NCBI GenBank assembly: GCA_031423795.1
Contig: JANPGH010000122.1
Span: forward strand, 5,603 to 69,602
Direction of reading: 5' to 3'
DNA: 64,000 bases
Source of the DNA: Elusimicrobiota bacterium
GTDB taxonomy: Bacteria; Elusimicrobiota; Elusimicrobia; UBA1565; UBA9628
Part shown: piece after piece, positions 1 to 64,000 of the stretch
Numbering within the stretch: the stretch's first letter is position 1
Layout: each line of letters begins with the position of its first letter
Translations under genes and position numbers: made by a program
Notes under the pieces: generated by a model
Database searches by the model: none
What the model saw: the letters and a program-made list of their open reading frames with translations, nothing else
Told to the model about the DNA's origin: nothing

Positions 1-3000
1 TCACGCTCGGCACCCCTAAGTCCAGCACGGGCGGGCGCAGGAACGTGCGCACGCCGTCCGGCTGGCGCCAGTCCGCTTCAACCACATGCGATCCGGGCGG
101 AACCGCGACGGCGAGCTTTCGGCCCTCCAGGCGCAACGGCTGTTGCGCGCCGTCGACGCGCGCGGCCAGCAACTCGGTTCCTTCGGGCAGGATGAAGATT
201 TGACGGTCGCCGCGGCTGGTGCGCAAGCGCACCGACAGCGTCGCGTCGGTGGCGCGAACTCCGGGTGTCAGCCGCAGCGAGCTTTGGTCGATGGTCAGCG
301 TTTGCCCGACGACGGAACCGGGTCGCGTGATCGCGAGTTCAAGAGTCTCACCGGGCCACGGACGATATTCGAGAGTGCGGGGACCGAAAGCGTCCGAGGA
401 GAAGGTCGGCGGCAAGCCTGTAGTTGAGACGTGCCACAGCGGGCCCGGCTCAATGCGCCATGATTCCGTCCACGGTTTCCCCGTCGCAGCCGTCAACGCG
501 AGTACAGCGGACTCCGGAAGCACCGACGTCCATTCCATCGATGGTGACTGCGGCGGCAAGTTAACTTGGACTTTTCCATCGGTGGCACGCAGATCGGTCG
601 AGGTAATCGATTCGCCCTTTAGCAGCGGAATTGCGGCGACGATCGGAACGCCCAATGGAGTCAGGCGGGTGACGCGAGTCTCGACCGTCCAGGAGAGCCC
701 GAGCCGAATCGTGCGGTCGACGCGCAAGAAAGGTGGGAAGGCTCCCTGAGTACGTGCCGACGCGGCGGCGGCCGGTTCGGCGCCGCGCGCGCGCGATAGC
801 TGCAGGTTGTCCTCTGGGCGTCCATTTTCACGCACGCCGTGAAGATTCCAACCCGACAGCGTCGCGTCGACGCGACGTGATTTGAGAGGCAGGCCGATTT
901 GGATTGAATCGGCCGGTGGCAATGGCCCCTCCAGCACGAGTTCGTGGGAACCCGCGGGGACGGACGCCCAAAGGGATCCGTCGCCCAAACGTCGCGCCGC
1001 CAGCGGCGCCCCGTCGAGCGTGCCGCGCACGGGAGTCCAGTCGCGGCCGCCGGTGGGCACGGGAATCGCCGACACAGCGGCGGCAAGTATATCGAGCTTC
1101 ATCGTCAGCCAGTCGCCGGTGGCCTTCAGCTGCAGGCGCGGACTTTCCGCGCAATTCGGCGCGCAGGACGGTGGCTCGGTGAGCCGGGCCTTTAAATCAT
1201 CGAGCAATGCTTTCGGGGGGAAATTGCCTTCCTGCGTTGCGGCGCGCGACGCTGAAATGGCGAGCAAGACCAGCGGCAGTAGGGCACGGGTCAGATTTTG
1301 CCGGCCCTCGGAACCCGTCAACGAACGCAGCCAGGGCCCGACCGGCAGGTCAGCCAGAAGCAGTCCGAGAAGCAGAGTCAAAAAGATCCTAACGATGGCC
1401 AGCAGGAAATTCACGCCCGGCGGCAACAGCCACAAATGGAGCGCATGGCCTTGCGGAACGGGGCCGCGCCATGAAATGCGCGCTTGGTTCCACGACCAGT
1501 ACGGCAATCCCGGCCCGGTGTTCACGCGCGAGTTTGGATCGAGCCGCATTTGCGTCATTACGTCTCCATAGTATGATGAGGCTTGCATCTTCTGGGCCCG
1601 ACGAAAGGGTCCGCCCCTAGCCGAGACCTGGGCCATGTCGGCCACCATGGGCGCGGAACCCGACGACATTTCACTGATCACCGGCATATTAATGCCGTTG
1701 GAACGGCGGTCCTCTTCGTTGGATTCGTCAAAGTCGGACTTGTCTTTTTCGAGGGCGTCGAGCGGTTGGGGGGAGCCTGCGTATCCGCCACCGTCCATCG
1801 CTCCCTGCGCTTGCGCCGAGAAGGATTGATAAGGGTACTCCAAAACCGGAAAGGCACCGCGCCGGAGTTGAGTGAGAAAGAAGGGCAAGGCGACCAAGGC
1901 CAGTAAGCCAAGTGTGGCGCGTCTTGTTAGGCGCACCCAACGCACGATCCCAAGATCCGGCGGCAAAGCGCGGTCAAGGGCAGCAAACAAGAGAGCCACC
2001 AGCCAGAGCCAACGTGGAGCGCCGTTCTCATGCCACAGCAGAGACAAACCGATCAGCCCTACCACACTCCATGCGCGGCCGTACAGGCGCGCAAAGGCGG
2101 CGACGGAGATGAGGACCAGAAAAAAATCAAGCAATGTCCATGAGGAGACCCACGTGGGCCGCGCGGAATCGGCTCCGAAAACGTGCACGAGACGCCATCC
2201 CGGTGGAAGACGGATGACCGCGGAGACGGATTCGAAATCGTGCTTCCAACCGCTGGCGGTCAAGCGGCGGCCCTCGATACGGCTGTCGGCCAGCACGTCC
2301 ACGTTGCGCGAGCGCACTTCGAGTCCCGCGGGCGCGCCGGAGGACAAGGACGTCAAGAACTGGTCGGCGCCGCCCACGGAGACACGGCCCAAGACAGTTT
2401 CGGGGGAGGACTCGAGGCGCCAGCTGCGGCCGAGGCTGCCGTGAAGCCGGTCGCGCGCGGAAAATCCGCCGCCGTTAAAGTCGAGCCAGAGCGTGCGCTC
2501 CAGCGTTAAGCGATCCGGCTCGGGAGGGTCGTCGCCGCGACGACGCTCGACGAGGCGCAGGCTGGTGCCGGGCTTCACCAGATAGGCGGGCAAGACCTTC
2601 CAATCGGGATACAGCTCGGTCTGTTGGGGATCCAGGGGGGCTGCGCCCTCGACGTCGGCTTGACGCAGCGAAGGGCGGGCGTCGAACACCCACGCCTCGT
2701 CCGTCGCCCAAGGGCCCAAAGGCGCAAGCAGGCGAATATCGACGCCCGGAGTTTCGCGACGGGCGTTGAGAATGACATCCCATGTTCCGGAGCGGGCCTG
2801 CACACGCAGGTGGCCGTCGGAATCGAGGCGCGCGGGCAGTGGACTAACCAGTGAAAGTGGGGAGAATCCTTCGGGCAGAGCTCGGCCTAACACCAGCTCG
2901 CGGTCGGCGCCCGAGACTTTCAACTGCACCCGAGTCACCAGCGTGAGTGGAACTTCGTCAATGAGGCGGCGGTGGACGGTGAGGGCTAAGCCCGCGCCTT

Positions 3001-3550
3001 CGCGCGGTGCGGGGGCATGGGTGCGCGTCTGCATCCAGAGACGGTTGGCGTCGTCGCGCAAGGGAAACGCAACGGCAGCACCACGCACGCTGAGCGATAA
3101 CAGTCCCACATCCGCGGGAATCTCGAGTTGTTCTGGGAGGCGGCCCCAATGAAACGAACCCGTGACCCGCTTGGACCCGGCTTTCAAGCGAACTGAAGGC
3201 GCACCCAAGCGCTCGACGACCGCGACGGCAGCACCGTCGACGCGCACATCTTGGGGCCAGCGTTCCGGGCCACCGGGCAGGGGAATCCAATCGTCGGTCT
3301 CCAAACGCCAGATTTGCTCGAATGTGCCGCCTGATTCGGTTAAGGACAATTTCAGCGCGCCGGGCCAAGAACAGGTGCGCATGCCGGTGCCGCGGTGCAG
3401 GCTGCAGAGTTCGGCTTCATGGCCGCGCATCACCCAGCCGACCCAATCTTTGAGCGGGGCGGGAACTTCTTCGCGCCGCATCGGCTCAGCAGCGCCGTAA
3501 GAGTTTGAAAACAGGCTCGCGGCGAGCAAGGCGATCAGCATCGGGCGCAT
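1..3550 (-). CDS. Large secreted/polytopic envelope protein of no recognised family. The 5' end is complete (ATG at 3550..3548). The 3' end runs off the window start (at least 1183 codons).
   Basis: Not in the ORF track, which omits edge-open ORFs. Read by eye, the minus-strand frame from the ATG at 3548-3550 is open down to base 1. None of the listed minus-strand ORFs in 1-3550 share this frame. A GGAGGA RBS (complement of 3558-3563) lies 7 nt upstream. The N-terminus MRPMLIALLAASLFSNSYGAAEP looks like a signal peptide. There are central hydrophobic helices (WTLLDFFLVLISVAAF, LWLVALLFAAL, LGLLALVALPFF, FLLAIVRIFLTLLLGLLLA). Confidence 0.75.
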   Translation of the reverse strand, partial: MRPMLIALLAASLFSNSYGAAEPMRREEVPAPLKDWVGWVMRGHEAELCSLHRGTGMRTCSWPGALKLSLTESGGTFEQIWRLETDDWIPLPGGPERWPQDVRVDGAAVAVVERLGAPSVRLKAGSKRVTGSFHWGRLPEQLEIPADVGLLSLSVRGAAVAFPLRDDANRLWMQTRTHAPAPREGAGLALTVHRRLIDEVPLTLVTRVQLKVSGADRELVLGRALPEGFSPLSLVSPLPARLDSDGHLRVQARSGTWDVILNARRETPGVDIRLLAPLGPWATDEAWVFDARPSLRQADVEGAAPLDPQQTELYPDWKVLPAYLVKPGTSLRLVERRRGDDPPEPDRLTLERTLWLDFNGGGFSARDRLHGSLGRSWRLESSPETVLGRVSVGGADQFLTSLSSGAPAGLEVRSRNVDVLADSRIEGRRLTASGWKHDFESVSAVIRLPPGWRLVHVFGADSARPTWVSSWTLLDFFLVLISVAAFARLYGRAWSVVGLIGLSLLWHENGAPRWLWLVALLFAALDRALPPDLGIVRWVRLTRRATLGLLALVALPFFLTQLRRGAFPVLEYPYQSFSAQAQGAMDGGGYAGSPQPLDALEKDKSDFDESNEEDRRSNGINMPVISEMSSGSAPMVADMAQVSARGGPFRRAQKMQASSYYGDVMTQMRLDPNSRVNTGPGLPYWSWNQARISWRGPVPQGHALHLWLLPPGVNFLLAIVRIFLTLLLGLLLADLPVGPWLRSLTGSEGRQNLTRALLPLVLLAISASRAATQEGNFPPKALLDDLKARLTEPPSCAPNCAESPRLQLKATGDWLTMKLDILAAAVSAIPVPTGGRDWTPVRGTLDGAPLAARRLGDGSLWASVPAGSHELVLEGPLPPADSIQIGLPLKSRRVDATLSGWNLHGVRENGRPEDNLQLSRARGAEPAAAASARTQGAFPPFLRVDRTIRLGLSWTVETRVTRLTPLGVPIVAAIPLLKGESITSTDLRATDGKVQVNLPPQSPSMEWTSVLPESAVLALTAATGKPWTESWRIEPGPLWHVSTTGLPPTFSSDAFGPRTLEYRPWPGETLELAITRPGSVVGQTLTIDQSSLRLTPGVRATDATLSVRLRTSRGDRQIFILPEGTELLAARVDGAQQPLRLEGRKLAVAVPPGSHVVEADWRQPDGVRTFLRPPVLDLGVPSV

Positions 3551-3572
3551 TAGGCGATCCTCCAGGAGTGGA

Positions 3573-5111
3573 TCAGGATGGAGAGTCCTGCAGCAGTTGC
3601 AGAACTTTGCGAATGAACGTGGTCTTATCGAAAGGCTTGAGCATCACTTCTTGAGCGCCAGCTTCTTTGGCGCGCGCGATCGCGTCATTATAGCCGGTCA
3701 GCACCATCACTGGAATCCGTTCGGTTTCCGGCAGGCGACGCAGGCGTGAGATGACCTCGAAGCCGTCCATGCCCGGCATCATCACATCTAAGATCACGAG
3801 GTCGGGGGCCTTGTCCTTGATTTTTTCGAGCGCCTCGAAGCCCGACCGCGCCATCGTGATCTCGAGGTTGCGGCTGACGCTGGCCAAAAACAACATCAGC
3901 ACCTCGACCAGGTCGGGATTGTCCTCGACGATGAGCACGCGTTTCTTGTGCATGGTCTCGACAGCGTCGACGATCGCCGGCGCGGTTTGCGGCGAGCAGA
4001 TCGGCAGTTCCAGCAATGCAGTAGTACCCGATCCCGCGCCTTGGCTTTCCAGCCAGATCCGCCCGCCATGATGCTCGACGATTTCCTTTGAAAGTGGCAG
4101 TCCCAAGCCCAGTCCCGGATATTCCCGCGTTGGCCCTTGATTGGCCGCAAAGAAGCGTTCAAACACATGCGGCATTAGTTCCGGGGGGACGCCGGGCCCT
4201 TGATCGATCACCGACAGGCGAACGTGCTTGTCATGAACGCTCAAGCCAACGCGTAGGGTGCCTTCTGCCGGGCTAAACTTGGCCGCGTTTGAGAACAGGT
4301 TGCCGATTACGTCGCCGAGATTTTCCTCGTCAGCCAATACCCATTGCGGCGCGTCGCCGAGCTCCGCCTTGAGGACCAGCTTTTTACGCGCCAAGTCCTT
4401 TTCGGCGCGCTCAATTTGCGCTGATACGAGCGTTCTGAGATCGAGCGGCTTGCGCAGTAGGGGTTTCATCCCCTCGCTGATCTCGCGAATGCGCAGGATA
4501 TTATTGAGCGTCCCCATCAAGCCTTCCGCACGCTCGATGATCGCGGTCAACGCCTTTTGCTGGGGCTCGCTGAGAACCCCCATGCTCCCGTCGCGCATGG
4601 TGTTCGCATAGCCAATCACCACCGTGAGCGGCGTGCGCAATTCATGCGAAACGTTGGCGATGAATTCGTTTTTCATCTGATTAACCTGTCGCAGCTCCAT
4701 ATTTTGGTTCACCAGCTCGCGGATTTCGACCACGCGCCGTAGGAGTTGGGCCAGGTCGGCGTTGCGCAGGTCGCCGTGGGTCAAATAGTCCATCGCGCCC
4801 TTCTTCATCGCGGAAACGGCGATTTGCTCGGAGCCCGAGGCGGTGGTGAGGACGACGGCGGTCGTCGGGTGATGTTGGCGGATCTTATCTAGAATTTCCA
4901 AGCCGTTGGACGGGGGCAAGCGGTAATCAAGGAAAACGAGGTCAAAAATGAGGCCTTTAAGCTTCTGGAGAGCCTGCTCACCGTCGACGGCGATGTCGAC
5001 GAAAATTTTCCAGTTGGGTATATCCTCCAATTGGAACTTCAGCATATTCCGGTTAGTCGGTTCGTCGTCGACGACCAGAATTGCGAAGGACTGTTCGGCC
5101 GAATTCGTCAT
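3573..5111 (-). CDS. Hybrid sensor histidine kinase/response regulator (REC-HisKA-HATPase-REC) with no TM or sensor domain
   Basis: 512-aa track ORF. N-terminal receiver (ILVVDDEPTNRNML...DLVFLDYRLP). H-box NVSHELRTPL, N-box NLFSNAAKF, G-boxes DQGPGV and GLGLGL. C-terminal receiver (VLIVEDNPDL...DLVILDVMMPGMDG). Confidence 0.9.
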   Translation of the reverse strand: MTNSAEQSFAILVVDDEPTNRNMLKFQLEDIPNWKIFVDIAVDGEQALQKLKGLIFDLVFLDYRLPPSNGLEILDKIRQHHPTTAVVLTTASGSEQIAVSAMKKGAMDYLTHGDLRNADLAQLLRRVVEIRELVNQNMELRQVNQMKNEFIANVSHELRTPLTVVIGYANTMRDGSMGVLSEPQQKALTAIIERAEGLMGTLNNILRIREISEGMKPLLRKPLDLRTLVSAQIERAEKDLARKKLVLKAELGDAPQWVLADEENLGDVIGNLFSNAAKFSPAEGTLRVGLSVHDKHVRLSVIDQGPGVPPELMPHVFERFFAANQGPTREYPGLGLGLPLSKEIVEHHGGRIWLESQGAGSGTTALLELPICSPQTAPAIVDAVETMHKKRVLIVEDNPDLVEVLMLFLASVSRNLEITMARSGFEALEKIKDKAPDLVILDVMMPGMDGFEVISRLRRLPETERIPVMVLTGYNDAIARAKEAGAQEVMLKPFDKTTFIRKVLQLLQDSPS

Positions 5112-5231
5112 TGCGTTCGAATTGTAGCAGAGGAACCAAATGCCGTCCAGTGCTGGGAAAGGGCCGTCATCATAATGTTACAGGGAGGTCGTCCCGCCGA
5201 TATTGGGTTTTTGGCGACGTCGTCGTAGTAT

Positions 5232-6665
5232 TTGGGCATGGCCAGAAAACAATCGATGCAGAGCTTGCGAAAAGCTCTCGTTTGCTCATTCCTCACGACC
5301 GGGGTACTTTGGTCGGCGACGATCGCAGTGGCCGCGGCCGGGCTCGGGCGCGCGCCGGCGCACGAACTGATTCCGGCCGCCGGGGCACTGGCTCGGTCGA
5401 TACAAGTCGTACTAAGCATGCCCGGCCACAACATGGGCGTCGCTCCTTTCGAAATGCCGGGAGGAACCGGTGAAACCGTCGCCAAAACCAGACCACTTTT
5501 CGACGCACTCAAGGCGCTGGACCTGGGAGTAGACGCCGCCGCTTCGAATTCGGAGCAATATTCGATGCCCGTCGGGCAGGCGCAGCAGATATTCGTGGGG
5601 GCCGACAGGGTCCTGAGTCAAAATCCCTGGCACCATTTTGCGGAGGAGCATAACGCGCTGGCGGCTTTGCAATCAATCTCCCAAATCACTGGCGAACAGC
5701 ATGGACGCTTCACTGTGGTCAACGATCTTGCCGCGATCAACGACGTCATCGCGAATTTAGACGGATCGACGGTGCGTAACTCGGAAGGCGCCGGTTGGGC
5801 ACGCGTATTTGACAATTACCGGACGTTGGTCGACGCAAATCATGCTCGCGGAACGCCCCTACCGGAGCACGCCCCTCGAATCGCGAAAAATCCCGATCCC
5901 ATCAACCGGAAAATGCGCGAATTTTATCGCGCGATGATGCGAGGAACTTTAGAGGTGTTAAGCCCCACAGCCAGTTTGGGAAAAAAAGCCATCGCGCCCG
6001 AAGAGCTCAGCCATGAGGACGTCATGACCATCACGTACGCCAATTTCGAGCGCACCGCGCAAATCGTCCTACGCCGGGCGCCGCAATTGTCCGTGAGCCT
6101 GCGCACCGTCCAAGAGATCAATCGCAGTCTCACCGTTGGGCTGGTCGACGATTCCATCCGAGGGAAATTATTTCACGGAGACGCCTGGTTCCATCAGGAA
6201 GTCAAACAGTTCTACCGATTTCTGGAGACACCGAAGTTTCGCCGCTTCATGAGAAAGTTTCCGGTGGAGGCGGCGCACTGGATTCATTACGTCATTTCGG
6301 TTCAGGACGTTCTCCCAGATGCAAACAGCCGGACGTCCAAGATGATGGCTGACCTTATACTCCTGAAAGCGGGCCTGGCTCCCGCTTACTACGAAAGCAT
6401 GGACGAGTTTTTCGAGCAGGGTGGTCCCCGGTCGTCCTTGTCCGTCCAGCAGCGACTGAATTATTTTTACCGCATCGTTTCGCGCAGCCTCGAATTCGTC
6501 CGCGGCGAAATGAAAGTGCAACGCCCGAGCACCAGCGAAAGCCTTAAGGCGGCGCTGCTGTCTTCGCCTTACCACGAGGGCGTGGCGCCGACGCCGGAGT
6601 CGCGCCGTTCTCTCGTGGAATTTATGTCGATGGTCCATAGAGCCGAGCCTCGGAGACTTCAATAA
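5232..6665 (+). CDS. Signal/anchor-bearing protein with a Fic-fold core and a non-canonical motif (DVLPDANSRTSK)
   Basis: 477-aa track ORF with a TTG start at 5232 and an alternative ATG at 5238. Hydrophobic N-terminus ALVCSFLTTGVLWSATIAVAAAG. The segment PVEAAHWIHYVISVQDVLPDANSRTSKMMADLILLKAGLAP (motif at nt 6306-6341) aligns position for position with the Fic HxFx[DE][GA]N[GK]RxxR region. Confidence 0.6.
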   Translation: MGMARKQSMQSLRKALVCSFLTTGVLWSATIAVAAAGLGRAPAHELIPAAGALARSIQVVLSMPGHNMGVAPFEMPGGTGETVAKTRPLFDALKALDLGVDAAASNSEQYSMPVGQAQQIFVGADRVLSQNPWHHFAEEHNALAALQSISQITGEQHGRFTVVNDLAAINDVIANLDGSTVRNSEGAGWARVFDNYRTLVDANHARGTPLPEHAPRIAKNPDPINRKMREFYRAMMRGTLEVLSPTASLGKKAIAPEELSHEDVMTITYANFERTAQIVLRRAPQLSVSLRTVQEINRSLTVGLVDDSIRGKLFHGDAWFHQEVKQFYRFLETPKFRRFMRKFPVEAAHWIHYVISVQDVLPDANSRTSKMMADLILLKAGLAPAYYESMDEFFEQGGPRSSLSVQQRLNYFYRIVSRSLEFVRGEMKVQRPSTSESLKAALLSSPYHEGVAPTPESRRSLVEFMSMVHRAEPRRLQ

Positions 6666-9600
6666 ATGTTCGTCGTAAAAGCAACTTTTAAGAAAAAGGC
6701 CGCGGCGTTCGTCGTGCTAAGTTTAATCCTGGCGGCACCGTACCAGGCTTTCGCCATAGGCGAGATGATTCGCGTCGGCAGCGCGCGAACGTCGCAAGCA
6801 CCAATGCGAATCAATTCACTGCGGATTTCCGCGGACGGGGTTGCGTTGACGCGCAGTTTATACCAGGTGGCGGATCTGCAACGGCCGCCGAGCCCGGCGG
6901 CCATTCCGGTTTTGCCCGTTCCGGTGACGTCAGACTATTCGGGAGCCAATGCAGAAATTATTAGGGTCACTCCGGTCTTGCAGCCGGGCAATCATTCGGG
7001 AGCGATTCTTTCGGTCTTGACGCAGCGGCAGACCGAGTTAAGCGCAACCTTGGGTCGTTCAGGAGTTTCCGCTGACCAAGTTTCCAGGGCCGCGGGTTCC
7101 GCGATCGACGGAAGTGCTAATTCACAATATCGATATCTTGAAACCGACGAATTAGCCGGGAAAACCCTTTTGCTCGTCGGCTTTAGGAGATACCTGCCGT
7201 ACCTCATCCAGCAACCGATGAAATTGGGCGCGCAACACGGATTCAGCGTGAAGCTCATTGGTTATCCGCACGAGGCGGACGCCGCGGTGGCGTTGGGCGT
7301 GCCGCGAGAAAACTTCATCGGCGTGGACGATTTCGGGACGCACGATGAGACCACGGTCCAAACGATCGTCGCGCATGTGCGAGGAATCCACGCGCGAGAT
7401 CCTTTTCATGCCGTCAAAACCTTCACGAACTATGCGGCGTTCCTCGAAGGCAAATTACACGAGGCGCTCGGCCTTCCCGGGAATCTTCCGCGGGCGGTCG
7501 ACTTGTCCCAAAATAAGCAGGGAGCGCGCGTCGTGTGGAACGAAGATCCAGCCCTGCGCGTGCCGGCGAGGATCGTCGCGTCGGCCGAGGACGCCCGCCG
7601 TTTTTTCCGAGAGGCGCAGGCAGCAGGCTTTGACAAAATAGTTTTAAAGCCCTCTTCCGGTGGCGGTGGATTCCTAGCGAAGACCGAAATTGTAAGCGCC
7701 AAAGCAGCCGCGTTAGTCTTCCAAGAAATGAAGGCTAGGATCGATCAGGTCCGAGGCGATAAAATGAGGGCCCAGACCAAGGCCATGGATTTGAGTGTCG
7801 GCGTGCTGGCGGAAGCCCAAATTCCGGACATCGGGCCCGGCATCCCGCCGATCATGTTGGACGTGGAAATGCTGGTACAAAGAGGCAAGGTCGTCCACGC
7901 CACCATCAGCGTCAACTCGCCGTCGTATTTGGGAACCCAGGAAACCGGCACTACCTTCTCTTCTACGCTGTTTGATTCCTATCCGAAAATCAAAGAACTC
8001 ATTTTGAGAAATTCCGCCAAGGCAGTGCTGGGCATTGGACTGGAGGGGAATATCCATTTTGAGGCGTTTATTACGGTGATCGACGGCAAACCTGTCGTCC
8101 TTCCCATCGAGGCCAATCCCCGCATGGGCGGCAAAGACGTCTGGGAAAATGTCCTCGCTTCAGACGGGATCGACGTCCTGGGTCAAGGCGTTCTTGGGGC
8201 ATTCGGCGTGCGCATGGATCCGCGGACCGATCCCAAGCCCCTGCTCACCCAGATGAGGTCAGTCATTCCGCAATTCACCGGGAAACTCCGCGCGATTCGC
8301 GGGCTGGAGGCGCTGAAACAGGCCGGGGTTTACGGGCAATGGGACAAAGAGAACGGAGATAAAATCGAGGACATTTCCGGGCCCACCGGGAACTCGTCCG
8401 ACTACATTGGCTATTTCATGCTCGACGGGCTCGAGGAAGGGCCGACGCTTCATAAACTTCTGGCCGCGCTCGCTCAAGTCGAAATCGATATCGAGACGGC
8501 CGACGGCGTCATCCACACCCAAAAAGGCGATTTCGGCCACGAAACAAATCCCGATGATTACTTGGTCTCCAAACTTCTCAGCGAAATCCGCCGCCGCACC
8601 CAGTCCGCGCCGACGACCCCGCCGCAGCGGCCTTCGGCCGGCGGCCTTCTCGGCCGGATCCGTGACGCCGGAACGCGTTTCCCGGGATCCTATTACCGCT
8701 ACGTCGGCCTGAACGGCTTGTTAAGCTTTGCGGACGAAGGGCTTTCCGTAGCTTTCGCGATTTACGGAATCGCGCAGTTCGGGTTGGCGTGGGGGCTGTT
8801 GGCCCAGGCGCTTTACATTTTGGCGAAGGCGCCGGGTTCCGAAATGGCCGCGCGCCTCAATCACGGCCTTGATTCGATCAAAATCTTCGAGCTCACGACG
8901 AAGGTCAAAATCGGATTGATGCTCGTGCTTCCGGTGCTGGCTTGGACGCTGCCGTTCGGCTGGTTCCTGGCCGCTTTCTTGGCCTTGCAAACCGTACGCG
9001 GCCTGGTCAACGGCGCTTCACGCAACATGGCCGAGCCGGAGATGCTGCCGAACCTGGTCGGCCAAAAAAAATCGGATCTGGAAGTGGCCGGCCTTATGTC
9101 GGACACATTTATCGAAGGCTGCGCGATGACGGCGGCTTTTCTTTACCCGTGGATGCAGGGCCGACTCGACCATCTGTTTGGGCCGACGCTGGGCCCTGGC
9201 ATTCTGGTGGCGATTCTCGGCGCATTGACCGTCCCGAACCTGCTCTTGCTCAAGACAATCAAATACGCGCAGCCGTCGGCGTCAAACGTCGTTCCGCAAA
9301 AGGCAGGAGCGTTGGGAAGTGGCGTCGAGAGGCTGGATTGGCGCGATTACGTCCCCTATGTGGCAGCACATTTCGTGCATTCCGCACTTTACGGGGTGCT
9401 GGCTGCGGTCTTGGCTAAGTTCGTTTTTGGAGCGCCGCTGATCGCTGGAACGATGATAGGCTCCTATGACGCCGGGGCCTTGCTGGTGGGATTGATCGGC
9501 GGAAGCGCGGCACTTGCCGCCTCGGCGAAGGCCGGAAATGGCGAAAGGTCATTTGTCTCTAGCCTGCTATCTCCGAAGTCCTGGTTCGGTCTGACCATAT

Positions 9601-9944
9601 TGGCCACGACGGCGTTCTTGTTATCGAGCATGGCCCACTTGCCGCTCTTGAGTTTTGTTTCGGTCGCAGCCCTTGGCGCCTTGATCCTCGTCACTAAACG
9701 GGTATGGATGGCGTCGTATCAAAGCCGCCTAGTCCAGCAAGCCCACGGCCGGATGGCTTCCGCCGTCAATTCCATCGGCGTAATGGCGGCGTTGCTGCTG
9801 GTGTTCCTGCCGATCGCGGCGAGCTCCGTCATCGCCGGAACCGCCGACCTCATTCGGCCCGTGCTGTGGGGAATCAGCGGAACGACGATTGCCGGAATGG
9901 TTGCCGGTTGGTTCTTAAGCCGCAACCCGCCCAAAAACGATTAG
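6666..9944 (+). CDS. Fusion protein: N-terminal hydrophobic signal/anchor, ATP-grasp ligase module, and C-terminal 12-TM MFS-like membrane domain
   Basis: 1092-aa track ORF whose ATG directly abuts the upstream TAA (6663-6668). ATP-grasp hallmarks are FDKIVLKPSSGGGGF and IHFEAFITVIDGKPVVLPIEANPRMGG (about nt 7150-8560). A Pro-rich linker TTPPQRPSAGG follows. About 12 hydrophobic helices span about 8690 to 9941. Confidence 0.8.
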   Translation: MFVVKATFKKKAAAFVVLSLILAAPYQAFAIGEMIRVGSARTSQAPMRINSLRISADGVALTRSLYQVADLQRPPSPAAIPVLPVPVTSDYSGANAEIIRVTPVLQPGNHSGAILSVLTQRQTELSATLGRSGVSADQVSRAAGSAIDGSANSQYRYLETDELAGKTLLLVGFRRYLPYLIQQPMKLGAQHGFSVKLIGYPHEADAAVALGVPRENFIGVDDFGTHDETTVQTIVAHVRGIHARDPFHAVKTFTNYAAFLEGKLHEALGLPGNLPRAVDLSQNKQGARVVWNEDPALRVPARIVASAEDARRFFREAQAAGFDKIVLKPSSGGGGFLAKTEIVSAKAAALVFQEMKARIDQVRGDKMRAQTKAMDLSVGVLAEAQIPDIGPGIPPIMLDVEMLVQRGKVVHATISVNSPSYLGTQETGTTFSSTLFDSYPKIKELILRNSAKAVLGIGLEGNIHFEAFITVIDGKPVVLPIEANPRMGGKDVWENVLASDGIDVLGQGVLGAFGVRMDPRTDPKPLLTQMRSVIPQFTGKLRAIRGLEALKQAGVYGQWDKENGDKIEDISGPTGNSSDYIGYFMLDGLEEGPTLHKLLAALAQVEIDIETADGVIHTQKGDFGHETNPDDYLVSKLLSEIRRRTQSAPTTPPQRPSAGGLLGRIRDAGTRFPGSYYRYVGLNGLLSFADEGLSVAFAIYGIAQFGLAWGLLAQALYILAKAPGSEMAARLNHGLDSIKIFELTTKVKIGLMLVLPVLAWTLPFGWFLAAFLALQTVRGLVNGASRNMAEPEMLPNLVGQKKSDLEVAGLMSDTFIEGCAMTAAFLYPWMQGRLDHLFGPTLGPGILVAILGALTVPNLLLLKTIKYAQPSASNVVPQKAGALGSGVERLDWRDYVPYVAAHFVHSALYGVLAAVLAKFVFGAPLIAGTMIGSYDAGALLVGLIGGSAALAASAKAGNGERSFVSSLLSPKSWFGLTILATTAFLLSSMAHLPLLSFVSVAALGALILVTKRVWMASYQSRLVQQAHGRMASAVNSIGVMAALLLVFLPIAASSVIAGTADLIRPVLWGISGTTIAGMVAGWFLSRNPPKND

Positions 9945-11419
9945 CGCAGCGCTTCGTTGAGGACGCGGCTGGGACTGTTGACGGGAAATTGAAGCCCGAG
10001 GATATGCCCGAGAGTCGGAGCCAGATCCTCGGCCAACGCGGGTTGATCGTATTGGCCGGATCGGATGCCCAATCCCATGAAAACAAGCGGAACGCGTGCG
10101 TCGTAGTCGTAAGGAGTGCCGTGGCTGGTGCTGTACCCCGGGCTATCATCGGAGAACAAGACGCTTTCTTTGAGCACGACCATCAAATCTCCGGATCTTT
10201 CCAAGTGGTAACTGCGCCTTACCATGTTCGCGAGTGGGTCGCCAGCAGGATCTTTTCCAAATAGGTCATCGGGCGAAAACACCCGGGCGACTGCGGGATT
10301 ACGGATTAAAATTCGGGCCGCCGTATGCCGAACGCGGGCCGCGTCGACGCCGAGTTCCTTGGCCATCGGCAGGTTGAGATAAACGTTCGGTAAGTTGACG
10401 TTCACCACCCAGGTTTTGCCCTTTTGTGGAGCGCCAAGCTCTTTGCTCAAATCCGTTTCGACCGCGGCCAGGAATGAGGCGCCGTTCAAGCGCACGGCCC
10501 CCATTTTTTTGCCCGCGTCGCTCTCCGGAGAGGGTAATACCCCGTGATCCGCGGACAAGGCGAAAGTGTAATTTCCGCGCCCGAACCGTTGGTCCAAGTC
10601 GTCCAAGAAATAGCCCAATTCCCGGTCTAAAGCGAGCAATTGATTGTGCATTTCCAGGCTGTCGGGTCCTTTTTGGTGACCGATGACATCAGTCGCCGAG
10701 AGGCTTACGGTCAAGAGGTCGGGTGCGTCGTGTTTGCCGAGATTTTCCTCCTCGAGCGCGCGCCGAGCTAAAGCCAATGTCAAAACGTCGAAAAGCGGGG
10801 TGCGGCGCAGGTCTTTGCGTTGATCCGCTGGGTTGCCGAGCGCGGCGTCCCATTTCTTCACCCAATCCGGCACGGAGGGGTAATAGGCGCTGCTAGCGAA
10901 TTCGCCGGTGGACGTCTCATACCACAGCACTAAATCGGGTTTGTGGCCGCCCATCAAGATCGCGGCGCGGTCCTTCCCGGAGATGGAGATGACTTTGGAG
11001 CCCGGCGAGGCGGCCTTCAACACGTCGCCCAAGCTCGGGCACAATTCTCTTTTCGGACTTTTCCCGAGTTCGGTATCGTCTACGGAGTAGATTTCCTTGC
11101 CCGTCGTTCGATCCCACCAATCGTTGGCGACGATGCCGTGCTGCGCCGGGAAGCAGCCTGTGAGCAGGGCCGCGTGGCCCGGGGCCGTCTCGGTGGGGAC
11201 ATGTCCATGCCGAGCTTGCGTGAATATCGCGCCTTCGGAATTCAAGCGGGCCAGTCCACCGATGTATTCGCGGGAGAAACGTTGCAGGTAGTCTGCCCGC
11301 ATTTGGTCGACTGCTACGACGATCGTCATTTTAGGCGCCGCGGCGCCGGCCGAAATCGAAAAGGCGGCGACAAGGCTGAAAACGGCCGAAGTTCGGATAA
11401 AAAAACGGTCGACGGTCAT
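9941..11419 (-). CDS. Alkaline-phosphatase-superfamily protein (type I phosphodiesterase/nucleotide pyrophosphatase-like), secreted
   Basis: 492-aa track ORF with a signal-like N-terminus (SAVFSLVAAFSISAGAAAP). Motifs: VAVDQMRADYL, GHVPTETAPGHAALLTG, SADHG, TSHGTPYDYD. Confidence 0.85.
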   Translation of the reverse strand: MTVDRFFIRTSAVFSLVAAFSISAGAAAPKMTIVVAVDQMRADYLQRFSREYIGGLARLNSEGAIFTQARHGHVPTETAPGHAALLTGCFPAQHGIVANDWWDRTTGKEIYSVDDTELGKSPKRELCPSLGDVLKAASPGSKVISISGKDRAAILMGGHKPDLVLWYETSTGEFASSAYYPSVPDWVKKWDAALGNPADQRKDLRRTPLFDVLTLALARRALEEENLGKHDAPDLLTVSLSATDVIGHQKGPDSLEMHNQLLALDRELGYFLDDLDQRFGRGNYTFALSADHGVLPSPESDAGKKMGAVRLNGASFLAAVETDLSKELGAPQKGKTWVVNVNLPNVYLNLPMAKELGVDAARVRHTAARILIRNPAVARVFSPDDLFGKDPAGDPLANMVRRSYHLERSGDLMVVLKESVLFSDDSPGYSTSHGTPYDYDARVPLVFMGLGIRSGQYDQPALAEDLAPTLGHILGLQFPVNSPSRVLNEALR

Positions 11420-11470
11420 TGAATCTTCCCCCTTGGAGTGCGAGCGTGCATTTTAGCAACAAAGATGAAG

Positions 11471-11496
11471 CCGCCGCCCTACGTGCGGGGCGGCGG
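11471..11496 (-). terminator. GC-rich hairpin downstream of the 156-aa gene; candidate intrinsic terminator
   Basis: CCGCCGCCC (11471-11479), a 7-nt loop, then GGGCGGCGG within 11487-11496. On the minus strand it is followed by a moderately T-rich stretch (cttcatctttgtt). Confidence 0.4.
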
Positions 11497-11508
11497 GTAC
11501 GGGACGGC

Positions 11509-11979
11509 TTACTCTTTATCGCAGACGGCGGAATCAGCGCGAACGTCCAGTATTTGATGGATAGGCGCGTTGTGGTCCGAGGGCACTTCTGAGCTGCCCA
11601 CGCTGATCGTCGTGCTCATCGGATGAACGCCGTCCGAATTCCAAAAGGCCTTAAAGTGGGTGACGTAGTTATCCGCTTCGCCGGGTTTGGGGGCGCCTTT
11701 GGCGGTCTCGATCTCGGCGACGCCCATATAAGGCAGTACCTTGGGACAACGCTGTGCGACGGCGGCCAAGACCTGCGAGCGCAGTTTTACGGGCAGCGCC
11801 GACTTGGGACCGAAAGAACGCGTCACGGCATCGTCCGATAGGGCGACGACGACATTCATGTTCGTACGGCAGGTGGCCGCTACCTGGCGGGCTTCGGCTA
11901 GACACTGTTCCAGGGACGCGGTTTCGGCGGATGCGGAAACTGCGGCGGATATTATCACGACGACGATCATGGTGCGCAT
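11509..11979 (-). CDS. Small secreted hypothetical protein (4 Cys)
   Basis: 156-aa track ORF with signal peptide MRTMIVVVIISAAVSASAETA. No recognisable motif. Confidence 0.55.
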   Translation of the reverse strand: MRTMIVVVIISAAVSASAETASLEQCLAEARQVAATCRTNMNVVVALSDDAVTRSFGPKSALPVKLRSQVLAAVAQRCPKVLPYMGVAEIETAKGAPKPGEADNYVTHFKAFWNSDGVHPMSTTISVGSSEVPSDHNAPIHQILDVRADSAVCDKE

Positions 11980-12130
11980 ATCTGTTTCACCTCGCTTTGA
12001 TTTACGGTCAAGTCATTGTACGCCCGCATGATTTGAATCGGGTGCCGACGGGGTAAAGACTGCGTGACGATGGGATGCGTGCCGCCCGTCAATTGATCTG
12101 GGGGGCCGGAAAAGCTATCCTAGCCCTTCG

Positions 12131-12679
12131 ATGGCGACCGAGACGCTGGTTCACCCACAAATCAAGAAGGTTCTCCTGACTGAGGACGCCTTGCGCGCCC
12201 GCGTGAAAGAGTTGGGCGCCCAAATCACCCGCGACTATGCCGGGCGTCGGCTGACGGTTGTGGGGATCATGAAGGGAAGCCTGATTTTCATGGCCGATCT
12301 GCTCCGGGCGATCGGTCCGGAAGTCGATGTTGTGGTGGATTTTATGGCAGTTTCTTCGTATGCCGGCGCCGCATCAACCGGAACCGTCCGGGTGCTCCTG
12401 GATTTGCGTGCGGACCCTTCGGGGTCGCATATTTTAGTGGTAGAAGATATCGTGGACACGGGGCTGACCCTGACGTCGATCACCGAAACGTTGCGCGCGC
12501 ACAAGCCGGCGTCCCTTGAAGTGTGTACGCTTTTAGACAAGCCGGAATGTCGAAAAACCCCGTTTTCCCCAAAGTATGCGGGTTTTAAAATCCCGAACGA
12601 GTTTGTCGTCGGCTTTGGACTCGATTATGAGGAGCGCTTTCGCCAGCTGCCGTATGTAGGAGTCATGAGGACCACCTGA
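12131..12679 (+). CDS. hpt: Hypoxanthine phosphoribosyltransferase
   Basis: 182 aa. PRPP-binding loop HILVVEDIVDTGLTL. Conserved position immediately upstream of ftsH. Confidence 0.9.
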   Translation: MATETLVHPQIKKVLLTEDALRARVKELGAQITRDYAGRRLTVVGIMKGSLIFMADLLRAIGPEVDVVVDFMAVSSYAGAASTGTVRVLLDLRADPSGSHILVVEDIVDTGLTLTSITETLRAHKPASLEVCTLLDKPECRKTPFSPKYAGFKIPNEFVVGFGLDYEERFRQLPYVGVMRTT

Positions 12680-14487
12680 TGGACAACAAGAATATTAAGC
12701 AACTCGCGATGTGGGGATTCGGATTTTTAATGCTGCTGATGCTGTTCAACAGCGTGAAAAGCACGGTTCCCGTGGAAAAGGAAATCCCCTACTCCGAGTT
12801 CAAAAATCAGCTTCGCGGCGGCACCATCACCGAGGTGCGCGTTCGTCCGGACCTGATTCGCGGCTCTTATCACGACGAAAAGGGCGGGGTGCAGTCGTTT
12901 CGCACCTTACCGCTGAATGATCCGAACCTGGTCTCCGAGCTGCAGGATCATAAGGTGTCCAATTTTCAAGGCGAGCCGGATCGCTCTTGGATGTCGAGCG
13001 TGTTGCTGAACGTGGGCGGCCTGCTGCTGTTTTTCGTTTTGTGGTGGTTTTTCGTGCTCCGACAAGTCCAGGTCGGCGGCAAGCAGGCGCTGTCGTTCGG
13101 CCGTTCGAAGGCGAAAATGGTCGACGAGAAGAAGAAAAAGACCACTTTCGCCGATGTTGCCGGCTGCGACGAATCAAAGGAAGAGCTGGGCGAAGTCGTC
13201 GAATTCCTTAAGCACCCCGAGAAATTCCAGAAACTCGGCGGTAAAATGCCCCGCGGAGTGCTCCTGTTCGGGCCCCCCGGCACGGGCAAGACCTTGCTCG
13301 CCCGCGCGGTCGCCGGCGAGGCGGGCGTTCCGTTTTTCTCCGCGTCGGCATCCGAGTTCGTTGAAATGTTCGTCGGTGTCGGCGCCAGTCGCGTGCGGGA
13401 CCTGTTCGAACAAGCCAAGAAGGCCGCTCCGGCAGTTATTTTCATCGACGAGCTGGACGCCGTCGGCCGGCATCGTTTCGCCGGAATCGGCGGCGGCCAC
13501 GACGAGCGCGAGCAGACTTTAAACCAGCTGCTCATCGAGCTGGATGGATTTGAGCAGAATCAGGGCATCATCCTCATCGCAGCGACGAACCGGCCCGATG
13601 TGATCGATCCGGCGCTGTTGCGGCCCGGACGATTCGACCGGCAAGTGATGATCCCAGTCCCCGACCTGAAGGGCCGCGAGGCCATCTTGCGGGTGCACTC
13701 GAAGACGGTGACGATGGCGCCCGACGCGGACTTGTCCATCGTCGCGCGGCGCACCCCTGGATTTGCGGGCGCGGACCTGGCCAACGTGGTCAATGAAGCG
13801 GCCTTGCTCGCCGCGCGCAAGGGCAAAGAAGGTGTCGAACTGGCCGATCTTGAAGAAGCCATCGAGCGCGTGATGGCCGGTCCGCAGAAACGGTCAAGCC
13901 TAATGTCCGAGAAGGAAAAGAAAATCGTCGCCTATCACGAATCCGGCCACACGCTGGTGGCAAAGCTAATGCCCGGGGCAGATCCCGTGCACAAGGTCTC
14001 GATCATTTCGCGCGGTATGGCTCTCGGGTACACGTTGCAATTGCCCATCGACGATAAGTACCTGACTTCGCGCCAGGACATCCTGAATCGGTTGGCGATC
14101 CTGCTTGGCGGCCGCGCGGCCGAGGAGATCAACTTCGCCGAGATCACGACCGGAGCCGCCGACGATTTATCGAAGGCCACGGCGTACGCGACGCGCATGG
14201 TGACCGAGTTCGGAATGAGCGACAAGATCGGCCCATTGTCCCTGAGAAAACCGGACCAGGAAATGTTCCTGGGGCGAGACATGAACAAGGGCGTGGGCTA
14301 CTCCGAGCGCACTGCTCAGCTAATCGACGAGGAAGTCAAGCGCATTGTGACCGATGCTCAGACGAAGGCGCGTGAAATCCTGAACGCCAACCGCAAAATG
14401 CTCGATGACTTGGCCCAAAAATTATTCGACCGCGAAGTGCTCAATGGTGAAGACATCGATGCCATCCTCCAGGCTGCCCGCGCCTAA
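12679..14487 (+). CDS. ftsH: ATP-dependent zinc metalloprotease FtsH
   Basis: 602 aa. Walker [24 protein letters not shown], Walker [13 protein letters not shown] region, zinc site HESGH. Confidence 0.97.
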
Positions 14488-14488
14488 G

Positions 14489-14518
14489 AGCCTCTCTCAT
14501 AACTACAAGGCCCCTCGG
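14489..14518. repeat. Left terminal inverted repeat of the MITE-like element
   Basis: Matches the reverse complement of 14736-14765 at 29 of 30 positions. Confidence 0.85.
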
Positions 14519-14735
14519 CCGAACGCCTTTGACTTACGGCTAGGCGCGACGAGCGAGCATGCCGGTAGGCCTGTGAGCGAGGAGCAACAACGCCGTAAGT
14601 CAAAGGCGTTCGACCCTTCCAATAAAAAAAAGGGAAGGGAGACCCGCTCCCGGCCGAGTTCTTCGTCACTCGTCGCTCACATAGCTACCGCTATGCTCGC
14701 TCCTCGTTCCTCGAAATCGACTCTGGAGCGGGTCT

Positions 14736-14765
14736 CCGAGGGGTCTTGTAGTTATGAGAGAGGCT
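14736..14765. repeat. Right terminal inverted repeat of the MITE-like element
   Basis: Matches the reverse complement of 14489-14518 at 29 of 30 positions. Confidence 0.85.
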
Positions 14766-14815
14766 CTAAGCGCGCGAGCGCGACTGCGCTCCCGAGCTTC
14801 CGCGCGCCGAAGTTG

Positions 14816-15598
14816 ATGGGGATCGTCAACGTCACGCCGGACTCGTTTCACGCGCCCAGTCGCGCCGTCTCTAAAGAATCCGCGATCGAACTGGCTGGAC
14901 GTTTAATTGAGGAGGGCGCCGATATTTTGGACATCGGCGGCCAGTCCACGCGCCCCGGCTCGGCTCCAGTTTCGTTTGACGAGGAACGCGCGCGCGTCAT
15001 TCCCGTGATCAAGGCATTGGCCAAGTCCGTCAAAGTCCCGATCTCGGTGGACACCGACAAGGCGATGGTCGCGGCTGAGGCGCTCGACGCCGGCGCGCGC
15101 ATCATCAATGACGTAACCGCGTTGCGGGCCGATCCCGGCATGTCCCGCGTGGCGGTTCGCGCCGAACGCGTGGTGCTCATGCACATGCTCGGCGACAGTC
15201 CTGCGAAGATGCAGAACGATCCGCGCTACGCCGACGTCGTGGCCGATGTCTCGCAATTTCTTGCCGCGCGTCTCGCCGCTTTTGCGGACGCGGGCGGCGA
15301 TCCTCGGCGAGTCTGGATCGATCCGGGCATCGGATTTGGGAAAACCCTGGATCACAATCTCGCGCTGATAAAGCATGTTCGCGATTTTATCCGCATCGCC
15401 CCCGTCCTGCTCGGAGTGTCGCGCAAGTCGTTCTTCGGGAAAATTCGCCCCGACGGCGGCACTGATGAGCGTTTGCCGGGGTCGCTTTCGGTCGCCGTTT
15501 GGGCCGGATTTGCGGGAGTGGACGTCTTGCGCGTTCACGACGTCGCCGCGACCAAACGCGCGCTCGAGGCGTTGACGGCCGTAGCAGGGGTCGCATGA
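14816..15598 (+). CDS. folP: Dihydropteroate synthase
   Basis: The track ORF starts at 14405 but reads through the MITE. The family-typical N-terminus MGIVNVTPDSF begins at the ATG at 14816. Motifs DIGGQSTRPG and INDV are present. Confidence 0.9.
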   Translation: MGIVNVTPDSFHAPSRAVSKESAIELAGRLIEEGADILDIGGQSTRPGSAPVSFDEERARVIPVIKALAKSVKVPISVDTDKAMVAAEALDAGARIINDVTALRADPGMSRVAVRAERVVLMHMLGDSPAKMQNDPRYADVVADVSQFLAARLAAFADAGGDPRRVWIDPGIGFGKTLDHNLALIKHVRDFIRIAPVLLGVSRKSFFGKIRPDGGTDERLPGSLSVAVWAGFAGVDVLRVHDVAATKRALEALTAVAGVA

Positions 15599-16977
15599 GC
15601 GAGAGCCTGTTCGGCACCGACGGCGTGCGCGGAATTCCCGGGCAAGAACCCTTGTCTGCGCGCACGGTTACGGCCATCGCGTTCCATGCCGCCAGAGCGC
15701 TGATGCGTCACGCCGGAGTGCGCTCCAACGGAGTTCGCCCGCGCATTGCGTTGGGGCGGGACACGCGCGGATCGGGCCCGGCGCTGGCCAAGCGATTGGC
15801 CGGAGGGTTTTCGGCTGCGGGTGTCGAAACCCTCGATTTGGGCGTGATTCCCACGCCTGGGGTCTCCTATTTGGTTCCTCGCGTCGGGGCGTTCGCCGGG
15901 GTCGTCGTCTCGGCCAGCCATAACCCCGCACAGTACAACGGCATCAAATTTTTCGACGCGTTCGGTTACAAGATGGGGTCGGAGATGGAAAGCGAAGTGG
16001 AGCGTGCCGTCGTATCGGCGCGACCCGTCCGCGCGGCGCACGGCGCCGCGCGACTAATAGATGGCCGCGGTCACGCGGCAATGTACCGTGACTTTTTGCG
16101 CAGTGCGTTTCCAGCGATGTTGGACCTATCCGGTGTTCGCCTGGTCGTCGACTGCGCCCATGGGGCGGCGGCGCAATTTGCGCCAGCACTTTTCACCGGC
16201 CTCGGCGCGGACGTGACCTTGATCGGGGCCAAACCCAACGGGCGCAATATCAATGCCGGATGCGGAGCGACGGCGACGGAAACCATGGCTCGCGCGGTGC
16301 GCAACAAGCGCGCCCATGCGGGCGTGGCGTTTGACGGCGACGCCGATCGCGCGCTGGTCTGCGACGAACAGGGCGCCCTGCTCGACGGCGACGCGGTGAT
16401 CGGCGCCGCGGCGACTAGGTTGCTCGCACGCGGCGGCTTACGGGGCGGGAAGGTCGCGCTGACGGTGATGTCGAATTACGGCCTTATTCAGTACCTGAAT
16501 GCCAAAGGCGTTCAGGTCGTGATCACACCCGTCGGCGATCGGCACGTTACAGAGGCCATCGAGCGCGACGGCCTGAGCCTTGGCGGGGAAAACTCCGGGC
16601 ATGTGGTATTCCGCGATTTTGCTCCGACCGGTGATGGAATGCTCACCGCGCTGCAGACATTGGCGGCTTGGCGCGAATCGGGCCGGCCGATGAGCGCGCT
16701 GCGCCGCTTGTACGCGCCAACCCCGCAAACGCTTCTGGCGTTGCGCGTGAGTGCCAAACCCGCGCTGGACAGCCTGATAAAAACGCGATCGGAGATCTCG
16801 CGCGCCGAGGGCTTGCTTCAGGGTCGCGGCCGCGTGCTGGTACGTTATTCGGGAACGGAACCGGCTTTACGGGTGCTTGTTGAGGGGCCCGACACGGCGG
16901 AGAACGCGCTTATCGCAGCACGGATCGGCCGCGTCTATTTTTCGGAGACGGGAATGTCGGAGGAGGCTCACTCATGA
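15595..16977 (+). CDS. glmM: Phosphoglucosamine mutase
   Basis: N-terminus MSESLFGTDGVRG. Active-site motif SASHNP. ATGA overlap with the folP stop. Confidence 0.93.
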   Translation: MSESLFGTDGVRGIPGQEPLSARTVTAIAFHAARALMRHAGVRSNGVRPRIALGRDTRGSGPALAKRLAGGFSAAGVETLDLGVIPTPGVSYLVPRVGAFAGVVVSASHNPAQYNGIKFFDAFGYKMGSEMESEVERAVVSARPVRAAHGAARLIDGRGHAAMYRDFLRSAFPAMLDLSGVRLVVDCAHGAAAQFAPALFTGLGADVTLIGAKPNGRNINAGCGATATETMARAVRNKRAHAGVAFDGDADRALVCDEQGALLDGDAVIGAAATRLLARGGLRGGKVALTVMSNYGLIQYLNAKGVQVVITPVGDRHVTEAIERDGLSLGGENSGHVVFRDFAPTGDGMLTALQTLAAWRESGRPMSALRRLYAPTPQTLLALRVSAKPALDSLIKTRSEISRAEGLLQGRGRVLVRYSGTEPALRVLVEGPDTAENALIAARIGRVYFSETGMSEEAHS

Positions 16978-17696
16978 AGGAACAGCGCATCAAGCTCGGC
17001 GTGAACATCGATCACATCGCCACTTTGCGGCAGGCGCGTCAGGATATCGATCCCGATCCCGTCGCGGCAGCCCAAGTCGCCCGACAGTCGGGAGCGGACA
17101 TGATCGTCTGCCATTTGCGGCGCGATCGCCGCCATATTCAGGACGAGGATTTGTCGAAACTTTGCCACCTAAAGGGAGAGACCCACGTTGAACTGGCCGA
17201 TGACCCGAAGATGGTTGCCGCGGTATTAAAGGCAAGACCGACGTCGGTCTGCCTGGTTCCCGAACGTCCGGGAGAAGTCTCGACGGAGGGCGGACTCGAC
17301 GTAGTCCGCAATTTCAACAGTCTCAAGGCAACCGTCGCGCGCCTTAAGAAAGCTCAAGTCGAGGTCAGTCTGTTCATCGCCCCCGAGGCGCCCAATGTGC
17401 GCGCAGCCCGCAACCTGGGGGCCGACATCGTCGAGTTCAACACTAGCGACTACGCCTCCACCACCGCCAAGCCCGCCCAAAAAACGGAGCTCGAGCGCTT
17501 AGAATTAGCGGCGTATATGGCGTGGGAAATGGGACTCGTGGTGCACGCGGGACACGGTCTCGACTATCACAATGTGGCTCCCATCGCGCGCGTGCCGCAC
17601 ATGGCGGCGCTCAACATCGGGTTTTCGATCGTGGCCCGGTCCGTGTTCGTCGGCCTGAAAAGCGCAGTCTCCGAAATGCGGCGTTTGGTGGACTGA
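16974..17696 (+). CDS. pdxJ: Pyridoxine 5'-phosphate synthase
   Basis: 240 aa. LGVNIDHIATLRQAR and HAGHGL motifs. ATGA overlap with glmM. Confidence 0.93.
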   Translation: MKEQRIKLGVNIDHIATLRQARQDIDPDPVAAAQVARQSGADMIVCHLRRDRRHIQDEDLSKLCHLKGETHVELADDPKMVAAVLKARPTSVCLVPERPGEVSTEGGLDVVRNFNSLKATVARLKKAQVEVSLFIAPEAPNVRAARNLGADIVEFNTSDYASTTAKPAQKTELERLELAAYMAWEMGLVVHAGHGLDYHNVAPIARVPHMAALNIGFSIVARSVFVGLKSAVSEMRRLVD

Positions 17697-17699
17697 CTT

Positions 17700-19568
<1,869 letters not shown>

Positions 19569-19576
19569 GAGGAATC

Positions 19577-20038
19577 ATGTCCGCCATTACCGCTCGCCTC
19601 GATCCGTGCGTCAACTGGATGAAGCTTCTTTCCCGGACCCACGGCCGTATTTTGTGGGCATTCCCCGTCCTCCTGATCGCCGGTTATATGTGGTCGGTGA
19701 ATTGGGGCGACGCCTTCAGTGGAATCTCCCGGCAGAAGTCGGTCCGCGATGCCCACTCCCCTCTTTTGAGCGAAGCGCGGCGCCTGGGACTGACGTTCAA
19801 TGACGTCCTCGCCCATCCCCAAATAGCGATCGGCAGGCCCGTCACCTGGTGCGTGTCGAGCAAGGACGGCCAGACCGGTTTTGTTGACGAAAAGGCGACG
19901 ATGCCCGTCGTCTGGGCGTATCCTTCCGAAGACCTGCGAACCTTCCTCGGAACGCACGGATATTGTCAGAAAGAACTCTCGATCATTGAAGGCCTCGATC
20001 GCGGAGCCGTTTTGCTTCGTCCGATCGAAAAACTCTAA
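19577..20038 (+). CDS. Hypothetical membrane-anchored protein
   Basis: 153-aa track ORF with one hydrophobic helix (ILWAFPVLLIAGYMW). TAATG junction with acpS. Confidence 0.5.
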   Translation: MSAITARLDPCVNWMKLLSRTHGRILWAFPVLLIAGYMWSVNWGDAFSGISRQKSVRDAHSPLLSEARRLGLTFNDVLAHPQIAIGRPVTWCVSSKDGQTGFVDEKATMPVVWAYPSEDLRTFLGTHGYCQKELSIIEGLDRGAVLLRPIEKL

Positions 20039-20373
20039 TGGAGCTGGGAGTCGACATCGTCGAGATCTCCCGGGTCCGCGAATTCGCGCGGCGTACGCCG
20101 AGTTTCTTAACAAGGGTCTTCACTCCGAAAGAAATTGCCTATTGCCGAGCCAAGAAGGATCCTTGGCCCCATTTCGCCGTCCGTTTCGCCGCCAAGGAAG
20201 CGGTGTTTAAGGCCTTGGGCCGGGCCGACATCATCCTCAGAAACATTTCCGTCCACCGCGATGCGAAGGGCAAGCCCTCCGTCCTCATCGACGGCAAAAC
20301 CGCGCGCAAGGTCAAGCTTACGCTCTCCCATAGCCGCGATCACGCGGTCGCCTTCGCTGTCCGCCTTCCTTAA
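20038..20373 (+). CDS. acpS: Holo-[acyl-carrier-protein] synthase
   Basis: 111 aa. Sequence MELGVDIVEISRV...FAAKEAVFKALG...LSHSRDHAVAF. Confidence 0.88.
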   Translation: MELGVDIVEISRVREFARRTPSFLTRVFTPKEIAYCRAKKDPWPHFAVRFAAKEAVFKALGRADIILRNISVHRDAKGKPSVLIDGKTARKVKLTLSHSRDHAVAFAVRLP

Positions 20374-20503
20374 AGAAGCGAAGGCCCGCGGCCAAAGGAC
20401 CCGGTTTCGTCTGGGAACTTATAATTTGAGAAATGCCCCATCAGGCCTAAGGGCATTTGCGCCCACCGTTGGTAAGATCGGTGATAAAGAGATCTTCGGT
20501 CAC

Positions 20504-21265
20504 ATGAAAAAGATCGTCATGATCGGCTTATTGGTCGTTCCCGCCCGCTCAAGGGCGGCGTACGAGCACGTACGAGTGCGCGCGTTGACCGGCACCATGC
20601 CATTGACGCAGTCGCCTTTCGCCGCGACGAGCTTGAGGGTTCCTCCGCATGTCGCGGCCGTCCCCGCGCTCGTAATTTCCGATGGAGTCCGCACTTCAGA
20701 GGTAATCGAACTCCATCCGGCGGCTCGAGCGGTGGCTTCGCCGGCGGAGATGCCGGCCCCCGCCGACGGCGAACCCGCAGCGACGGTGATCGCCGCAATG
20801 GCCGAGCCAACACCGGTAGACCTCCTCTCCGACGCCGGGCCGACCGGGGCGGTTGTCCTCGACAGACTGAGAATTAGGATTCGCGTGCCTGACGTCGTTT
20901 TCGACGGGACAAGGCCCGACCAACGGTCGGAGGAGGCGCCGCCGTCTGTTCCCGATGTCCTTGCGTCTCAGTATGCCGCCCGGATTAACGCCGCCGTCGG
21001 CATCGCCGATAGCGACCTGCGCGATCGCGCGATCGAATTGATCGCCTTTGACACGAAAATGAAGCCGAGCGTCGCCGATATAGAACGGCTCATGTCGCTG
21101 GTATCGGACCGGGACGTGCTGTCGACTTTGCCGAGGCGATGGTGGCGCGAGATCGAGCCGGTCGGTATGGCCGCGGTGATCGCGAAGCGGGGGCGCGACG
21201 TCGCGACGATGACGATGCTCTTCAAACGCTGGATCAACGCGCATACCGATCGTTGGCAACTTTAG
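20504..21265 (+). CDS. Hypothetical protein with signal-like N-terminus
   Basis: The ATG at 20504 (MKKIVMIGLLVV) lies inside track ORF 20135..21265. The upstream part of that ORF overlaps acpS out of frame. Contains one RD-x-AI...AD-x-E-x-L helical module. Confidence 0.5.
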   Translation: MKKIVMIGLLVVPARSRAAYEHVRVRALTGTMPLTQSPFAATSLRVPPHVAAVPALVISDGVRTSEVIELHPAARAVASPAEMPAPADGEPAATVIAAMAEPTPVDLLSDAGPTGAVVLDRLRIRIRVPDVVFDGTRPDQRSEEAPPSVPDVLASQYAARINAAVGIADSDLRDRAIELIAFDTKMKPSVADIERLMSLVSDRDVLSTLPRRWWREIEPVGMAAVIAKRGRDVATMTMLFKRWINAHTDRWQL

Positions 21266-21274
21266 ACTCGGATC

Positions 21275-21850
21275 ATGGACGTGACGCCGCTGGCGCCCCT
21301 TTTCGCGGCGCTGCCTCCGGGAGCCGCGCGGGATCAAGCCATCGCTAGCTTTTCATATGAACTAACCCAGCTGGAGCCGATCGCGGACACCGCCGAGATT
21401 CTGAGTATGGCGAGCAGTTCGCTGCGGCGGCAATTGCGCAGCGAGGTCATCTGGAAGAAGTTGCGTTTCGCGGAGATCATCCAGTTCCTGTGTTCTTCTC
21501 TCGACGACAAATCCGGCGCCCGCCCGAAGTTCGCCCTGCTCGAGAGTTGGTTGCCGGTATATGCGAAGGCGGGCAAGGACGGGAAATGGCATAAACTGGT
21601 ATTCGCGCTTTCAAAGCTTCCCTCGGGAATAGAGCGCGACCAATCCATTGACGAGGCGATTCTGTGGGGCTACGTTCCCGCGGATAACCTCGAATCATTG
21701 CTCATTCTCGTCGAGAACGTCGCGATGAAACACAGGATTCGGGCCGCCCTGAAGGCCGCTCCCAAGCCAGTTCCCGCGCCAGCGGGGGAGGTGGCCCTCA
21801 GAACCGCGCAAGCGCGGCAAATTTTCCAAGCCATATCGGGGCTGCCGTAA
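21275..21850 (+). CDS. Hypothetical helical-repeat protein, apparently truncated by TAA at 21848
   Basis: 191-aa track ORF with two RDQ[AS]I...AD..E.L modules. The same frame stays open and protein-like for 52 more codons after the stop. Confidence 0.55.
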   Translation: MDVTPLAPLFAALPPGAARDQAIASFSYELTQLEPIADTAEILSMASSSLRRQLRSEVIWKKLRFAEIIQFLCSSLDDKSGARPKFALLESWLPVYAKAGKDGKWHKLVFALSKLPSGIERDQSIDEAILWGYVPADNLESLLILVENVAMKHRIRAALKAAPKPVPAPAGEVALRTAQARQIFQAISGLP

Positions 21851-22009
21851 CGATTTCGATTCCCGGAAATCGAACGCATTTGTCCCGGGGTCAGCGTGCA
21901 CGTTATCCGCGCGGTCCTCGGAAAAATGCGCGACCGCGGATTGATCTGGTGCCCCAAACGGGGCCGCCAGGCCGAATGGGAAAAGATCTCCGCCCACTTG
22001 AGCCGCTAG
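21851..22009 (+). pseudogene. In-frame continuation after TAA: helices 2-3 and wing of a winged-helix domain (FPEIERICPGVSVHVIRAVLGKMRDRGLIWCPKRGRQAEWEKI)
   Basis: Same frame as 21275..21850. There is no start codon of its own apart from an internal ATG/GTG. The domain pattern spans the stop codon. Confidence 0.45.
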
Positions 22010-22049
22010 GACGTTGATTTATACGTCTTCTCCTGTTAACCTATCGTCT

Positions 22050-22622
22050 ATGAGCCGTACGCTAGTGCTCAATCGCAGTTTTCGGGCGGTCGCGGTCGCC
22101 GATTGGCGCCGCGCGGTCACGCTCGTTTATATGGGCATGGCCGAGGCGCTGGACGAGGATTTGACGCCGTATGATTTTCGCGCTTGGGTGGCGGCGTCCT
22201 CCAATTGGGTGATTGCCAACATGTCCATTGTGCGCTCGGTGAGCACGTCGATCGTGGTGCCCGAGGTCATCCGCCTAGTCAGTTATGATCGCATTCCTCA
22301 GAGGGAAGTGGCTTTTACCCGGCACAACGTTTTCGCGCGCGACCGACACCGTTGCTCGTACTGCGGCAAAAAGAAAAATACGGACGAACTCGATATCGAC
22401 CACGTCCTACCGCGCTCCCGTGGCGGGCCCCATGAATGGGGAAACGTGGTGACGTCCTGCCGGCCGTGCAACCTGCGAAAGGCAGACAAGCTCCCCGACG
22501 AGGCCGGCATGCCGTTACGCGTGCGCCCGGAAAAGCCGCGGTGGACGCTGATGGGATGCCTGATCCCCCATCCGCGATCGGCGATGCCCGCCAGCTGGAA
22601 GCGCCTTCTCGCCGAAGCCTAA
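22050..22622 (+). CDS. HNH endonuclease (stand-alone COG1403 type)
   Basis: HRCSYCGKKKNTDELDIDHVLPRSRGGPHEWGNVVTSCRPCNLRKADK. Start ATG at 22050 (MSRTLVLNRSF) is preferred over the track TTG at 22014. Confidence 0.85.
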   Translation: MSRTLVLNRSFRAVAVADWRRAVTLVYMGMAEALDEDLTPYDFRAWVAASSNWVIANMSIVRSVSTSIVVPEVIRLVSYDRIPQREVAFTRHNVFARDRHRCSYCGKKKNTDELDIDHVLPRSRGGPHEWGNVVTSCRPCNLRKADKLPDEAGMPLRVRPEKPRWTLMGCLIPHPRSAMPASWKRLLAEA

Positions 22623-22656
22623 ACCCCCCTAGGCCTCGAAGCGCTATAATCGGGGC

Positions 22657-23565
22657 ATGAAGGCCCTGACCAAATCGGAACTGCGCGAGGGATTGGTCGC
22701 GCGTCGTCCCGAGGACCACAAAGGCGTTTACGGGCATGCGCTGATCATCGCCGGTTCGCGCGGGATGCCGGGGGCGGCGATCTTGGCGGCGCGGGCCGCG
22801 CTGCGCTCGGGGGCGGGGCTCGTCACCGTCGCAATCCCTGTCGGAACTGCACCGGTTGTTGCCGGCGCAGTTCCTGCGGCGATGATCCTGGCCCTGCCGG
22901 AAAACGGCTCCGGTGTGTTTCTGCCGAGTGGCATCGTCAAGCTCAAAACCTACGCCAAAGAGCGGCGCGTGACCGCTTGCGCCTTGGGTCCAGGAATTAC
23001 GACGCATCCCGATGCCGCGAGGTTCGTTTTTCAAGTCTTAGCAGGAGTGCCTGTGGCAACCCTGATCGACGCCGACGCCTTGAACGCGCTGGCCTCCCAA
23101 GGATTTACCGAAGTCGCGCGCACGCTCAAGGCGCGACGCTCGCCGTGCATCGTTACGCCCCACCCGGGAGAGATTGCGCGGCTACTCAAGATCGAGAAAC
23201 CGACCTCTGAGTCTGATCGCGTCAGCGCGGTCGAACGATTGGCGCGCGAAGGCGGCGTGGTCGCGCTGCTCAAGGGTCGGCGCACGTTGATTTCGACGGG
23301 AACGCGCACGGTCGTCAATCCTACGGGCGGGCCGGGACTGGCCAAGGGCGGTTCCGGGGACGCGCTGACGGGTCTGATCACGGGTCTCTGGGCGCAGGCG
23401 TTGGCTTCGGGCCGTGTCACGGGGGATATCGGTTTTAAATGCGCGGCGCTCGGCGCTTGGCTGCACGGCACGGCGGGCGACGCCGCCGAGTCCGAACTCA
23501 CGGCGTGGGCCACGACGGCGACGGATTTGATCGAGTTCCTGTCGCACGCGTTCAAGGCGTTGTGA
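22657..23565 (+). CDS. nnrD: ADP-dependent NAD(P)H-hydrate dehydratase (YjeF C-terminal type)
   Basis: 302 aa. HKGVYGHALIIAGSRGMPGAAILAARAALRSGAGLVTV and GGSGDALTGLITGL. Confidence 0.88.
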   Translation: MKALTKSELREGLVARRPEDHKGVYGHALIIAGSRGMPGAAILAARAALRSGAGLVTVAIPVGTAPVVAGAVPAAMILALPENGSGVFLPSGIVKLKTYAKERRVTACALGPGITTHPDAARFVFQVLAGVPVATLIDADALNALASQGFTEVARTLKARRSPCIVTPHPGEIARLLKIEKPTSESDRVSAVERLAREGGVVALLKGRRTLISTGTRTVVNPTGGPGLAKGGSGDALTGLITGLWAQALASGRVTGDIGFKCAALGAWLHGTAGDAAESELTAWATTATDLIEFLSHAFKAL

Positions 23566-23990
23566 AGCTCGCCACGTCCGTCGCCGACCAGACGATTCAT
23601 GTAGGGGAACTCATCGGCCGCTCGTTGGCTCCCGGCGACGTCGTCTTGCTTCACGGCGACCTGGGGGCGGGCAAAACGACGCTTGTGCGTGGCATCGCGA
23701 GGTCTCTCGGTTACCGCGGGCGAGTCTCCAGCCCGACGTTCGCGCTGGCGCACATCTATCGCGGCAAGAAAATGACGCTCCATCATTTGGATCTTTACCG
23801 ACTGCAAGGCGCGGATACATCGGAGTTGGGTATCGAAGAGCTGTTGCAAGACCCTCATGGCGTGGTCGTCGTCGAGTGGCCCGATATCGCGAGTCGGTGG
23901 CCACGCCGCCGGATCGAAGTCCGGTTGGCCCATGCGACACGCGGCCGCTCGATCACCGTCGTCGATCGTCGTCGCGGCAGGCCCTCGTGA
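23562..23990 (+). CDS. tsaE: tRNA t6A37 biosynthesis protein TsaE
   Basis: GDLGAGKTTLVRGI P-loop and SPTF motif. GTG start in a GTGA overlap with nnrD. Confidence 0.88.
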   Translation: MKLATSVADQTIHVGELIGRSLAPGDVVLLHGDLGAGKTTLVRGIARSLGYRGRVSSPTFALAHIYRGKKMTLHHLDLYRLQGADTSELGIEELLQDPHGVVVVEWPDIASRWPRRRIEVRLAHATRGRSITVVDRRRGRPS

Positions 23991-24601
23991 TCCGAACCGA
24001 ACCCGTGGTGATCGCCGTCGACACGACCGGGGACGTGCTCAGTGTCGCCGTGAGCGCGCGGGGGAAAATCTATCGAGTACGTCGGCGAAGTTCGCGGCCG
24101 CATGACGAAATGCTGCTTCCCGCGGTCGAACGCGCTATGGCCAAAGCTAAAGTCGCCTGGAAAGACTTGGATGCCGTTGCCGCGGCGGCAGGGCCTGGAA
24201 AGTTCACCGGTATCCGCATCGGACTTTCATTCGCGGCGGTCGTCGGTTTCCAGCGAAAAATTCCGGCGTTGGCGCTGTCGCGGCTCGAAGCTGCGGCGGA
24301 GGCTTGGCCCCAGGGTCGCATCCTCGCCGCATTGACCGGGTGGAAAAATGAGGTGTATCATCAACGTTTTCGCCGGACGACGCGAGGGCTTGTGTCGCTT
24401 GGCTCCGCGTCTTGGACGGCGGCCGAGGACTGGCCCGCGGTACGCGCCGCTGCCGAGAGTCAAGGCTGGGTTGTCGCCGACGGCGTCGTTTCGGCGGTGC
24501 AGGTGCTCAAAACGGCACAGCGGCGCTTGGCGGCGAAGAAATTTCCTCCGTTTGAGCCTTTTTACCTCAAGCCGGCCGGTTATGAAAAGTCCCGTCATTA
24601 G
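23987..24601 (+). CDS. tsaB: tRNA t6A37 biosynthesis protein TsaB
   Basis: IAVDTTGDVLSVAV and GPGKFTGIRIGLSFA. GTGA overlap with tsaE. Confidence 0.85.
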   Translation: MIRTEPVVIAVDTTGDVLSVAVSARGKIYRVRRRSSRPHDEMLLPAVERAMAKAKVAWKDLDAVAAAAGPGKFTGIRIGLSFAAVVGFQRKIPALALSRLEAAAEAWPQGRILAALTGWKNEVYHQRFRRTTRGLVSLGSASWTAAEDWPAVRAAAESQGWVVADGVVSAVQVLKTAQRRLAAKKFPPFEPFYLKPAGYEKSRH

Positions 24602-25016
24602 GCCGGCGCAAAGGTTCGATGTTGAGGAGATCGTCAAAATCGGGGAGCGTCCGTTTGCCGCGCATTGGTCGCGGCAGGCCTATGCGGACGAAATTTCCCG
24701 CCGCGATTCCATTTTTCTCGTCGCCGACGACGGGGGAACCCGCGGATATCTCGTCGCACGCTGCGATCATGATCGCCTCGACTTGCTCGATATCGCCGCG
24801 GGGGAGGACGGCAGGGGCATCGGCCGCGCCCTGTGGACGGCATTGATCGCCGCCGCGCGGTCGCGCGGTGCCGCGACGATCGCTTTGGAGGTGTCGGACG
24901 CCAACACGCGGGCGAAGCTGTTTTATGCCCGGGCCGGAGCGAAGGTTGTCGGTCGGCGGCCGAAGTTCTACAATGACGGTTCTGACGCCATCCTGATGGA
25001 TTACCCACTTTCGTGA
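24582..25016 (+). CDS. rimI: Ribosomal-protein-alanine N-acetyltransferase (GNAT)
   Basis: 144 aa from the ATG at 24582. GNAT motif GRGIGRALW. Canonical tsaE-tsaB-rimI context. Confidence 0.8.
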   Translation: MKSPVIRPAQRFDVEEIVKIGERPFAAHWSRQAYADEISRRDSIFLVADDGGTRGYLVARCDHDRLDLLDIAAGEDGRGIGRALWTALIAAARSRGAATIALEVSDANTRAKLFYARAGAKVVGRRPKFYNDGSDAILMDYPLS

Positions 25017-27157
25017 TTCCTACCCTGCTTCTCGCGCTCAGTTTTACCATCGCGCACGCCGCGCCGTCCTCAGGATCGCCTGAGTCGCGCCAGGCGCAGG
25101 CGGAGTATTTGCGTGGGACGTTGCTCGAGCGTCGCGGCGCGTACGCTGACGCCCTGAAGTCCTACGAGAATGCGATGGCGCTTGATCCGGCCGCCGCGTT
25201 CATCGCCGGCGAGGCGGCAGAACTCTCTTTGGAGCTCGAGGACTACGAGCGCGCCGAGAAATGGGCCCGAAAACGACTGGAATTGGCGCCTCGAGATGCT
25301 CGGTCGCGCGTGATTTTAGGGCGCGTTCTGTGGACGCGCGGCGACTTCGTCGGGGCTCGGGGTGAATTCGAGAAGGCGCTGGAAGCCGATCCCGCTTCGG
25401 CCGAGAACCTCTTTGCGCTGACGGAACTGGTCGCCGTTCGCGACCCGAAGGGAGCGCGCAAGCTGCTCGAGCAGTTCTTGTTCCGCAACCCCGAGCATGC
25501 CGCCCGCGCCCTTTTCGAGTTGGCGCGCTTAGATGCGCAAGAAGAACGCTTCATGGCGGCCGTCGAAAAACTCGAACGCGCGATCGCCCTCGACGATTCG
25601 GAGTCCGGGCCTGCGCGCCGCATGTTGGCGCAGGTGTACGAGGTCACTCACGCGACGGCGGCCGCGGTGGAAGAATATCAGCGGCTCTTGGTCGCGGAGC
25701 CCAATGACACGGAGCTCTGGAGTCACGTCGGGGAACTGCAGGCGGCGGCCGGAACGTTGGAGGAGGCCCGAGACACTTTTACGCGTCTAAAACAAAAATA
25801 TCCCAACGACCCCGCGGCCTGCGCATGGCTGGCGGCCGACGCGGAGCGCTCCGGCGATTTCGCGCGCGCCGCGCGCGCCCTTCAAGATAGCTCGGCCCTC
25901 AAAGACGACCCCACGCTTAATTTGCGGCTGGGTTATTATCAATTGCAGGCGGGCGGCATCAAGGAAGCGATGATGGTCTTACGCGCGGCGCGCCAGCGTT
26001 GGCCGAAAGACGACCGTATCGCTTACTACTTGGCGTTGGGCAACGACGACCAAGGAGATCACGCCAGCGCGGTGAAGCTGCTTGGCGAGGTCGTGAGCGT
26101 GAAACCCGAGGACCGAGAGGCGCGGTGGCAGCTGGCGACGATCTTGGAGAAAATGAACAAAATGCCGGAGGCCGAGATTGAGTTCCGTCGACTGATCGCC
26201 GACAAGTCCGACGACGCTCCCGCGCTGAACTACCTCGGGTACTCGCTGGCCGATCGCGGGCAGAAGCTCGACGACGCTCTGGCCCTTATCAAGCGGGCAC
26301 TCGTCATTGAGCCGGGCAATCCTGCTTATCGGGACTCCCTAGGCTGGATTTTTTTCAAATTGGGACGCTCGACCGAGGCGGCGCGGGAATTAGCGATCGC
26401 GGCCCGCGCCTTGCCGGAGGACGAATCAGTCTGGGACCATTTAGGTGATGCGCGTAGCGCATCGGGCCGGGAGGAAGGCGCGTGGCGTGCCTGGCGGTTG
26501 TCGCAGATTTCTGGCGGAACGAAATCCGGCGCCAAGGCCGATGCCCTACAAAAAGTATTGACGCCTGAAGGCGCCGGCGAGCTGTGGCGTTCCCACTTGG
26601 AGGCCGTCCATGGTGGACTCAAGAAGCTCAACGCGGTGTGCGAAGTTAAAGGGCATTTCGGCAGTCGCAGCGTGGTTGCCCAAGCGCTGCTGAGCTTTCG
26701 TGCGCCAAAAGAATTGACCTTGGAAATCTTAGGCCCGATGTTTTCCCCGGTTGCGCGAGCGCGCGTAGACGAGCGGGGATTCACGATGGACCATCTAAAT
26801 TTCGACGGTGTAGCCGTCGAGCAGCTCGGAGCCGCAGCCGAGGAATTTCTTTCCGCCGTGGCCTCCTGGTACGCGGGAGAACCGTTCCTGCCCGGGCCCG
26901 CGAAATTTGAGAGCGGGTGGGGCCGTCGCAATTTGGTACGAACGTCCTGGCGCGTCGAATTAGATGACACGGGACTGGCACGGACGCTGTCTCGGCCTGG
27001 CGGCACTGAAATGGCATTGTCGGAGTATGAGAAATTGGGGACTCGACGGTACCCGAAAACGTTCTCTATCCATGGCCGATTTTGGGAGCTGTCCCTGTCT
27101 TGCCCCCAGCCGAAGTTCGAGGCGGTCCCCGAACCCACCTTGCCGGAGGCGCCATGA
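25013..27157 (+). CDS. TPR-repeat protein with a C-terminal LolB/DUF4292-like domain
   Basis: 714 aa. Signal-like N-terminus MIPTLLLALSFTIAHAAPSSG. Multiple TPR units follow. The C-terminal ~200 aa form a beta-rich region (AQALLSFRAPKELTLEILGPMFSPVARARVDERGFTM). Sits immediately upstream of ispE. Confidence 0.75.
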   Translation: MIPTLLLALSFTIAHAAPSSGSPESRQAQAEYLRGTLLERRGAYADALKSYENAMALDPAAAFIAGEAAELSLELEDYERAEKWARKRLELAPRDARSRVILGRVLWTRGDFVGARGEFEKALEADPASAENLFALTELVAVRDPKGARKLLEQFLFRNPEHAARALFELARLDAQEERFMAAVEKLERAIALDDSESGPARRMLAQVYEVTHATAAAVEEYQRLLVAEPNDTELWSHVGELQAAAGTLEEARDTFTRLKQKYPNDPAACAWLAADAERSGDFARAARALQDSSALKDDPTLNLRLGYYQLQAGGIKEAMMVLRAARQRWPKDDRIAYYLALGNDDQGDHASAVKLLGEVVSVKPEDREARWQLATILEKMNKMPEAEIEFRRLIADKSDDAPALNYLGYSLADRGQKLDDALALIKRALVIEPGNPAYRDSLGWIFFKLGRSTEAARELAIAARALPEDESVWDHLGDARSASGREEGAWRAWRLSQISGGTKSGAKADALQKVLTPEGAGELWRSHLEAVHGGLKKLNAVCEVKGHFGSRSVVAQALLSFRAPKELTLEILGPMFSPVARARVDERGFTMDHLNFDGVAVEQLGAAAEEFLSAVASWYAGEPFLPGPAKFESGWGRRNLVRTSWRVELDDTGLARTLSRPGGTEMALSEYEKLGTRRYPKTFSIHGRFWELSLSCPQPKFEAVPEPTLPEAP

Positions 27158-28044
27158 AGTTCCAGTGCCCGGCCAAGGTAAATCTATTCTTGGAAGTGAC
27201 GGGGCGGCGCAAAAGCGGCTATCACACGTTGGCGACACTATTCGCAAAAATTAATATTTATGACGTTTTGGATATGGAATTCGCCAATGGCGGCAAACCC
27301 ACTTTAGAGATCGTCGATGAGTTGGGAACTGGACACTTGTCGCCCGGCCCCGATAACTTGGTAATGCGTGCCGCAACGGCTTTTTACAAGACCTTTCGCA
27401 TTGGCGTCGGCGTCAAAATCACTTTGACTAAGAGGATTCCGATGGGAGCGGGGCTCGGCGGCGGTTCTTCAGATGCGGCGGGAACCTTGCTGGGGTTGGC
27501 GAAGATTTTTGGAATTGAATTGAACGCCGCCAAAAAGAAAAAATTGCATGATATTGCGCTGAAATTGGGCGCAGATGTCCCTTTTTTTCTTAACGACGCC
27601 GATTTTTGCCGTGCGGGCGGAATAGGAGACCGCCTCAGGCGCATGGAATTCGCTAAATCCCTTCCCTACATGATCGTCGCCTGGCCGGGTTTCGGTATCC
27701 CGACGGGACCCGTCTATAAAGCGCTGCCACTTCAGCGGCGTCCCGATACGTTGACGAGGTTGTCCCAACTTGGTAAACTGATGCGAAGTTTGAAACGTGG
27801 TCGCCCCGTCGAGGAGTGGGGGGGGCTGCTATTCAACCGCCTGGAGCAGGCGGATTTGCCGGTGATGACGGAGGTCGCGCAAGCCCGCCGCATTCTTCAA
27901 GCCGCAGGAGCAAAGGGCGTTCGTATGTCGGGTTCTGGTTCGTCGGTGTTCGGGTTCGTGTCATCCCACGTCGAGGGTGAAAGTGTCCTTAAACGGCTCC
28001 AAGCTTACCCCTGGAAGGTCTATTTGACCAGCTGTCACGGTTAA
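27154..28044 (+). CDS. ispE: 4-diphosphocytidyl-2-C-methyl-D-erythritol kinase
   Basis: MKFQCPAKVNLFLEVTGRR and GHMP motif PMGAGLGGGSSDAA. ATGA overlap with the upstream gene. Confidence 0.9.
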   Translation: MKFQCPAKVNLFLEVTGRRKSGYHTLATLFAKINIYDVLDMEFANGGKPTLEIVDELGTGHLSPGPDNLVMRAATAFYKTFRIGVGVKITLTKRIPMGAGLGGGSSDAAGTLLGLAKIFGIELNAAKKKKLHDIALKLGADVPFFLNDADFCRAGGIGDRLRRMEFAKSLPYMIVAWPGFGIPTGPVYKALPLQRRPDTLTRLSQLGKLMRSLKRGRPVEEWGGLLFNRLEQADLPVMTEVAQARRILQAAGAKGVRMSGSGSSVFGFVSSHVEGESVLKRLQAYPWKVYLTSCHG

Positions 28045-28049
28045 CCCTT

Positions 28050-28343
28050 TTGGAGATCACCGAGATCCGCATCCACTTACGCAACGAAGACAAGCTCAAG
28101 GCCTTCGCGACGGTGACGTTCGACCAATGTTTTGTCGTTCGCAACATGAAATTGATTGAAGGCGAAAAAGGTTTGATCCTCTGCATGCCATCTCGCAAAA
28201 TGTCCGACGGCTCCTTCAAGGATGTCGCGCATCCCATTTCCGCTGAGTTCCGGTCGTCTCTGGAGAAAAAGGTCTTCGAGCGCTACGAGTTAGAGCGCCA
28301 AAAGACCGCGGCCGGATCCGGCGCCGGCTCCCGGGTGGTGTAA
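28050..28343 (+). CDS. spoVG: Septation protein SpoVG
   Basis: MEITEIRIHLRNEDKLKAFATVTFDQCFVVRNMKLIEGEKGLILCMPSRK. TTG start. The last 15 nt, including the stop codon, lie inside tRNA-Gln. Confidence 0.88.
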   Translation: MEITEIRIHLRNEDKLKAFATVTFDQCFVVRNMKLIEGEKGLILCMPSRKMSDGSFKDVAHPISAEFRSSLEKKVFERYELERQKTAAGSGAGSRVV

Positions 28344-28399
28344 CGGTAACACAGCGGACTTTGAATCCGTTATTCCTGGTTCGAGTCCAGGCCTGGGAA
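28329..28399 (+). tRNA. tRNA-Gln (anticodon UUG), no encoded CCA
   Basis: Folded by hand. Acceptor stem TCCCGGG/CCTGGGA, with a U1:A72 pair. D stem GTGT/ACAC. Anticodon stem GCGGA/TCCGT with loop CT-TTG-AA. T stem CCTGG/CCAGG with loop TTCGAGT. Total length 71 nt. Confidence 0.9.
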
Positions 28400-28419
28400 A
28401 GATTCGAGTAGAGACAAAC

Positions 28420-29808
28420 ATGAGCCAACTGAAAAAAGGACAAGGGCAATTGGCCGCGCTAATCCTGGCCGCGGGTCAGGGGACGCGCATGGAGTCGTCT
28501 ATCCCCAAGGTCCTGCATCATGTCGGCGGCCGTCCGATGCTTTTCTACATTTTACGCATCGCCAACGCGCTGAAACCGGGAGCCATCGGCGTGGTCGTCG
28601 GTCACGAGGCCGACGAGGTGAAGAAGCAGACGATCCAAATGGCCAAGTCCGTGGGTTTTAGCCGGCCGATCCAGTTCATCGTCCAAAAGAAGCCTCTAGG
28701 GTCAGGCAACGCCGTTCTCGAGTCGCTTCCGTTTCTTAAAAAGTTCAAATCCGCGATTGTAATGTGCGGAGACACCCCCCTGCTGACATACGAGTCCATC
28801 TATAACCTCACCTTAACCCATGATCAGTTGAAAGGACAGGCGACTTTGCTGACCGCGCGCGTCGCCAATCCGAAGGGTTATGGGCGCATCATCCGCGGCG
28901 CTCTCGGCGAGGTCCAACGTATCGTCGAGGAGTCCGTCGCAAATTCCAAGGAGCTCGCAATCAGCGAGGTCAACTCGGGTGCCTATATGTTCGAGCTCGA
29001 GGCATTGATGCAGGGCTTGAAGGAAATCGGCGCGAAGGGACCGAAAAAAGAGCAGTTCCTCACCGACGTGATGGAGGTCATCCGGGCGAAGGGCGGGCGC
29101 ATCCACGCCTACGCGACCTCCAACCCCGAGGAAATCCAAGGGGTCAACAACCGTTTCCAGCTTTCTATCGCCGAGCGCGTCTTAAACAAGCGCATGCTCG
29201 AGCGCCTGATGCTCTCCGGGGTGACAATCCGCGACCCCCAGTCGACCCACGTCGATGCCGACGTCGAGATCGGCCAGGATACCGTTATTTATCCGGGCAC
29301 GATCTTGCGCGGCAGGACCAAGATCGGCGCGATGTGCCGGATCGGGCCGTTCACGCACGTCGAGGACACCATCATCGGCAACGAATGCGAGATCCGGTTC
29401 TCCTATGTGCTGAGCTCGAGATTGCTTGAAAAAACCTCGGTGGGCCCGTTCGCCCACATTCGTCCGGATTCCACTATCGGTCCGCGCGCGCGGATCGGCA
29501 ATTTCACCGAGGTCAAGTCGTCACGCATTGGCTTTGGCTCGAAGGTTAATCATCTCTCCTACATCGGCGACGCCGACATCGCCGAGGACGTCAACATCGG
29601 CGCGGGCACGATCACCTGTAATTACGATGGCAAGGAAAAGCATCGGACCGTGATTCGCGCGAAGGCTTTCGTGGGGTCCAACGTTAATTTGATCGCGCCG
29701 GTTAAGATCGGGCGAGGCGCCAAAATCGCGGCGGGATCGACGGTGACGGAGGACGTACCGGACGGTTCGCTGGCGATCGCGCGCGCGCGGCAAGTGAACA
29801 AGCTCTAA
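28420..29808 (+). CDS. glmU: Bifunctional UDP-N-acetylglucosamine pyrophosphorylase / GlcN-1-P N-acetyltransferase
   Basis: 462 aa. LILAAGQGTRM, followed by C-terminal left-handed beta-helix hexapeptide repeats. Confidence 0.95.
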   Translation: MSQLKKGQGQLAALILAAGQGTRMESSIPKVLHHVGGRPMLFYILRIANALKPGAIGVVVGHEADEVKKQTIQMAKSVGFSRPIQFIVQKKPLGSGNAVLESLPFLKKFKSAIVMCGDTPLLTYESIYNLTLTHDQLKGQATLLTARVANPKGYGRIIRGALGEVQRIVEESVANSKELAISEVNSGAYMFELEALMQGLKEIGAKGPKKEQFLTDVMEVIRAKGGRIHAYATSNPEEIQGVNNRFQLSIAERVLNKRMLERLMLSGVTIRDPQSTHVDADVEIGQDTVIYPGTILRGRTKIGAMCRIGPFTHVEDTIIGNECEIRFSYVLSSRLLEKTSVGPFAHIRPDSTIGPRARIGNFTEVKSSRIGFGSKVNHLSYIGDADIAEDVNIGAGTITCNYDGKEKHRTVIRAKAFVGSNVNLIAPVKIGRGAKIAAGSTVTEDVPDGSLAIARARQVNKL

Positions 29809-29809
29809 T

Positions 29810-30829
29810 ATGGCCATCAAATCCCTCGCCTTGGAGACGCGGATGCCCGCCCAAAAAAACGTCTTAAAATCGCTCCCGATGGAGGGGTTGAAAAATTTGA
29901 GCGGTATCCGGATCTTCTCCGGGAACGCGAACCGCCCGCTGGCCGAAGGGATTTGTAAATATCTCGGTGTTCCGCTGGGCGCTAGCCACGTCGGCCGCTT
30001 TGCCGACGGAGAAATCAACGTTCAAATCGAGGAAAACGTCCGCGGCGCCGACTGCTACGTGATTCAGCCGACCTGCCGGCCGACGAACGAAAATTTGATG
30101 GAGCTGCTGATCATGATCGACGCGCTGCGCCGCGCGTCGGCGGGACGTATCACTGCCGTGATACCTTACTTTGGATACGCGCGCGCCGATCGCAAGACCG
30201 CGCCGCGGGTTCCGATCAGCTCGAAACTGGTTGCGAATTTGATCGTGACGGCGGGCGCCCAGCGCGTGGTCACGATGGATCTCCACGCCGCCCAGATTCA
30301 GGGATTCTTCGACATTCCCGTCGACCATCTCTATGCGGCCCCGATCGTCCTTGACTACGTCAAACGCAAGAACCTTAAGAACCTGGTCATCGTCAGCCCT
30401 GATGTTGGTGGCACGGAGCGCGCGCGTGCTTTCGCCAAGCGCCTCAACGCCCAGCTCGTGATCATCGATAAGCGCCGGCCGCGGCCGAACGAGGCGTCGG
30501 TCTACAATATCATTGGAGACGTCAAGGGGAAGATTTGCCTGATCCTCGACGACATGGTGGATACCGGTGGCACGCTGGTCAAAGTCGCCGAAAAGATCCG
30601 CGAGAACGGGGCCACCCAGGTATACGCGGCCTGTGTCCACGGAGTCCTCTCCGGAGCCGCGCACGACTTGATCGCCAAGTCGTCGCTTGAGGAAATGATC
30701 CTCACCGATTCGATCCCGGTCCACGCGTTGGCCGGGGGGAAGCTGAAGGTTTTGTCGATCGCGCCGCTTTTGGGCGAAGCGATCGCGCGCAATCATCAGG
30801 GCAAGTCCATCAGTGCGTTGTTCGTCTGA
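29810..30829 (+). CDS. prs: Ribose-phosphate pyrophosphokinase
   Basis: 339 aa. IRIFSGNANRPLAEGI, YFGYARADRK, DDMVDTGGT. The true start may be an internal Met (MEGLKNL). Confidence 0.95.
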   Translation: MAIKSLALETRMPAQKNVLKSLPMEGLKNLSGIRIFSGNANRPLAEGICKYLGVPLGASHVGRFADGEINVQIEENVRGADCYVIQPTCRPTNENLMELLIMIDALRRASAGRITAVIPYFGYARADRKTAPRVPISSKLVANLIVTAGAQRVVTMDLHAAQIQGFFDIPVDHLYAAPIVLDYVKRKNLKNLVIVSPDVGGTERARAFAKRLNAQLVIIDKRRPRPNEASVYNIIGDVKGKICLILDDMVDTGGTLVKVAEKIRENGATQVYAACVHGVLSGAAHDLIAKSSLEEMILTDSIPVHALAGGKLKVLSIAPLLGEAIARNHQGKSISALFV

Positions 30830-30854
30830 TTTATCTTAGGAGGAAGTAAGAGTT

Positions 30855-31604
30855 ATGGAAATCACGTTGAATGTCGAAGTCCGCGCAGCGAAGGGCACCA
30901 AGAAAGAGCTTTCGTCGTTGCGCGCCGGTTCCCGGATTCCCGCCGTCGTGTACGGCGGCGAGACGGGCCCGCTGAACATTTCGTTGTCGGAGCGGGAATT
31001 GATGGACGCGCGCAAGAAGGGCGGGGCGAACGCGATCATCCATTTGAAGCACGCGAAGGGCCAGGAGACCGTCATGGTCAAAGAGCTCCAGCGCCATCCG
31101 GTCACCGATCGGCCGACTCACGCCGACTTCCAGCGCATCTCGCTGACGAAGAAGATCGACGCGCGCGTTCCGATACTCGTCGTCGGCATCGCGGCCGGTG
31201 TTAAGGACTTCGGCGGCATGTTGGCCTACGACCTGCGCGAACTACGCATCAAGGCGCTGCCCACGGCAATCCCTCAGAAGATCGACGTCGATGTGAGCAA
31301 ACTCGGCCTGCACGAAGCGCTGCATGTGTCGGATCTGCAGCTTCCCGCGGGTGTCGAGGTCCTCGACGACCCGAAGCACGTCGTCGTCCACGTCACCGTC
31401 GCCAAGGAAGAGGTGGTCGAGCCCGTCGCCGCAGTGCCGGGTGCCGAAGTCGCGACCGCAGTCGAGCCCGAATCGTCCAACACCAAGGGCAAGAAGGACG
31501 ACGACGGTAAACTGGTCAAGGAAACGGCAAAACCTGCCGCTCCCGCGGCTGGCGACAAGAAGGAGCCAGTTAAGAAAGAGCCGGCCAAGAAGGAAGGAAA
31601 GTAA
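30855..31604 (+). CDS. rplY: 50S ribosomal protein L25/Ctc with a long Lys/Pro/Glu/Ala-rich tail
   Basis: 249 aa. AGGAGG RBS upstream. The Ctc-type two-domain body is followed by a ~60-aa low-complexity tail. Confidence 0.9.
   Translation: MEITLNVEVRAAKGTKKELSSLRAGSRIPAVVYGGETGPLNISLSERELMDARKKGGANAIIHLKHAKGQETVMVKELQRHPVTDRPTHADFQRISLTKKIDARVPILVVGIAAGVKDFGGMLAYDLRELRIKALPTAIPQKIDVDVSKLGLHEALHVSDLQLPAGVEVLDDPKHVVVHVTVAKEEVVEPVAAVPGAEVATAVEPESSNTKGKKDDDGKLVKETAKPAAPAAGDKKEPVKKEPAKKEGK
31557..31601 (+). repeat. Three tandem 15-nt units encoding KKEPV-KKEPA-KKEGK at the rplY 3' end
   Basis: aagaaggagccagtt / aagaaagagccggcc / aagaaggaaggaaag, read directly. Confidence 0.7.
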
Positions 31605-31616
31605 GGCTTTCCTATT

Positions 31617-32189
31617 GTGGCGCTGCGACTCGTCATCGGCCTGGGCAATCCCGGTCCGGATTACGAACGGACTCGCCACAATATTGGATTTCGCCTCGTC
31701 GACCGTTTGGTCGACGAGGCGGACGTCTTTTGGAAGGATTTCAAAGGACTTGGCGTTATCGCCAAATGGGGCGATATTTGGATCGGCAAGCCGATGACTT
31801 TCATGAACGAATCGGGCCAATTTGTGCGCTCCTTCTCCGCCTACCACGACATTCCTCCCGGCGAAATGCTAATCGTTTATGATGAGCTGGCGCTGCCATT
31901 GGGGAAGGTTCGCTTGCGCATGAAGGGATCCGCGGGCGGCCAAAAAGGCATGCTTTCGACGCTTCAGCATCTCGGCACCGACGAGGTGCCGCGCCTGCGC
32001 CTTGGAATTGGCCCACAGCCCGAGAGAATGGACGCTGCCGAGTTCGTATTGGGTCGCTTCAAGTCGTCCGAGGAAAAAGAGTTGGAAGCGGGCCTGAGCC
32101 GGGCCGTCGACGCGACGGCCTCAGTCCGCGATGAGGGCCTGGAGATCGCGATGAATCGTTACAATCCCAGCCCTAATGGCCCCGCATGA
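31617..32189 (+). CDS. pth: Peptidyl-tRNA hydrolase
   Basis: LVIGLGNPGPDYERTRHNIGF. GTG start. Confidence 0.92.
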   Translation: MALRLVIGLGNPGPDYERTRHNIGFRLVDRLVDEADVFWKDFKGLGVIAKWGDIWIGKPMTFMNESGQFVRSFSAYHDIPPGEMLIVYDELALPLGKVRLRMKGSAGGQKGMLSTLQHLGTDEVPRLRLGIGPQPERMDAAEFVLGRFKSSEEKELEAGLSRAVDATASVRDEGLEIAMNRYNPSPNGPA

Positions 32190-32404
32190 GCCCTTTATTT
32201 GAAATCGGAGTCGGATTTGTGAGCCTGATGCTGGGCCTGGGATATTTGTACCGTCCGGACCTGATCGAACGGATGAACGCCGTTTTGCGCGAATATCTGC
32301 TCAATGACGCCTATATCGCCCTCGAACGCAAAAAATGGGGGAGCTTCTTCCTTTTAGTTTCATTCCTATTCCTTTACGTCGGATGGACGGCGCGGCAGCG
32401 ATGA
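32186..32404 (+). CDS. Small two-TM membrane protein
   Basis: 72 aa. ATGA overlaps at both ends (with pth and with the PmbA-like gene). Two hydrophobic helices. Confidence 0.55.
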   Translation: MSPLFEIGVGFVSLMLGLGYLYRPDLIERMNAVLREYLLNDAYIALERKKWGSFFLLVSFLFLYVGWTARQR

Positions 32405-33747
32405 CTCCGGATCTCGAGGCTCTCGCCTCGCAGACCCTTTCCTGGATGTCCGGACAATCCGCCGACACCGAGGCGGAGTTGTATCTTGAGCGCTCTCACG
32501 AGCGGACTCTGACCCGGCGCGACGGCGCGCGTGACGGGGTCGAAATTGCGGACGGTATGGGCGCAGGTGTGCGCGTGTTTCGGGAAGGGAGAATCGGATT
32601 TGCGACCGCGGGCGGCTGCGACCTGGCGGCGTTGAAAGCGCTCTGGACACAGGCGGTGGGGCAATTGTCCCATACGTCTTCGGAGACGGGGCGTCGTTTG
32701 CCCGCTATGGCACCGACGGATATTGCGCCGACCTTTGTCCAGTCTTTGCACGAAGAGATTAATATTTCTCGCTCTTGGGACGAACTCGAGCGGGGCCTTT
32801 GCGAAGCCGAGGGGACCGCCCGCGCGAACGGCTTGGCGCGAGTAATTCGTTCCGACGTGACGCAGACGCGCTGTGAGTCGGTCGTGGCCAATACGCGGGG
32901 AATGTTTGCGAGTCAGCGCGGGGACTTCGTGTCGGTGTCGGTCTCAGCCGCGGTAGAAGACGGAGGCGAAACGCATGTGGGAGAGGGCTGGCGCGGAGCG
33001 CGATGGTTCAACGAGCTCGATTTTGCCGCCGCCGGAGTCGAGGCGGCTCGGCGTTCAACGGCGACCATCGGCGCGCGGAAAATCCGAGCAGGCCGTAGGT
33101 CCGTGGTCTTTGCACCGTGGGTAGGCGCGGAATTCCTGGAAACGATCGCCGAACTCTTATCCGCTGAGGAGGTCGAGAAAGGGCGCTCCCTTCTTGCCGG
33201 ACGCCGTGGGACGAAGGTCGCTTGCGCGCTGCTAACTCTCTGCGATGACCCGAGGCTCGTCGCGGGATGGGGGAGTGCTGTATTCGACGATGAGGGCGTG
33301 TCCACGCGCGCAAAAATATTGATCGAAAAGGGGGTGCTGCGGGAATTATTCGACGACTGCGCCACGGCCCAGCACGCGGGACGTTCCTCGAACGGCTGCG
33401 CTTACCGCGACGGTTTTGATTCGTTGCCCAAGCCCGGAGCCTCGAACTTATTCATCGCGCCGGGACAAGACTCTCCGGAGGCGTTAATCGCGGGGACGAC
33501 AGACGGCCTTTTAGTATATGAGGTTCTGGGCATGCACATGGTCGACCCGGTTTCCGGGGAGTTTTCTGTCGGTATTTCGGGACACGAAATTCGTCAAGGC
33601 GTTGTTGGACCTGCGTTCAAAGGCGCGATGCTCGCCGGCAATCTGCTGGAGCTTCTCGCACAGATCGACGCAGTGGCTAACGATCTCACTTTTTACGAGG
33701 GCCTTGGCGCGCCGACGTTTCGCGTCGAGGGTCTCGACGCGGCTTAG
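32401..33747 (+). CDS. TldD/PmbA-family metalloprotease (PmbA/TldE-like)
   Basis: 448 aa from the ATG at 32401. GMGAGVRVFREGRIGFATAG, and a C-terminal GxxSNGCAYRD...ASNLFIAPG pattern. Confidence 0.85.
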   Translation: MTPDLEALASQTLSWMSGQSADTEAELYLERSHERTLTRRDGARDGVEIADGMGAGVRVFREGRIGFATAGGCDLAALKALWTQAVGQLSHTSSETGRRLPAMAPTDIAPTFVQSLHEEINISRSWDELERGLCEAEGTARANGLARVIRSDVTQTRCESVVANTRGMFASQRGDFVSVSVSAAVEDGGETHVGEGWRGARWFNELDFAAAGVEAARRSTATIGARKIRAGRRSVVFAPWVGAEFLETIAELLSAEEVEKGRSLLAGRRGTKVACALLTLCDDPRLVAGWGSAVFDDEGVSTRAKILIEKGVLRELFDDCATAQHAGRSSNGCAYRDGFDSLPKPGASNLFIAPGQDSPEALIAGTTDGLLVYEVLGMHMVDPVSGEFSVGISGHEIRQGVVGPAFKGAMLAGNLLELLAQIDAVANDLTFYEGLGAPTFRVEGLDAA

Positions 33748-33763
33748 TTACTCGGACAGGCGC

Positions 33764-34162
33764 TCAACCCGACCAGTAGCCGCGAATCAACCGGTCAAGC
33801 AGGCTGTCGTCGTCGGGGGAAGGTTGGGAGCGGATGGAGTCGACAACGGCGCCCAACTTCTGGGCCTGTTCGGGCGTGAGCTCGAAAATGATCCCATAAT
33901 GCCGTAGCGGGCGATATTTCTTGCCGCGCGGAGCCACGCGCACGATATGAAAGAAGAATTGGATGGGGACCTTCGGTCCGGTGAGGTCCAGCCGGTACGT
34001 CGCGCGCGATTTAAGGTCATAGTCGCACGCGAGCAGAGCGCCTGTCACGCTTATGTTCAGCAGTCGGCCGTCGCCGAGACGAGTTCCCGAGGGGCCTGTC
34101 GAGAACAAATCGACTGGACGGTCGCACGAAATCCGGGCATGCGCTCGCGGCGAAATATCCAT
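33764..34162 (-). CDS. PilZ-domain protein (putative c-di-GMP receptor)
   Basis: 132 aa. RAHARISCDRPVDL ... DGRLLNISVTGALL pattern, corresponding to the RxxxR and D/NxSxxG elements. Confidence 0.7.
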   Translation of the reverse strand: MDISPRAHARISCDRPVDLFSTGPSGTRLGDGRLLNISVTGALLACDYDLKSRATYRLDLTGPKVPIQFFFHIVRVAPRGKKYRPLRHYGIIFELTPEQAQKLGAVVDSIRSQPSPDDDSLLDRLIRGYWSG

Positions 34163-34215
34163 GGGGAAAAGATAGCTTATCTCGGTTACGGCGTTATTAC
34201 AATTTGCGCGACCCT

Positions 34216-35010
34216 CTAACTAGAAGACGAGGTGTAGTGAGCGACGCATGACCGCCACCAGTACGTGGACGCGACCGTGGCGGAAACGCTTAACACGACC
34301 GCATAGGCCATCCACGACGGAGTGAGCAGCCCCAGGAGCGCCTTCGCCGGGAATGATGTCATGACTGCGATAGGGACCAGAAAAGTAAGCGCCGCGCGCA
34401 CTGAGCTGCTGTAAATGTCTACCGGGAATTTGCCCATGAACATTACATCGCGGAAAATCCAAATCGCATTTTCCAATTCCTGCGTCCGGACGGTGAGTCC
34501 GGCGGCCCACACGTGGATCGCGAAGATCAGGCCTACACTGTTGACGATCAGGAAGACGTAGGCCGCATAAGCCGTCCATGGGTAGGCGGGCAGGCGCGCA
34601 AATGTCATCCCAATCATGACCAGAACCGGCAGCAGAGTGATGATGTCCAAAAAATCTACGGTCGAACACACCATTCGGAATAATGGGGAGCACGGTTGGA
34701 CCAGGTAAAAATCGAAATCGCCCTCTGTCACGGTGCGGCGCGCGCCATAAACGCCACGGAAAAATATCTGTGCCAGCATGTCCACGAGGTTGTAAGTGAG
34801 GAAAAACAGCGCGGTCTCGACGAGGTTGTAGCCCGCGACAGCCTCCACGTGATTGAATATCGCGATCACGAATGCGAAGAAGAACAGGAGTCGGATCATT
34901 TTCCCGAGCAGGAAGCCAAACGAGCCCAGCCGGTAGGTCAGCTGCGCCTGCATGCCCATCGAAGCCGTACGCAGCCAGATGCGGCTGTATTTTGCGATCG
35001 TTCCCCTCAT
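34216..35010 (-). CDS. ABC-2 family transporter permease (DUF990-like)
   Basis: Start ATG at 35010 (MRGTIAKYSRIW) in an ATGA overlap with the upstream permease. Six hydrophobic helices. Confidence 0.8.
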   Translation of the reverse strand: MRGTIAKYSRIWLRTASMGMQAQLTYRLGSFGFLLGKMIRLLFFFAFVIAIFNHVEAVAGYNLVETALFFLTYNLVDMLAQIFFRGVYGARRTVTEGDFDFYLVQPCSPLFRMVCSTVDFLDIITLLPVLVMIGMTFARLPAYPWTAYAAYVFLIVNSVGLIFAIHVWAAGLTVRTQELENAIWIFRDVMFMGKFPVDIYSSSVRAALTFLVPIAVMTSFPAKALLGLLTPSWMAYAVVLSVSATVASTYWWRSCVAHYTSSSS

Positions 35011-35801
35011 CCGCCCTCTGCGGCGTAGGAGTTCACACCCACGTGCCAGACCGAGAGTGCCGCCGCGATGAATACGACCAGCCAGCACGATTCGATGGCG
35101 ATCAGCTTTGCCGCTTCAGTGGGAGACACTTTTTCCAGGAAAACACGGGCGGGGAAATAAACCATGTAAGGGAAAGGCGTGGCCGACAGCGCTCGACGCA
35201 ACGCCTCGGGCAGAACGTCGAGAGGGAAAAAAGCGCCGGCGGCGAATGAAAGGAAAAGCTCAAAGCAGAACAGTGGCCCACCCGATTCGGAGGTCCAGAA
35301 CGCCAGCGAGCTGATCATGAATTCCATGAAAAAGAAAATCAGTGAAGAAAGTCCCGCGGCCAATACGAACATAAGCCAGGTTTCCCACCGCGTCGGGATG
35401 AACAGGGCGCCCCGGATAAAGACGGCCAAGATCGCGACTTCGAGGAACGCGAACACGACATGAACTGTCTTTTGAGCGAGGTCGAGGGCCAGTGCGTAGC
35501 CGTAATAGTCGATCGGCCTCACTAGGTACGAAGAAATCCGCCCCGAGGAAATCTCCCCGACCAGCTGCCACCCTCGCCCAGTAAACACGAGTGCGCGCAG
35601 CACGTTGATTAGCAGCACGTAGGTCAGCATCTCCTGGCGCGAATAACCGAGGAACGACGACTTGTCTCCCAATAGCGCGTTCCAGAACGAAAACAGGCTC
35701 AAGACGATCGCAAATCCGCCGACGCGGTCCATCATTAGCGTTGTGCGGCGCTGCAACGTTTCTTGCAGGGAAATGGAATACGCGCGAAGGTATTTGGTCA
35801 C
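35007..35801 (-). CDS. ABC-2 family transporter permease (DUF990-like)
   Basis: 264 aa. ATGA overlap with the ATPase gene. Multi-TM. Confidence 0.8.
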   Translation of the reverse strand: MTKYLRAYSISLQETLQRRTTLMMDRVGGFAIVLSLFSFWNALLGDKSSFLGYSRQEMLTYVLLINVLRALVFTGRGWQLVGEISSGRISSYLVRPIDYYGYALALDLAQKTVHVVFAFLEVAILAVFIRGALFIPTRWETWLMFVLAAGLSSLIFFFMEFMISSLAFWTSESGGPLFCFELFLSFAAGAFFPLDVLPEALRRALSATPFPYMVYFPARVFLEKVSPTEAAKLIAIESCWLVVFIAAALSVWHVGVNSYAAEGG

Positions 35802-36775
35802 GAATGGGTGAAAAGCCGCCGGACGATGTCGTCAATGTCGACGTCTTCGATGTTGAAATCTTTTACGGGATATGTGCGCAGGATCGCCGCCGCCGCCGCT
35901 GCGACTTCCGCCCGCGGAACTTCGATTTCGGCCGTCATGTCGGCAACGTTTACCACCGTGCCGAACTGCCCGAGATCCGCGGCGGAAATCGGTTTGGAAA
36001 AGCGAACCTTGAAGATCTTATGGTCGGCGTAACGTTCGACCAATCGGTCCAGCGAGCCGTCATAGAGGAGTCGGCCGCGTTCGATGACGATCACCCGTTT
36101 ACATAGCTCGACGACGTCGGTCATGTTGTGGCTGGTGAGCATTATTGTCGCGCCGTTGCGCACGTTGTAGGCCTTGACGAATTCACGCACTTTCTTTTGC
36201 ATCACCACGTCTAGTCCGATCGTCGGTTCATCCAACAGTAACAGCTTGGGTCGATGAAGAAGTGCCGCCGCCATCTCTGCGCGCATGCGTTGGCCCAACG
36301 AAAGTTTCTTGACGGGGACTTGGAGATGATCGCCGAGCTCGAGTAAATCGACGAGTTCGGTGAGATGCATTTTGAATTCGGCCTCAGGGATGCCGTAGAT
36401 CGCCTGGTTTAACTTGAAAGTTTCGAGCGCGGGGATTTCCCACCATAATTGCGTCCGCTGCCCCATCACCAGCGAAATCTTCTTTTGAAAGGCCGCTTCG
36501 CGCTTCCAGGGGACATGGCCGAGAGCGGTCGCCTCTCCAGACGTCGGCGTCAGCAGCCCGGACAGCATCTTGAGCGTTGTCGTCTTTCCAGCGCCATTGG
36601 CCCCCAAAAATCCAACCAGCTCGCCTTCTTCGATCTTGAAGCTGACCGCGTCAACCGCGCGGGTGTCCTTGAATTGCCGGTCGAACAACGCCTTCACACC
36701 GCCCCACAGTCCGGGTTCTTTTACCGGCGACCGGTAGTCCTTGGTCAGTCCTTTTGTTTCCAGCGCGATGGTCAT
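35798..36775 (-). CDS. ABC transporter ATP-binding protein
   Basis: Walker A GANGAGKTTT, signature LSLGQRMR, Walker B LLLLDEPT. A C-terminal extra domain of about 90 aa is present. Confidence 0.93.
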   Translation of the reverse strand: MTIALETKGLTKDYRSPVKEPGLWGGVKALFDRQFKDTRAVDAVSFKIEEGELVGFLGANGAGKTTTLKMLSGLLTPTSGEATALGHVPWKREAAFQKKISLVMGQRTQLWWEIPALETFKLNQAIYGIPEAEFKMHLTELVDLLELGDHLQVPVKKLSLGQRMRAEMAAALLHRPKLLLLDEPTIGLDVVMQKKVREFVKAYNVRNGATIMLTSHNMTDVVELCKRVIVIERGRLLYDGSLDRLVERYADHKIFKVRFSKPISAADLGQFGTVVNVADMTAEIEVPRAEVAAAAAAILRTYPVKDFNIEDVDIDDIVRRLFTHS

Positions 36776-36909
36776 TGTCGAAAGCTCTTATAAATGGCGG
36801 CGGCGAAGACGGTCGCCATTCGTCGATTTCTCGCGTCTTTCGACCATTGTCTCATATACGGTGGGAAACCAACTATACTACGGAGATCATTAAATTCGCC
36901 TTGGTCTTT

Positions 36910-37536
36910 ATGATGCCTATTTTCAGCGCGGCCGCGCCGCTGGAGCCGGTTCCGGCCGCTTGCACGGCGACGCTCGTCGACTCGATTGCCGCCGATTTCG
37001 CGTCATCCGAAAGCGCCATCAAAGCGCTGAGCTCTCGAGTGCGAGAAGAGCAGGCATTTTTCATTGAGAACACTCGCGACGTGTTGCCCCCGGCGCCCGG
37101 CGCCGAAGATCCCTTCGAGGCCGCGTTCCGGTTCGAGGCGCTTGGGTCCTGTCTCTCGGAGAATCAGCGATCTACCGGCGTCGAACTCTGGGCGAAGTGG
37201 ATAGAGAGCGCCGATCCCGACACTCCCGTTTCTTATTGCGGACCGGGACAGCTCGGGCGTTCCTTTGCCCAGGACGGATACCTGATGTTTTCGCCCTTTA
37301 TTTCGATCGCCAAAGGCGACGACAGCCTTGTGCCCGTCGCGCCACTTGTGGTTGCATCTGGAGCCCTCAGTTTTGGCATCGACGTGGTGACGATGGTACC
37401 GAACATGTTCATGTCGACGGTCAAATTCTTTGCGAGAAAACGGTCGCACCGGCGCTCGGCGACAGCGTTGCGGCGTTTCGTCGATTTTGCGTTCGCGATG
37501 GGCCGCTGTCCGGCCGGCACGTTAGCGCCACGGTGA
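36910..37536 (+). CDS. Hypothetical protein
   Basis: Part of track ORF 36754..37536. The start is uncertain (ATG at 36910). No motif recognised. Confidence 0.35.
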   Translation: MMPIFSAAAPLEPVPAACTATLVDSIAADFASSESAIKALSSRVREEQAFFIENTRDVLPPAPGAEDPFEAAFRFEALGSCLSENQRSTGVELWAKWIESADPDTPVSYCGPGQLGRSFAQDGYLMFSPFISIAKGDDSLVPVAPLVVASGALSFGIDVVTMVPNMFMSTVKFFARKRSHRRSATALRRFVDFAFAMGRCPAGTLAPR

Positions 37537-37806
37537 TTCGTACGCGCGGACATCCTCGAAAGTAAGCTCTCGTATCGCGTCGGCAGAAACGGCGTACCAC
37601 GCGCGGTCGGGCGGGATCTTAGCGGAGTGCATGACGCGAACGATTGTTTCGCGTGAATCCCTGCGCAGCACGTGTCCGCCGATCGGTTCAATTCCTCGTG
37701 AATTGCGGAAATGGTCGACGACGCGTTTGACGCAGGCGCGTGACTCTTGGGCTTCTTCCCGTTCTTGACGTCTTCGACGAAGCCAGCCGCCGATCATTTC
37801 CCACAT
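37522..37806 (-). CDS. Small hypothetical protein downstream of def
   Basis: 94-aa track ORF, co-directional with def and 14 nt downstream of it. Confidence 0.4.
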   Translation of the reverse strand: MWEMIGGWLRRRRQEREEAQESRACVKRVVDHFRNSRGIEPIGGHVLRRDSRETIVRVMHSAKIPPDRAWYAVSADAIRELTFEDVRAYESPWR

Positions 37807-37820
37807 GATCGCATTAAGAA

Positions 37821-38354
37821 CTATCCGCGGCGGCCTAATTCGCTCATGTAGCTGAGCGTTTTGAGACCGTCCATCCGGTCCAAATATACCAGGCCATTGA
37901 GATGGTCCGTTTCGTGCTGAACCACGCGTGCGGGGAATCCTTCGTACACTCGCTTAAAGTGTTTCCCATCGATGCCGAGGCCGGAGAGCTCGAGCTTTTT
38001 GTGGCGGCGCACGAGACCTCTCAAGTCCGGGACCGAAAGACAGCCCTCCCAATCTTCTTCGAATTCATTGCCGATTGGGGTAATCACCGGGTTGAAGACG
38101 ACGGTCAGCTCGATGCCATCGGGATGGCGCTTGGTGCCTTTGGGAAGCCCCATTAGAAAGACGGATAAATCCTCGCCGACTTGATTGCCGGCGATGCCGA
38201 CGCCGTCATATTCATCCATCGTCACGGCCATTTCTCGCACCAGGCGCTGGATGTCGGCGGCTCGGACTTCGTCGGCTTTGAGTTTGCGCAAGACTTTGCG
38301 CAAGACGGGATGCCCCAATTGCGTTACCTTGCGTATTCCGGTGGAAACGAGCAT
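37821..38354 (-). CDS. def: Peptide deformylase
   Basis: GIAGNQVG, EGCLSVP and HETDHL motifs. Confidence 0.93.
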   Translation of the reverse strand: MLVSTGIRKVTQLGHPVLRKVLRKLKADEVRAADIQRLVREMAVTMDEYDGVGIAGNQVGEDLSVFLMGLPKGTKRHPDGIELTVVFNPVITPIGNEFEEDWEGCLSVPDLRGLVRRHKKLELSGLGIDGKHFKRVYEGFPARVVQHETDHLNGLVYLDRMDGLKTLSYMSELGRRG

Positions 38355-38432
38355 GCGCTTATTTTGCCATTTCGCGCTCCGGTGCGGCCATCATAAGTTC
38401 CTTCCGCTGAGGATTTCATATGATCACCGGGC

Positions 38433-38720
38433 ATGGTCCAAAAACAGGCCCGTACGCTCAATCGAATCCGCGCGGGGATCGACGCGGCTGACAACGCCGT
38501 CGTCCGTCTGCTGGCCAAACGCCGCGCAATGGTGATCGAATTGGCAAAAATCAAGCGCGAGGTCGGTATACCGATTTATGACCGAAAGCGCGAGCAAGCG
38601 CTGATCGCGCGCGTCAAGAAATGGGGCGCCAAGCACCGGCTCAACGAGGAATTCATCGAAGTGGTCTTCCGCCTGATCGTAATGAACTCGAAGGAAGAGC
38701 AGTACCGTGAAATTTTCTAA
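38433..38720 (+). CDS. Monofunctional chorismate mutase (AroQ class)
   Basis: 95 aa. LNRIRAGIDAADNAVVRLLAKRRAMVIELAKIK...IYDRKRE. Confidence 0.85.
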   Translation: MVQKQARTLNRIRAGIDAADNAVVRLLAKRRAMVIELAKIKREVGIPIYDRKREQALIARVKKWGAKHRLNEEFIEVVFRLIVMNSKEEQYREIF

Positions 38721-39858
38721 CCGGACCCTCGACGTTGCCGAGTCGGAAACGTTGGCGCTGTCGAACAAGGCCACCCAGTTGCGCCAATCCGGCAAAGATA
38801 TCATCAGCCTGCTCGAGGGCGAGCCCGATCTTCCCGTCCCTGAGGCAGTGATCAAGGCGACCCAAGAGGCATTACGCGCGGGCCGCACGCGCTACTCGGC
38901 CTCGACGGGGCTTCCCGAACTCAAGGAATCGTTGGCCCGCAAGCTGCTGCGCGACAACAACATTCCGGCGTCGCCTGCGGACATCCTCATCGCCAACGGC
39001 GCCAAACAAGTCATCTATGAGTTGCTCCAGGCCCTCTGCGAGATGGGTGACGAAGTATTGATTCCATCGCCCTGCTGGGTCACGTTTCCGGAGGCGGTGC
39101 GCCTGGCCGGAGCCCGGCCGGTGCTCGTGCCGACGACCGAGACGCACCAATTGGATCTCGACGCGCTGTCGCGCGCGGTGACTCCAGTGACGCGCGTCAT
39201 CATCCTCAATTCGCCGAACAACCCGACCGGCGCGGTCTACGACGAGCCCTCGTTGCGCGCTCTCTTCACTCTTGCTGTCCAACATGATTTGACCATCATT
39301 TCCGACGAGGCGTACGAGAGCCTCGTATACGATGGCAAACGGCACGTGAGCGTGGCCGCGCTGGGTAAAGAAGCGATGGCGCGCACAGTGACGGTCCAAA
39401 CCTTCTCGAAATCCTTCGCGATGACGGGATTTCGCGTCGGCTACATGGCCGGTCCCTCCGAGCTGGTCGGGACGGTGGCCCGCATCCACAGCCACATGAC
39501 GGGAAACGCCTGCACGTTTGCGCAGCACGGCGCCTTGGCCGCTTTGTCCTTGGGCGAAGATCACCGCCGGCGCTGGCGAACCGAGCATCAGCTCCGGCGC
39601 GACACGGCCTTCGTGCTCGGCGCAAGACTTTTCGACTGCAAGAAGCCGGAAGGCGGACTATTCCTGTTCGCCGATGTTCGCCGGCACCTGGGCAAGACAT
39701 TCCAGACGTCCGCGCAGCTTGCCGAACACTTCCTGAAAGCGGGGGTCGCGGTCGTTCCCGGCTCTGCGTTCGGCCGCGAGGGTTTTTTGCGGCTGAGCTT
39801 CACCGCGCCGGAGGCGGCGCTGCGTCAGGCCTTTTGGCGCCTGGAGAAGGCACTGTGA
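38707..39858 (+). CDS. Class I/II pyridoxal-phosphate aminotransferase (aspartate/aromatic/prephenate type)
   Basis: 383 aa. NSPNNPTG, SKSFAMTGFRVGY (PLP lysine), RLSF. Confidence 0.9.
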   Translation: MKFSNRTLDVAESETLALSNKATQLRQSGKDIISLLEGEPDLPVPEAVIKATQEALRAGRTRYSASTGLPELKESLARKLLRDNNIPASPADILIANGAKQVIYELLQALCEMGDEVLIPSPCWVTFPEAVRLAGARPVLVPTTETHQLDLDALSRAVTPVTRVIILNSPNNPTGAVYDEPSLRALFTLAVQHDLTIISDEAYESLVYDGKRHVSVAALGKEAMARTVTVQTFSKSFAMTGFRVGYMAGPSELVGTVARIHSHMTGNACTFAQHGALAALSLGEDHRRRWRTEHQLRRDTAFVLGARLFDCKKPEGGLFLFADVRRHLGKTFQTSAQLAEHFLKAGVAVVPGSAFGREGFLRLSFTAPEAALRQAFWRLEKAL

Positions 39859-40583
39859 CGGTCGGACTGGTGGGCTTTGGGCGTCTTGGGCGCCTGCTGG
39901 TTAAACATTTCGCCAAAGACGCGAAAATTTTCGTTGCCGACAGGAAGCTCAACTCACGTTTGGCCAAGAAATTGGGCGCGACCCCGGTCGCATTCGCGCA
40001 AGCCTGTGCTCAGCCCATCGTCGTGCTGTGCATCCCGATCGCCGAATTCGAGAATACGGTTAAAAAGGCTTGTCCCTTCGTAAAACCAGGAGCCTTGGTC
40101 GTCGACGTCTGTTCTGTCAAGGAACATCCGGTCAAGATCATGAGGCGTTGGCTGCCGAAAGACGTCAGCATCTTGGGAACCCATCCTAATTTCGGACCGG
40201 ACAGCGCGGCGGATTCATTGAAAGGCCGAAAAATTGTGTTATGTCGTTCGCGCATCGACGGCCGCAAATTCGCCGCCGTCAAGAAAGTCCTAGCGCGCAA
40301 AGGACTACGATTGCTCGAGATGACGGCGCGCGATCATGACCGCCGGATGGCCGCGTCGTTATTGTTGACCCACTTCGTTGGGCGGGCCTTGATCGCTTAT
40401 GGCGCGAAAACGACGGGAGTAGACACGGAAGGCTATAAGCGCCTTCTTTTCATCTTGGAGACGGTCCGCAACGACTCGTGGCAGCTGTTTGAGGACATGA
40501 ACCGTTTCAACACGGATGCCGCGTCCATGCGCCGGCGGCTCCTCGCCGCTTTTAAGTCCGTTGACAGGAAGGTGAGCCGATGA
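39855..40583 (+). CDS. Prephenate/arogenate dehydrogenase
   Basis: GTG start in a GTGA overlap. Rossmann motif VGLVGFGRLGRLL. HPNFGP motif. Confidence 0.8.
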   Translation: MTVGLVGFGRLGRLLVKHFAKDAKIFVADRKLNSRLAKKLGATPVAFAQACAQPIVVLCIPIAEFENTVKKACPFVKPGALVVDVCSVKEHPVKIMRRWLPKDVSILGTHPNFGPDSAADSLKGRKIVLCRSRIDGRKFAAVKKVLARKGLRLLEMTARDHDRRMAASLLLTHFVGRALIAYGAKTTGVDTEGYKRLLFILETVRNDSWQLFEDMNRFNTDAASMRRRLLAAFKSVDRKVSR

Positions 40584-41419
40584 AGGTCGCATTTCAAGGC
40601 GAACGTGGTGCTTACAGCGAAGCGGCACTCACCGCGCATTACGGGACGGAGGTCGAGCCCGTCGGCTATCCATTTAGCGAACAGGTCTTCGACGCCGTTG
40701 AGCAAGGCCAGGCAGAGGCCGGGTTCATCCCGGTGGAAAACAGTATTGCAGGGCCGGTCGGGGTTAACATCGATTTGCTTCTGGCCCGTCCCGTCTACGC
40801 GATCGCCGAATCGTATTTTTTAATCGAGCACTGCTTATTGGCGCTGCCTGGTGCGCGGCTGCACGGGATCGCATCGGTTTGGTCGCATCCGATCGCCTTG
40901 GCCCAATGCCGCGAATTCATTAATGGCCGTGGCTGGAAGGCCATTCCTGAATATGACACGGCTGGTGCTGCGCGCTTGGTTGGCGAGCGTAAGGACCCGT
41001 CGGAGGCGGCGATCGCCTCGAAGCATTGCGCCCAGGCCTACGGGCTGATCGTTCTTGCCCAAGGAATCCAGTCGGTGAAGGAAAACTACACAAGGTTTCT
41101 CGCCTTCGTGCGCGAAAAGCGCGTTGCGCACCAGGACACTTCAGGCAAAATCAGTCTCGCGTTCTCGGTCCATCATCACCCGGGAGCGTTGCTCGACTGC
41201 TTGAAGCTATTCGCGGAACACTCGATCAACCTCTCGCGGTTGGAATCAAGGCCGATCGTCGCCAATCCCTTCGAATATTCGTTTTTCGTCGACTTCTTAG
41301 GCGACATCAACGCCGCACCAGTAAAGGCTGTCCTCAAAAAGCTGAATAACACCGCGCGTTCGGTGAAGATTCTCGGCTCATATCCGCAGGCCGACCGGCC
41401 AAAACCCACCGCGCAATGA
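40580..41419 (+). CDS. pheA: Prephenate dehydratase (no fused chorismate mutase domain) with C-terminal ACT domain
   Basis: VAFQGERGAYSE, ENSIAGPV, TRFL, ESRP motifs. Confidence 0.9.
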   Translation: MKVAFQGERGAYSEAALTAHYGTEVEPVGYPFSEQVFDAVEQGQAEAGFIPVENSIAGPVGVNIDLLLARPVYAIAESYFLIEHCLLALPGARLHGIASVWSHPIALAQCREFINGRGWKAIPEYDTAGAARLVGERKDPSEAAIASKHCAQAYGLIVLAQGIQSVKENYTRFLAFVREKRVAHQDTSGKISLAFSVHHHPGALLDCLKLFAEHSINLSRLESRPIVANPFEYSFFVDFLGDINAAPVKAVLKKLNNTARSVKILGSYPQADRPKPTAQ

Positions 41420-42300
41420 CTCCCGGCAGTCCGTGGATTGTTTTCCTCTATGCGTTGATCACGCTCATTTGGGGCTCGACGTGGCTGGTGATCAAGATCG
41501 GCCTGGTCGGGGTTCCGCCATTTTTGGGAGCGGGACTGCGCTTTGCGCTGGCGACGGCCGTTCTGTTCGCCTTGATCGCCGTTCAGGGACGCAAGATCGC
41601 CGTCGACCGGCAAGGAAGGATCGCCGTCGTGTCCTGCGGTCTGTTAAGCTTCACGGTTTCTTACGCGTGCGTTTATTGGGCCGAGCAGTATATCTCGAGC
41701 GGACTCACCGCGATTTTGTACTGCTTGATGCCGCTGGCGACCGCGCTCCTGAGCCGTTACTGGACCAGGTCGGAAACCCTCTCGACGCGCAAGGTCGTCG
41801 GAATCGTCATCGGAATGCTCGGGACCGCTGTCCTGTTCTGGCCGTCTGAGACGGTGACTCGTTCCCATTTAGCGGGAATGGCCGCGGCGCTTTTTTCCGT
41901 GCTCGGCGCGGCCGTAAATTTGGTTACCGTCAAGAAGTACGCCCGTGACACCGACGTGTACGCGCTCAACGCCTGGGGTATGGGCATCGGAGCGATTTGT
42001 CTGCTTGCGTTAAGTGCCGTGTTCGAGCGCCAGTCGGCGGTGCTTTGGAGTACTACCAACGCGCTTGCTATCGTGTACCTGGCGCTGGCGGGGTCGGTGG
42101 TGGCTTTCCTGTCATACTTCTCGCTGATCAAGGTGATGGACGCCACCCACCTCAGTCTGATCACCCTAATTTTCCCGATCGTCGCAGTATTCCTGGGGCG
42201 AATCTTCCTGCGGGAAGCCATTGCGCCGAGCGCGTGGGTGGGGATGGCCTTGGTGCTGGGCGGCGTCGCAATCGCGATCGTTCCTGCGTCGCGAGTTTAA
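41416..42300 (+). CDS. EamA/DMT-superfamily transporter
   Basis: 294 aa with 10 hydrophobic helices and a duplicated EamA pattern. ATGA overlap with pheA. Confidence 0.85.
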   Translation: MTPGSPWIVFLYALITLIWGSTWLVIKIGLVGVPPFLGAGLRFALATAVLFALIAVQGRKIAVDRQGRIAVVSCGLLSFTVSYACVYWAEQYISSGLTAILYCLMPLATALLSRYWTRSETLSTRKVVGIVIGMLGTAVLFWPSETVTRSHLAGMAAALFSVLGAAVNLVTVKKYARDTDVYALNAWGMGIGAICLLALSAVFERQSAVLWSTTNALAIVYLALAGSVVAFLSYFSLIKVMDATHLSLITLIFPIVAVFLGRIFLREAIAPSAWVGMALVLGGVAIAIVPASRV

Positions 42301-43358
42301 AGCGCTTTCGCGGCGGCTCGGATCAGTTTTGCGGTGTCGTCCCAGCCGAGGCAGGAGTCGGTGAGCGACACTCCGTAGCGCAATTCGGCGAGGTTTTTAG
42401 GGATGTCTTGCCGGCCTTCGTTGAGGTTGCTTTCCAGCATCAATCCGATCAGCTTCGACTTTCCGCGCCGGACCTGAGCAATGCAGGCGTCGAAAACCGC
42501 AGGTTGCCGACGGAAATCCTTTCCAGAATTGCCGTGACTACAGTCAATCATTAGGCGCGCATCGAGCCCGGCGGCCTCCAGCATTTGCGCCGCGCCGAGG
42601 ACGGACACCTCGTCGTAGTTCGGCTTGCGTCCGCCGCGCAGTACGACGTGGCAGTCTTTGTTGCCTCGCGTCTGGTATACCGCGACGCGCCCGCTGGGGG
42701 CAACGCCGAGAAAATGATGCGGCGAGGCGGCCGATTTGATCGCGTCGACGGCGACTTGCACGGAACCGTCAGTCGCATTCTTGAAGCCGACGGGCGTCGA
42801 CAACCCACTGGCGAGTTCGCGATGGGTCTGCGACTCCGTCGTTCGGGCGCCGATCGCGTGCCAACTGACCAGGTCGGCGAGGTATTGCGGTGAGATCGGG
42901 TCGAGGGCCTCGGTTGCGGCGGGAAGGCCCAACTCGGTCACGCGCAAAAGTAGGCCCCGGGCCGCCTTAAGCCCTCTCTCGATGTCATAGGTGCCGTCGA
43001 GGCGGGGATCGTTGATCAGTCCTTTCCAGCCGACGGTGGTCCGGGGCTTTTCGAAGTAAACGCGCATCACCAGCAAGAAGCGATGCCGGACTTCCTCTGC
43101 GAGTATGCGCAATCGCCCTGCGTACTCCTCGGCCGCGTCGGGGTCGTGCACCGAGCAAGGGCCGACGACGATGAATCGCCGGTCGTCCCGGCCGTGGATA
43201 ATGTCGCTGAGCTGCGCCCGATGGCGGCGGACGCTCTCCAGGCAGCGTTTCGACGCGGGCAGGAGCTTCAGCACGTCTTGCGGCGCGGGCAGGGAACGGT
43301 GCGCGAGGATGTTCGCGTCCACAAGGGAATCGGCACGGGGTCGTTTTGCGGCGGCCAT
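42297..43358 (-). CDS. 3-deoxy-7-phosphoheptulonate (DAHP) synthase, class I
   Basis: 353 aa. GPCSVHD, KPRTTVGWKGLINDP, IDCSHGNS. Confidence 0.95.
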   Translation of the reverse strand: MAAAKRPRADSLVDANILAHRSLPAPQDVLKLLPASKRCLESVRRHRAQLSDIIHGRDDRRFIVVGPCSVHDPDAAEEYAGRLRILAEEVRHRFLLVMRVYFEKPRTTVGWKGLINDPRLDGTYDIERGLKAARGLLLRVTELGLPAATEALDPISPQYLADLVSWHAIGARTTESQTHRELASGLSTPVGFKNATDGSVQVAVDAIKSAASPHHFLGVAPSGRVAVYQTRGNKDCHVVLRGGRKPNYDEVSVLGAAQMLEAAGLDARLMIDCSHGNSGKDFRRQPAVFDACIAQVRRGKSKLIGLMLESNLNEGRQDIPKNLAELRYGVSLTDSCLGWDDTAKLIRAAAKAL

Positions 43359-43388
43359 ACGTCATTGTCGCATATCGGCCGACCGCCT

Positions 43389-44528
43389 TTAAATCCCGCG
43401 TGTAGGTCGTTCTCGGAATGGTGAATTCTGCGGGAAAACCGGGCCGAGTTGGGCCTCGATTAGGCGGATCGTGACGGCTATTGTGGGAGAAAACCAGCGG
43501 CGGAAATTATCAGAATTTAATGTGGGTCCATGGTCCCACATCCACAAAATGGCGTGGATTTCTGCCAGAGTTTCCTGGCGGGCGGCTTGATAAAATCCGG
43601 TCGCCGGATCGGCGTGGATGAAATAGCCAAAACCGTTACCAATGTCGCCCCTCGGGAGGCTGTCGAGAAAATCGGAGGAGATCGCTTGGAAATCATTGCG
43701 CCATGCCGCGCGGAATTCGGGATGTTCGGAAAAGCCCCGCGAGTGATACCACTGAGCCTGATCTCCGCGCGCGTAGCGAGCGGCAAGTTCGCCGAGTATA
43801 AAGCCGATCGCATGGCCGGTTTCGTGGGCGACGGCATTTCCCACGTTGCGAGTGTGCTGCCAGCGCACCTCGCTCTTGTTCCAGACATGTTCCGCAATGA
43901 CGAATGTTTTCTCGCCGGGGAAATGGCAGCCGCCGCTTTGATCATAATAATCCGGGAGGCGGTCGCGGCCTTGGCGCACAGTATCGTTGACGTGGACCCC
44001 ATAGCCCGCATGGGCCAGCCGGCGCAAAACCGCAGAGGGAATCAGGCGCGCCATGGTTGAGCGCACTTCATCGGCAAATCCGGGACTAGCGCGAACGGTC
44101 AATATCCTATCCAGGGCGAGGTCAGTTTCGTTGCGGGTGACGGCAGGGGAGCCTTCCCAAAGAGCGCCGAGGCGCGACTGCAAAATCGGGGCTTCGTGAT
44201 GCGAGCTGTCCGCAATTACTTGGAGGGCGGCGAGAGGCGCGAGTAACGGCTGCGGGACAGTGCCGGACATATTTATTTCGCTTACGGGAGGCATCGGCTC
44301 GAAAGGCGATTGCGACATGCCGCGCCTAAAGGGAATCGTGGTGGGCATACGCATGTCTATCCCCAGACGGCCCATCGTAGGACTGCCGATCCCGGGACTA
44401 TCGATCCGGAGGGTAGGGGGGAGGGCAATCCGGACCGGCTCGGCGCGCCCTCTCACGCTGTGAGCCGACGCAAAAATAGGCAATACGCCAACGCTCGCGA
44501 GGACCGAAACCAATCGGAGACGGTTCAC
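43389..44528 (-). CDS. Secreted putative zinc metalloprotease (HExxH)
   Basis: 379 aa. Signal peptide MNRLRLVSVLASVGVLPIFASA. VAHETGHAIGF motif preceded by FVIAEHVW. Confidence 0.6.
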   Translation of the reverse strand: MNRLRLVSVLASVGVLPIFASAHSVRGRAEPVRIALPPTLRIDSPGIGSPTMGRLGIDMRMPTTIPFRRGMSQSPFEPMPPVSEINMSGTVPQPLLAPLAALQVIADSSHHEAPILQSRLGALWEGSPAVTRNETDLALDRILTVRASPGFADEVRSTMARLIPSAVLRRLAHAGYGVHVNDTVRQGRDRLPDYYDQSGGCHFPGEKTFVIAEHVWNKSEVRWQHTRNVGNAVAHETGHAIGFILGELAARYARGDQAQWYHSRGFSEHPEFRAAWRNDFQAISSDFLDSLPRGDIGNGFGYFIHADPATGFYQAARQETLAEIHAILWMWDHGPTLNSDNFRRWFSPTIAVTIRLIEAQLGPVFPQNSPFRERPTRGI

Positions 44529-44683
44529 TCGCCAATCCTAATTTTTCACTTGCCGTGAGGATTGGGACATTAGGACCACACCGGGAGCGATAATGGACCT
44601 AGATCGAAATGGACCGATTAGTCCTTCACAACGGATGCGCGGCTTGACCAGCGTGTCCGACGGGTGGTACTCTGCCTATTAGA

Positions 44684-45799
44684 ATGGCGGCGATGAAACA
44701 GGCGGCGACGGCGAAACGGGCGGTCGTCAAGCTCGGGTCTGGAGTCCTGTCCGGAGGAGGAGAGGGCTTGGACCAGGCGACTTTGCGTCGCTTGGCGTGC
44801 GACATCGGCTCGGCGGGCGAAACGGGGCGCGAGATCGTCGTGGTTTCTTCCGGCGCGATTTTGGCCGGTCGGGAAAAATTGGCGCTGAAGTCCCGTCCCA
44901 GCGTGCAGCTCAAGCAGGCCGCGGCGGCGGTCGGACAGAGCCGGCTGATGCGCGCGTGGGAAGCGGCCTTTTCTCCGCACGGCCTCACGGTTGCCCAAGT
45001 TCTGCTGACCGCGGACGATTTGCGCGATCGCCGGCGCTACTTGAACGCGCGGAGCACGTTGCTGACGCTATTGCGGCTCGGCGTGGTGCCGATCGTCAAT
45101 GAAAACGACACCGTCGCGGTCGAGGAGATCAAGTTCGGGGATAACGACGGGCTCTCGGCCCTCGTCGCAGGGCTCATCGACGCCGACCTTCTTGTCTTGT
45201 TGACCGATCAAGACGGATTATTCACGGATGACCCGCGCTCCAATCCGCGCGCCGAGCTGATCGGGTACGTCCGCCCCGGGGAGAAGCCCGCCCGCGTCGG
45301 CCGCGCCGGCCCTTGGGGAACGGGAGGCATGGAATCCAAAGTTCGCGCCGCGCGTCGCGCGACCGACGGAGGCATTGCCGTCATCGTCGCCAACGGGACG
45401 AAGGCGGGAACCTTGGCAGCGGCGTTCGCGGGCGATCCGATCGGGACGTTATTTTCACCCGAGGATAAGCCGCTGACGCAGCGTAGGCAATGGCTGGCCT
45501 TCGCGTCCGCACCGAAAGGGAGAATCGTCGTCGACAGCGGCGCACGCGAAGCGCTTCTCTCGCGCTCGAAAAGCCTGCTCGCGTCCGGGGTGCGGTCGTT
45601 GTCGGGCTTCTTCAATCCCGGCGACGTCGTCAGCCTCGTCGAAAGTGGCGTGGAGTTCGCGCGCGGCTTGAGCAATTTTTCCGCGGCCGATCTCGAGCGC
45701 GTCAAAGGGCTGAAGACGGCCCAAATCGAGCCGATTTTGGGGCATAAACCGGCGGACGAAGTCGTCCATCGCGATAATTTGGCGGTCCTTAAACCATGA
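44684..45799 (+). CDS. proB: Glutamate 5-kinase with PUA domain
   Basis: 371 aa. VVKLGSGVL, NENDTV, GTGGM. Confidence 0.95.
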   Translation: MAAMKQAATAKRAVVKLGSGVLSGGGEGLDQATLRRLACDIGSAGETGREIVVVSSGAILAGREKLALKSRPSVQLKQAAAAVGQSRLMRAWEAAFSPHGLTVAQVLLTADDLRDRRRYLNARSTLLTLLRLGVVPIVNENDTVAVEEIKFGDNDGLSALVAGLIDADLLVLLTDQDGLFTDDPRSNPRAELIGYVRPGEKPARVGRAGPWGTGGMESKVRAARRATDGGIAVIVANGTKAGTLAAAFAGDPIGTLFSPEDKPLTQRRQWLAFASAPKGRIVVDSGAREALLSRSKSLLASGVRSLSGFFNPGDVVSLVESGVEFARGLSNFSAADLERVKGLKTAQIEPILGHKPADEVVHRDNLAVLKP

Positions 45800-47058
45800 C
45801 CCGCCCCTTCGACGTGGAACGAATGGCGCGCGAGGCCAAGGACGCTTCGCGTATGCTGGCCAAGACTCCGACGGCGGTTAAAAATCGCGCGCTGAAGAAG
45901 ATGGCCGCGGCGTTGCGTCGCCGTCGTCATTTGATCCTGGCGGCCAATGCCGTCGAGGTGGCGGCGGCGCGCGCGGCAGGGCATCCCGCCGCGTTCGTCG
46001 ATCGCCTCGCTTTGACGCCTGAGCGCTTGGAGGCGGTGGCGCGGGCCCTGGAACGCGTCGCCGTATTGCCCGACCCGGTCGGCGAGCTGACGGATTTCGC
46101 ACGCCGTCCCAACGGTCTCGTCATCCAGAAAATGCGCGTCCCGCTAGGGGTGGTCGCGATCATCTACGAGTCAAGGCCGGGCGTCACAGCCGACGCCGCT
46201 GGGTTATGCCTCAAGTCCGGCAACGCCGCGGTGCTGAGGGGCGGCAAGGAAGCCGTGCGCACGAACGCGCTCATCGCCGGCGCCCTGCGCGAAGGGCTGA
46301 GGGCCGCAGGCCTGCCGCGCGGCGCCATCGGTTTCGTCAACGACCCGGATCGAGCCGCGGTGCGGCGGATGTTGGCGTTAGACTCCTTTATCGACCTGGT
46401 AATTCCCCGCGGTGGACCGGAACTCACCGGGGCAGTGCGCCGGGAATCGATGATCCCGGTGCTCGCGCACGACAAGGGCCTAGTCCACGTTTATGTCGAC
46501 GCACGCGCCGATCTGCGCATGGCGCAAAACGTCGCCTTCAACGCCAAGGTCGAGCGCCCCGGCGTGTGCAACGCGATGGAAACGCTGCTCGTCCATCGGG
46601 CGGTGGCGAAGAAATTTTTGCCCACGATGGCCGAGCGTTTCGCGCAGGCCGGCGTGGAGCTGCGCGGGGATCCACGGACTCGCCGCCTCGTGCCTTGGGC
46701 TAAAAAGGCGGCGCCGGACGACTGGGACACGGAGTACCTCGACTTGATCTTGTCCATCAAGGTTGTCGACTCCGTCGAAGACGCTATCGCGCATATCGCG
46801 CGGCACGGATCGGGACTGGCCGAGTCCATCATCACCGAAAATCGGGCGACCGCTGAGCGGTTCATGCGCGAAGTCGACGCCGGCGCCGTCTACTGGAACG
46901 CGTCGACGCGCTTCACCGACGGCGGAGAATTCGGCCTGGGCGCCGAAATGGGGATTAGCACTCAGAAGCTCCATGCCCGCGGCCCCGTGGGGCTGGTCGG
47001 CCTAACGTGCGAGAAATTTATCGTCGCCGGCCGGGGCCAAACGCGCGATAGCCGTTGA
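45796..47058 (+). CDS. proA: Gamma-glutamyl phosphate reductase
   Basis: 420 aa. ESRPGVT, CNAMETLLVH. Confidence 0.95.
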   Translation: MTRPFDVERMAREAKDASRMLAKTPTAVKNRALKKMAAALRRRRHLILAANAVEVAAARAAGHPAAFVDRLALTPERLEAVARALERVAVLPDPVGELTDFARRPNGLVIQKMRVPLGVVAIIYESRPGVTADAAGLCLKSGNAAVLRGGKEAVRTNALIAGALREGLRAAGLPRGAIGFVNDPDRAAVRRMLALDSFIDLVIPRGGPELTGAVRRESMIPVLAHDKGLVHVYVDARADLRMAQNVAFNAKVERPGVCNAMETLLVHRAVAKKFLPTMAERFAQAGVELRGDPRTRRLVPWAKKAAPDDWDTEYLDLILSIKVVDSVEDAIAHIARHGSGLAESIITENRATAERFMREVDAGAVYWNASTRFTDGGEFGLGAEMGISTQKLHARGPVGLVGLTCEKFIVAGRGQTRDSR

Positions 47059-47660
47059 CCTCGTCTCTTCAAACGCTTTTCGATCCGCTGCGTGATGTGT
47101 CCCCGCACGAACGCCACCGGGTTCGATACGTATCTCCATCATTTTCGGCGAAAGTCTCGTGCACCCTGATTTCGACAAATATGTGCGCTATGCCGCCTCA
47201 AAAGGGATGCGGCCATGTTTATCGGTAAACCCGATCATGTTCACGTCGGAGAATCTCGAGAAATTACTGGATTGCGCACCGACGGGAATCCTGGTGGCCT
47301 TGGACGGCCATGATGGAATACTTGCGGCTCAAGACCCGCGTCCAGCTTTCGATGATCGATTTTTCGCTCAACAAAGAAAGTATCGCCGCGTTGAAAAATC
47401 ATTGGGAATCGGTCGCGGGAATCGATGAGTTCCTGTGCAAGCCCTTCATCACGTGGAACGGAGACGGGAGCGACGTCAACGCGGTTGCCGGCGTAAGATG
47501 GTGAACAATCGCGAGCTCAGCGAAAAAGGTTGGCAGGTCACTTGTCGCAAACCTTGGGAAGAAATCAGCGTCACTTGGGACGGAGCCGTGGTCGCCTGGA
47601 GAAGATGCGGGCGTTGAGGAAGGAATTTATCGACAACAAGGCCCGACGTTCGACAAACGA
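47059..47660 (+). pseudogene. Decayed radical-SAM/SPASM-like gene remnant, 5'-truncated with at least three frameshifts
   Basis: Fragments lie in different frames: FSIRCVMCPR (the first Cys of CxxxCxxC is lost); ISIIFGESLVHPDFDKYVRYAASKGMRPCLSVNPIMFTSENLEKLLDCAPTGILVALDGHD; MIDFSLNKESIAALKNHWESVAGIDEFLCKPFITWNG; CRKPWEEISVTWDGAVVA; LEKMRALRKEFI. Confidence 0.6.
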
Positions 47661-47921
47661 AGGGGTAAGGCCCCGGCGCTTTGATGCGCCGCGCATAACC
47701 TTTTTGGCCATCCAGCGGTCATCGGCGTCTAACAGCGCCCATGCCGCGGCGCAGTAAAAGATTCCGCCGATTCCGACCAGCGCGAAGAACTTCGGCCAGG
47801 GAAGCGCCATATCGTGGAATGGGAATATGACGCTCAAGAGCAACGCCGCGGCGATGGACGGACGCCATAGGGACTGCGAGAAAAAGCGGGAGAACGGCAC
47901 TTCCAGGATGCGGCGGCTCAC
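47571..47921 (-). CDS. Possible small membrane protein (uncertain)
   Basis: 116-aa track ORF. The first ~75 aa contain two hydrophobic helices. The 3' part overlaps the radical-SAM remnant. Confidence 0.3.
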   Translation of the reverse strand: MSRRILEVPFSRFFSQSLWRPSIAAALLLSVIFPFHDMALPWPKFFALVGIGGIFYCAAAWALLDADDRWMAKKVMRGASKRRGLTPSFVERRALLSINSFLNARIFSRRPRLRPK

Positions 47922-47968
47922 GGCTCTTAGGCCTTGACGCGGTTTTGCTGCGGGGGTAAGCTGAGGTT

Positions 47969-49027
47969 ATGGTCGAGAACTTGGAGCATCTTTTGCGTCG
48001 CGCCGCGTGCGACCCACGGGCTAGCCGCAAGGCCCTCTTTAAGGAATTGCTTAGGTCGGAGACCTACCTTTTGACCGTCGATGTGCCGTTATTGGAAGCC
48101 GAGACCAAGCGGATCACTCGCGCCGACGCTTCATTCCCGGTTTGGGCCGACAACGATCCCGAGCTTGGAGGCGTCTGGGTTCCAGTTTTCCCAGCGCGCG
48201 ATCGCGTGCGGGAATTCGTCGTGGCGCGACGGATTCGGGCGCCGAAAGGAAAGGAATTCCTTTGGATGGGGCATATGCCCGGGCAAGTGTTCTCACTGCT
48301 TCGGGGCGTGCGCCGATTTGCGGGGTTGAAACTTTATTTGGACCGCGACACGTACATTGAAATCACTTGGTCCGAGGCTCGCGCGTTGTCGGAGGGGCTT
48401 ATGCCCGATGACGGCCCTTCGCGCCATGAGTTGCCCATCGAGAGACTGGTAATTCCGGCCGGCGCCCGCCTGTCGTTGGGGCGGCTGAAACCCTGGGCGG
48501 GCGAGGAAAAGCCGGTTTTGATGACGCTTCCCGAGGCGGGGAAATTCCGCCCCGAGGACATTCGGCGCTTGGTGAGGATGCCTTTAGGCGAGGGCCGTTA
48601 CGCCTGGACGCCCTGCCGGCATTTTTTGCAAATCATGCACCGCTTAAAATTTCTCGGCGGCGTCAAATTCGACCGCTACATCGAGAACGTTCTTGCAGCA
48701 CAGCTCGCGTTCGAAATGTACGGCGAGGCCGAAGCCCTGTGCGAGTGGCTGTCCGCGCGCGGACATGAGAAGTTCTCGTTGACGGGCCTGGTGGCGGTGT
48801 ACGCACGGACAGGGCGCCTGGAAGATTGCGCCGAATTATGCCGCCGCAGTGTGGCGAAATATCCGTCCGAAAAATCCTTCTATGTCAATGGAATCCGGGC
48901 GCTCATCGCGCTCGGTCACCGCCAGGCAGCGGGACGCGCCGCCGAGGCTGCAGTTAGGCTCTTCCCCGCGGACGCCGACTTGGCAGAGATAACCCGAGAT
49001 CTTGCCGCGCCTGCCCTCAATCAGTAA
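47969..49027 (+). CDS. SseB-like N-terminal domain protein with a TPR-like C-terminus
   Basis: 352 aa. LEHLLRRAACDP...LFKELLRSETYLLTVD...GVWVPVFPARDRVREF pattern. The C-terminal helical repeats are (AQLAFEMYGEAEALCEWL..., AELCRRSVAKYP...). Confidence 0.55.
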   Translation: MVENLEHLLRRAACDPRASRKALFKELLRSETYLLTVDVPLLEAETKRITRADASFPVWADNDPELGGVWVPVFPARDRVREFVVARRIRAPKGKEFLWMGHMPGQVFSLLRGVRRFAGLKLYLDRDTYIEITWSEARALSEGLMPDDGPSRHELPIERLVIPAGARLSLGRLKPWAGEEKPVLMTLPEAGKFRPEDIRRLVRMPLGEGRYAWTPCRHFLQIMHRLKFLGGVKFDRYIENVLAAQLAFEMYGEAEALCEWLSARGHEKFSLTGLVAVYARTGRLEDCAELCRRSVAKYPSEKSFYVNGIRALIALGHRQAAGRAAEAAVRLFPADADLAEITRDLAAPALNQ

Positions 49028-51921
49028 GGGAATAGGTCGTCGACTTTTTTCTCTTCGAAATCCCCGAGAGCTTTCAGCCGTTCCATCCCGACGCGATCCC
49101 GCGGACCTAGGAGCCAAACCGTCATCGGTTTTCCCTTAAATCGAGCTGCAAACGTAACCAGATCGGTCATCGCGTACTTTCGGGCCTTTTCAAACCGGGC
49201 GGGCCGAGGATCCTCGGCGGGCAATCCCTCGTCCTCCCAATTCATCAACGTTCCGGGAATGGAGCGGAATTCGACTGGATTGGCGCGGTAGGATTCTTCG
49301 ATCGCCTTTGCCGCTTGGCTGAAGCGTTTCTCGGAGACAGGGAAATCCTGCAACAGCTTGAGCATCAGCTCAAGCGCCTCCGGCGTCTTGTCGGCTTGGC
49401 ACCCGAGGAATCCCCAAAGCTGAACCTCGTCGCCTTTGTCTGCGGACACGGTGTGGCCCCCGCCTGCCGAGTAGGCCAGCGAGCGGGCCTCGCGGATTTC
49501 CTGAAAAATGACCGAGCTCATGCCTCCACCCATGTATTGGGAATAAAACAGGGCGTCGACCACCCGCGTGAGGTCGAAAATACCGTCCTCGGATGATAAT
49601 CCGATTTGAGACTGGACCATGTCCCGGTTCGTGAACAGGAGGCGGCTGCGGGCGGGTTTTAGCAGGCGCAGCGGCGATTTCGCGGGAGGCGTTTTATAAT
49701 GGCGGCGGCTTTCCAAGAGTTTGGCGACCTCGGCGGGAGACCGCGGTCCGACGTAACCGATTCTACGCTCCCAATTCGGGAAGTTCTGGATCAATGACTT
49801 CAGCGCGGTCTCGTCGAGCTTCTTAAGCTCCTCGTTGTTGAGACGGCCCAATACCGGACTTTCACGTCCGCGCATCGCCAGGCTGCCGAGGGCGGCGTGC
49901 ACGGCGTCGGGATTTCTTTTCTCGTCCTCCCGATCGCCAAGAGTGACCTGGATCAGTTGCGGGAGAGTGTCGGTGGACACGTTGGGCCAATCGAAGCGCT
50001 GCGCCATTAGTTCCAGCGATGGCCAAAAGTTCCGATCCAGGCCTTGGAGAGTGACGGCGGAATCGTTTTCTCCGCAAGAGTAGAACAGGCTAGTGCCCAG
50101 GCCGTACAGTTTCTTCTTAAACTCGTCGGCGGAATACGGCCCCGCTCCCGAAAGTCCCAGCAGTTCCAACGCGTGGCACAGGCGCCGTTCTTGGCGCCAA
50201 CCGCGCTCGAAGCGTAACGTCAGCGAAAACAAGTCGTTGTACGGGTTTTTCGCCGCGTACAGGCGCCCGCCTTCGACGGGAAAGATCTGGTAATCCTTTC
50301 CGCGGACCAACCAGCGCGGTTCGATGGGGGCGACGTCTATCCCTAACAACTGCCGCATAAAAGTCGATTCGCGAGCCGGATCGATGTCCAAATGTGTGAA
50401 GCCGGGTTTGTCGATTTTTAGGATTTCAGGCTTGCCGTTGCGGCGGTAGACGACGATGCGGTCCGGGCCCAAATACTTGCGTGCGACTCGCATCACGTCT
50501 TCTTTCGTGACACCGCGCAGGCGGTCCAGTCGCGTTATCTCCCGCTCCCAAGGTTCGTTGGAGATGAACGAGGCGTCCATGACTGCGGCGCGCGCGTCGT
50601 TGGACTCCAACCGGCGCTTCTGAGAAATCTCGAAATCCGTGATCACCGCGGACAGGTCCGATTCGTCGAATTCGCCGTTCTTTAGTCCTTCCGCTGTCTC
50701 GAGCAGAAGTTTAAGCGCGTCCTCCGGAGTTTGCCCTTTTCGGGTCACCGCCCATAGGTACCACCCGCCCGCGTCGTTGAGCATCTCCGGGTAGGAACCG
50801 GCCACCTTGACGCGTTGAGCTTGATTTAAGCGCAAGTTGACCAAGCCAGAAACTGAGTTGTCCATTACCATGTCCATGACGGTTAAGGCGTCAGCGTCGG
50901 AGTGAGATTTCGGCACGGTCGGCCAGGCGACGACGACTTTTTCCTCATCCTCGTAGCGGACCTCATAATGTTCCTCGCCGACAGGCTTGGGCAGGGGCCA
51001 GGCCTGCGGAGCTGGCAGGGACTTAGGTTTCCAGGCGCCGAAAGACCGTGTAATCACGGTCAGCGCCCGCTCCGGGTTGAAGTCGCCAGACAGGACGATC
51101 GCCATGTTGTTTGGAACGTACCAGCGCTCGTAAAATTCCTGCATCGTTGTCAGGGAGGGATTTTTCAAGTGGGCGATGGTGCCGATCGTCGTCTGCGTCC
51201 CATACGGGTGCTTCTTGAAGAGCCGCCGTTCGACTTCTTCGCGGACAATCCACTCGGCATTGTCCATCGAGCGATTTTTTTCTTCGTAGACGGCCTCCAG
51301 CTCCCCTGGAAACAGTCGGAACACGGGGTGGGAAAAGCGCTCGGCTTCCATCGTCGCCCATTGCTCCAAACGGTTGGCGGGCAGGTCGACGACGTAAACC
51401 GTTTCTTCGTTGGAGGTGTGGGCGTTGAGTCCTGCGGCGCCGATCACGCGATAAAACTTGCCGATTTCATTGGGCACGGCAAGCGCGCCCACGGCGACGT
51501 TTTCCGCGTCGATAAGCGCGTCGATCTTGGCGCGGCCGGCAGAGTCGTCCATGAGCACGCGTTTGTCGTAGAGCTCCTTGATGCGCGCCAAGTGCGAGGC
51601 TTCCTTTTCATAATTGGTCGTGCCCAGGAGCGTCGTCCCTTTAAACAGCATATGCTCGAGGTAATGCGCCTGTCCCGTGGCGTCAGCCGGGTCGTTCTTC
51701 GATCCCGTACGAACGACGATGTGGGCGGTCATTCGAGGCTGGCCCTTGTTCGGACTCAGATACACCGTGAGTCCATTCGCGAGCCGGTGTATGGTTACGC
51801 CCATTGCGTCGTCGGGGAGAGGAGAAGTTATCGTTGCCGGTAGGATCGGGGCCGACGGCAGCGCTTTGGCGTTCGTCGATGTCGCGAGACTGAGGACGAG
51901 AATGGCGACGAGAAGTTTCAT
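49021..51921 (-). CDS. M16-family zinc peptidase, long four-domain form (966 aa)
   Basis: True start ATG at 51921 (MKLLVAILVLSLATSTNA signal) in an ATGA overlap with the upstream gene. Inverted zinc motif HYLEHMLFKGT. Confidence 0.9.
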   Translation of the reverse strand: MKLLVAILVLSLATSTNAKALPSAPILPATITSPLPDDAMGVTIHRLANGLTVYLSPNKGQPRMTAHIVVRTGSKNDPADATGQAHYLEHMLFKGTTLLGTTNYEKEASHLARIKELYDKRVLMDDSAGRAKIDALIDAENVAVGALAVPNEIGKFYRVIGAAGLNAHTSNEETVYVVDLPANRLEQWATMEAERFSHPVFRLFPGELEAVYEEKNRSMDNAEWIVREEVERRLFKKHPYGTQTTIGTIAHLKNPSLTTMQEFYERWYVPNNMAIVLSGDFNPERALTVITRSFGAWKPKSLPAPQAWPLPKPVGEEHYEVRYEDEEKVVVAWPTVPKSHSDADALTVMDMVMDNSVSGLVNLRLNQAQRVKVAGSYPEMLNDAGGWYLWAVTRKGQTPEDALKLLLETAEGLKNGEFDESDLSAVITDFEISQKRRLESNDARAAVMDASFISNEPWEREITRLDRLRGVTKEDVMRVARKYLGPDRIVVYRRNGKPEILKIDKPGFTHLDIDPARESTFMRQLLGIDVAPIEPRWLVRGKDYQIFPVEGGRLYAAKNPYNDLFSLTLRFERGWRQERRLCHALELLGLSGAGPYSADEFKKKLYGLGTSLFYSCGENDSAVTLQGLDRNFWPSLELMAQRFDWPNVSTDTLPQLIQVTLGDREDEKRNPDAVHAALGSLAMRGRESPVLGRLNNEELKKLDETALKSLIQNFPNWERRIGYVGPRSPAEVAKLLESRRHYKTPPAKSPLRLLKPARSRLLFTNRDMVQSQIGLSSEDGIFDLTRVVDALFYSQYMGGGMSSVIFQEIREARSLAYSAGGGHTVSADKGDEVQLWGFLGCQADKTPEALELMLKLLQDFPVSEKRFSQAAKAIEESYRANPVEFRSIPGTLMNWEDEGLPAEDPRPARFEKARKYAMTDLVTFAARFKGKPMTVWLLGPRDRVGMERLKALGDFEEKKVDDLFPY

Positions 51922-52997
51922 GGGATCTCCGGAGGTTTTATGATCGGCCCCGCTTGGACCGCGGACCAAGTGTAGTGATTTTGCGGATTCCACAAAATCC
52001 AACCGCGCACACCGAGCTCTTCGGCGGCACAAATCTGCGCGCGAACATGGGCGGGCGTGTACTTGATGCCGAGCGAGAAATCCTGAAAGTAGGGTCGGAG
52101 CTGTTCCGGTTTTCCGCCCAAGCGCTCGAGCGCGTCGATCACGCCTTGGCGGACGGTCAGGTAGGGCTGGCGATTTGGATTCTTCAATCCGTACTGCCCT
52201 TTCGAATAATGGGACGGATACATCATCGGCGATACAAAATCGACAAAGCCGGCCATTTGATCCAATCGTTGTCCGATTCCCATGCCGCTGTCGACGCTGG
52301 TCGTGAGACCGAACGTGTCGATCGAGAGTTTTACGCCCATCGCTTTGAGACGGTAGCGCGCGAGGGTGAGGAAGGCGCCCAAGGCGGCGCTGGCTGTGGC
52401 CGAGGAGTGATCGACGCGGCAGTAGCGGCATTGACGCGTCTTCCCGTCGGAAGGAAACCGGATATAGTCGAACTGGATTTCGTCAAAACCAGCTATGGCG
52501 GCGCGTGAGGCGATGTCGATTGCGTAGTCCCATATCTCGGTTTTGTAGGGGTCGACCCAGGCGGTGCCCTTGTCGTTGGCCCAAATGCTCCCATCCGGGA
52601 AGTGGACGGCGAGGTCCGGCCGCGCCCGGGCAAGATGGTCATCCTTAAAAATGGCAATTCGCGCGATCGTGTAGATCCCGTGCTCCTTGAAGTCCATCAC
52701 GACGCGGGGCAGGTCCGGTATCGCATTCATGAAGGCCTTCGTTTTAACGGCCAGGGGCACATCCTTGACGAAAACGTGGCCGTCGTAGTCCTTGAGCCCG
52801 ATGACGACCGCGTTGAAGCCGGCCTGTAACATCGCGTCGCGGAATTTTAAGCGACCTTTCGTCGACCCCGCGCTCCAACCCGTAAAATGAACACCGCGCA
52901 ACGTGGCGGTGGAAGCCGGGGCGGTTTCTTGCGCGTGGGGCAGGGCGGCCAAGAGCGACAGGAGGGTCAGCACCGCGAGCATCGATGCACGATACAA
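51918..52997 (-). CDS. Putative glycoside-hydrolase-like TIM-barrel protein (DUF4015-like), secreted
   Basis: 359 aa with a signal peptide. RGVHFTGWSAG...GFNAVVIGLKDYDGHV...GFDEIQFDYIRFP. Confidence 0.7.
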   Translation of the reverse strand: MYRASMLAVLTLLSLLAALPHAQETAPASTATLRGVHFTGWSAGSTKGRLKFRDAMLQAGFNAVVIGLKDYDGHVFVKDVPLAVKTKAFMNAIPDLPRVVMDFKEHGIYTIARIAIFKDDHLARARPDLAVHFPDGSIWANDKGTAWVDPYKTEIWDYAIDIASRAAIAGFDEIQFDYIRFPSDGKTRQCRYCRVDHSSATASAALGAFLTLARYRLKAMGVKLSIDTFGLTTSVDSGMGIGQRLDQMAGFVDFVSPMMYPSHYSKGQYGLKNPNRQPYLTVRQGVIDALERLGGKPEQLRPYFQDFSLGIKYTPAHVRAQICAAEELGVRGWILWNPQNHYTWSAVQAGPIIKPPEIP

Positions 52998-53010
52998 AAT
53001 CTGCGAGCGC

Positions 53011-53889
53011 TTAGCGCCGGAGGGCGAGGAAGAGGTCCCGCTGTTCGGAGCTTTCCCCGACTATTTCTTTGAACGGGGCGCGATGAAGATCTCCGTCTTG
53101 GGCGCTGTTGACGAGCTCACGTCGTTTCTCCAGGGACAACTCTCGGTAGGGAATATCGGGTTCACACAGGACGATTCGGGCATAACGCGGGGCCGTCGTT
53201 TCGGCGGTAAAGCTGCCCTCAATATTACGCGGTAAAACCACGAGATAACTTCCCGTACCATCGGTCATCGCGGTGCTCAGCGTGAATCCGTTGTCGCCTT
53301 TGAACGCGATGAGAACTTTGACGAGGGGTTCAAGGGTGAGGAGATCGTAGACCTTGCCGGACACGGCCCAGTGCGTCGCGGGATTGAATAGTAAAGCCGA
53401 ATTGTCCGGCTGGTTGAGGCCCGATCCGGCGGCTGTTGCGGGAGCGTTCCCGAAGGAGAGACTCGGGACGGTCGCTTCGTCGGTGCGGCGCGGCGTGTTG
53501 CCTGCGAAAGGGGTGGCCGCAATCCTTCGGCGTGCTGGCTCGGGCGAAGGTTGAGCGTCGCGGGCGCTCTGCATTGAGGAAGGAGGCTGCACCATATAAT
53601 TGCGCGGATTGGTCGCCTCTTCGGCGAAATGCGCCGCCTTGGACTTGGCCCACGAATAGACGCCGAACATCGGATGCCATAGGTGCCAGGATCCATAGAC
53701 GATCGCCGCGCCCGCCGCCAGGCCGACAATCAGATTTAAGCGACGTTTACGGCGTTTTTCCTCTTGAAGGCGGAGTTCCTCGTGGCTTTCGGTGATTTCG
53801 TCCTTGCTTCGGGGGCGCAGGCAAATGGGGCACGCCATGATTTCGTCGGCTAAAATCGTCTGACAGCCGGGACAAGTAAGTGTCTGCAC
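53011..53889 (-). CDS. Zinc-ribbon / single-TM / carboxypeptidase-regulatory-like domain protein
   Basis: 292 aa. CPGC...CPIC zinc ribbon, TM helix LIVGLAAGAAIVYGSW, and C-terminal VSGKVYD...TDGTGSYLVVLP. Confidence 0.6.
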   Translation of the reverse strand: MQTLTCPGCQTILADEIMACPICLRPRSKDEITESHEELRLQEEKRRKRRLNLIVGLAAGAAIVYGSWHLWHPMFGVYSWAKSKAAHFAEEATNPRNYMVQPPSSMQSARDAQPSPEPARRRIAATPFAGNTPRRTDEATVPSLSFGNAPATAAGSGLNQPDNSALLFNPATHWAVSGKVYDLLTLEPLVKVLIAFKGDNGFTLSTAMTDGTGSYLVVLPRNIEGSFTAETTAPRYARIVLCEPDIPYRELSLEKRRELVNSAQDGDLHRAPFKEIVGESSEQRDLFLALRR

Positions 53890-53942
53890 CTAAGCAAGGT
53901 TAACAGACCCTCAAGAGTAGCGCAAGCCGGGGTCATTTCATC

Positions 53943-53971
53943 TTGACTAAATTAGTCAGGAATGGTACATT
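53943..53971 (+). promoter_or_regulatory. Sigma70-like promoter of the suf operon (TTGACT, 17-nt spacer, TACATT)
   Basis: -35 element at 53943-53948 and -10 element at 53966-53971, 27 nt upstream of the sufB ATG. Confidence 0.5.
53944..53958 (+). promoter_or_regulatory. Perfect 7-1-7 palindrome TGACTAA-A-TTAGTCA; candidate Rrf2/IscR-type operator
   Basis: Overlaps the -35 element and spacer. TTGACTAAATTAGTCAG fits the YYGACTRWWWYAGTCRR core of the IscR type-1 consensus (quoted from memory). Confidence 0.5.
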
Positions 53972-53997
53972 GAATTGTAAAATGCGTCAGGAATCCA

Positions 53998-55437
53998 ATG
54001 GCTAATCAAGAAGTCAAAGATCTCGCCAATAAAGAGTACAAGTACGGATTTACGTCCGATGTCGAGGCCGATCAGATCCCCAAAGGGCTCGACGAGGATG
54101 TGGTCCGGCTGATTTCCAAAAAGAAGAACGAACCCGCCTTCATGCTGGAGTGGCGGCTCAAGGCCTATCGACATTGGCTGACGATGAAAGAGCCGACCTG
54201 GGCCGAGGTCCATTACCCCAAGATCGATTATAAAGGCATCATTTATTATTCGGCGCCGAAGCCAAAGAAAAAGCTCGCGTCGATGGACGAGGTGGATCCC
54301 GAGGTGCGGGCGACCTTCGAGAAGCTCGGAATCCCCCTCGAAGAGCAGAAAATGCTCTCGAACGTCGCGGTCGACGCGGTCTTCGATTCGGTGTCAGTGG
54401 CAACGACGTATAAGAAGACCTTGGCCGAGGCGGGCGTGATTTTTGGCTCATTTTCCGAGGCCGTGCACGAGCACCCTGAGCTCATCGAGAAGTATCTTGG
54501 ATCGGTCGTGCCATATACCGACAATTTCTTCGCCACGCTCAATTCGGCGGTGTTCTCCGACGGGTCCTTCTGCTACATCCCCAAAGGCGTCAAGTGTCCG
54601 ATGGAGTTGTCGACCTATTTCCGGATCAACGCCAAGGACACCGGACAATTCGAGCGGACCTTGATCGTCGCCGACGAAGGGGCCTCGGTTTCATATCTGG
54701 AAGGTTGCACGGCGCCGATGCGCGACGAAAACCAGCTCCACGCGGCGGTTGTCGAATTGGTGGCAATGGGGGACGCCTCGATCAAGTACTCGACGATCCA
54801 GAACTGGTACCCCGGCGACAAGAATGGCAAAGGCGGCATCTATAATTTCGTGACCAAGCGCGGTAAATGCGCAGGTCCGCGCTCGAAAATCTCTTGGACG
54901 CAAGTTGAAACGGGATCTGCGATCACCTGGAAATACCCTTCCTGCATTCTTTTGGGAGACGACTCCGTCGGGGAGTTTTATTCCGTCGCGCTGGCTAACC
55001 ACTACCAGCAGGCGGACACCGGCACGAAGATGATTCACATCGGCAAGAACACCCGCTCGACCATCGTGTCGAAGGGGATTTCCGCTGGCCATGGCCAGAA
55101 CGCTTACCGCGGCCAGGTTAAGATCGCCAAGTCGGCGGTCGGCGCGCGCAACCACTCGCAATGCGACAGCCTGCTGCTCGGCGACAAGTGCGGCGCGCAC
55201 ACGTTTCCGAATCTTGAGGTGCGCAACACCTCCTCGACGGTCGAGCACGAGGCGTCCACCTCCAAGATCGGCGAGGACCAGCTTTTTTACCTGCGCCAAC
55301 GCGGGATCTCGACGGAGGACGCCGTCGGTATGATCGTCAATGGATTCTGCAAGCAGGTTTTCAATGAGCTCCCGTTGGAGTTTGCCGTCGAGGCCCACAA
55401 GCTGATGAATATCTCACTGGAAGGAAGCGTCGGATAA
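53998..55437 (+). CDS. sufB: Fe-S cluster assembly protein SufB
   Basis: 479 aa with full-length family-typical sequence. Confidence 0.97.
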
Positions 55438-55444
55438 GGGAATA

Positions 55445-56205
<761 letters not shown>

Positions 56206-56209
<4 letters not shown>

Positions 56210-57537
56210 GTCCTCTGGTTGCCGACGCCAGCGAACGGTTCGCCGCCCTTTTCCGGGCGGAGAGAGACCGCTTGCCTGGCGGCGGGCTGGCTTGGCTCAA
56301 CGCTTCCCGCGAAGCGGCGTTGGATTCGTTCCAAGCCCAGGGCCTCCCCTCCAATCGCGTCGAGGGATGGCGGCACACGCCCTCACGGGCGCTGACCGAC
56401 ACAGAATTCATTGCCGCGGAAAAGCCGAAAGTCCGCGCCCGTTTCGCCGGCCGCGCGTTGTGCCCGGTCGATTTCCACCGCGTCGTCATCCAAAATGGGC
56501 GATTTCAGGGTGACGACTCGCGCGTGACCGGCTTGCCCGAGGGCGTCAGCGTCTTGAGTTTGGCCGATGTGCTGCGCGACGATCCAGAGTCGTTGCGGAC
56601 AGAACTGTCGCGGCCGATCCCTTCGGATGGGCTTGCGTTCGCCGCCTTGGCGGCCGCATCCTTTCGCGACGGTATCGTCGTGTGCGTCGCCCGGCACGCG
56701 CGGCTCGACCGCCCAATCCATATGATCCTCAGCTCCGCCGACGGCGATTCCGGACGCCCTCAGGCCGCGCACGTGCGCGTGCTTTTGATTTTGGAGGACG
56801 GTGCTTCCGCCGAGATCCTGGTCGAATCGCTTAGCGACGGGTCGGCCCCGTTTTGGACGAACCTGCTGACCTCAGTCGTCTTGGGTGAGGGTGCGTCGCT
56901 CAAGCATTACTGGCTCCAGCATGAAAATTTGACGGGCGCGATGACCGCGGCGACTCTCGTGACGGTCGGCCGCAGCGCGCGCTATGAATCGCATGCATTT
57001 AATTTCGGCGGGACATTGATCCGCAATGATTTGCGCGTGCGCCTGGCCGGCGCGGGCGCTGATTGCGCGCTCAACGGTCTGTCCTTGCTGCGCGGCGACG
57101 AGGTCGTCGATCATCATACCGTCGTCGAGCATGCATGCGTCGGCGGGACGACCCGCCAGCTTTACAAGGCCGTGCTCGACGAGCGCAGCCGCTTCATTTT
57201 CGACGGCCTGGTCGACGTTCACCCCGGCGCGCAGAAAACCGACGCGTCGGTATACAATAAAAATCTGCTGCTCTCGGAAGATGCCGACGTGCACACCAAT
57301 CCCGAATTCAAAATCCTGGCCGACGACGTGTCCTGCAAACATGGTGGCGCGATCGGCCAGCTGTCTCCGGAGTCGTTATTTTACCTGCGTTCTCGCGGCA
57401 TTGGCTCGGAGGACGCGCGGCGGCTACTGGTCTACGCCTTCGGCGCGGAAATGCTTGAACGCGTCGGCCTCGAACAGCTGCGCCATACGCTCGCCGACGC
57501 CCTGCATGCGCGCATGCCCGAGGAGAACTTGCGATGA
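56206..57537 (+). CDS. sufD: Fe-S cluster assembly protein SufD
   Basis: ATGA overlap with sufC. C-terminal beta-helix region similar to SufB ([11 protein letters not shown]). Confidence 0.92.
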
Positions 57538-58784
57538 GCCTGGACCCGATTCGTTTAAAAAAGGATTTCCCGATTTTTAAGCGCTTGGTGCACGGAAAAC
57601 CGCTGGTGTATCTGGACAATGCGGCGACGACTCAAAAGCCGCGCGCGGTGATCGATGCGCTTGTGGACTTCTATGAGAACCATAATGCCAACGTGCATCG
57701 CGGCGTGCACACGCTTTCCGAGGAAGCCACCAACATGGTCGAGGCCTCCCGCGCCAAAACGGCGAAGTTCATCGGCGCTCCAAAGCCCGAAACCGTCATT
57801 TTCACGCGCAACGCGACCGAGTCGATCAATTTGGTCGCCCACGCTTGGGGACGCAAGTTCCTGAAGGCCGGCGACGAGATAGTCCTCACGGAAATGGAGC
57901 ATCATTCGAATATCGTCCCGTGGCAGCTCCTCGCTGCCGAGCGCGGCGTGGTGCTCAAGTTCATTCCCGTCGAATACGACGGTACGCTCGACTTAAGCAA
58001 GGTACGGGCGACGGTTGGACCGAAAACGAAGCTGCTGAGCTTCGTCGCGATCTCGAACGCGCTCGGGACCGTCAATCCCGTTGCCGAGATGATCGCGATC
58101 GGGAAGGCTGCGGGTGCTACGGTGCTTGTCGACGCGTGCCAATGGGCGCCGCACCGTACGATGGACGTCGTCGCGTGGGGGGCGGATTTTATCGCCTTCT
58201 CCGCGCATAAGATGCTGGGCCCCACCGGCATCGGCGTGCTGTGGGGGCGAGAGGAATTGCTCAGCGCGATGGACCCGTTCCTCGGCGGAGGAGACATGAT
58301 CTCGCGCGTGTCCCTGGAACGCTCGACCTGGAACGAGCTGCCCTATAAATTCGAGGCGGGGACGCCCAATATCGCCGACGCGGTCGCGTTCGGGCCGGCG
58401 CTCGACTATTTGACGGCTGTGGGCCTCGACTCCGTGCGCGAGCACGAGGATAAGCTCGCCGCGAAAGCAGTCGCATTGCTCGGGGAATATCCCGCGGTCG
58501 GTGTCCTTGGCCCGAAGGAGCCATCCCGGCGCTCTGGCGTGGTTTCGTTTAACATCGCGGGACTGCATCCGCACGACGTGGGCACCATCTTCGATCTCGA
58601 GGGCGTGGCCGTCCGCGTCGGCCACCATTGCTGCCAGCCGCTCATGCACAAGCTCCAATGCGGGGGAACGACTCGCGCTAGTTTCTACCTTTACAACGAC
58701 GAATCCGACGTCGAAGCGCTGGGACGGGCCCTCAAACGCACGCTCGATTTCTTCAAAATCGGGACGAAGGCGGGGGTGAGCTGA
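57534..58784 (+). CDS. sufS: Cysteine desulfurase SufS (group II)
   Basis: 416 aa. FSAHKMLGPTGIG (PLP lysine), RVGHHCCQP. Confidence 0.95.
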   Translation: MSLDPIRLKKDFPIFKRLVHGKPLVYLDNAATTQKPRAVIDALVDFYENHNANVHRGVHTLSEEATNMVEASRAKTAKFIGAPKPETVIFTRNATESINLVAHAWGRKFLKAGDEIVLTEMEHHSNIVPWQLLAAERGVVLKFIPVEYDGTLDLSKVRATVGPKTKLLSFVAISNALGTVNPVAEMIAIGKAAGATVLVDACQWAPHRTMDVVAWGADFIAFSAHKMLGPTGIGVLWGREELLSAMDPFLGGGDMISRVSLERSTWNELPYKFEAGTPNIADAVAFGPALDYLTAVGLDSVREHEDKLAAKAVALLGEYPAVGVLGPKEPSRRSGVVSFNIAGLHPHDVGTIFDLEGVAVRVGHHCCQPLMHKLQCGGTTRASFYLYNDESDVEALGRALKRTLDFFKIGTKAGVS

Positions 58785-58785
58785 C

Positions 58786-59241
58786 ATGGAAGGCGACGCC
58801 GAGCTCCAGGATCTTTACCGTGAGGTTCTCCTCGATTATTTCCGCTCGACCACCCGCAAGGGCAAGCTCGATCCGGCCAACGTCCGCGCCCACGGTATAA
58901 ATCCAGTCTGCGGCGATGAGATCGAAATTACCGCCCAGCGCGACGGCGGGACGCTCGCCAAGCTGCGCTACGCCGGCCACGGCTGCGTGATCAGCCAGGC
59001 CTCCGCGGCGATGATGGGTGAAGCGCTCGAAGGCAAGAGCATCGACGAGGTTCGGGGTCTCGTCAAGGCGTTTAAGACCATGATGCTCGAAAACGCGCCG
59101 GTTTCCGAACTGCCGGAAGCTCTCGAGGCGCTCTCGGCGCTCGAGGGTGTGCGCAAATTTCCGTTGCGAGTGAAGTGCGCGACATTGGCTTGGAACACGG
59201 TTTCACAGGGCCTCGACGCTGCGAAAGCCCAGGAGTCTTAA
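58786..59241 (+). CDS. sufU: Sulfur-transfer/scaffold protein SufU
   Basis: NPVCGDEI, GHGCVISQAS, RVKCATLAW. Confidence 0.9.
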   Translation: MEGDAELQDLYREVLLDYFRSTTRKGKLDPANVRAHGINPVCGDEIEITAQRDGGTLAKLRYAGHGCVISQASAAMMGEALEGKSIDEVRGLVKAFKTMMLENAPVSELPEALEALSALEGVRKFPLRVKCATLAWNTVSQGLDAAKAQES

Positions 59242-59242
59242 G

Positions 59243-59575
59243 ATGACCACTATGGCCGCCCCCATCACCTTCCGTCAGATCGGCGCCGCTCTCCAACCGG
59301 TGTTCGATCCCGAAATTCACATGAGCATCGTCGATCTCGGTCTCGTCTATGGCGCGGAGATCGGCTCGAGTGAAAAGGGTCCGCTGGTGAAAATTAAAAT
59401 GAGCCTGACGTCGCCGGCTTGCCCTTACGGCCCGATGCTGCTGGCCTCCGCGCATTCCGCCCTCGCTCGCATTCCCGGCGTGAAGGACGTGGATGTCGAC
59501 CTGGTGTTCGCACCCAGCTGGGATCCACGCACCATGGCCACCGAAGACGCCAAGGAACAGCTCGGATTGTATTGA
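59243..59575 (+). CDS. sufT: DUF59/SufT-type Fe-S assembly factor
   Basis: 110 aa. SIVDLGLVY...LTSPACP. Confidence 0.8.
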   Translation: MTTMAAPITFRQIGAALQPVFDPEIHMSIVDLGLVYGAEIGSSEKGPLVKIKMSLTSPACPYGPMLLASAHSALARIPGVKDVDVDLVFAPSWDPRTMATEDAKEQLGLY

Positions 59576-59581
59576 GGATTT

Positions 59582-60055
59582 ATGAGAATCACCAGTTCAA
59601 TCGAATATGCGACGCGGTTGATGACGAGTGTGGCGCGCGCGTACGGTCAGGCGCCGCTTCCTGCGGAGCGCCTAGCTTCGGCGGAAAATATCCCGTCCGA
59701 TTACGTCAGTCAGATCTTGGTGAAATTGCGCCGCGCGGGGTTGGTATCCAGCCACCGTGGAAGCGCGGGCGGTTATGCGCTGTCGCGCCCGCCTGCGCAG
59801 ATCACGCTCGGCCAGGTGGTGCGCGCGGTGGACGGCGTCGTTTTCGAGGACGTGTGCGAGAAATTCAGCGACGGCGACAAGGACTGCCATCATCAAAACG
59901 GCTGCTCCATTTCGCCGGTGTGGCAGCGACTGAGCACACTCGTGACTGACTACTTTGAAAGCGTGACGCTCGCGTCGATTTTGGACGAGAAGACGGCGTC
60001 CTGTGGCACGGCTCCGGCGTGGCTAGCCAAGCTGACAAACGGCGAGGAGAAATAA
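59582..60055 (+). CDS. Rrf2-family transcriptional regulator with three clustered Cys (candidate Fe-S sensor)
   Basis: MRITSSIEYATRLM...HRGSAGGYALSRP. Cys cluster VCEKFSDGDKDCHHQNGCSISP. Confidence 0.88.
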   Translation: MRITSSIEYATRLMTSVARAYGQAPLPAERLASAENIPSDYVSQILVKLRRAGLVSSHRGSAGGYALSRPPAQITLGQVVRAVDGVVFEDVCEKFSDGDKDCHHQNGCSISPVWQRLSTLVTDYFESVTLASILDEKTASCGTAPAWLAKLTNGEEK

Positions 60056-60056
60056 G

Positions 60057-60287
60057 ATGACAACCTATGAGCGCGTGGAAAAAGTGATCGCAAAGATACG
60101 CCCTTATATCGAGGGCGACCATGGCACAATCGCGCTTGTCGCGGTGGACGAAGCCAGCGGGATCGTCAAGGTGCGTTTAGGGGGGGAATGCGGCTCCTGC
60201 CCCAGTTCGACGGCGACGCTCAAGGGCGGCGTCGAGCGCATGATCCGCCAGGAAATCCCGGAGATCAAGGAAGTCGTGTCGGTTTAG
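60057..60287 (+). CDS. NifU C-terminal (Nfu-type) domain protein
   Basis: 76 aa. IRPYIEGDHGTIALV...CGSCPSS. Confidence 0.8.
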   Translation: MTTYERVEKVIAKIRPYIEGDHGTIALVAVDEASGIVKVRLGGECGSCPSSTATLKGGVERMIRQEIPEIKEVVSV

Positions 60288-60295
60288 GGACGGCC

Positions 60296-61126
60296 TTGAG
60301 CAAACTCGTCGAGCTTCACTGCCACTCGATTTACTCGGACGGGACGTCGACCCCGGCCGACCTCGTTGCGCGTGCGGTCAAATCCGGGATTTCCCTTTTA
60401 ATACTCACCGATCACGACAGCGTGTCCGGAGCCGCCGACCTGACGGCGGCGGCCGCCACGGCCAAGCTCGAGGTGCGAGTCGGCATCGAAATCAATTGCG
60501 CGGGCGAGGGCGCTGCCGATCGTGTGCACGTGCTCGGTTACGGTTTTTCGCCGACGGCCGCGGGCTTTGAGTCGCGCCTGGAAGAATTTCGCGAGCGGCG
60601 CACCGTGCGGGCCCGCCGGATGGTCGAGAAACTGCGCGCGCTTGGCTTTGGATTAGACTACGAGCAGGTGCGGGCGACCGCGCATGAAACGGTCGGGCGG
60701 CCGCATGTGGCGGACGCGTTGCGGCGTTTGGGTATAGTCAAAAGCCGCAAGGAGGCCTTCGACCGCTTCCTCACCAAGGACAAGCCCGGTTTCGTTGAGT
60801 CAATGGGGCCCAGCCCCGCCGAGGCGATCGCTTTGATCCGCGACGCCGGCGGCATCGCCTGTCTGGCGCATCCCCAAACGGCCGGCAAGGAACCCGAACT
60901 GGACGAACTCAAGGCGCTGGGGTTGGACGGCGCCGAGGTCTACTACGGCGGCCATACGCCGTCGCAAACACGCATGTACGGCGACTGGGCGTCGTCGCGC
61001 GGTATGCTGGCGGTCGGCGGATCCGATTACCACGGTCCGGGCACGGGGCGCGAAGGAAAAATGGGCATCAGTTACGAGGACGGCGTCTTCGGAAAATTCC
61101 TGGAGAGGCTCGCCAAATGCTCGTGA
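60296..61126 (+). CDS. PHP-domain phosphoesterase (TrpH/YciV-like)
   Basis: TTG start at 60296 gives MSKLVELHCHSIYSDG...LTDHDSVSG...GGSDYHG. The upstream part of the track ORF overlaps the Nfu gene. Confidence 0.8.
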   Translation: MSKLVELHCHSIYSDGTSTPADLVARAVKSGISLLILTDHDSVSGAADLTAAAATAKLEVRVGIEINCAGEGAADRVHVLGYGFSPTAAGFESRLEEFRERRTVRARRMVEKLRALGFGLDYEQVRATAHETVGRPHVADALRRLGIVKSRKEAFDRFLTKDKPGFVESMGPSPAEAIALIRDAGGIACLAHPQTAGKEPELDELKALGLDGAEVYYGGHTPSQTRMYGDWASSRGMLAVGGSDYHGPGTGREGKMGISYEDGVFGKFLERLAKCS

Positions 61127-61830
61127 TCGCACACCGTGGCGCCAGCGGCCATGCCCCGGAGAACACGATGGCGGCGTTTCGCCAGGCTTTGCAAATGGGA
61201 GCCAAGGCGATCGAATTCGATGTGCACCTCACTCGTGACGAACAGCTCGTCGTCGCTCATGACGATGACCTGAAGCGTTGCGGGGGCGATCGGCGCCGAT
61301 TAAGTTCGTTGCGGTGGAAGGGTGACGCGCAGAACGTCGACGTTGGTTCCTGGTACGATAAACGTTTTGCCAGCGAGCGCCTGCCGCGTCTCGAGGACTT
61401 GTTCGATTTGACGCCCTCGTCCGTCGAATTGCATCTTGAAATCAAGCATGGTTCCACAGTCTATCCTGGAATCGAGAATAAAGTCGTCGATATGATCCGC
61501 CGTCGCGACGCGACAGACCGGACGGTCGTGTCCAGTTTCGACCATCGTGCGCTATCGGCGGTACGCGCTCTTGACCGGGACGTGCGCCTTGGCTATCTTC
61601 TGGGATCGACGGGTTTAAGTTCTGGGCTGCGGCAGATGCAGACCCTTTCGGCCGAGAGTTTACACGTAAGCATGCGCCAGGTTACCGGGCGTTTGGTCAA
61701 AGCGGCACATGGTCAGGATTTCAGGGTTTACGTCTACACGGTGAATACTCCGGAGGACCGCGATCGCCTGGCTCGAATTTATGTGGACGGCATTTTCAGC
61801 AATTATCCGGAGCTTGACCTATGGCGGTAA
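61117..61830 (+). CDS. Glycerophosphodiester phosphodiesterase
   Basis: IAHRGASGHAPENTMAAF...IEFDVHLTRDEQLVVAHDDDL. Confidence 0.88.
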   Translation: MLVIAHRGASGHAPENTMAAFRQALQMGAKAIEFDVHLTRDEQLVVAHDDDLKRCGGDRRRLSSLRWKGDAQNVDVGSWYDKRFASERLPRLEDLFDLTPSSVELHLEIKHGSTVYPGIENKVVDMIRRRDATDRTVVSSFDHRALSAVRALDRDVRLGYLLGSTGLSSGLRQMQTLSAESLHVSMRQVTGRLVKAAHGQDFRVYVYTVNTPEDRDRLARIYVDGIFSNYPELDLWR

Positions 61831-62882
61831 AGACTCGCCGGGCACCTGAGCCGACGTCCGCTGAGTTGGCGGCGGAAACGGACCGTTTGGCCGATAAGGG
61901 CTTGGCCGACCTGGGTTGGCGCGACGCGGAGCTCGAGCGCGCGGCGAAACTCACCTGGAAAATCAACCGTCTCAAGAAAGAGACGCGCAGCGTCATACCG
62001 GCGCACGTATACCAACGCGCGGAAATTTTGCTCGGCGTCGCTGATTTCATCGGCGACTCGTACAAGCTCGCGAAGCTTTGCGCCGAGTCCGATGCGCAGC
62101 GCGTGGTGTTCTGCGGCGTGCGGTTCATGGCTGAGACGGCGAAAATACTCAATCCCGAGAAAACGGTCCTGCTTCCGGCGCCAGAGGCCGGCTGCTCACT
62201 CTCCGAGTCGATCAACGCCTCCCAGGTCCGCGCGCTTAAGAAAAAGCATCCGGGAGCTCCGGTTGTCACCTACATCAACACGTCCGCGGCCGTGAAAGCG
62301 GAGTCCGATGTGATCGTCACCTCGGCGAACGCGCCGAAAATCCTGCGCCTACTTTATCAGTCCCATCCGCAGATTATTTTCATCCCGGACGAGATGATGG
62401 GTCGGAACCTGGCCCGCGAACTGGACAAAAAGATCGGTTCCGAACTTATTATTTGGGAAGGGTCCTGCATCGTCCACGACAACTTCGATTCGACGTCCGT
62501 CGAATTCTACCGGAAGATGTACCCGGACGTGAAAATCCTCGCCCACTTCGAATGCTCGCCGGGGCTCGTGTCCGTCGTCGATTATATCGGCGGCACTGGC
62601 GACATGATGAAATGGGTCGAGGAGAATAAGGCGTCGTCCTACATGCTGATCACCGAGTGCGGGCTCGGCGACTTGGCGCGTACGAAATTCCCAGAGAAAA
62701 CTTTCGTTCCGATGTGCCGTCTCTGTCCGTACATGAAGGCGACGGATCTGGCGCGCATCCTTCGCGCATTGGAAGCGCCGACCGCCGCGCAAATCATCGA
62801 CGTGCCCGAAGCCATTCGCCAGCGCGCCCGACGTCCGATCGAGCGGATGTTTGAGCTGGCGGAGGACCGGGCCGCCGCATGA
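61821..62882 (+). CDS. nadA: Quinolinate synthase
   Basis: CGVRFMAETAKIL, YINTSAAVKAESD, WEGSCIVHDNF, HFECSP, CPYMK. Confidence 0.93.
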   Translation: MAVKTRRAPEPTSAELAAETDRLADKGLADLGWRDAELERAAKLTWKINRLKKETRSVIPAHVYQRAEILLGVADFIGDSYKLAKLCAESDAQRVVFCGVRFMAETAKILNPEKTVLLPAPEAGCSLSESINASQVRALKKKHPGAPVVTYINTSAAVKAESDVIVTSANAPKILRLLYQSHPQIIFIPDEMMGRNLARELDKKIGSELIIWEGSCIVHDNFDSTSVEFYRKMYPDVKILAHFECSPGLVSVVDYIGGTGDMMKWVEENKASSYMLITECGLGDLARTKFPEKTFVPMCRLCPYMKATDLARILRALEAPTAAQIIDVPEAIRQRARRPIERMFELAEDRAAA

Positions 62883-64000
62883 GTTCCTGGGCGCCCTGGT
62901 CGACCGAGGTCTTTTCGCGCTCGCGGCAAGACCAGAAGCCGCTTCTCGTGGTCGTCGGTCTTGCTACGCAAGATTCATTAAAATCCGCCGAACGCGAAAT
63001 CCAGGCAAGGTTCATCCCCGTTTGCGTCGATCCGCAAGTCCGGCCGGACGTCGCGATCCGCATCGGCTCGGACCGCGCCGTCGTGCTTTCCCCGGACGGA
63101 GTCCGCCGTGCCGCGCTTGTTTTGCCGGCTGAAAATCTTGTGGCAACACTGGTGCGCCTGGCCGAACAGGCGGGCGTCGAGTCCGCCGGCCGGCCGGCCG
63201 GGGCCGTTGCCGCGTGGACGGGGGCGGTTCGAGAGAAACCTGCGACGGCGGCGCCGACCGACGCGGATATCGCCGACGCTTTCGCGCGTCTCGCGGCGGG
63301 CCCTACGTCGAACGAGGTCGCCGCGATCGCGGCGCTTCTCTATGCGGCCAGCGAGCGGCCGGAATTGCCGCCAAGCGAGGCGGTCGTACACCGCTTATCG
63401 CAGTGGATCGATACCACCGGTTTACCCGTCTCCTTGGAAACGCACGCGCGACGGGCGCTGCTGGCATGGGATGCGCACGTACTGATCGGAGAATACCGAT
63501 GGCGGTCGGTCGCTGAGGAGACGATCAAAATTATCCGCGATGAGTTGTACGAGCCGACGATCGGCGCGTGCCGCGAGCGGGCGGGAGTCGAGGTTTATCC
63601 GGCGCAAGGCAACGCCTTGGCGGCATTGGCCGCGTTGCGCGCGGCGGCGTACGACGTTCCGGGAGCCGAAGAACTGGCGCGCGGCTGTCTGGCATTTTTA
63701 CAATCGACGTTGTATGACCCGCTTTTAGGGATCACACACGCCCGCGGCGGGGAAGGCGGCGAGGTCCACGGACTTCTCGGCGACGCCGCCTGGACGGCAC
63801 TCGCGTTCTGCGAGGCTTATCTGCTGACCGGCGACAAATCCTACCGCGAATTCGCCGATTCTCTTTTGCGGTTTCTTTTCCAGGAACTTTGGGAGCGGGA
63901 GCGCGGAGGGTTCTTGGACCGAATTGCGCGCCGCGATGATCCCGCCATTTTGCGCGAAATCCGCGTCGATCCGCAGATGAATGCGGTCGCACTCGAAGTC
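62879..64000 (+). CDS. DUF255/YyaL-like protein (thioredoxin-like fold plus alpha/alpha-barrel) lacking the usual Cys motif; the 3' end runs off the window
   Basis: Not in the ORF track because it is edge-open. The ATG at 62879 sits in an ATGA overlap with nadA. The frame is open for 374 codons to base 64000. WAPWSTEVFSRSRQDQKPLLVVVGLATQDSL...FIPVCVDPQVRPDV resembles the DUF255 N-terminus. Confidence 0.7.
   Translation, partial: MSSWAPWSTEVFSRSRQDQKPLLVVVGLATQDSLKSAEREIQARFIPVCVDPQVRPDVAIRIGSDRAVVLSPDGVRRAALVLPAENLVATLVRLAEQAGVESAGRPAGAVAAWTGAVREKPATAAPTDADIADAFARLAAGPTSNEVAAIAALLYAASERPELPPSEAVVHRLSQWIDTTGLPVSLETHARRALLAWDAHVLIGEYRWRSVAEETIKIIRDELYEPTIGACRERAGVEVYPAQGNALAALAALRAAAYDVPGAEELARGCLAFLQSTLYDPLLGITHARGGEGGEVHGLLGDAAWTALAFCEAYLLTGDKSYREFADSLLRFLFQELWERERGGFLDRIARRDDPAILREIRVDPQMNAVALEV

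Follow-up and report, generated by a model that had tools for sequence, protein, structure and literature searches.

How can an ATP-dependent ligase and a membrane transporter share one polypeptide chain that begins like an exported protein? The question is raised by P0001, a protein of 1092 aa encoded at positions 6666–9944 (forward strand) of the 64-kb stretch of Elusimicrobiota DNA analysed here (the window), in which a signal-like N-terminus, a disordered tail, an ATP-grasp domain, a linker and an MFS domain follow one another. According to the ORF listing, the gene is one uninterrupted reading frame. The preliminary description had read it as a single frame of four parts, and every part described there was found, namely, a K-rich hydrophobic N-terminus with an AxA-like end (seen here as aa 1–30), about 130 following residues (aa 31–155), a complete ATP-grasp module resembling L-amino-acid ligases, and about 12 hydrophobic helices resembling an MFS transporter behind a Pro-rich linker. 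The ATG at 6666 is abutted by the TAA of the upstream gene (6663–6665) and preceded, about 11 nt 5′, by GGAG. The fusion is no assembly artefact or chimera, because a Logan contig from run SRR20217181, a second assembly record, encodes an identical protein, and because the order of the parts is the same in full-length homologues of 31–38% identity. Thus, P0002 (38%) and L003 (31–32%) are collinear with P0001 from end to end, and P0015 has the same architecture; with the architecture recurring in independent, divergent homologues, no frameshift or chimera was detected. A wrong start codon, a frameshift or a chimera of unrelated genes might be suspected from the weak codon-position GC periodicity of the disordered tail and from the Met codons at aa 35 and 48. 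Such an explanation is extremely improbable in view of the second record, the same domain order in more than 10 divergent homologues, the conserved N-terminus with its PYQA[LF]A motif, and the upstream stop and GGAG at the start codon.

The domain at aa ~160–625 (7143–8540, forward strand) is strongly predicted, by sequence comparison and modelling, to be a complete and catalytically intact ATP-grasp ligase of the L-amino-acid ligase (LAL) type. Its AF2 model (pLDDT mostly >90) has the three-subdomain fold and the LAL-type C-terminal domain, and its best Foldseek matches are LALs: 3VOT (TM 0.79), BacD and RizA. In agreement with the resemblance read from the sequence earlier, a profile of nine ATP-grasp sequences of the family retrieved 3VOT (E = 1e−34) and BacD (8e−25) from the PDB. 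P0001 and P0002 agree at K328-P329, the GGGG loop (G332–G335), E466, E482, N484, R486 and G488-G489; the nine-member alignment likewise shows no variation in the Lys-Pro, E466, E482, N484, R486 and GG columns, and the ATP/Mg2+ residues line up with a segment, E-x-x-x-R-x-G-G, of both 3VOT and BacD. The column of BacD residue 332, mutated in entry 3WO1, holds Lys in P0001 and Ala in most relatives. When searched alone against Pfam, P0001 remains below threshold for ATPgrasp_N (21 bits) and LAL_C2 (18.9 bits) and has no MFS match, so the domain assignments are drawn from homologues, profiles and structure models. The homologue P0002 passes ATP-grasp_4, ATP-grasp_3 and LAL_C2.

Behind the ligase lies an Arg/Pro-rich linker, predicted to be cytoplasmic (aa 626–673; 8541–8684, forward strand; RRRTQSAPTTPPQRPSAGG), with a short amphipathic helix at 661–669 in the AF2 model. 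It leads into a divergent 12-TM MFS domain, predicted N-in/C-in (aa 674–1084; 8685–9917, forward strand). A membrane-only AF2 model (pLDDT 87.7, pTM 0.88) has helices consistent with 12 TM and the MFS fold, and the top 50 Foldseek matches of this model in the PDB are all MFS transporters (TM 0.6–0.7 over ~430–470 columns); no particular MFS subfamily is singled out by Foldseek, which gives TM 0.6–0.7 to many. The MFS-core family profile found no sequence match in the PDB. Pfam MFS_1 is matched by 20 of the 38 family members (E ≤ 0.01; best 1.1e−15), P0013 scoring 54 bits against a cut-off of 33.4. The Pfam matches of the homologues and the Foldseek results identify the C-terminal half as a transporter fold, and the model agrees with the helices counted in the preliminary description.

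Positive charges are distributed very unevenly over the membrane domain. In 37 members, a mean of 24.6 K+R falls on the linker, the C-tail and the loops that face the same way (L2-3, L4-5, L6-7, L8-9 and L10-11) taken together, versus 0.7 on the opposite side, and the 23 residues before TM1 have a mean of 4.2. From this bias, the linker and the two ends of the MFS domain are predicted to lie in the cytoplasm, and with them the ligase domain is strongly predicted to be cytoplasmic. Two members built differently also speak for a cytoplasmic enzyme: P0032, in which the ATP-grasp domain comes after the MFS domain, beside a K/R-rich tail, and P0016, whose C-terminus weakly matches a nucleotidyltransferase-like family (Pfam CTP_transf_like, E = 0.016).

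The first 30 residues (6666–6755, forward strand; MFVVKATFKKKAAAFVVLSLILAAPYQAFA) resemble a signal peptide, with an n-region of +4, a hydrophobic core of 13 residues and an AFA end; by inspection, the n-, h- and c-regions are KATFKKK, AAAFVVLSLILAA and PYQAFA, with small residues at −3 and −1. The same tripartite N-terminus with AxA ends is present in ~30 complete members, and nearly all complete members of the family begin with a segment of this kind. The motif (A)PYQA[LF]A is common to P0001, P0002, P0003 and P0015, and it is conserved together with the signal-like segment at 31–38% overall identity. The low-complexity tail that follows (aa 31–155, ~125 residues; 6756–7130, forward strand) is predicted to be disordered (AF2 pLDDT mostly <50) and contains two short AF2 helices, 111–131 and 136–147. 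A short helical motif at aa 111–148, LSVLTQRQTELS...AIDG, has residues conserved with P0002, and most of 28 members inspected for it carry an xFDG-like motif close to where the tail ends. Across the MFS-core family the tail measures 100–230 aa, and the signal-like helix and disordered tail are a module common to the whole family.

Between the signal-like segment and TM1 of P0001, tail included, no segment of TM strength was found. The protein begins with the tripartite structure of a Sec signal peptide, but the topology prediction does not place the chain behind it outside the cytoplasm: with a linker that is predicted to enter TM1 from the cytoplasmic side and no second segment of TM strength, the prediction conflicts with export. 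The preliminary description had spoken of a topological paradox, and the conflict is indeed real and family-wide; the suspicion that the chemistry might be unusual did not hold up, since the positive-inside count locates the oddity in the N-terminal segment. Most likely, the N-terminal module serves to hold the N-terminus at the membrane, as an anchor or tether, and not to export the enzyme. This reading is weakened by the Sec-like AxA ends throughout the family and by the absence of a second span that would return the chain to the cytoplasm.

When 1.84 billion representatives were searched exhaustively with HMMER, only 48 proteins with this membrane domain were retrieved. The named ones all come from Elusimicrobiota, and their annotations go no further than 'hypothetical protein', 'MFS transporter' or 'biotin carboxylase'. 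The MFS core is the constant part, and the attached module is either none, an ATP-grasp domain, a Fic-like domain or a region with a weak nucleotidyltransferase-like match. At least 10 members have an ATP-grasp domain adjoining the MFS core; the fusion is a recurrent one. In P0003, P0005 and P0030 the ligase is absent or reduced to a remnant; because several members are of this kind, the transporter does not depend on the ligase. Gene neighbourhoods are not conserved among the homologues. P0032 has as neighbours a PGM1_C ATP-grasp protein, gamma-glutamyltranspeptidase and alanine racemase, and P0014 has poly-gamma-glutamate hydrolase and Wzy_C; genes of all these types are absent from the 64-kb window. 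The preliminary description had named no characterised ATP-grasp–MFS fusion, and our search of the full-text literature likewise found no description of a single-chain ATP-grasp ligase–MFS transporter.

In the window, the gene for P0001 is part of a strain-specific insert of four genes and ~6.97 kb (5132–12106, boundaries set by blastn), located between a conserved histidine-kinase/response-regulator gene and hpt-ftsH-folP. The four genes are missing from the same site in the close relatives L013 and L014 (FtsH 92% and 90% identical, respectively), where the kinase gene and hpt are adjacent, the conserved blocks being 55 bp apart in L013. No repeats flanking the insert were found. The upstream gene (5238–6665, forward strand), whose stop adjoins the P0001 start, encodes a stand-alone Fic-like protein with a hydrophobic N-terminus. 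It is 35% identical over 355 aa (E = 2e−54) to the N-terminal domain of P0009, where that domain is fused to the same MFS family, and a five-sequence profile of Fic-like domains matches FICD over the core helices (E = 4e−10). The product of the upstream gene alone has no Pfam match, and P0009 and P0012 score ~24 bits against Pfam Fic, for which the cut-off is 24. Like FICD/HYPE-type Fic proteins, the upstream gene product and the MFS-fused Fic-like modules have the core helices, the ...NGRTxR... segment and an N-terminal hydrophobic segment. Unlike them, all five aligned sequences have Asp in place of the catalytic His of the HxFx(D/E)GNGRxxR motif (DVLPDANSRTSK in the upstream gene), which makes AMPylation by the standard mechanism doubtful. 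Downstream, and convergent with the P0001 gene with a 4-nt overlap, lies a gene for a protein of the type I phosphodiesterase/nucleotide pyrophosphatase family with a signal-peptide-like N-terminus (9941–11419, reverse strand; PF01663, E = 3.7e−45). In L005/L006, a 42%-identical homologue is separated from the short-form member P0013 by a single gene, that of a periplasmic-type Endonuclease_1. The last gene of the insert is called as an ORF of 156 aa (11509–11979, reverse strand) and has no Pfam match. No precursor-biosynthesis genes were found flanking the P0001 gene. We propose that it works within this four-gene accessory cassette, as its absence from the two relatives and the recurrence of the phosphodiesterase near another family member suggest.

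Comparison with known systems suggests what the fused halves may do together. Characterised LALs (BL00235, PDB 3VOT; BacD/YwfE, 3VMM; RizA, 4WD3) share with P0001 the fold, the C-terminal domain and the ATP/Mg2+ residues. They are, however, soluble stand-alone enzymes of ~400–470 aa, whereas the ligase of P0001 is embedded in a membrane protein and its ATP-grasp domain is only 14–18% identical to the solved LALs. Similarly, MFS transporters such as MelB, ferroportin, OxlT and FucP share the 12-TM two-bundle arrangement, the N-in/C-in topology, the long central loop and the K/R-rich TM2-3 loop; the P0001 family differs from them by a very divergent sequence and by its signal-like segment with a long disordered tail, a combination not known from MFS proteins. 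Genes for a LAL and an MFS exporter are paired in clusters for dipeptide antibiotics, for example, bacD with bacE in bacilysin biosynthesis. By analogy, P0001 would likewise provide a ligase and a transporter for the same small amide-linked molecule, but in one chain with an additional signal-like module and no precursor genes nearby, instead of as two proteins in a dedicated biosynthetic cluster. The preliminary description had pointed to MprF, in which a cytoplasmic synthase is fused to a membrane translocation domain that moves its product. That likeness stands as an idea only: the MprF synthase uses aminoacyl-tRNA and not an ATP-grasp fold, the flippase domain of MprF is not known to belong to the MFS, and neither domain of P0001 is related to MprF, the two being ATP-grasp and MFS domains instead (a Pfam scan of P0001 at E ≤ 1 gave only ATPgrasp_N and LAL_C2 and no MprF-related match).

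We propose, with a probability of about one half, that P0001 is a bifunctional inner-membrane protein in which a tethered cytoplasmic ligase and an MFS transporter couple ligation to transport. Such coupling is the most likely role. The linker would tether the LAL-type ligase to the cytoplasmic N-terminus of the 12-TM transporter; at the expense of ATP, the ligase would couple an amine to a carboxylate (probably an amino acid) via an acyl-phosphate intermediate, giving a dipeptide or another small product with an amide link, and the attached MFS domain would then carry this product across the membrane. It is this coupled synthesis and export that we infer for P0001, the reverse order, import followed by ligation, being nearly as likely.

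In the form of import and trapping, the reverse order would have the MFS domain bring in an amine or carboxylate, possibly released by the neighbouring secreted phosphodiesterase, and the fused ligase join this compound to a partner where the transporter opens to the cytoplasm, a vectorial ligation analogous to that of LplT-Aas, the pair for lysophospholipid transport and re-acylation. The ligase predicted by the K+R count to be tethered at the cytoplasmic face, the PF01663 gene beside P0001 and again near P0013, and the absence of a biosynthetic cluster around the gene are consistent with this explanation, which is possible though we hold it in some doubt: the products of characterised LALs (BacD, RizA, TabS) are exported, and the phosphodiesterase is linked to the family in two lineages only (the window and L005/L006), not at all loci. 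The ATP-grasp domain could also act on a macromolecule, adding amino acids, as RimK or PGM1 do, to a peptide, to a poly-amino-acid or to its own tail, with the MFS domain extruding or presenting the product. The neighbours of P0032 and P0014 are suggestive in this respect, as is a disordered tail that keeps a short conserved motif family-wide. Modification of polymers is nevertheless unlikely, given that the best sequence and structure matches are ligases of free amino acids, that RimK and PGM1 are not among the matches listed, that neighbours of the suggestive types are absent from the window, and that we know of no MFS protein that moves polymers.

The signal-like segment might, alternatively, be a functional signal peptide, so that the ATP-grasp domain would be exported together with the tail and would work in the periplasm, perhaps with ATP supplied by the MFS domain. 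Its standard n/h/c features with AxA ends in ~30 members would fit, every fused enzyme type belongs to nucleotide-dependent families, and FICD, to which the Fic-like domain is more closely related than to any other solved protein, is anchored by its N-terminus and faces the ER lumen. Yet this arrangement requires an upside-down MFS domain with all K/R-rich loops outside (24.6 versus 0.7 K+R), and no inverted MFS protein is known; moreover, the enzyme domain of P0032 is C-terminal and next to a K/R-rich tail. Periplasmic ligation is thus very unlikely.

Alongside the coupled ligase–transporter that we favour for P0001, a broader reading of the family can be put forward tentatively, as a rather improbable one: an Elusimicrobiota-specific modular system in which an MFS core carries interchangeable cytoplasmic nucleotide-dependent modules and the N-terminal module is a new functional element. 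LAL ligase, Fic-like domain and possibly the nucleotidyltransferase-like domain would be the modules. The tail might be threaded to the outer face or be held there by an anchor, with the enzyme inside, or else the N-terminal module might be a membrane-inserted 'ball-and-chain' regulator of the transporter. Either role, if true, would amount to a device for membrane topology or targeting of which no precedent has been described among MFS proteins.

Both halves of P0001 come from well-known superfamilies. Should ligation be coupled to transport, a single gene would supply a compact module that makes small amide compounds and also moves them, of possible interest to those who produce dipeptides with LALs. 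For membrane-protein biogenesis, ~30 divergent proteins in which a standard-looking signal peptide stands ahead of domains otherwise assigned to the cytoplasm pose a puzzle, the solution of which would show either that signal-like sequences have a further, new use or that topology prediction has a blind spot. Elusimicrobiota are a phylum known mostly from metagenomes, and this family may help to explain their accessory physiology.

The gene at positions 6666-9944 (+) is one uninterrupted open reading frame of 1092 codons, whose ATG directly abuts the TAA of the upstream gene (6663-6665) and is preceded by a GGAG ~11 nt upstream. The preliminary description had proposed that an ATP-grasp ligase and an MFS-like domain are joined in its product, P0001, and this is borne out. 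A frameshift, a chimera or a wrong start can be ruled out, because an identical protein is recorded on a Logan contig (run SRR20217181), collinear homologues exist and the N-terminus is conserved. The homologue P0002, a 1151-aa protein from an ENA metagenome, shares 38% identity with P0001 and is collinear with it from the signal-like segment through the last helix; a third copy, detected by a GTDB scan at locus L003 of an Elusimicrobia MAG, has 1117 aa and 31-32% identity. In the full-length AlphaFold2 model, based on 38 family sequences (mean pLDDT 81), a confident alpha/beta domain (aa ~160-625) is connected by a linker (aa 626-673) to an all-helical membrane domain (aa 674-1084). The preceding region (aa 1-155) is modeled with low confidence as a helix at 2-38 (pLDDT about 45-60), an unstructured stretch at 39-110 and two short helices within 111-147. 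Codon-position GC of this tail is uninformative owing to its Ala/Pro/Ser/Gly composition.

The motifs from which the ligase had been recognized, KIVLKPSSGGGGF and the IEANPRMGG segment, are present at the expected places of the alpha/beta domain. On its own, P0001 produced only sub-threshold Pfam matches (ATPgrasp_N, 21 bits; LAL_C2, 18.9 bits), and a PDB search with its single ATP-grasp sequence returned only marginal ones. The assignment to the L-amino-acid ligase (LAL) type is nevertheless settled by three results. P0002 scores above threshold for ATP-grasp_4, ATP-grasp_3 and LAL_C2. A profile built from nine ATP-grasp domains of the family matches the LAL BL00235 (3VOT) over nearly the whole length with E=1e-34, and BacD at 8e-25. 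Finally, Foldseek places 3VOT (TM 0.79), BacD and RizA at the top for the P0001 model, with PurK, PurT, PurD and biotin carboxylases behind. Residues of the nucleotide/Mg2+-binding site are invariant between P0001 and P0002 (K328-P329, the GGGG loop, E466, E482, N484, R486 and G488-G489), and the nine-member alignment likewise shows no variation in the Lys-Pro, E466, E482, N484, R486 and GG columns. Judging from these residues, the domain looks catalytically competent and ATP-dependent. When split versions or close stand-alone ligases were sought with the ATP-grasp profile in a word-index search, only five distant LAL-like proteins turned up.

That the C-terminal half is a transporter has likewise been upheld. 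Pfam MFS_1 is matched by 20 of the 38 members (best 1.1e-15), including the short-form member P0013, whose 54 bits exceed the cut-off of 33.4 and whose alignment starts at TM1. No match was found among PDB sequences using the full-family profile, which is dominated by the membrane domain, and therefore fold comparison was required. The membrane-only AlphaFold2 model of P0001 (pLDDT 87.7, pTM 0.88) has helices that fit 12 TM segments, and all 50 of its top PDB fold matches are MFS transporters, among them MelB, ferroportin, OxlT, VGLUT2, sialin and FucP. Across about 430-470 columns they reach TM-scores of 0.6-0.7, with no MFS subfamily favoured. Thus, the membrane domain is MFS. Searched exhaustively with HMMER, 1.84 billion representative proteins yielded only 48 that match the membrane-domain profile at E<=0.001, which marks the family, at the sequence level, as rare and remote from mainstream MFS.

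The preliminary description had also pointed to a topological paradox, in which a signal-like start would place an ATP-dependent domain outside the cytoplasm. To assess the orientation of the MFS domain, the helix limits of the AlphaFold2 model were transferred to an alignment of 37 members. Lys+Arg averages 24.6 for the 23-residue stretch ahead of TM1, loops 2-3, 4-5, 6-7, 8-9 and 10-11 and the C-tail taken together, versus 0.7 for the alternating loops. This statistical prediction assigns the standard N-in/C-in arrangement with very little ambiguity, and the C-terminal enzyme domain of the homologue P0032 agrees with it. The linker, and hence the ATP-grasp domain, is accordingly predicted to lie on the cytoplasmic side, where ATP is available. 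A periplasmic ATP-grasp domain attached to an inverted MFS domain can be rejected, as it would run against both the charge distribution and the C-terminal enzyme modules.

The signal-like start itself is real and family-wide. The conflict persists, but shifts from the ligase to the N-terminus. In P0001 it reads MFVVKATFKKK, AAAFVVLSLILAA and PYQAFA, followed by IGE, with a charge of +4 in the n-region, 13 residues of hydrophobic core, and A-x-A after a Pro. By inspection, almost every complete member has a positive n-region and 12-16 residues of hydrophobic core, followed by a Pro/Gly break and an end of the A-x-A type, and (A)PYQA[LF]A is common to one subgroup despite 31-38% overall identity. 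This conservation contradicts a wrong start as the source of the segment. Among the proteins of the loci examined, the PYQA[LF]A-type motif was confined to family members. A Sec signal inserted N-in, as is usual, would leave, whether cleaved or not, the tail outside with no return route, and 19-residue hydropathy windows detected no segment of TM strength between the signal-like element and TM1 in most members. A second TM hidden in the tail, which would bring the chain back inside, can be rejected, since the best windows are mostly sub-TM and Pro-rich and nothing is consistent across members. An N-out anchor is contradicted by the charge distribution. A re-entrant helix, as in PglC, is possible but not preferred: beyond the Pro/Gly break, the second arm lacks the length and the hydrophobicity for it, and the A-x-A ends better suit an ordinary signal peptide. 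The end of the otherwise unalignable tail (6996-7109; aa 111-148) bears a motif, L..RQ.E...L with (L/V/A)(F/I)DG about 25 residues on, the xFDG-like part of which occurs in most of the 28 members examined.

The MFS core is common to the 48 proteins, while the attached module varies. About half of the family are short forms of ~560-700 aa, composed of the signal-like N-terminus, 100-230 aa rich in Ala/Pro/Ser/Gly and the MFS domain. At least ten members have a LAL-type ATP-grasp domain between tail and MFS domain; in P0032 (8001-11006 of locus L008) it is C-terminal to the MFS domain, and in P0030 the ATP-grasp N-domain is reduced to a remnant. In P0009, P0010, P0012 and P0042 a Fic-like domain replaces the ligase, P0011 and P0033 carry an unassigned domain, and P0016 is extended at its C-terminus by a segment that contains an HWGH motif and gives a weak, below-threshold cytidylyltransferase-like match (E=0.016). 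P0002 (5717-9172 of locus L001) has two additional TM helices ahead of the MFS core, at residues ~630-700, which look like a duplicated TM3-TM4 hairpin with the following loop motif (YPVIAGYFHDAARSQVNPRFVGQEN versus QLIGGLIYGATRGMAENQIMPHLVGQDK); its 14 helices being an even number, the side of the ligase would be unchanged. All members with a named source come from Elusimicrobia or Elusimicrobiota MAGs and are labeled 'hypothetical protein', 'MFS transporter' or 'biotin carboxylase'. The FtsH of the window is 77-89% identical to named Elusimicrobiota FtsH proteins, so the window itself belongs to Elusimicrobiota.

The fusion gene is part of a four-gene insert of ~6.97 kb (~5132-12106). In two close relatives (loci L013 and L014, with FtsH 92% and 90% identical), a histidine-kinase/response-regulator gene directly adjoins hpt-ftsH-folP, and the gap between the conserved blocks is 55 bp in L013 versus 6,975 bp in the window. 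As the site is empty in both relatives, the four genes are an accessory insert. The hybrid histidine kinase with two receiver domains (3573-5111, −) is transcribed away from the insert, holds the same position in the relatives and so probably lies outside the cassette. Searches for terminal direct or inverted repeats gave only chance-sized matches, no integrase was found in the insert, and a promoter/terminator scan stayed at background level. The single Rfam match across the window is a tRNA at 28329-28399 (+), far from the fusion gene.

The first gene of the insert (5238-6665, +) encodes a stand-alone protein with a hydrophobic N-terminus. Over 355 aa this protein shares 35% identity (E=2e-54) with the N-terminal domain of P0009, and it stops exactly where the fused homologues run on into the MFS linker. 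A five-sequence profile of this protein and the four MFS-fused Fic-like domains matches human FICD with E=4e-10; in all five, the catalytic His column holds Asp, the motif of the window protein being DVLPDANSRTSK. The match and the substitution together identify it, by homology, as a protein of the Fic fold that lacks the standard catalytic residue. Downstream, a PF01663 phosphodiesterase/nucleotide pyrophosphatase with a signal-peptide-like N-terminus (9941-11419, −) is convergent with the fusion gene, overlapping it by 4 nt, and the final gene is a 156-aa ORF (11509-11979, −) with no Pfam match.

Gene neighbourhoods of homologues come from few and often short contigs, to which the GTDB scan added one locus and two metagenome scans, the first of them without a hit, three short contigs. 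In another Elusimicrobiota MAG (L005/L006), a phosphodiesterase 42% identical to the window copy (L005 2942-4378; E=1e-130) is separated from P0013 by an Endonuclease_1 gene, which hints at a functional link between the phosphodiesterase and the MFS family; the link may lie in the breakdown of extracellular nucleotides or phosphodiesters. The surroundings of other homologues differ from this: P0032 neighbours a 1089-aa PGM1_C ATP-grasp protein, gamma-glutamyltranspeptidase and alanine racemase, P0014 neighbours Wzy_C and poly-gamma-glutamate hydrolase proteins, and P0002 neighbours ACT, GATase_4 and PMT_2 proteins.

Taken together, an intact LAL-type ligase attached to an MFS transporter on its cytoplasmic side is in part shown and in part strongly predicted. 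We infer that the ligase of P0001 would make a small amide-linked compound, which the MFS domain would then export. Such an arrangement would resemble dipeptide antibiotic clusters, where LAL and MFS transporter are likewise paired, but as separate genes. Nearly as likely is the reverse order, in which a compound taken up through the MFS domain would be conjugated by the ligase, and the neighbouring secreted-type phosphodiesterase suits such import. Ligation followed by export is our preferred reading. Both kinds of domain are known; what is new is their union in a single chain, a rare MFS core on which enzyme modules are interchangeable, and a signal-like N-terminal module found throughout the family. 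No account of an ATP-grasp-MFS fusion or of its family was found in the full-text literature. Several lineages have lost the ligase. Its loss shows that the transporter can function on its own, and fits an accessory, cargo-modifying role of the attached enzymes.
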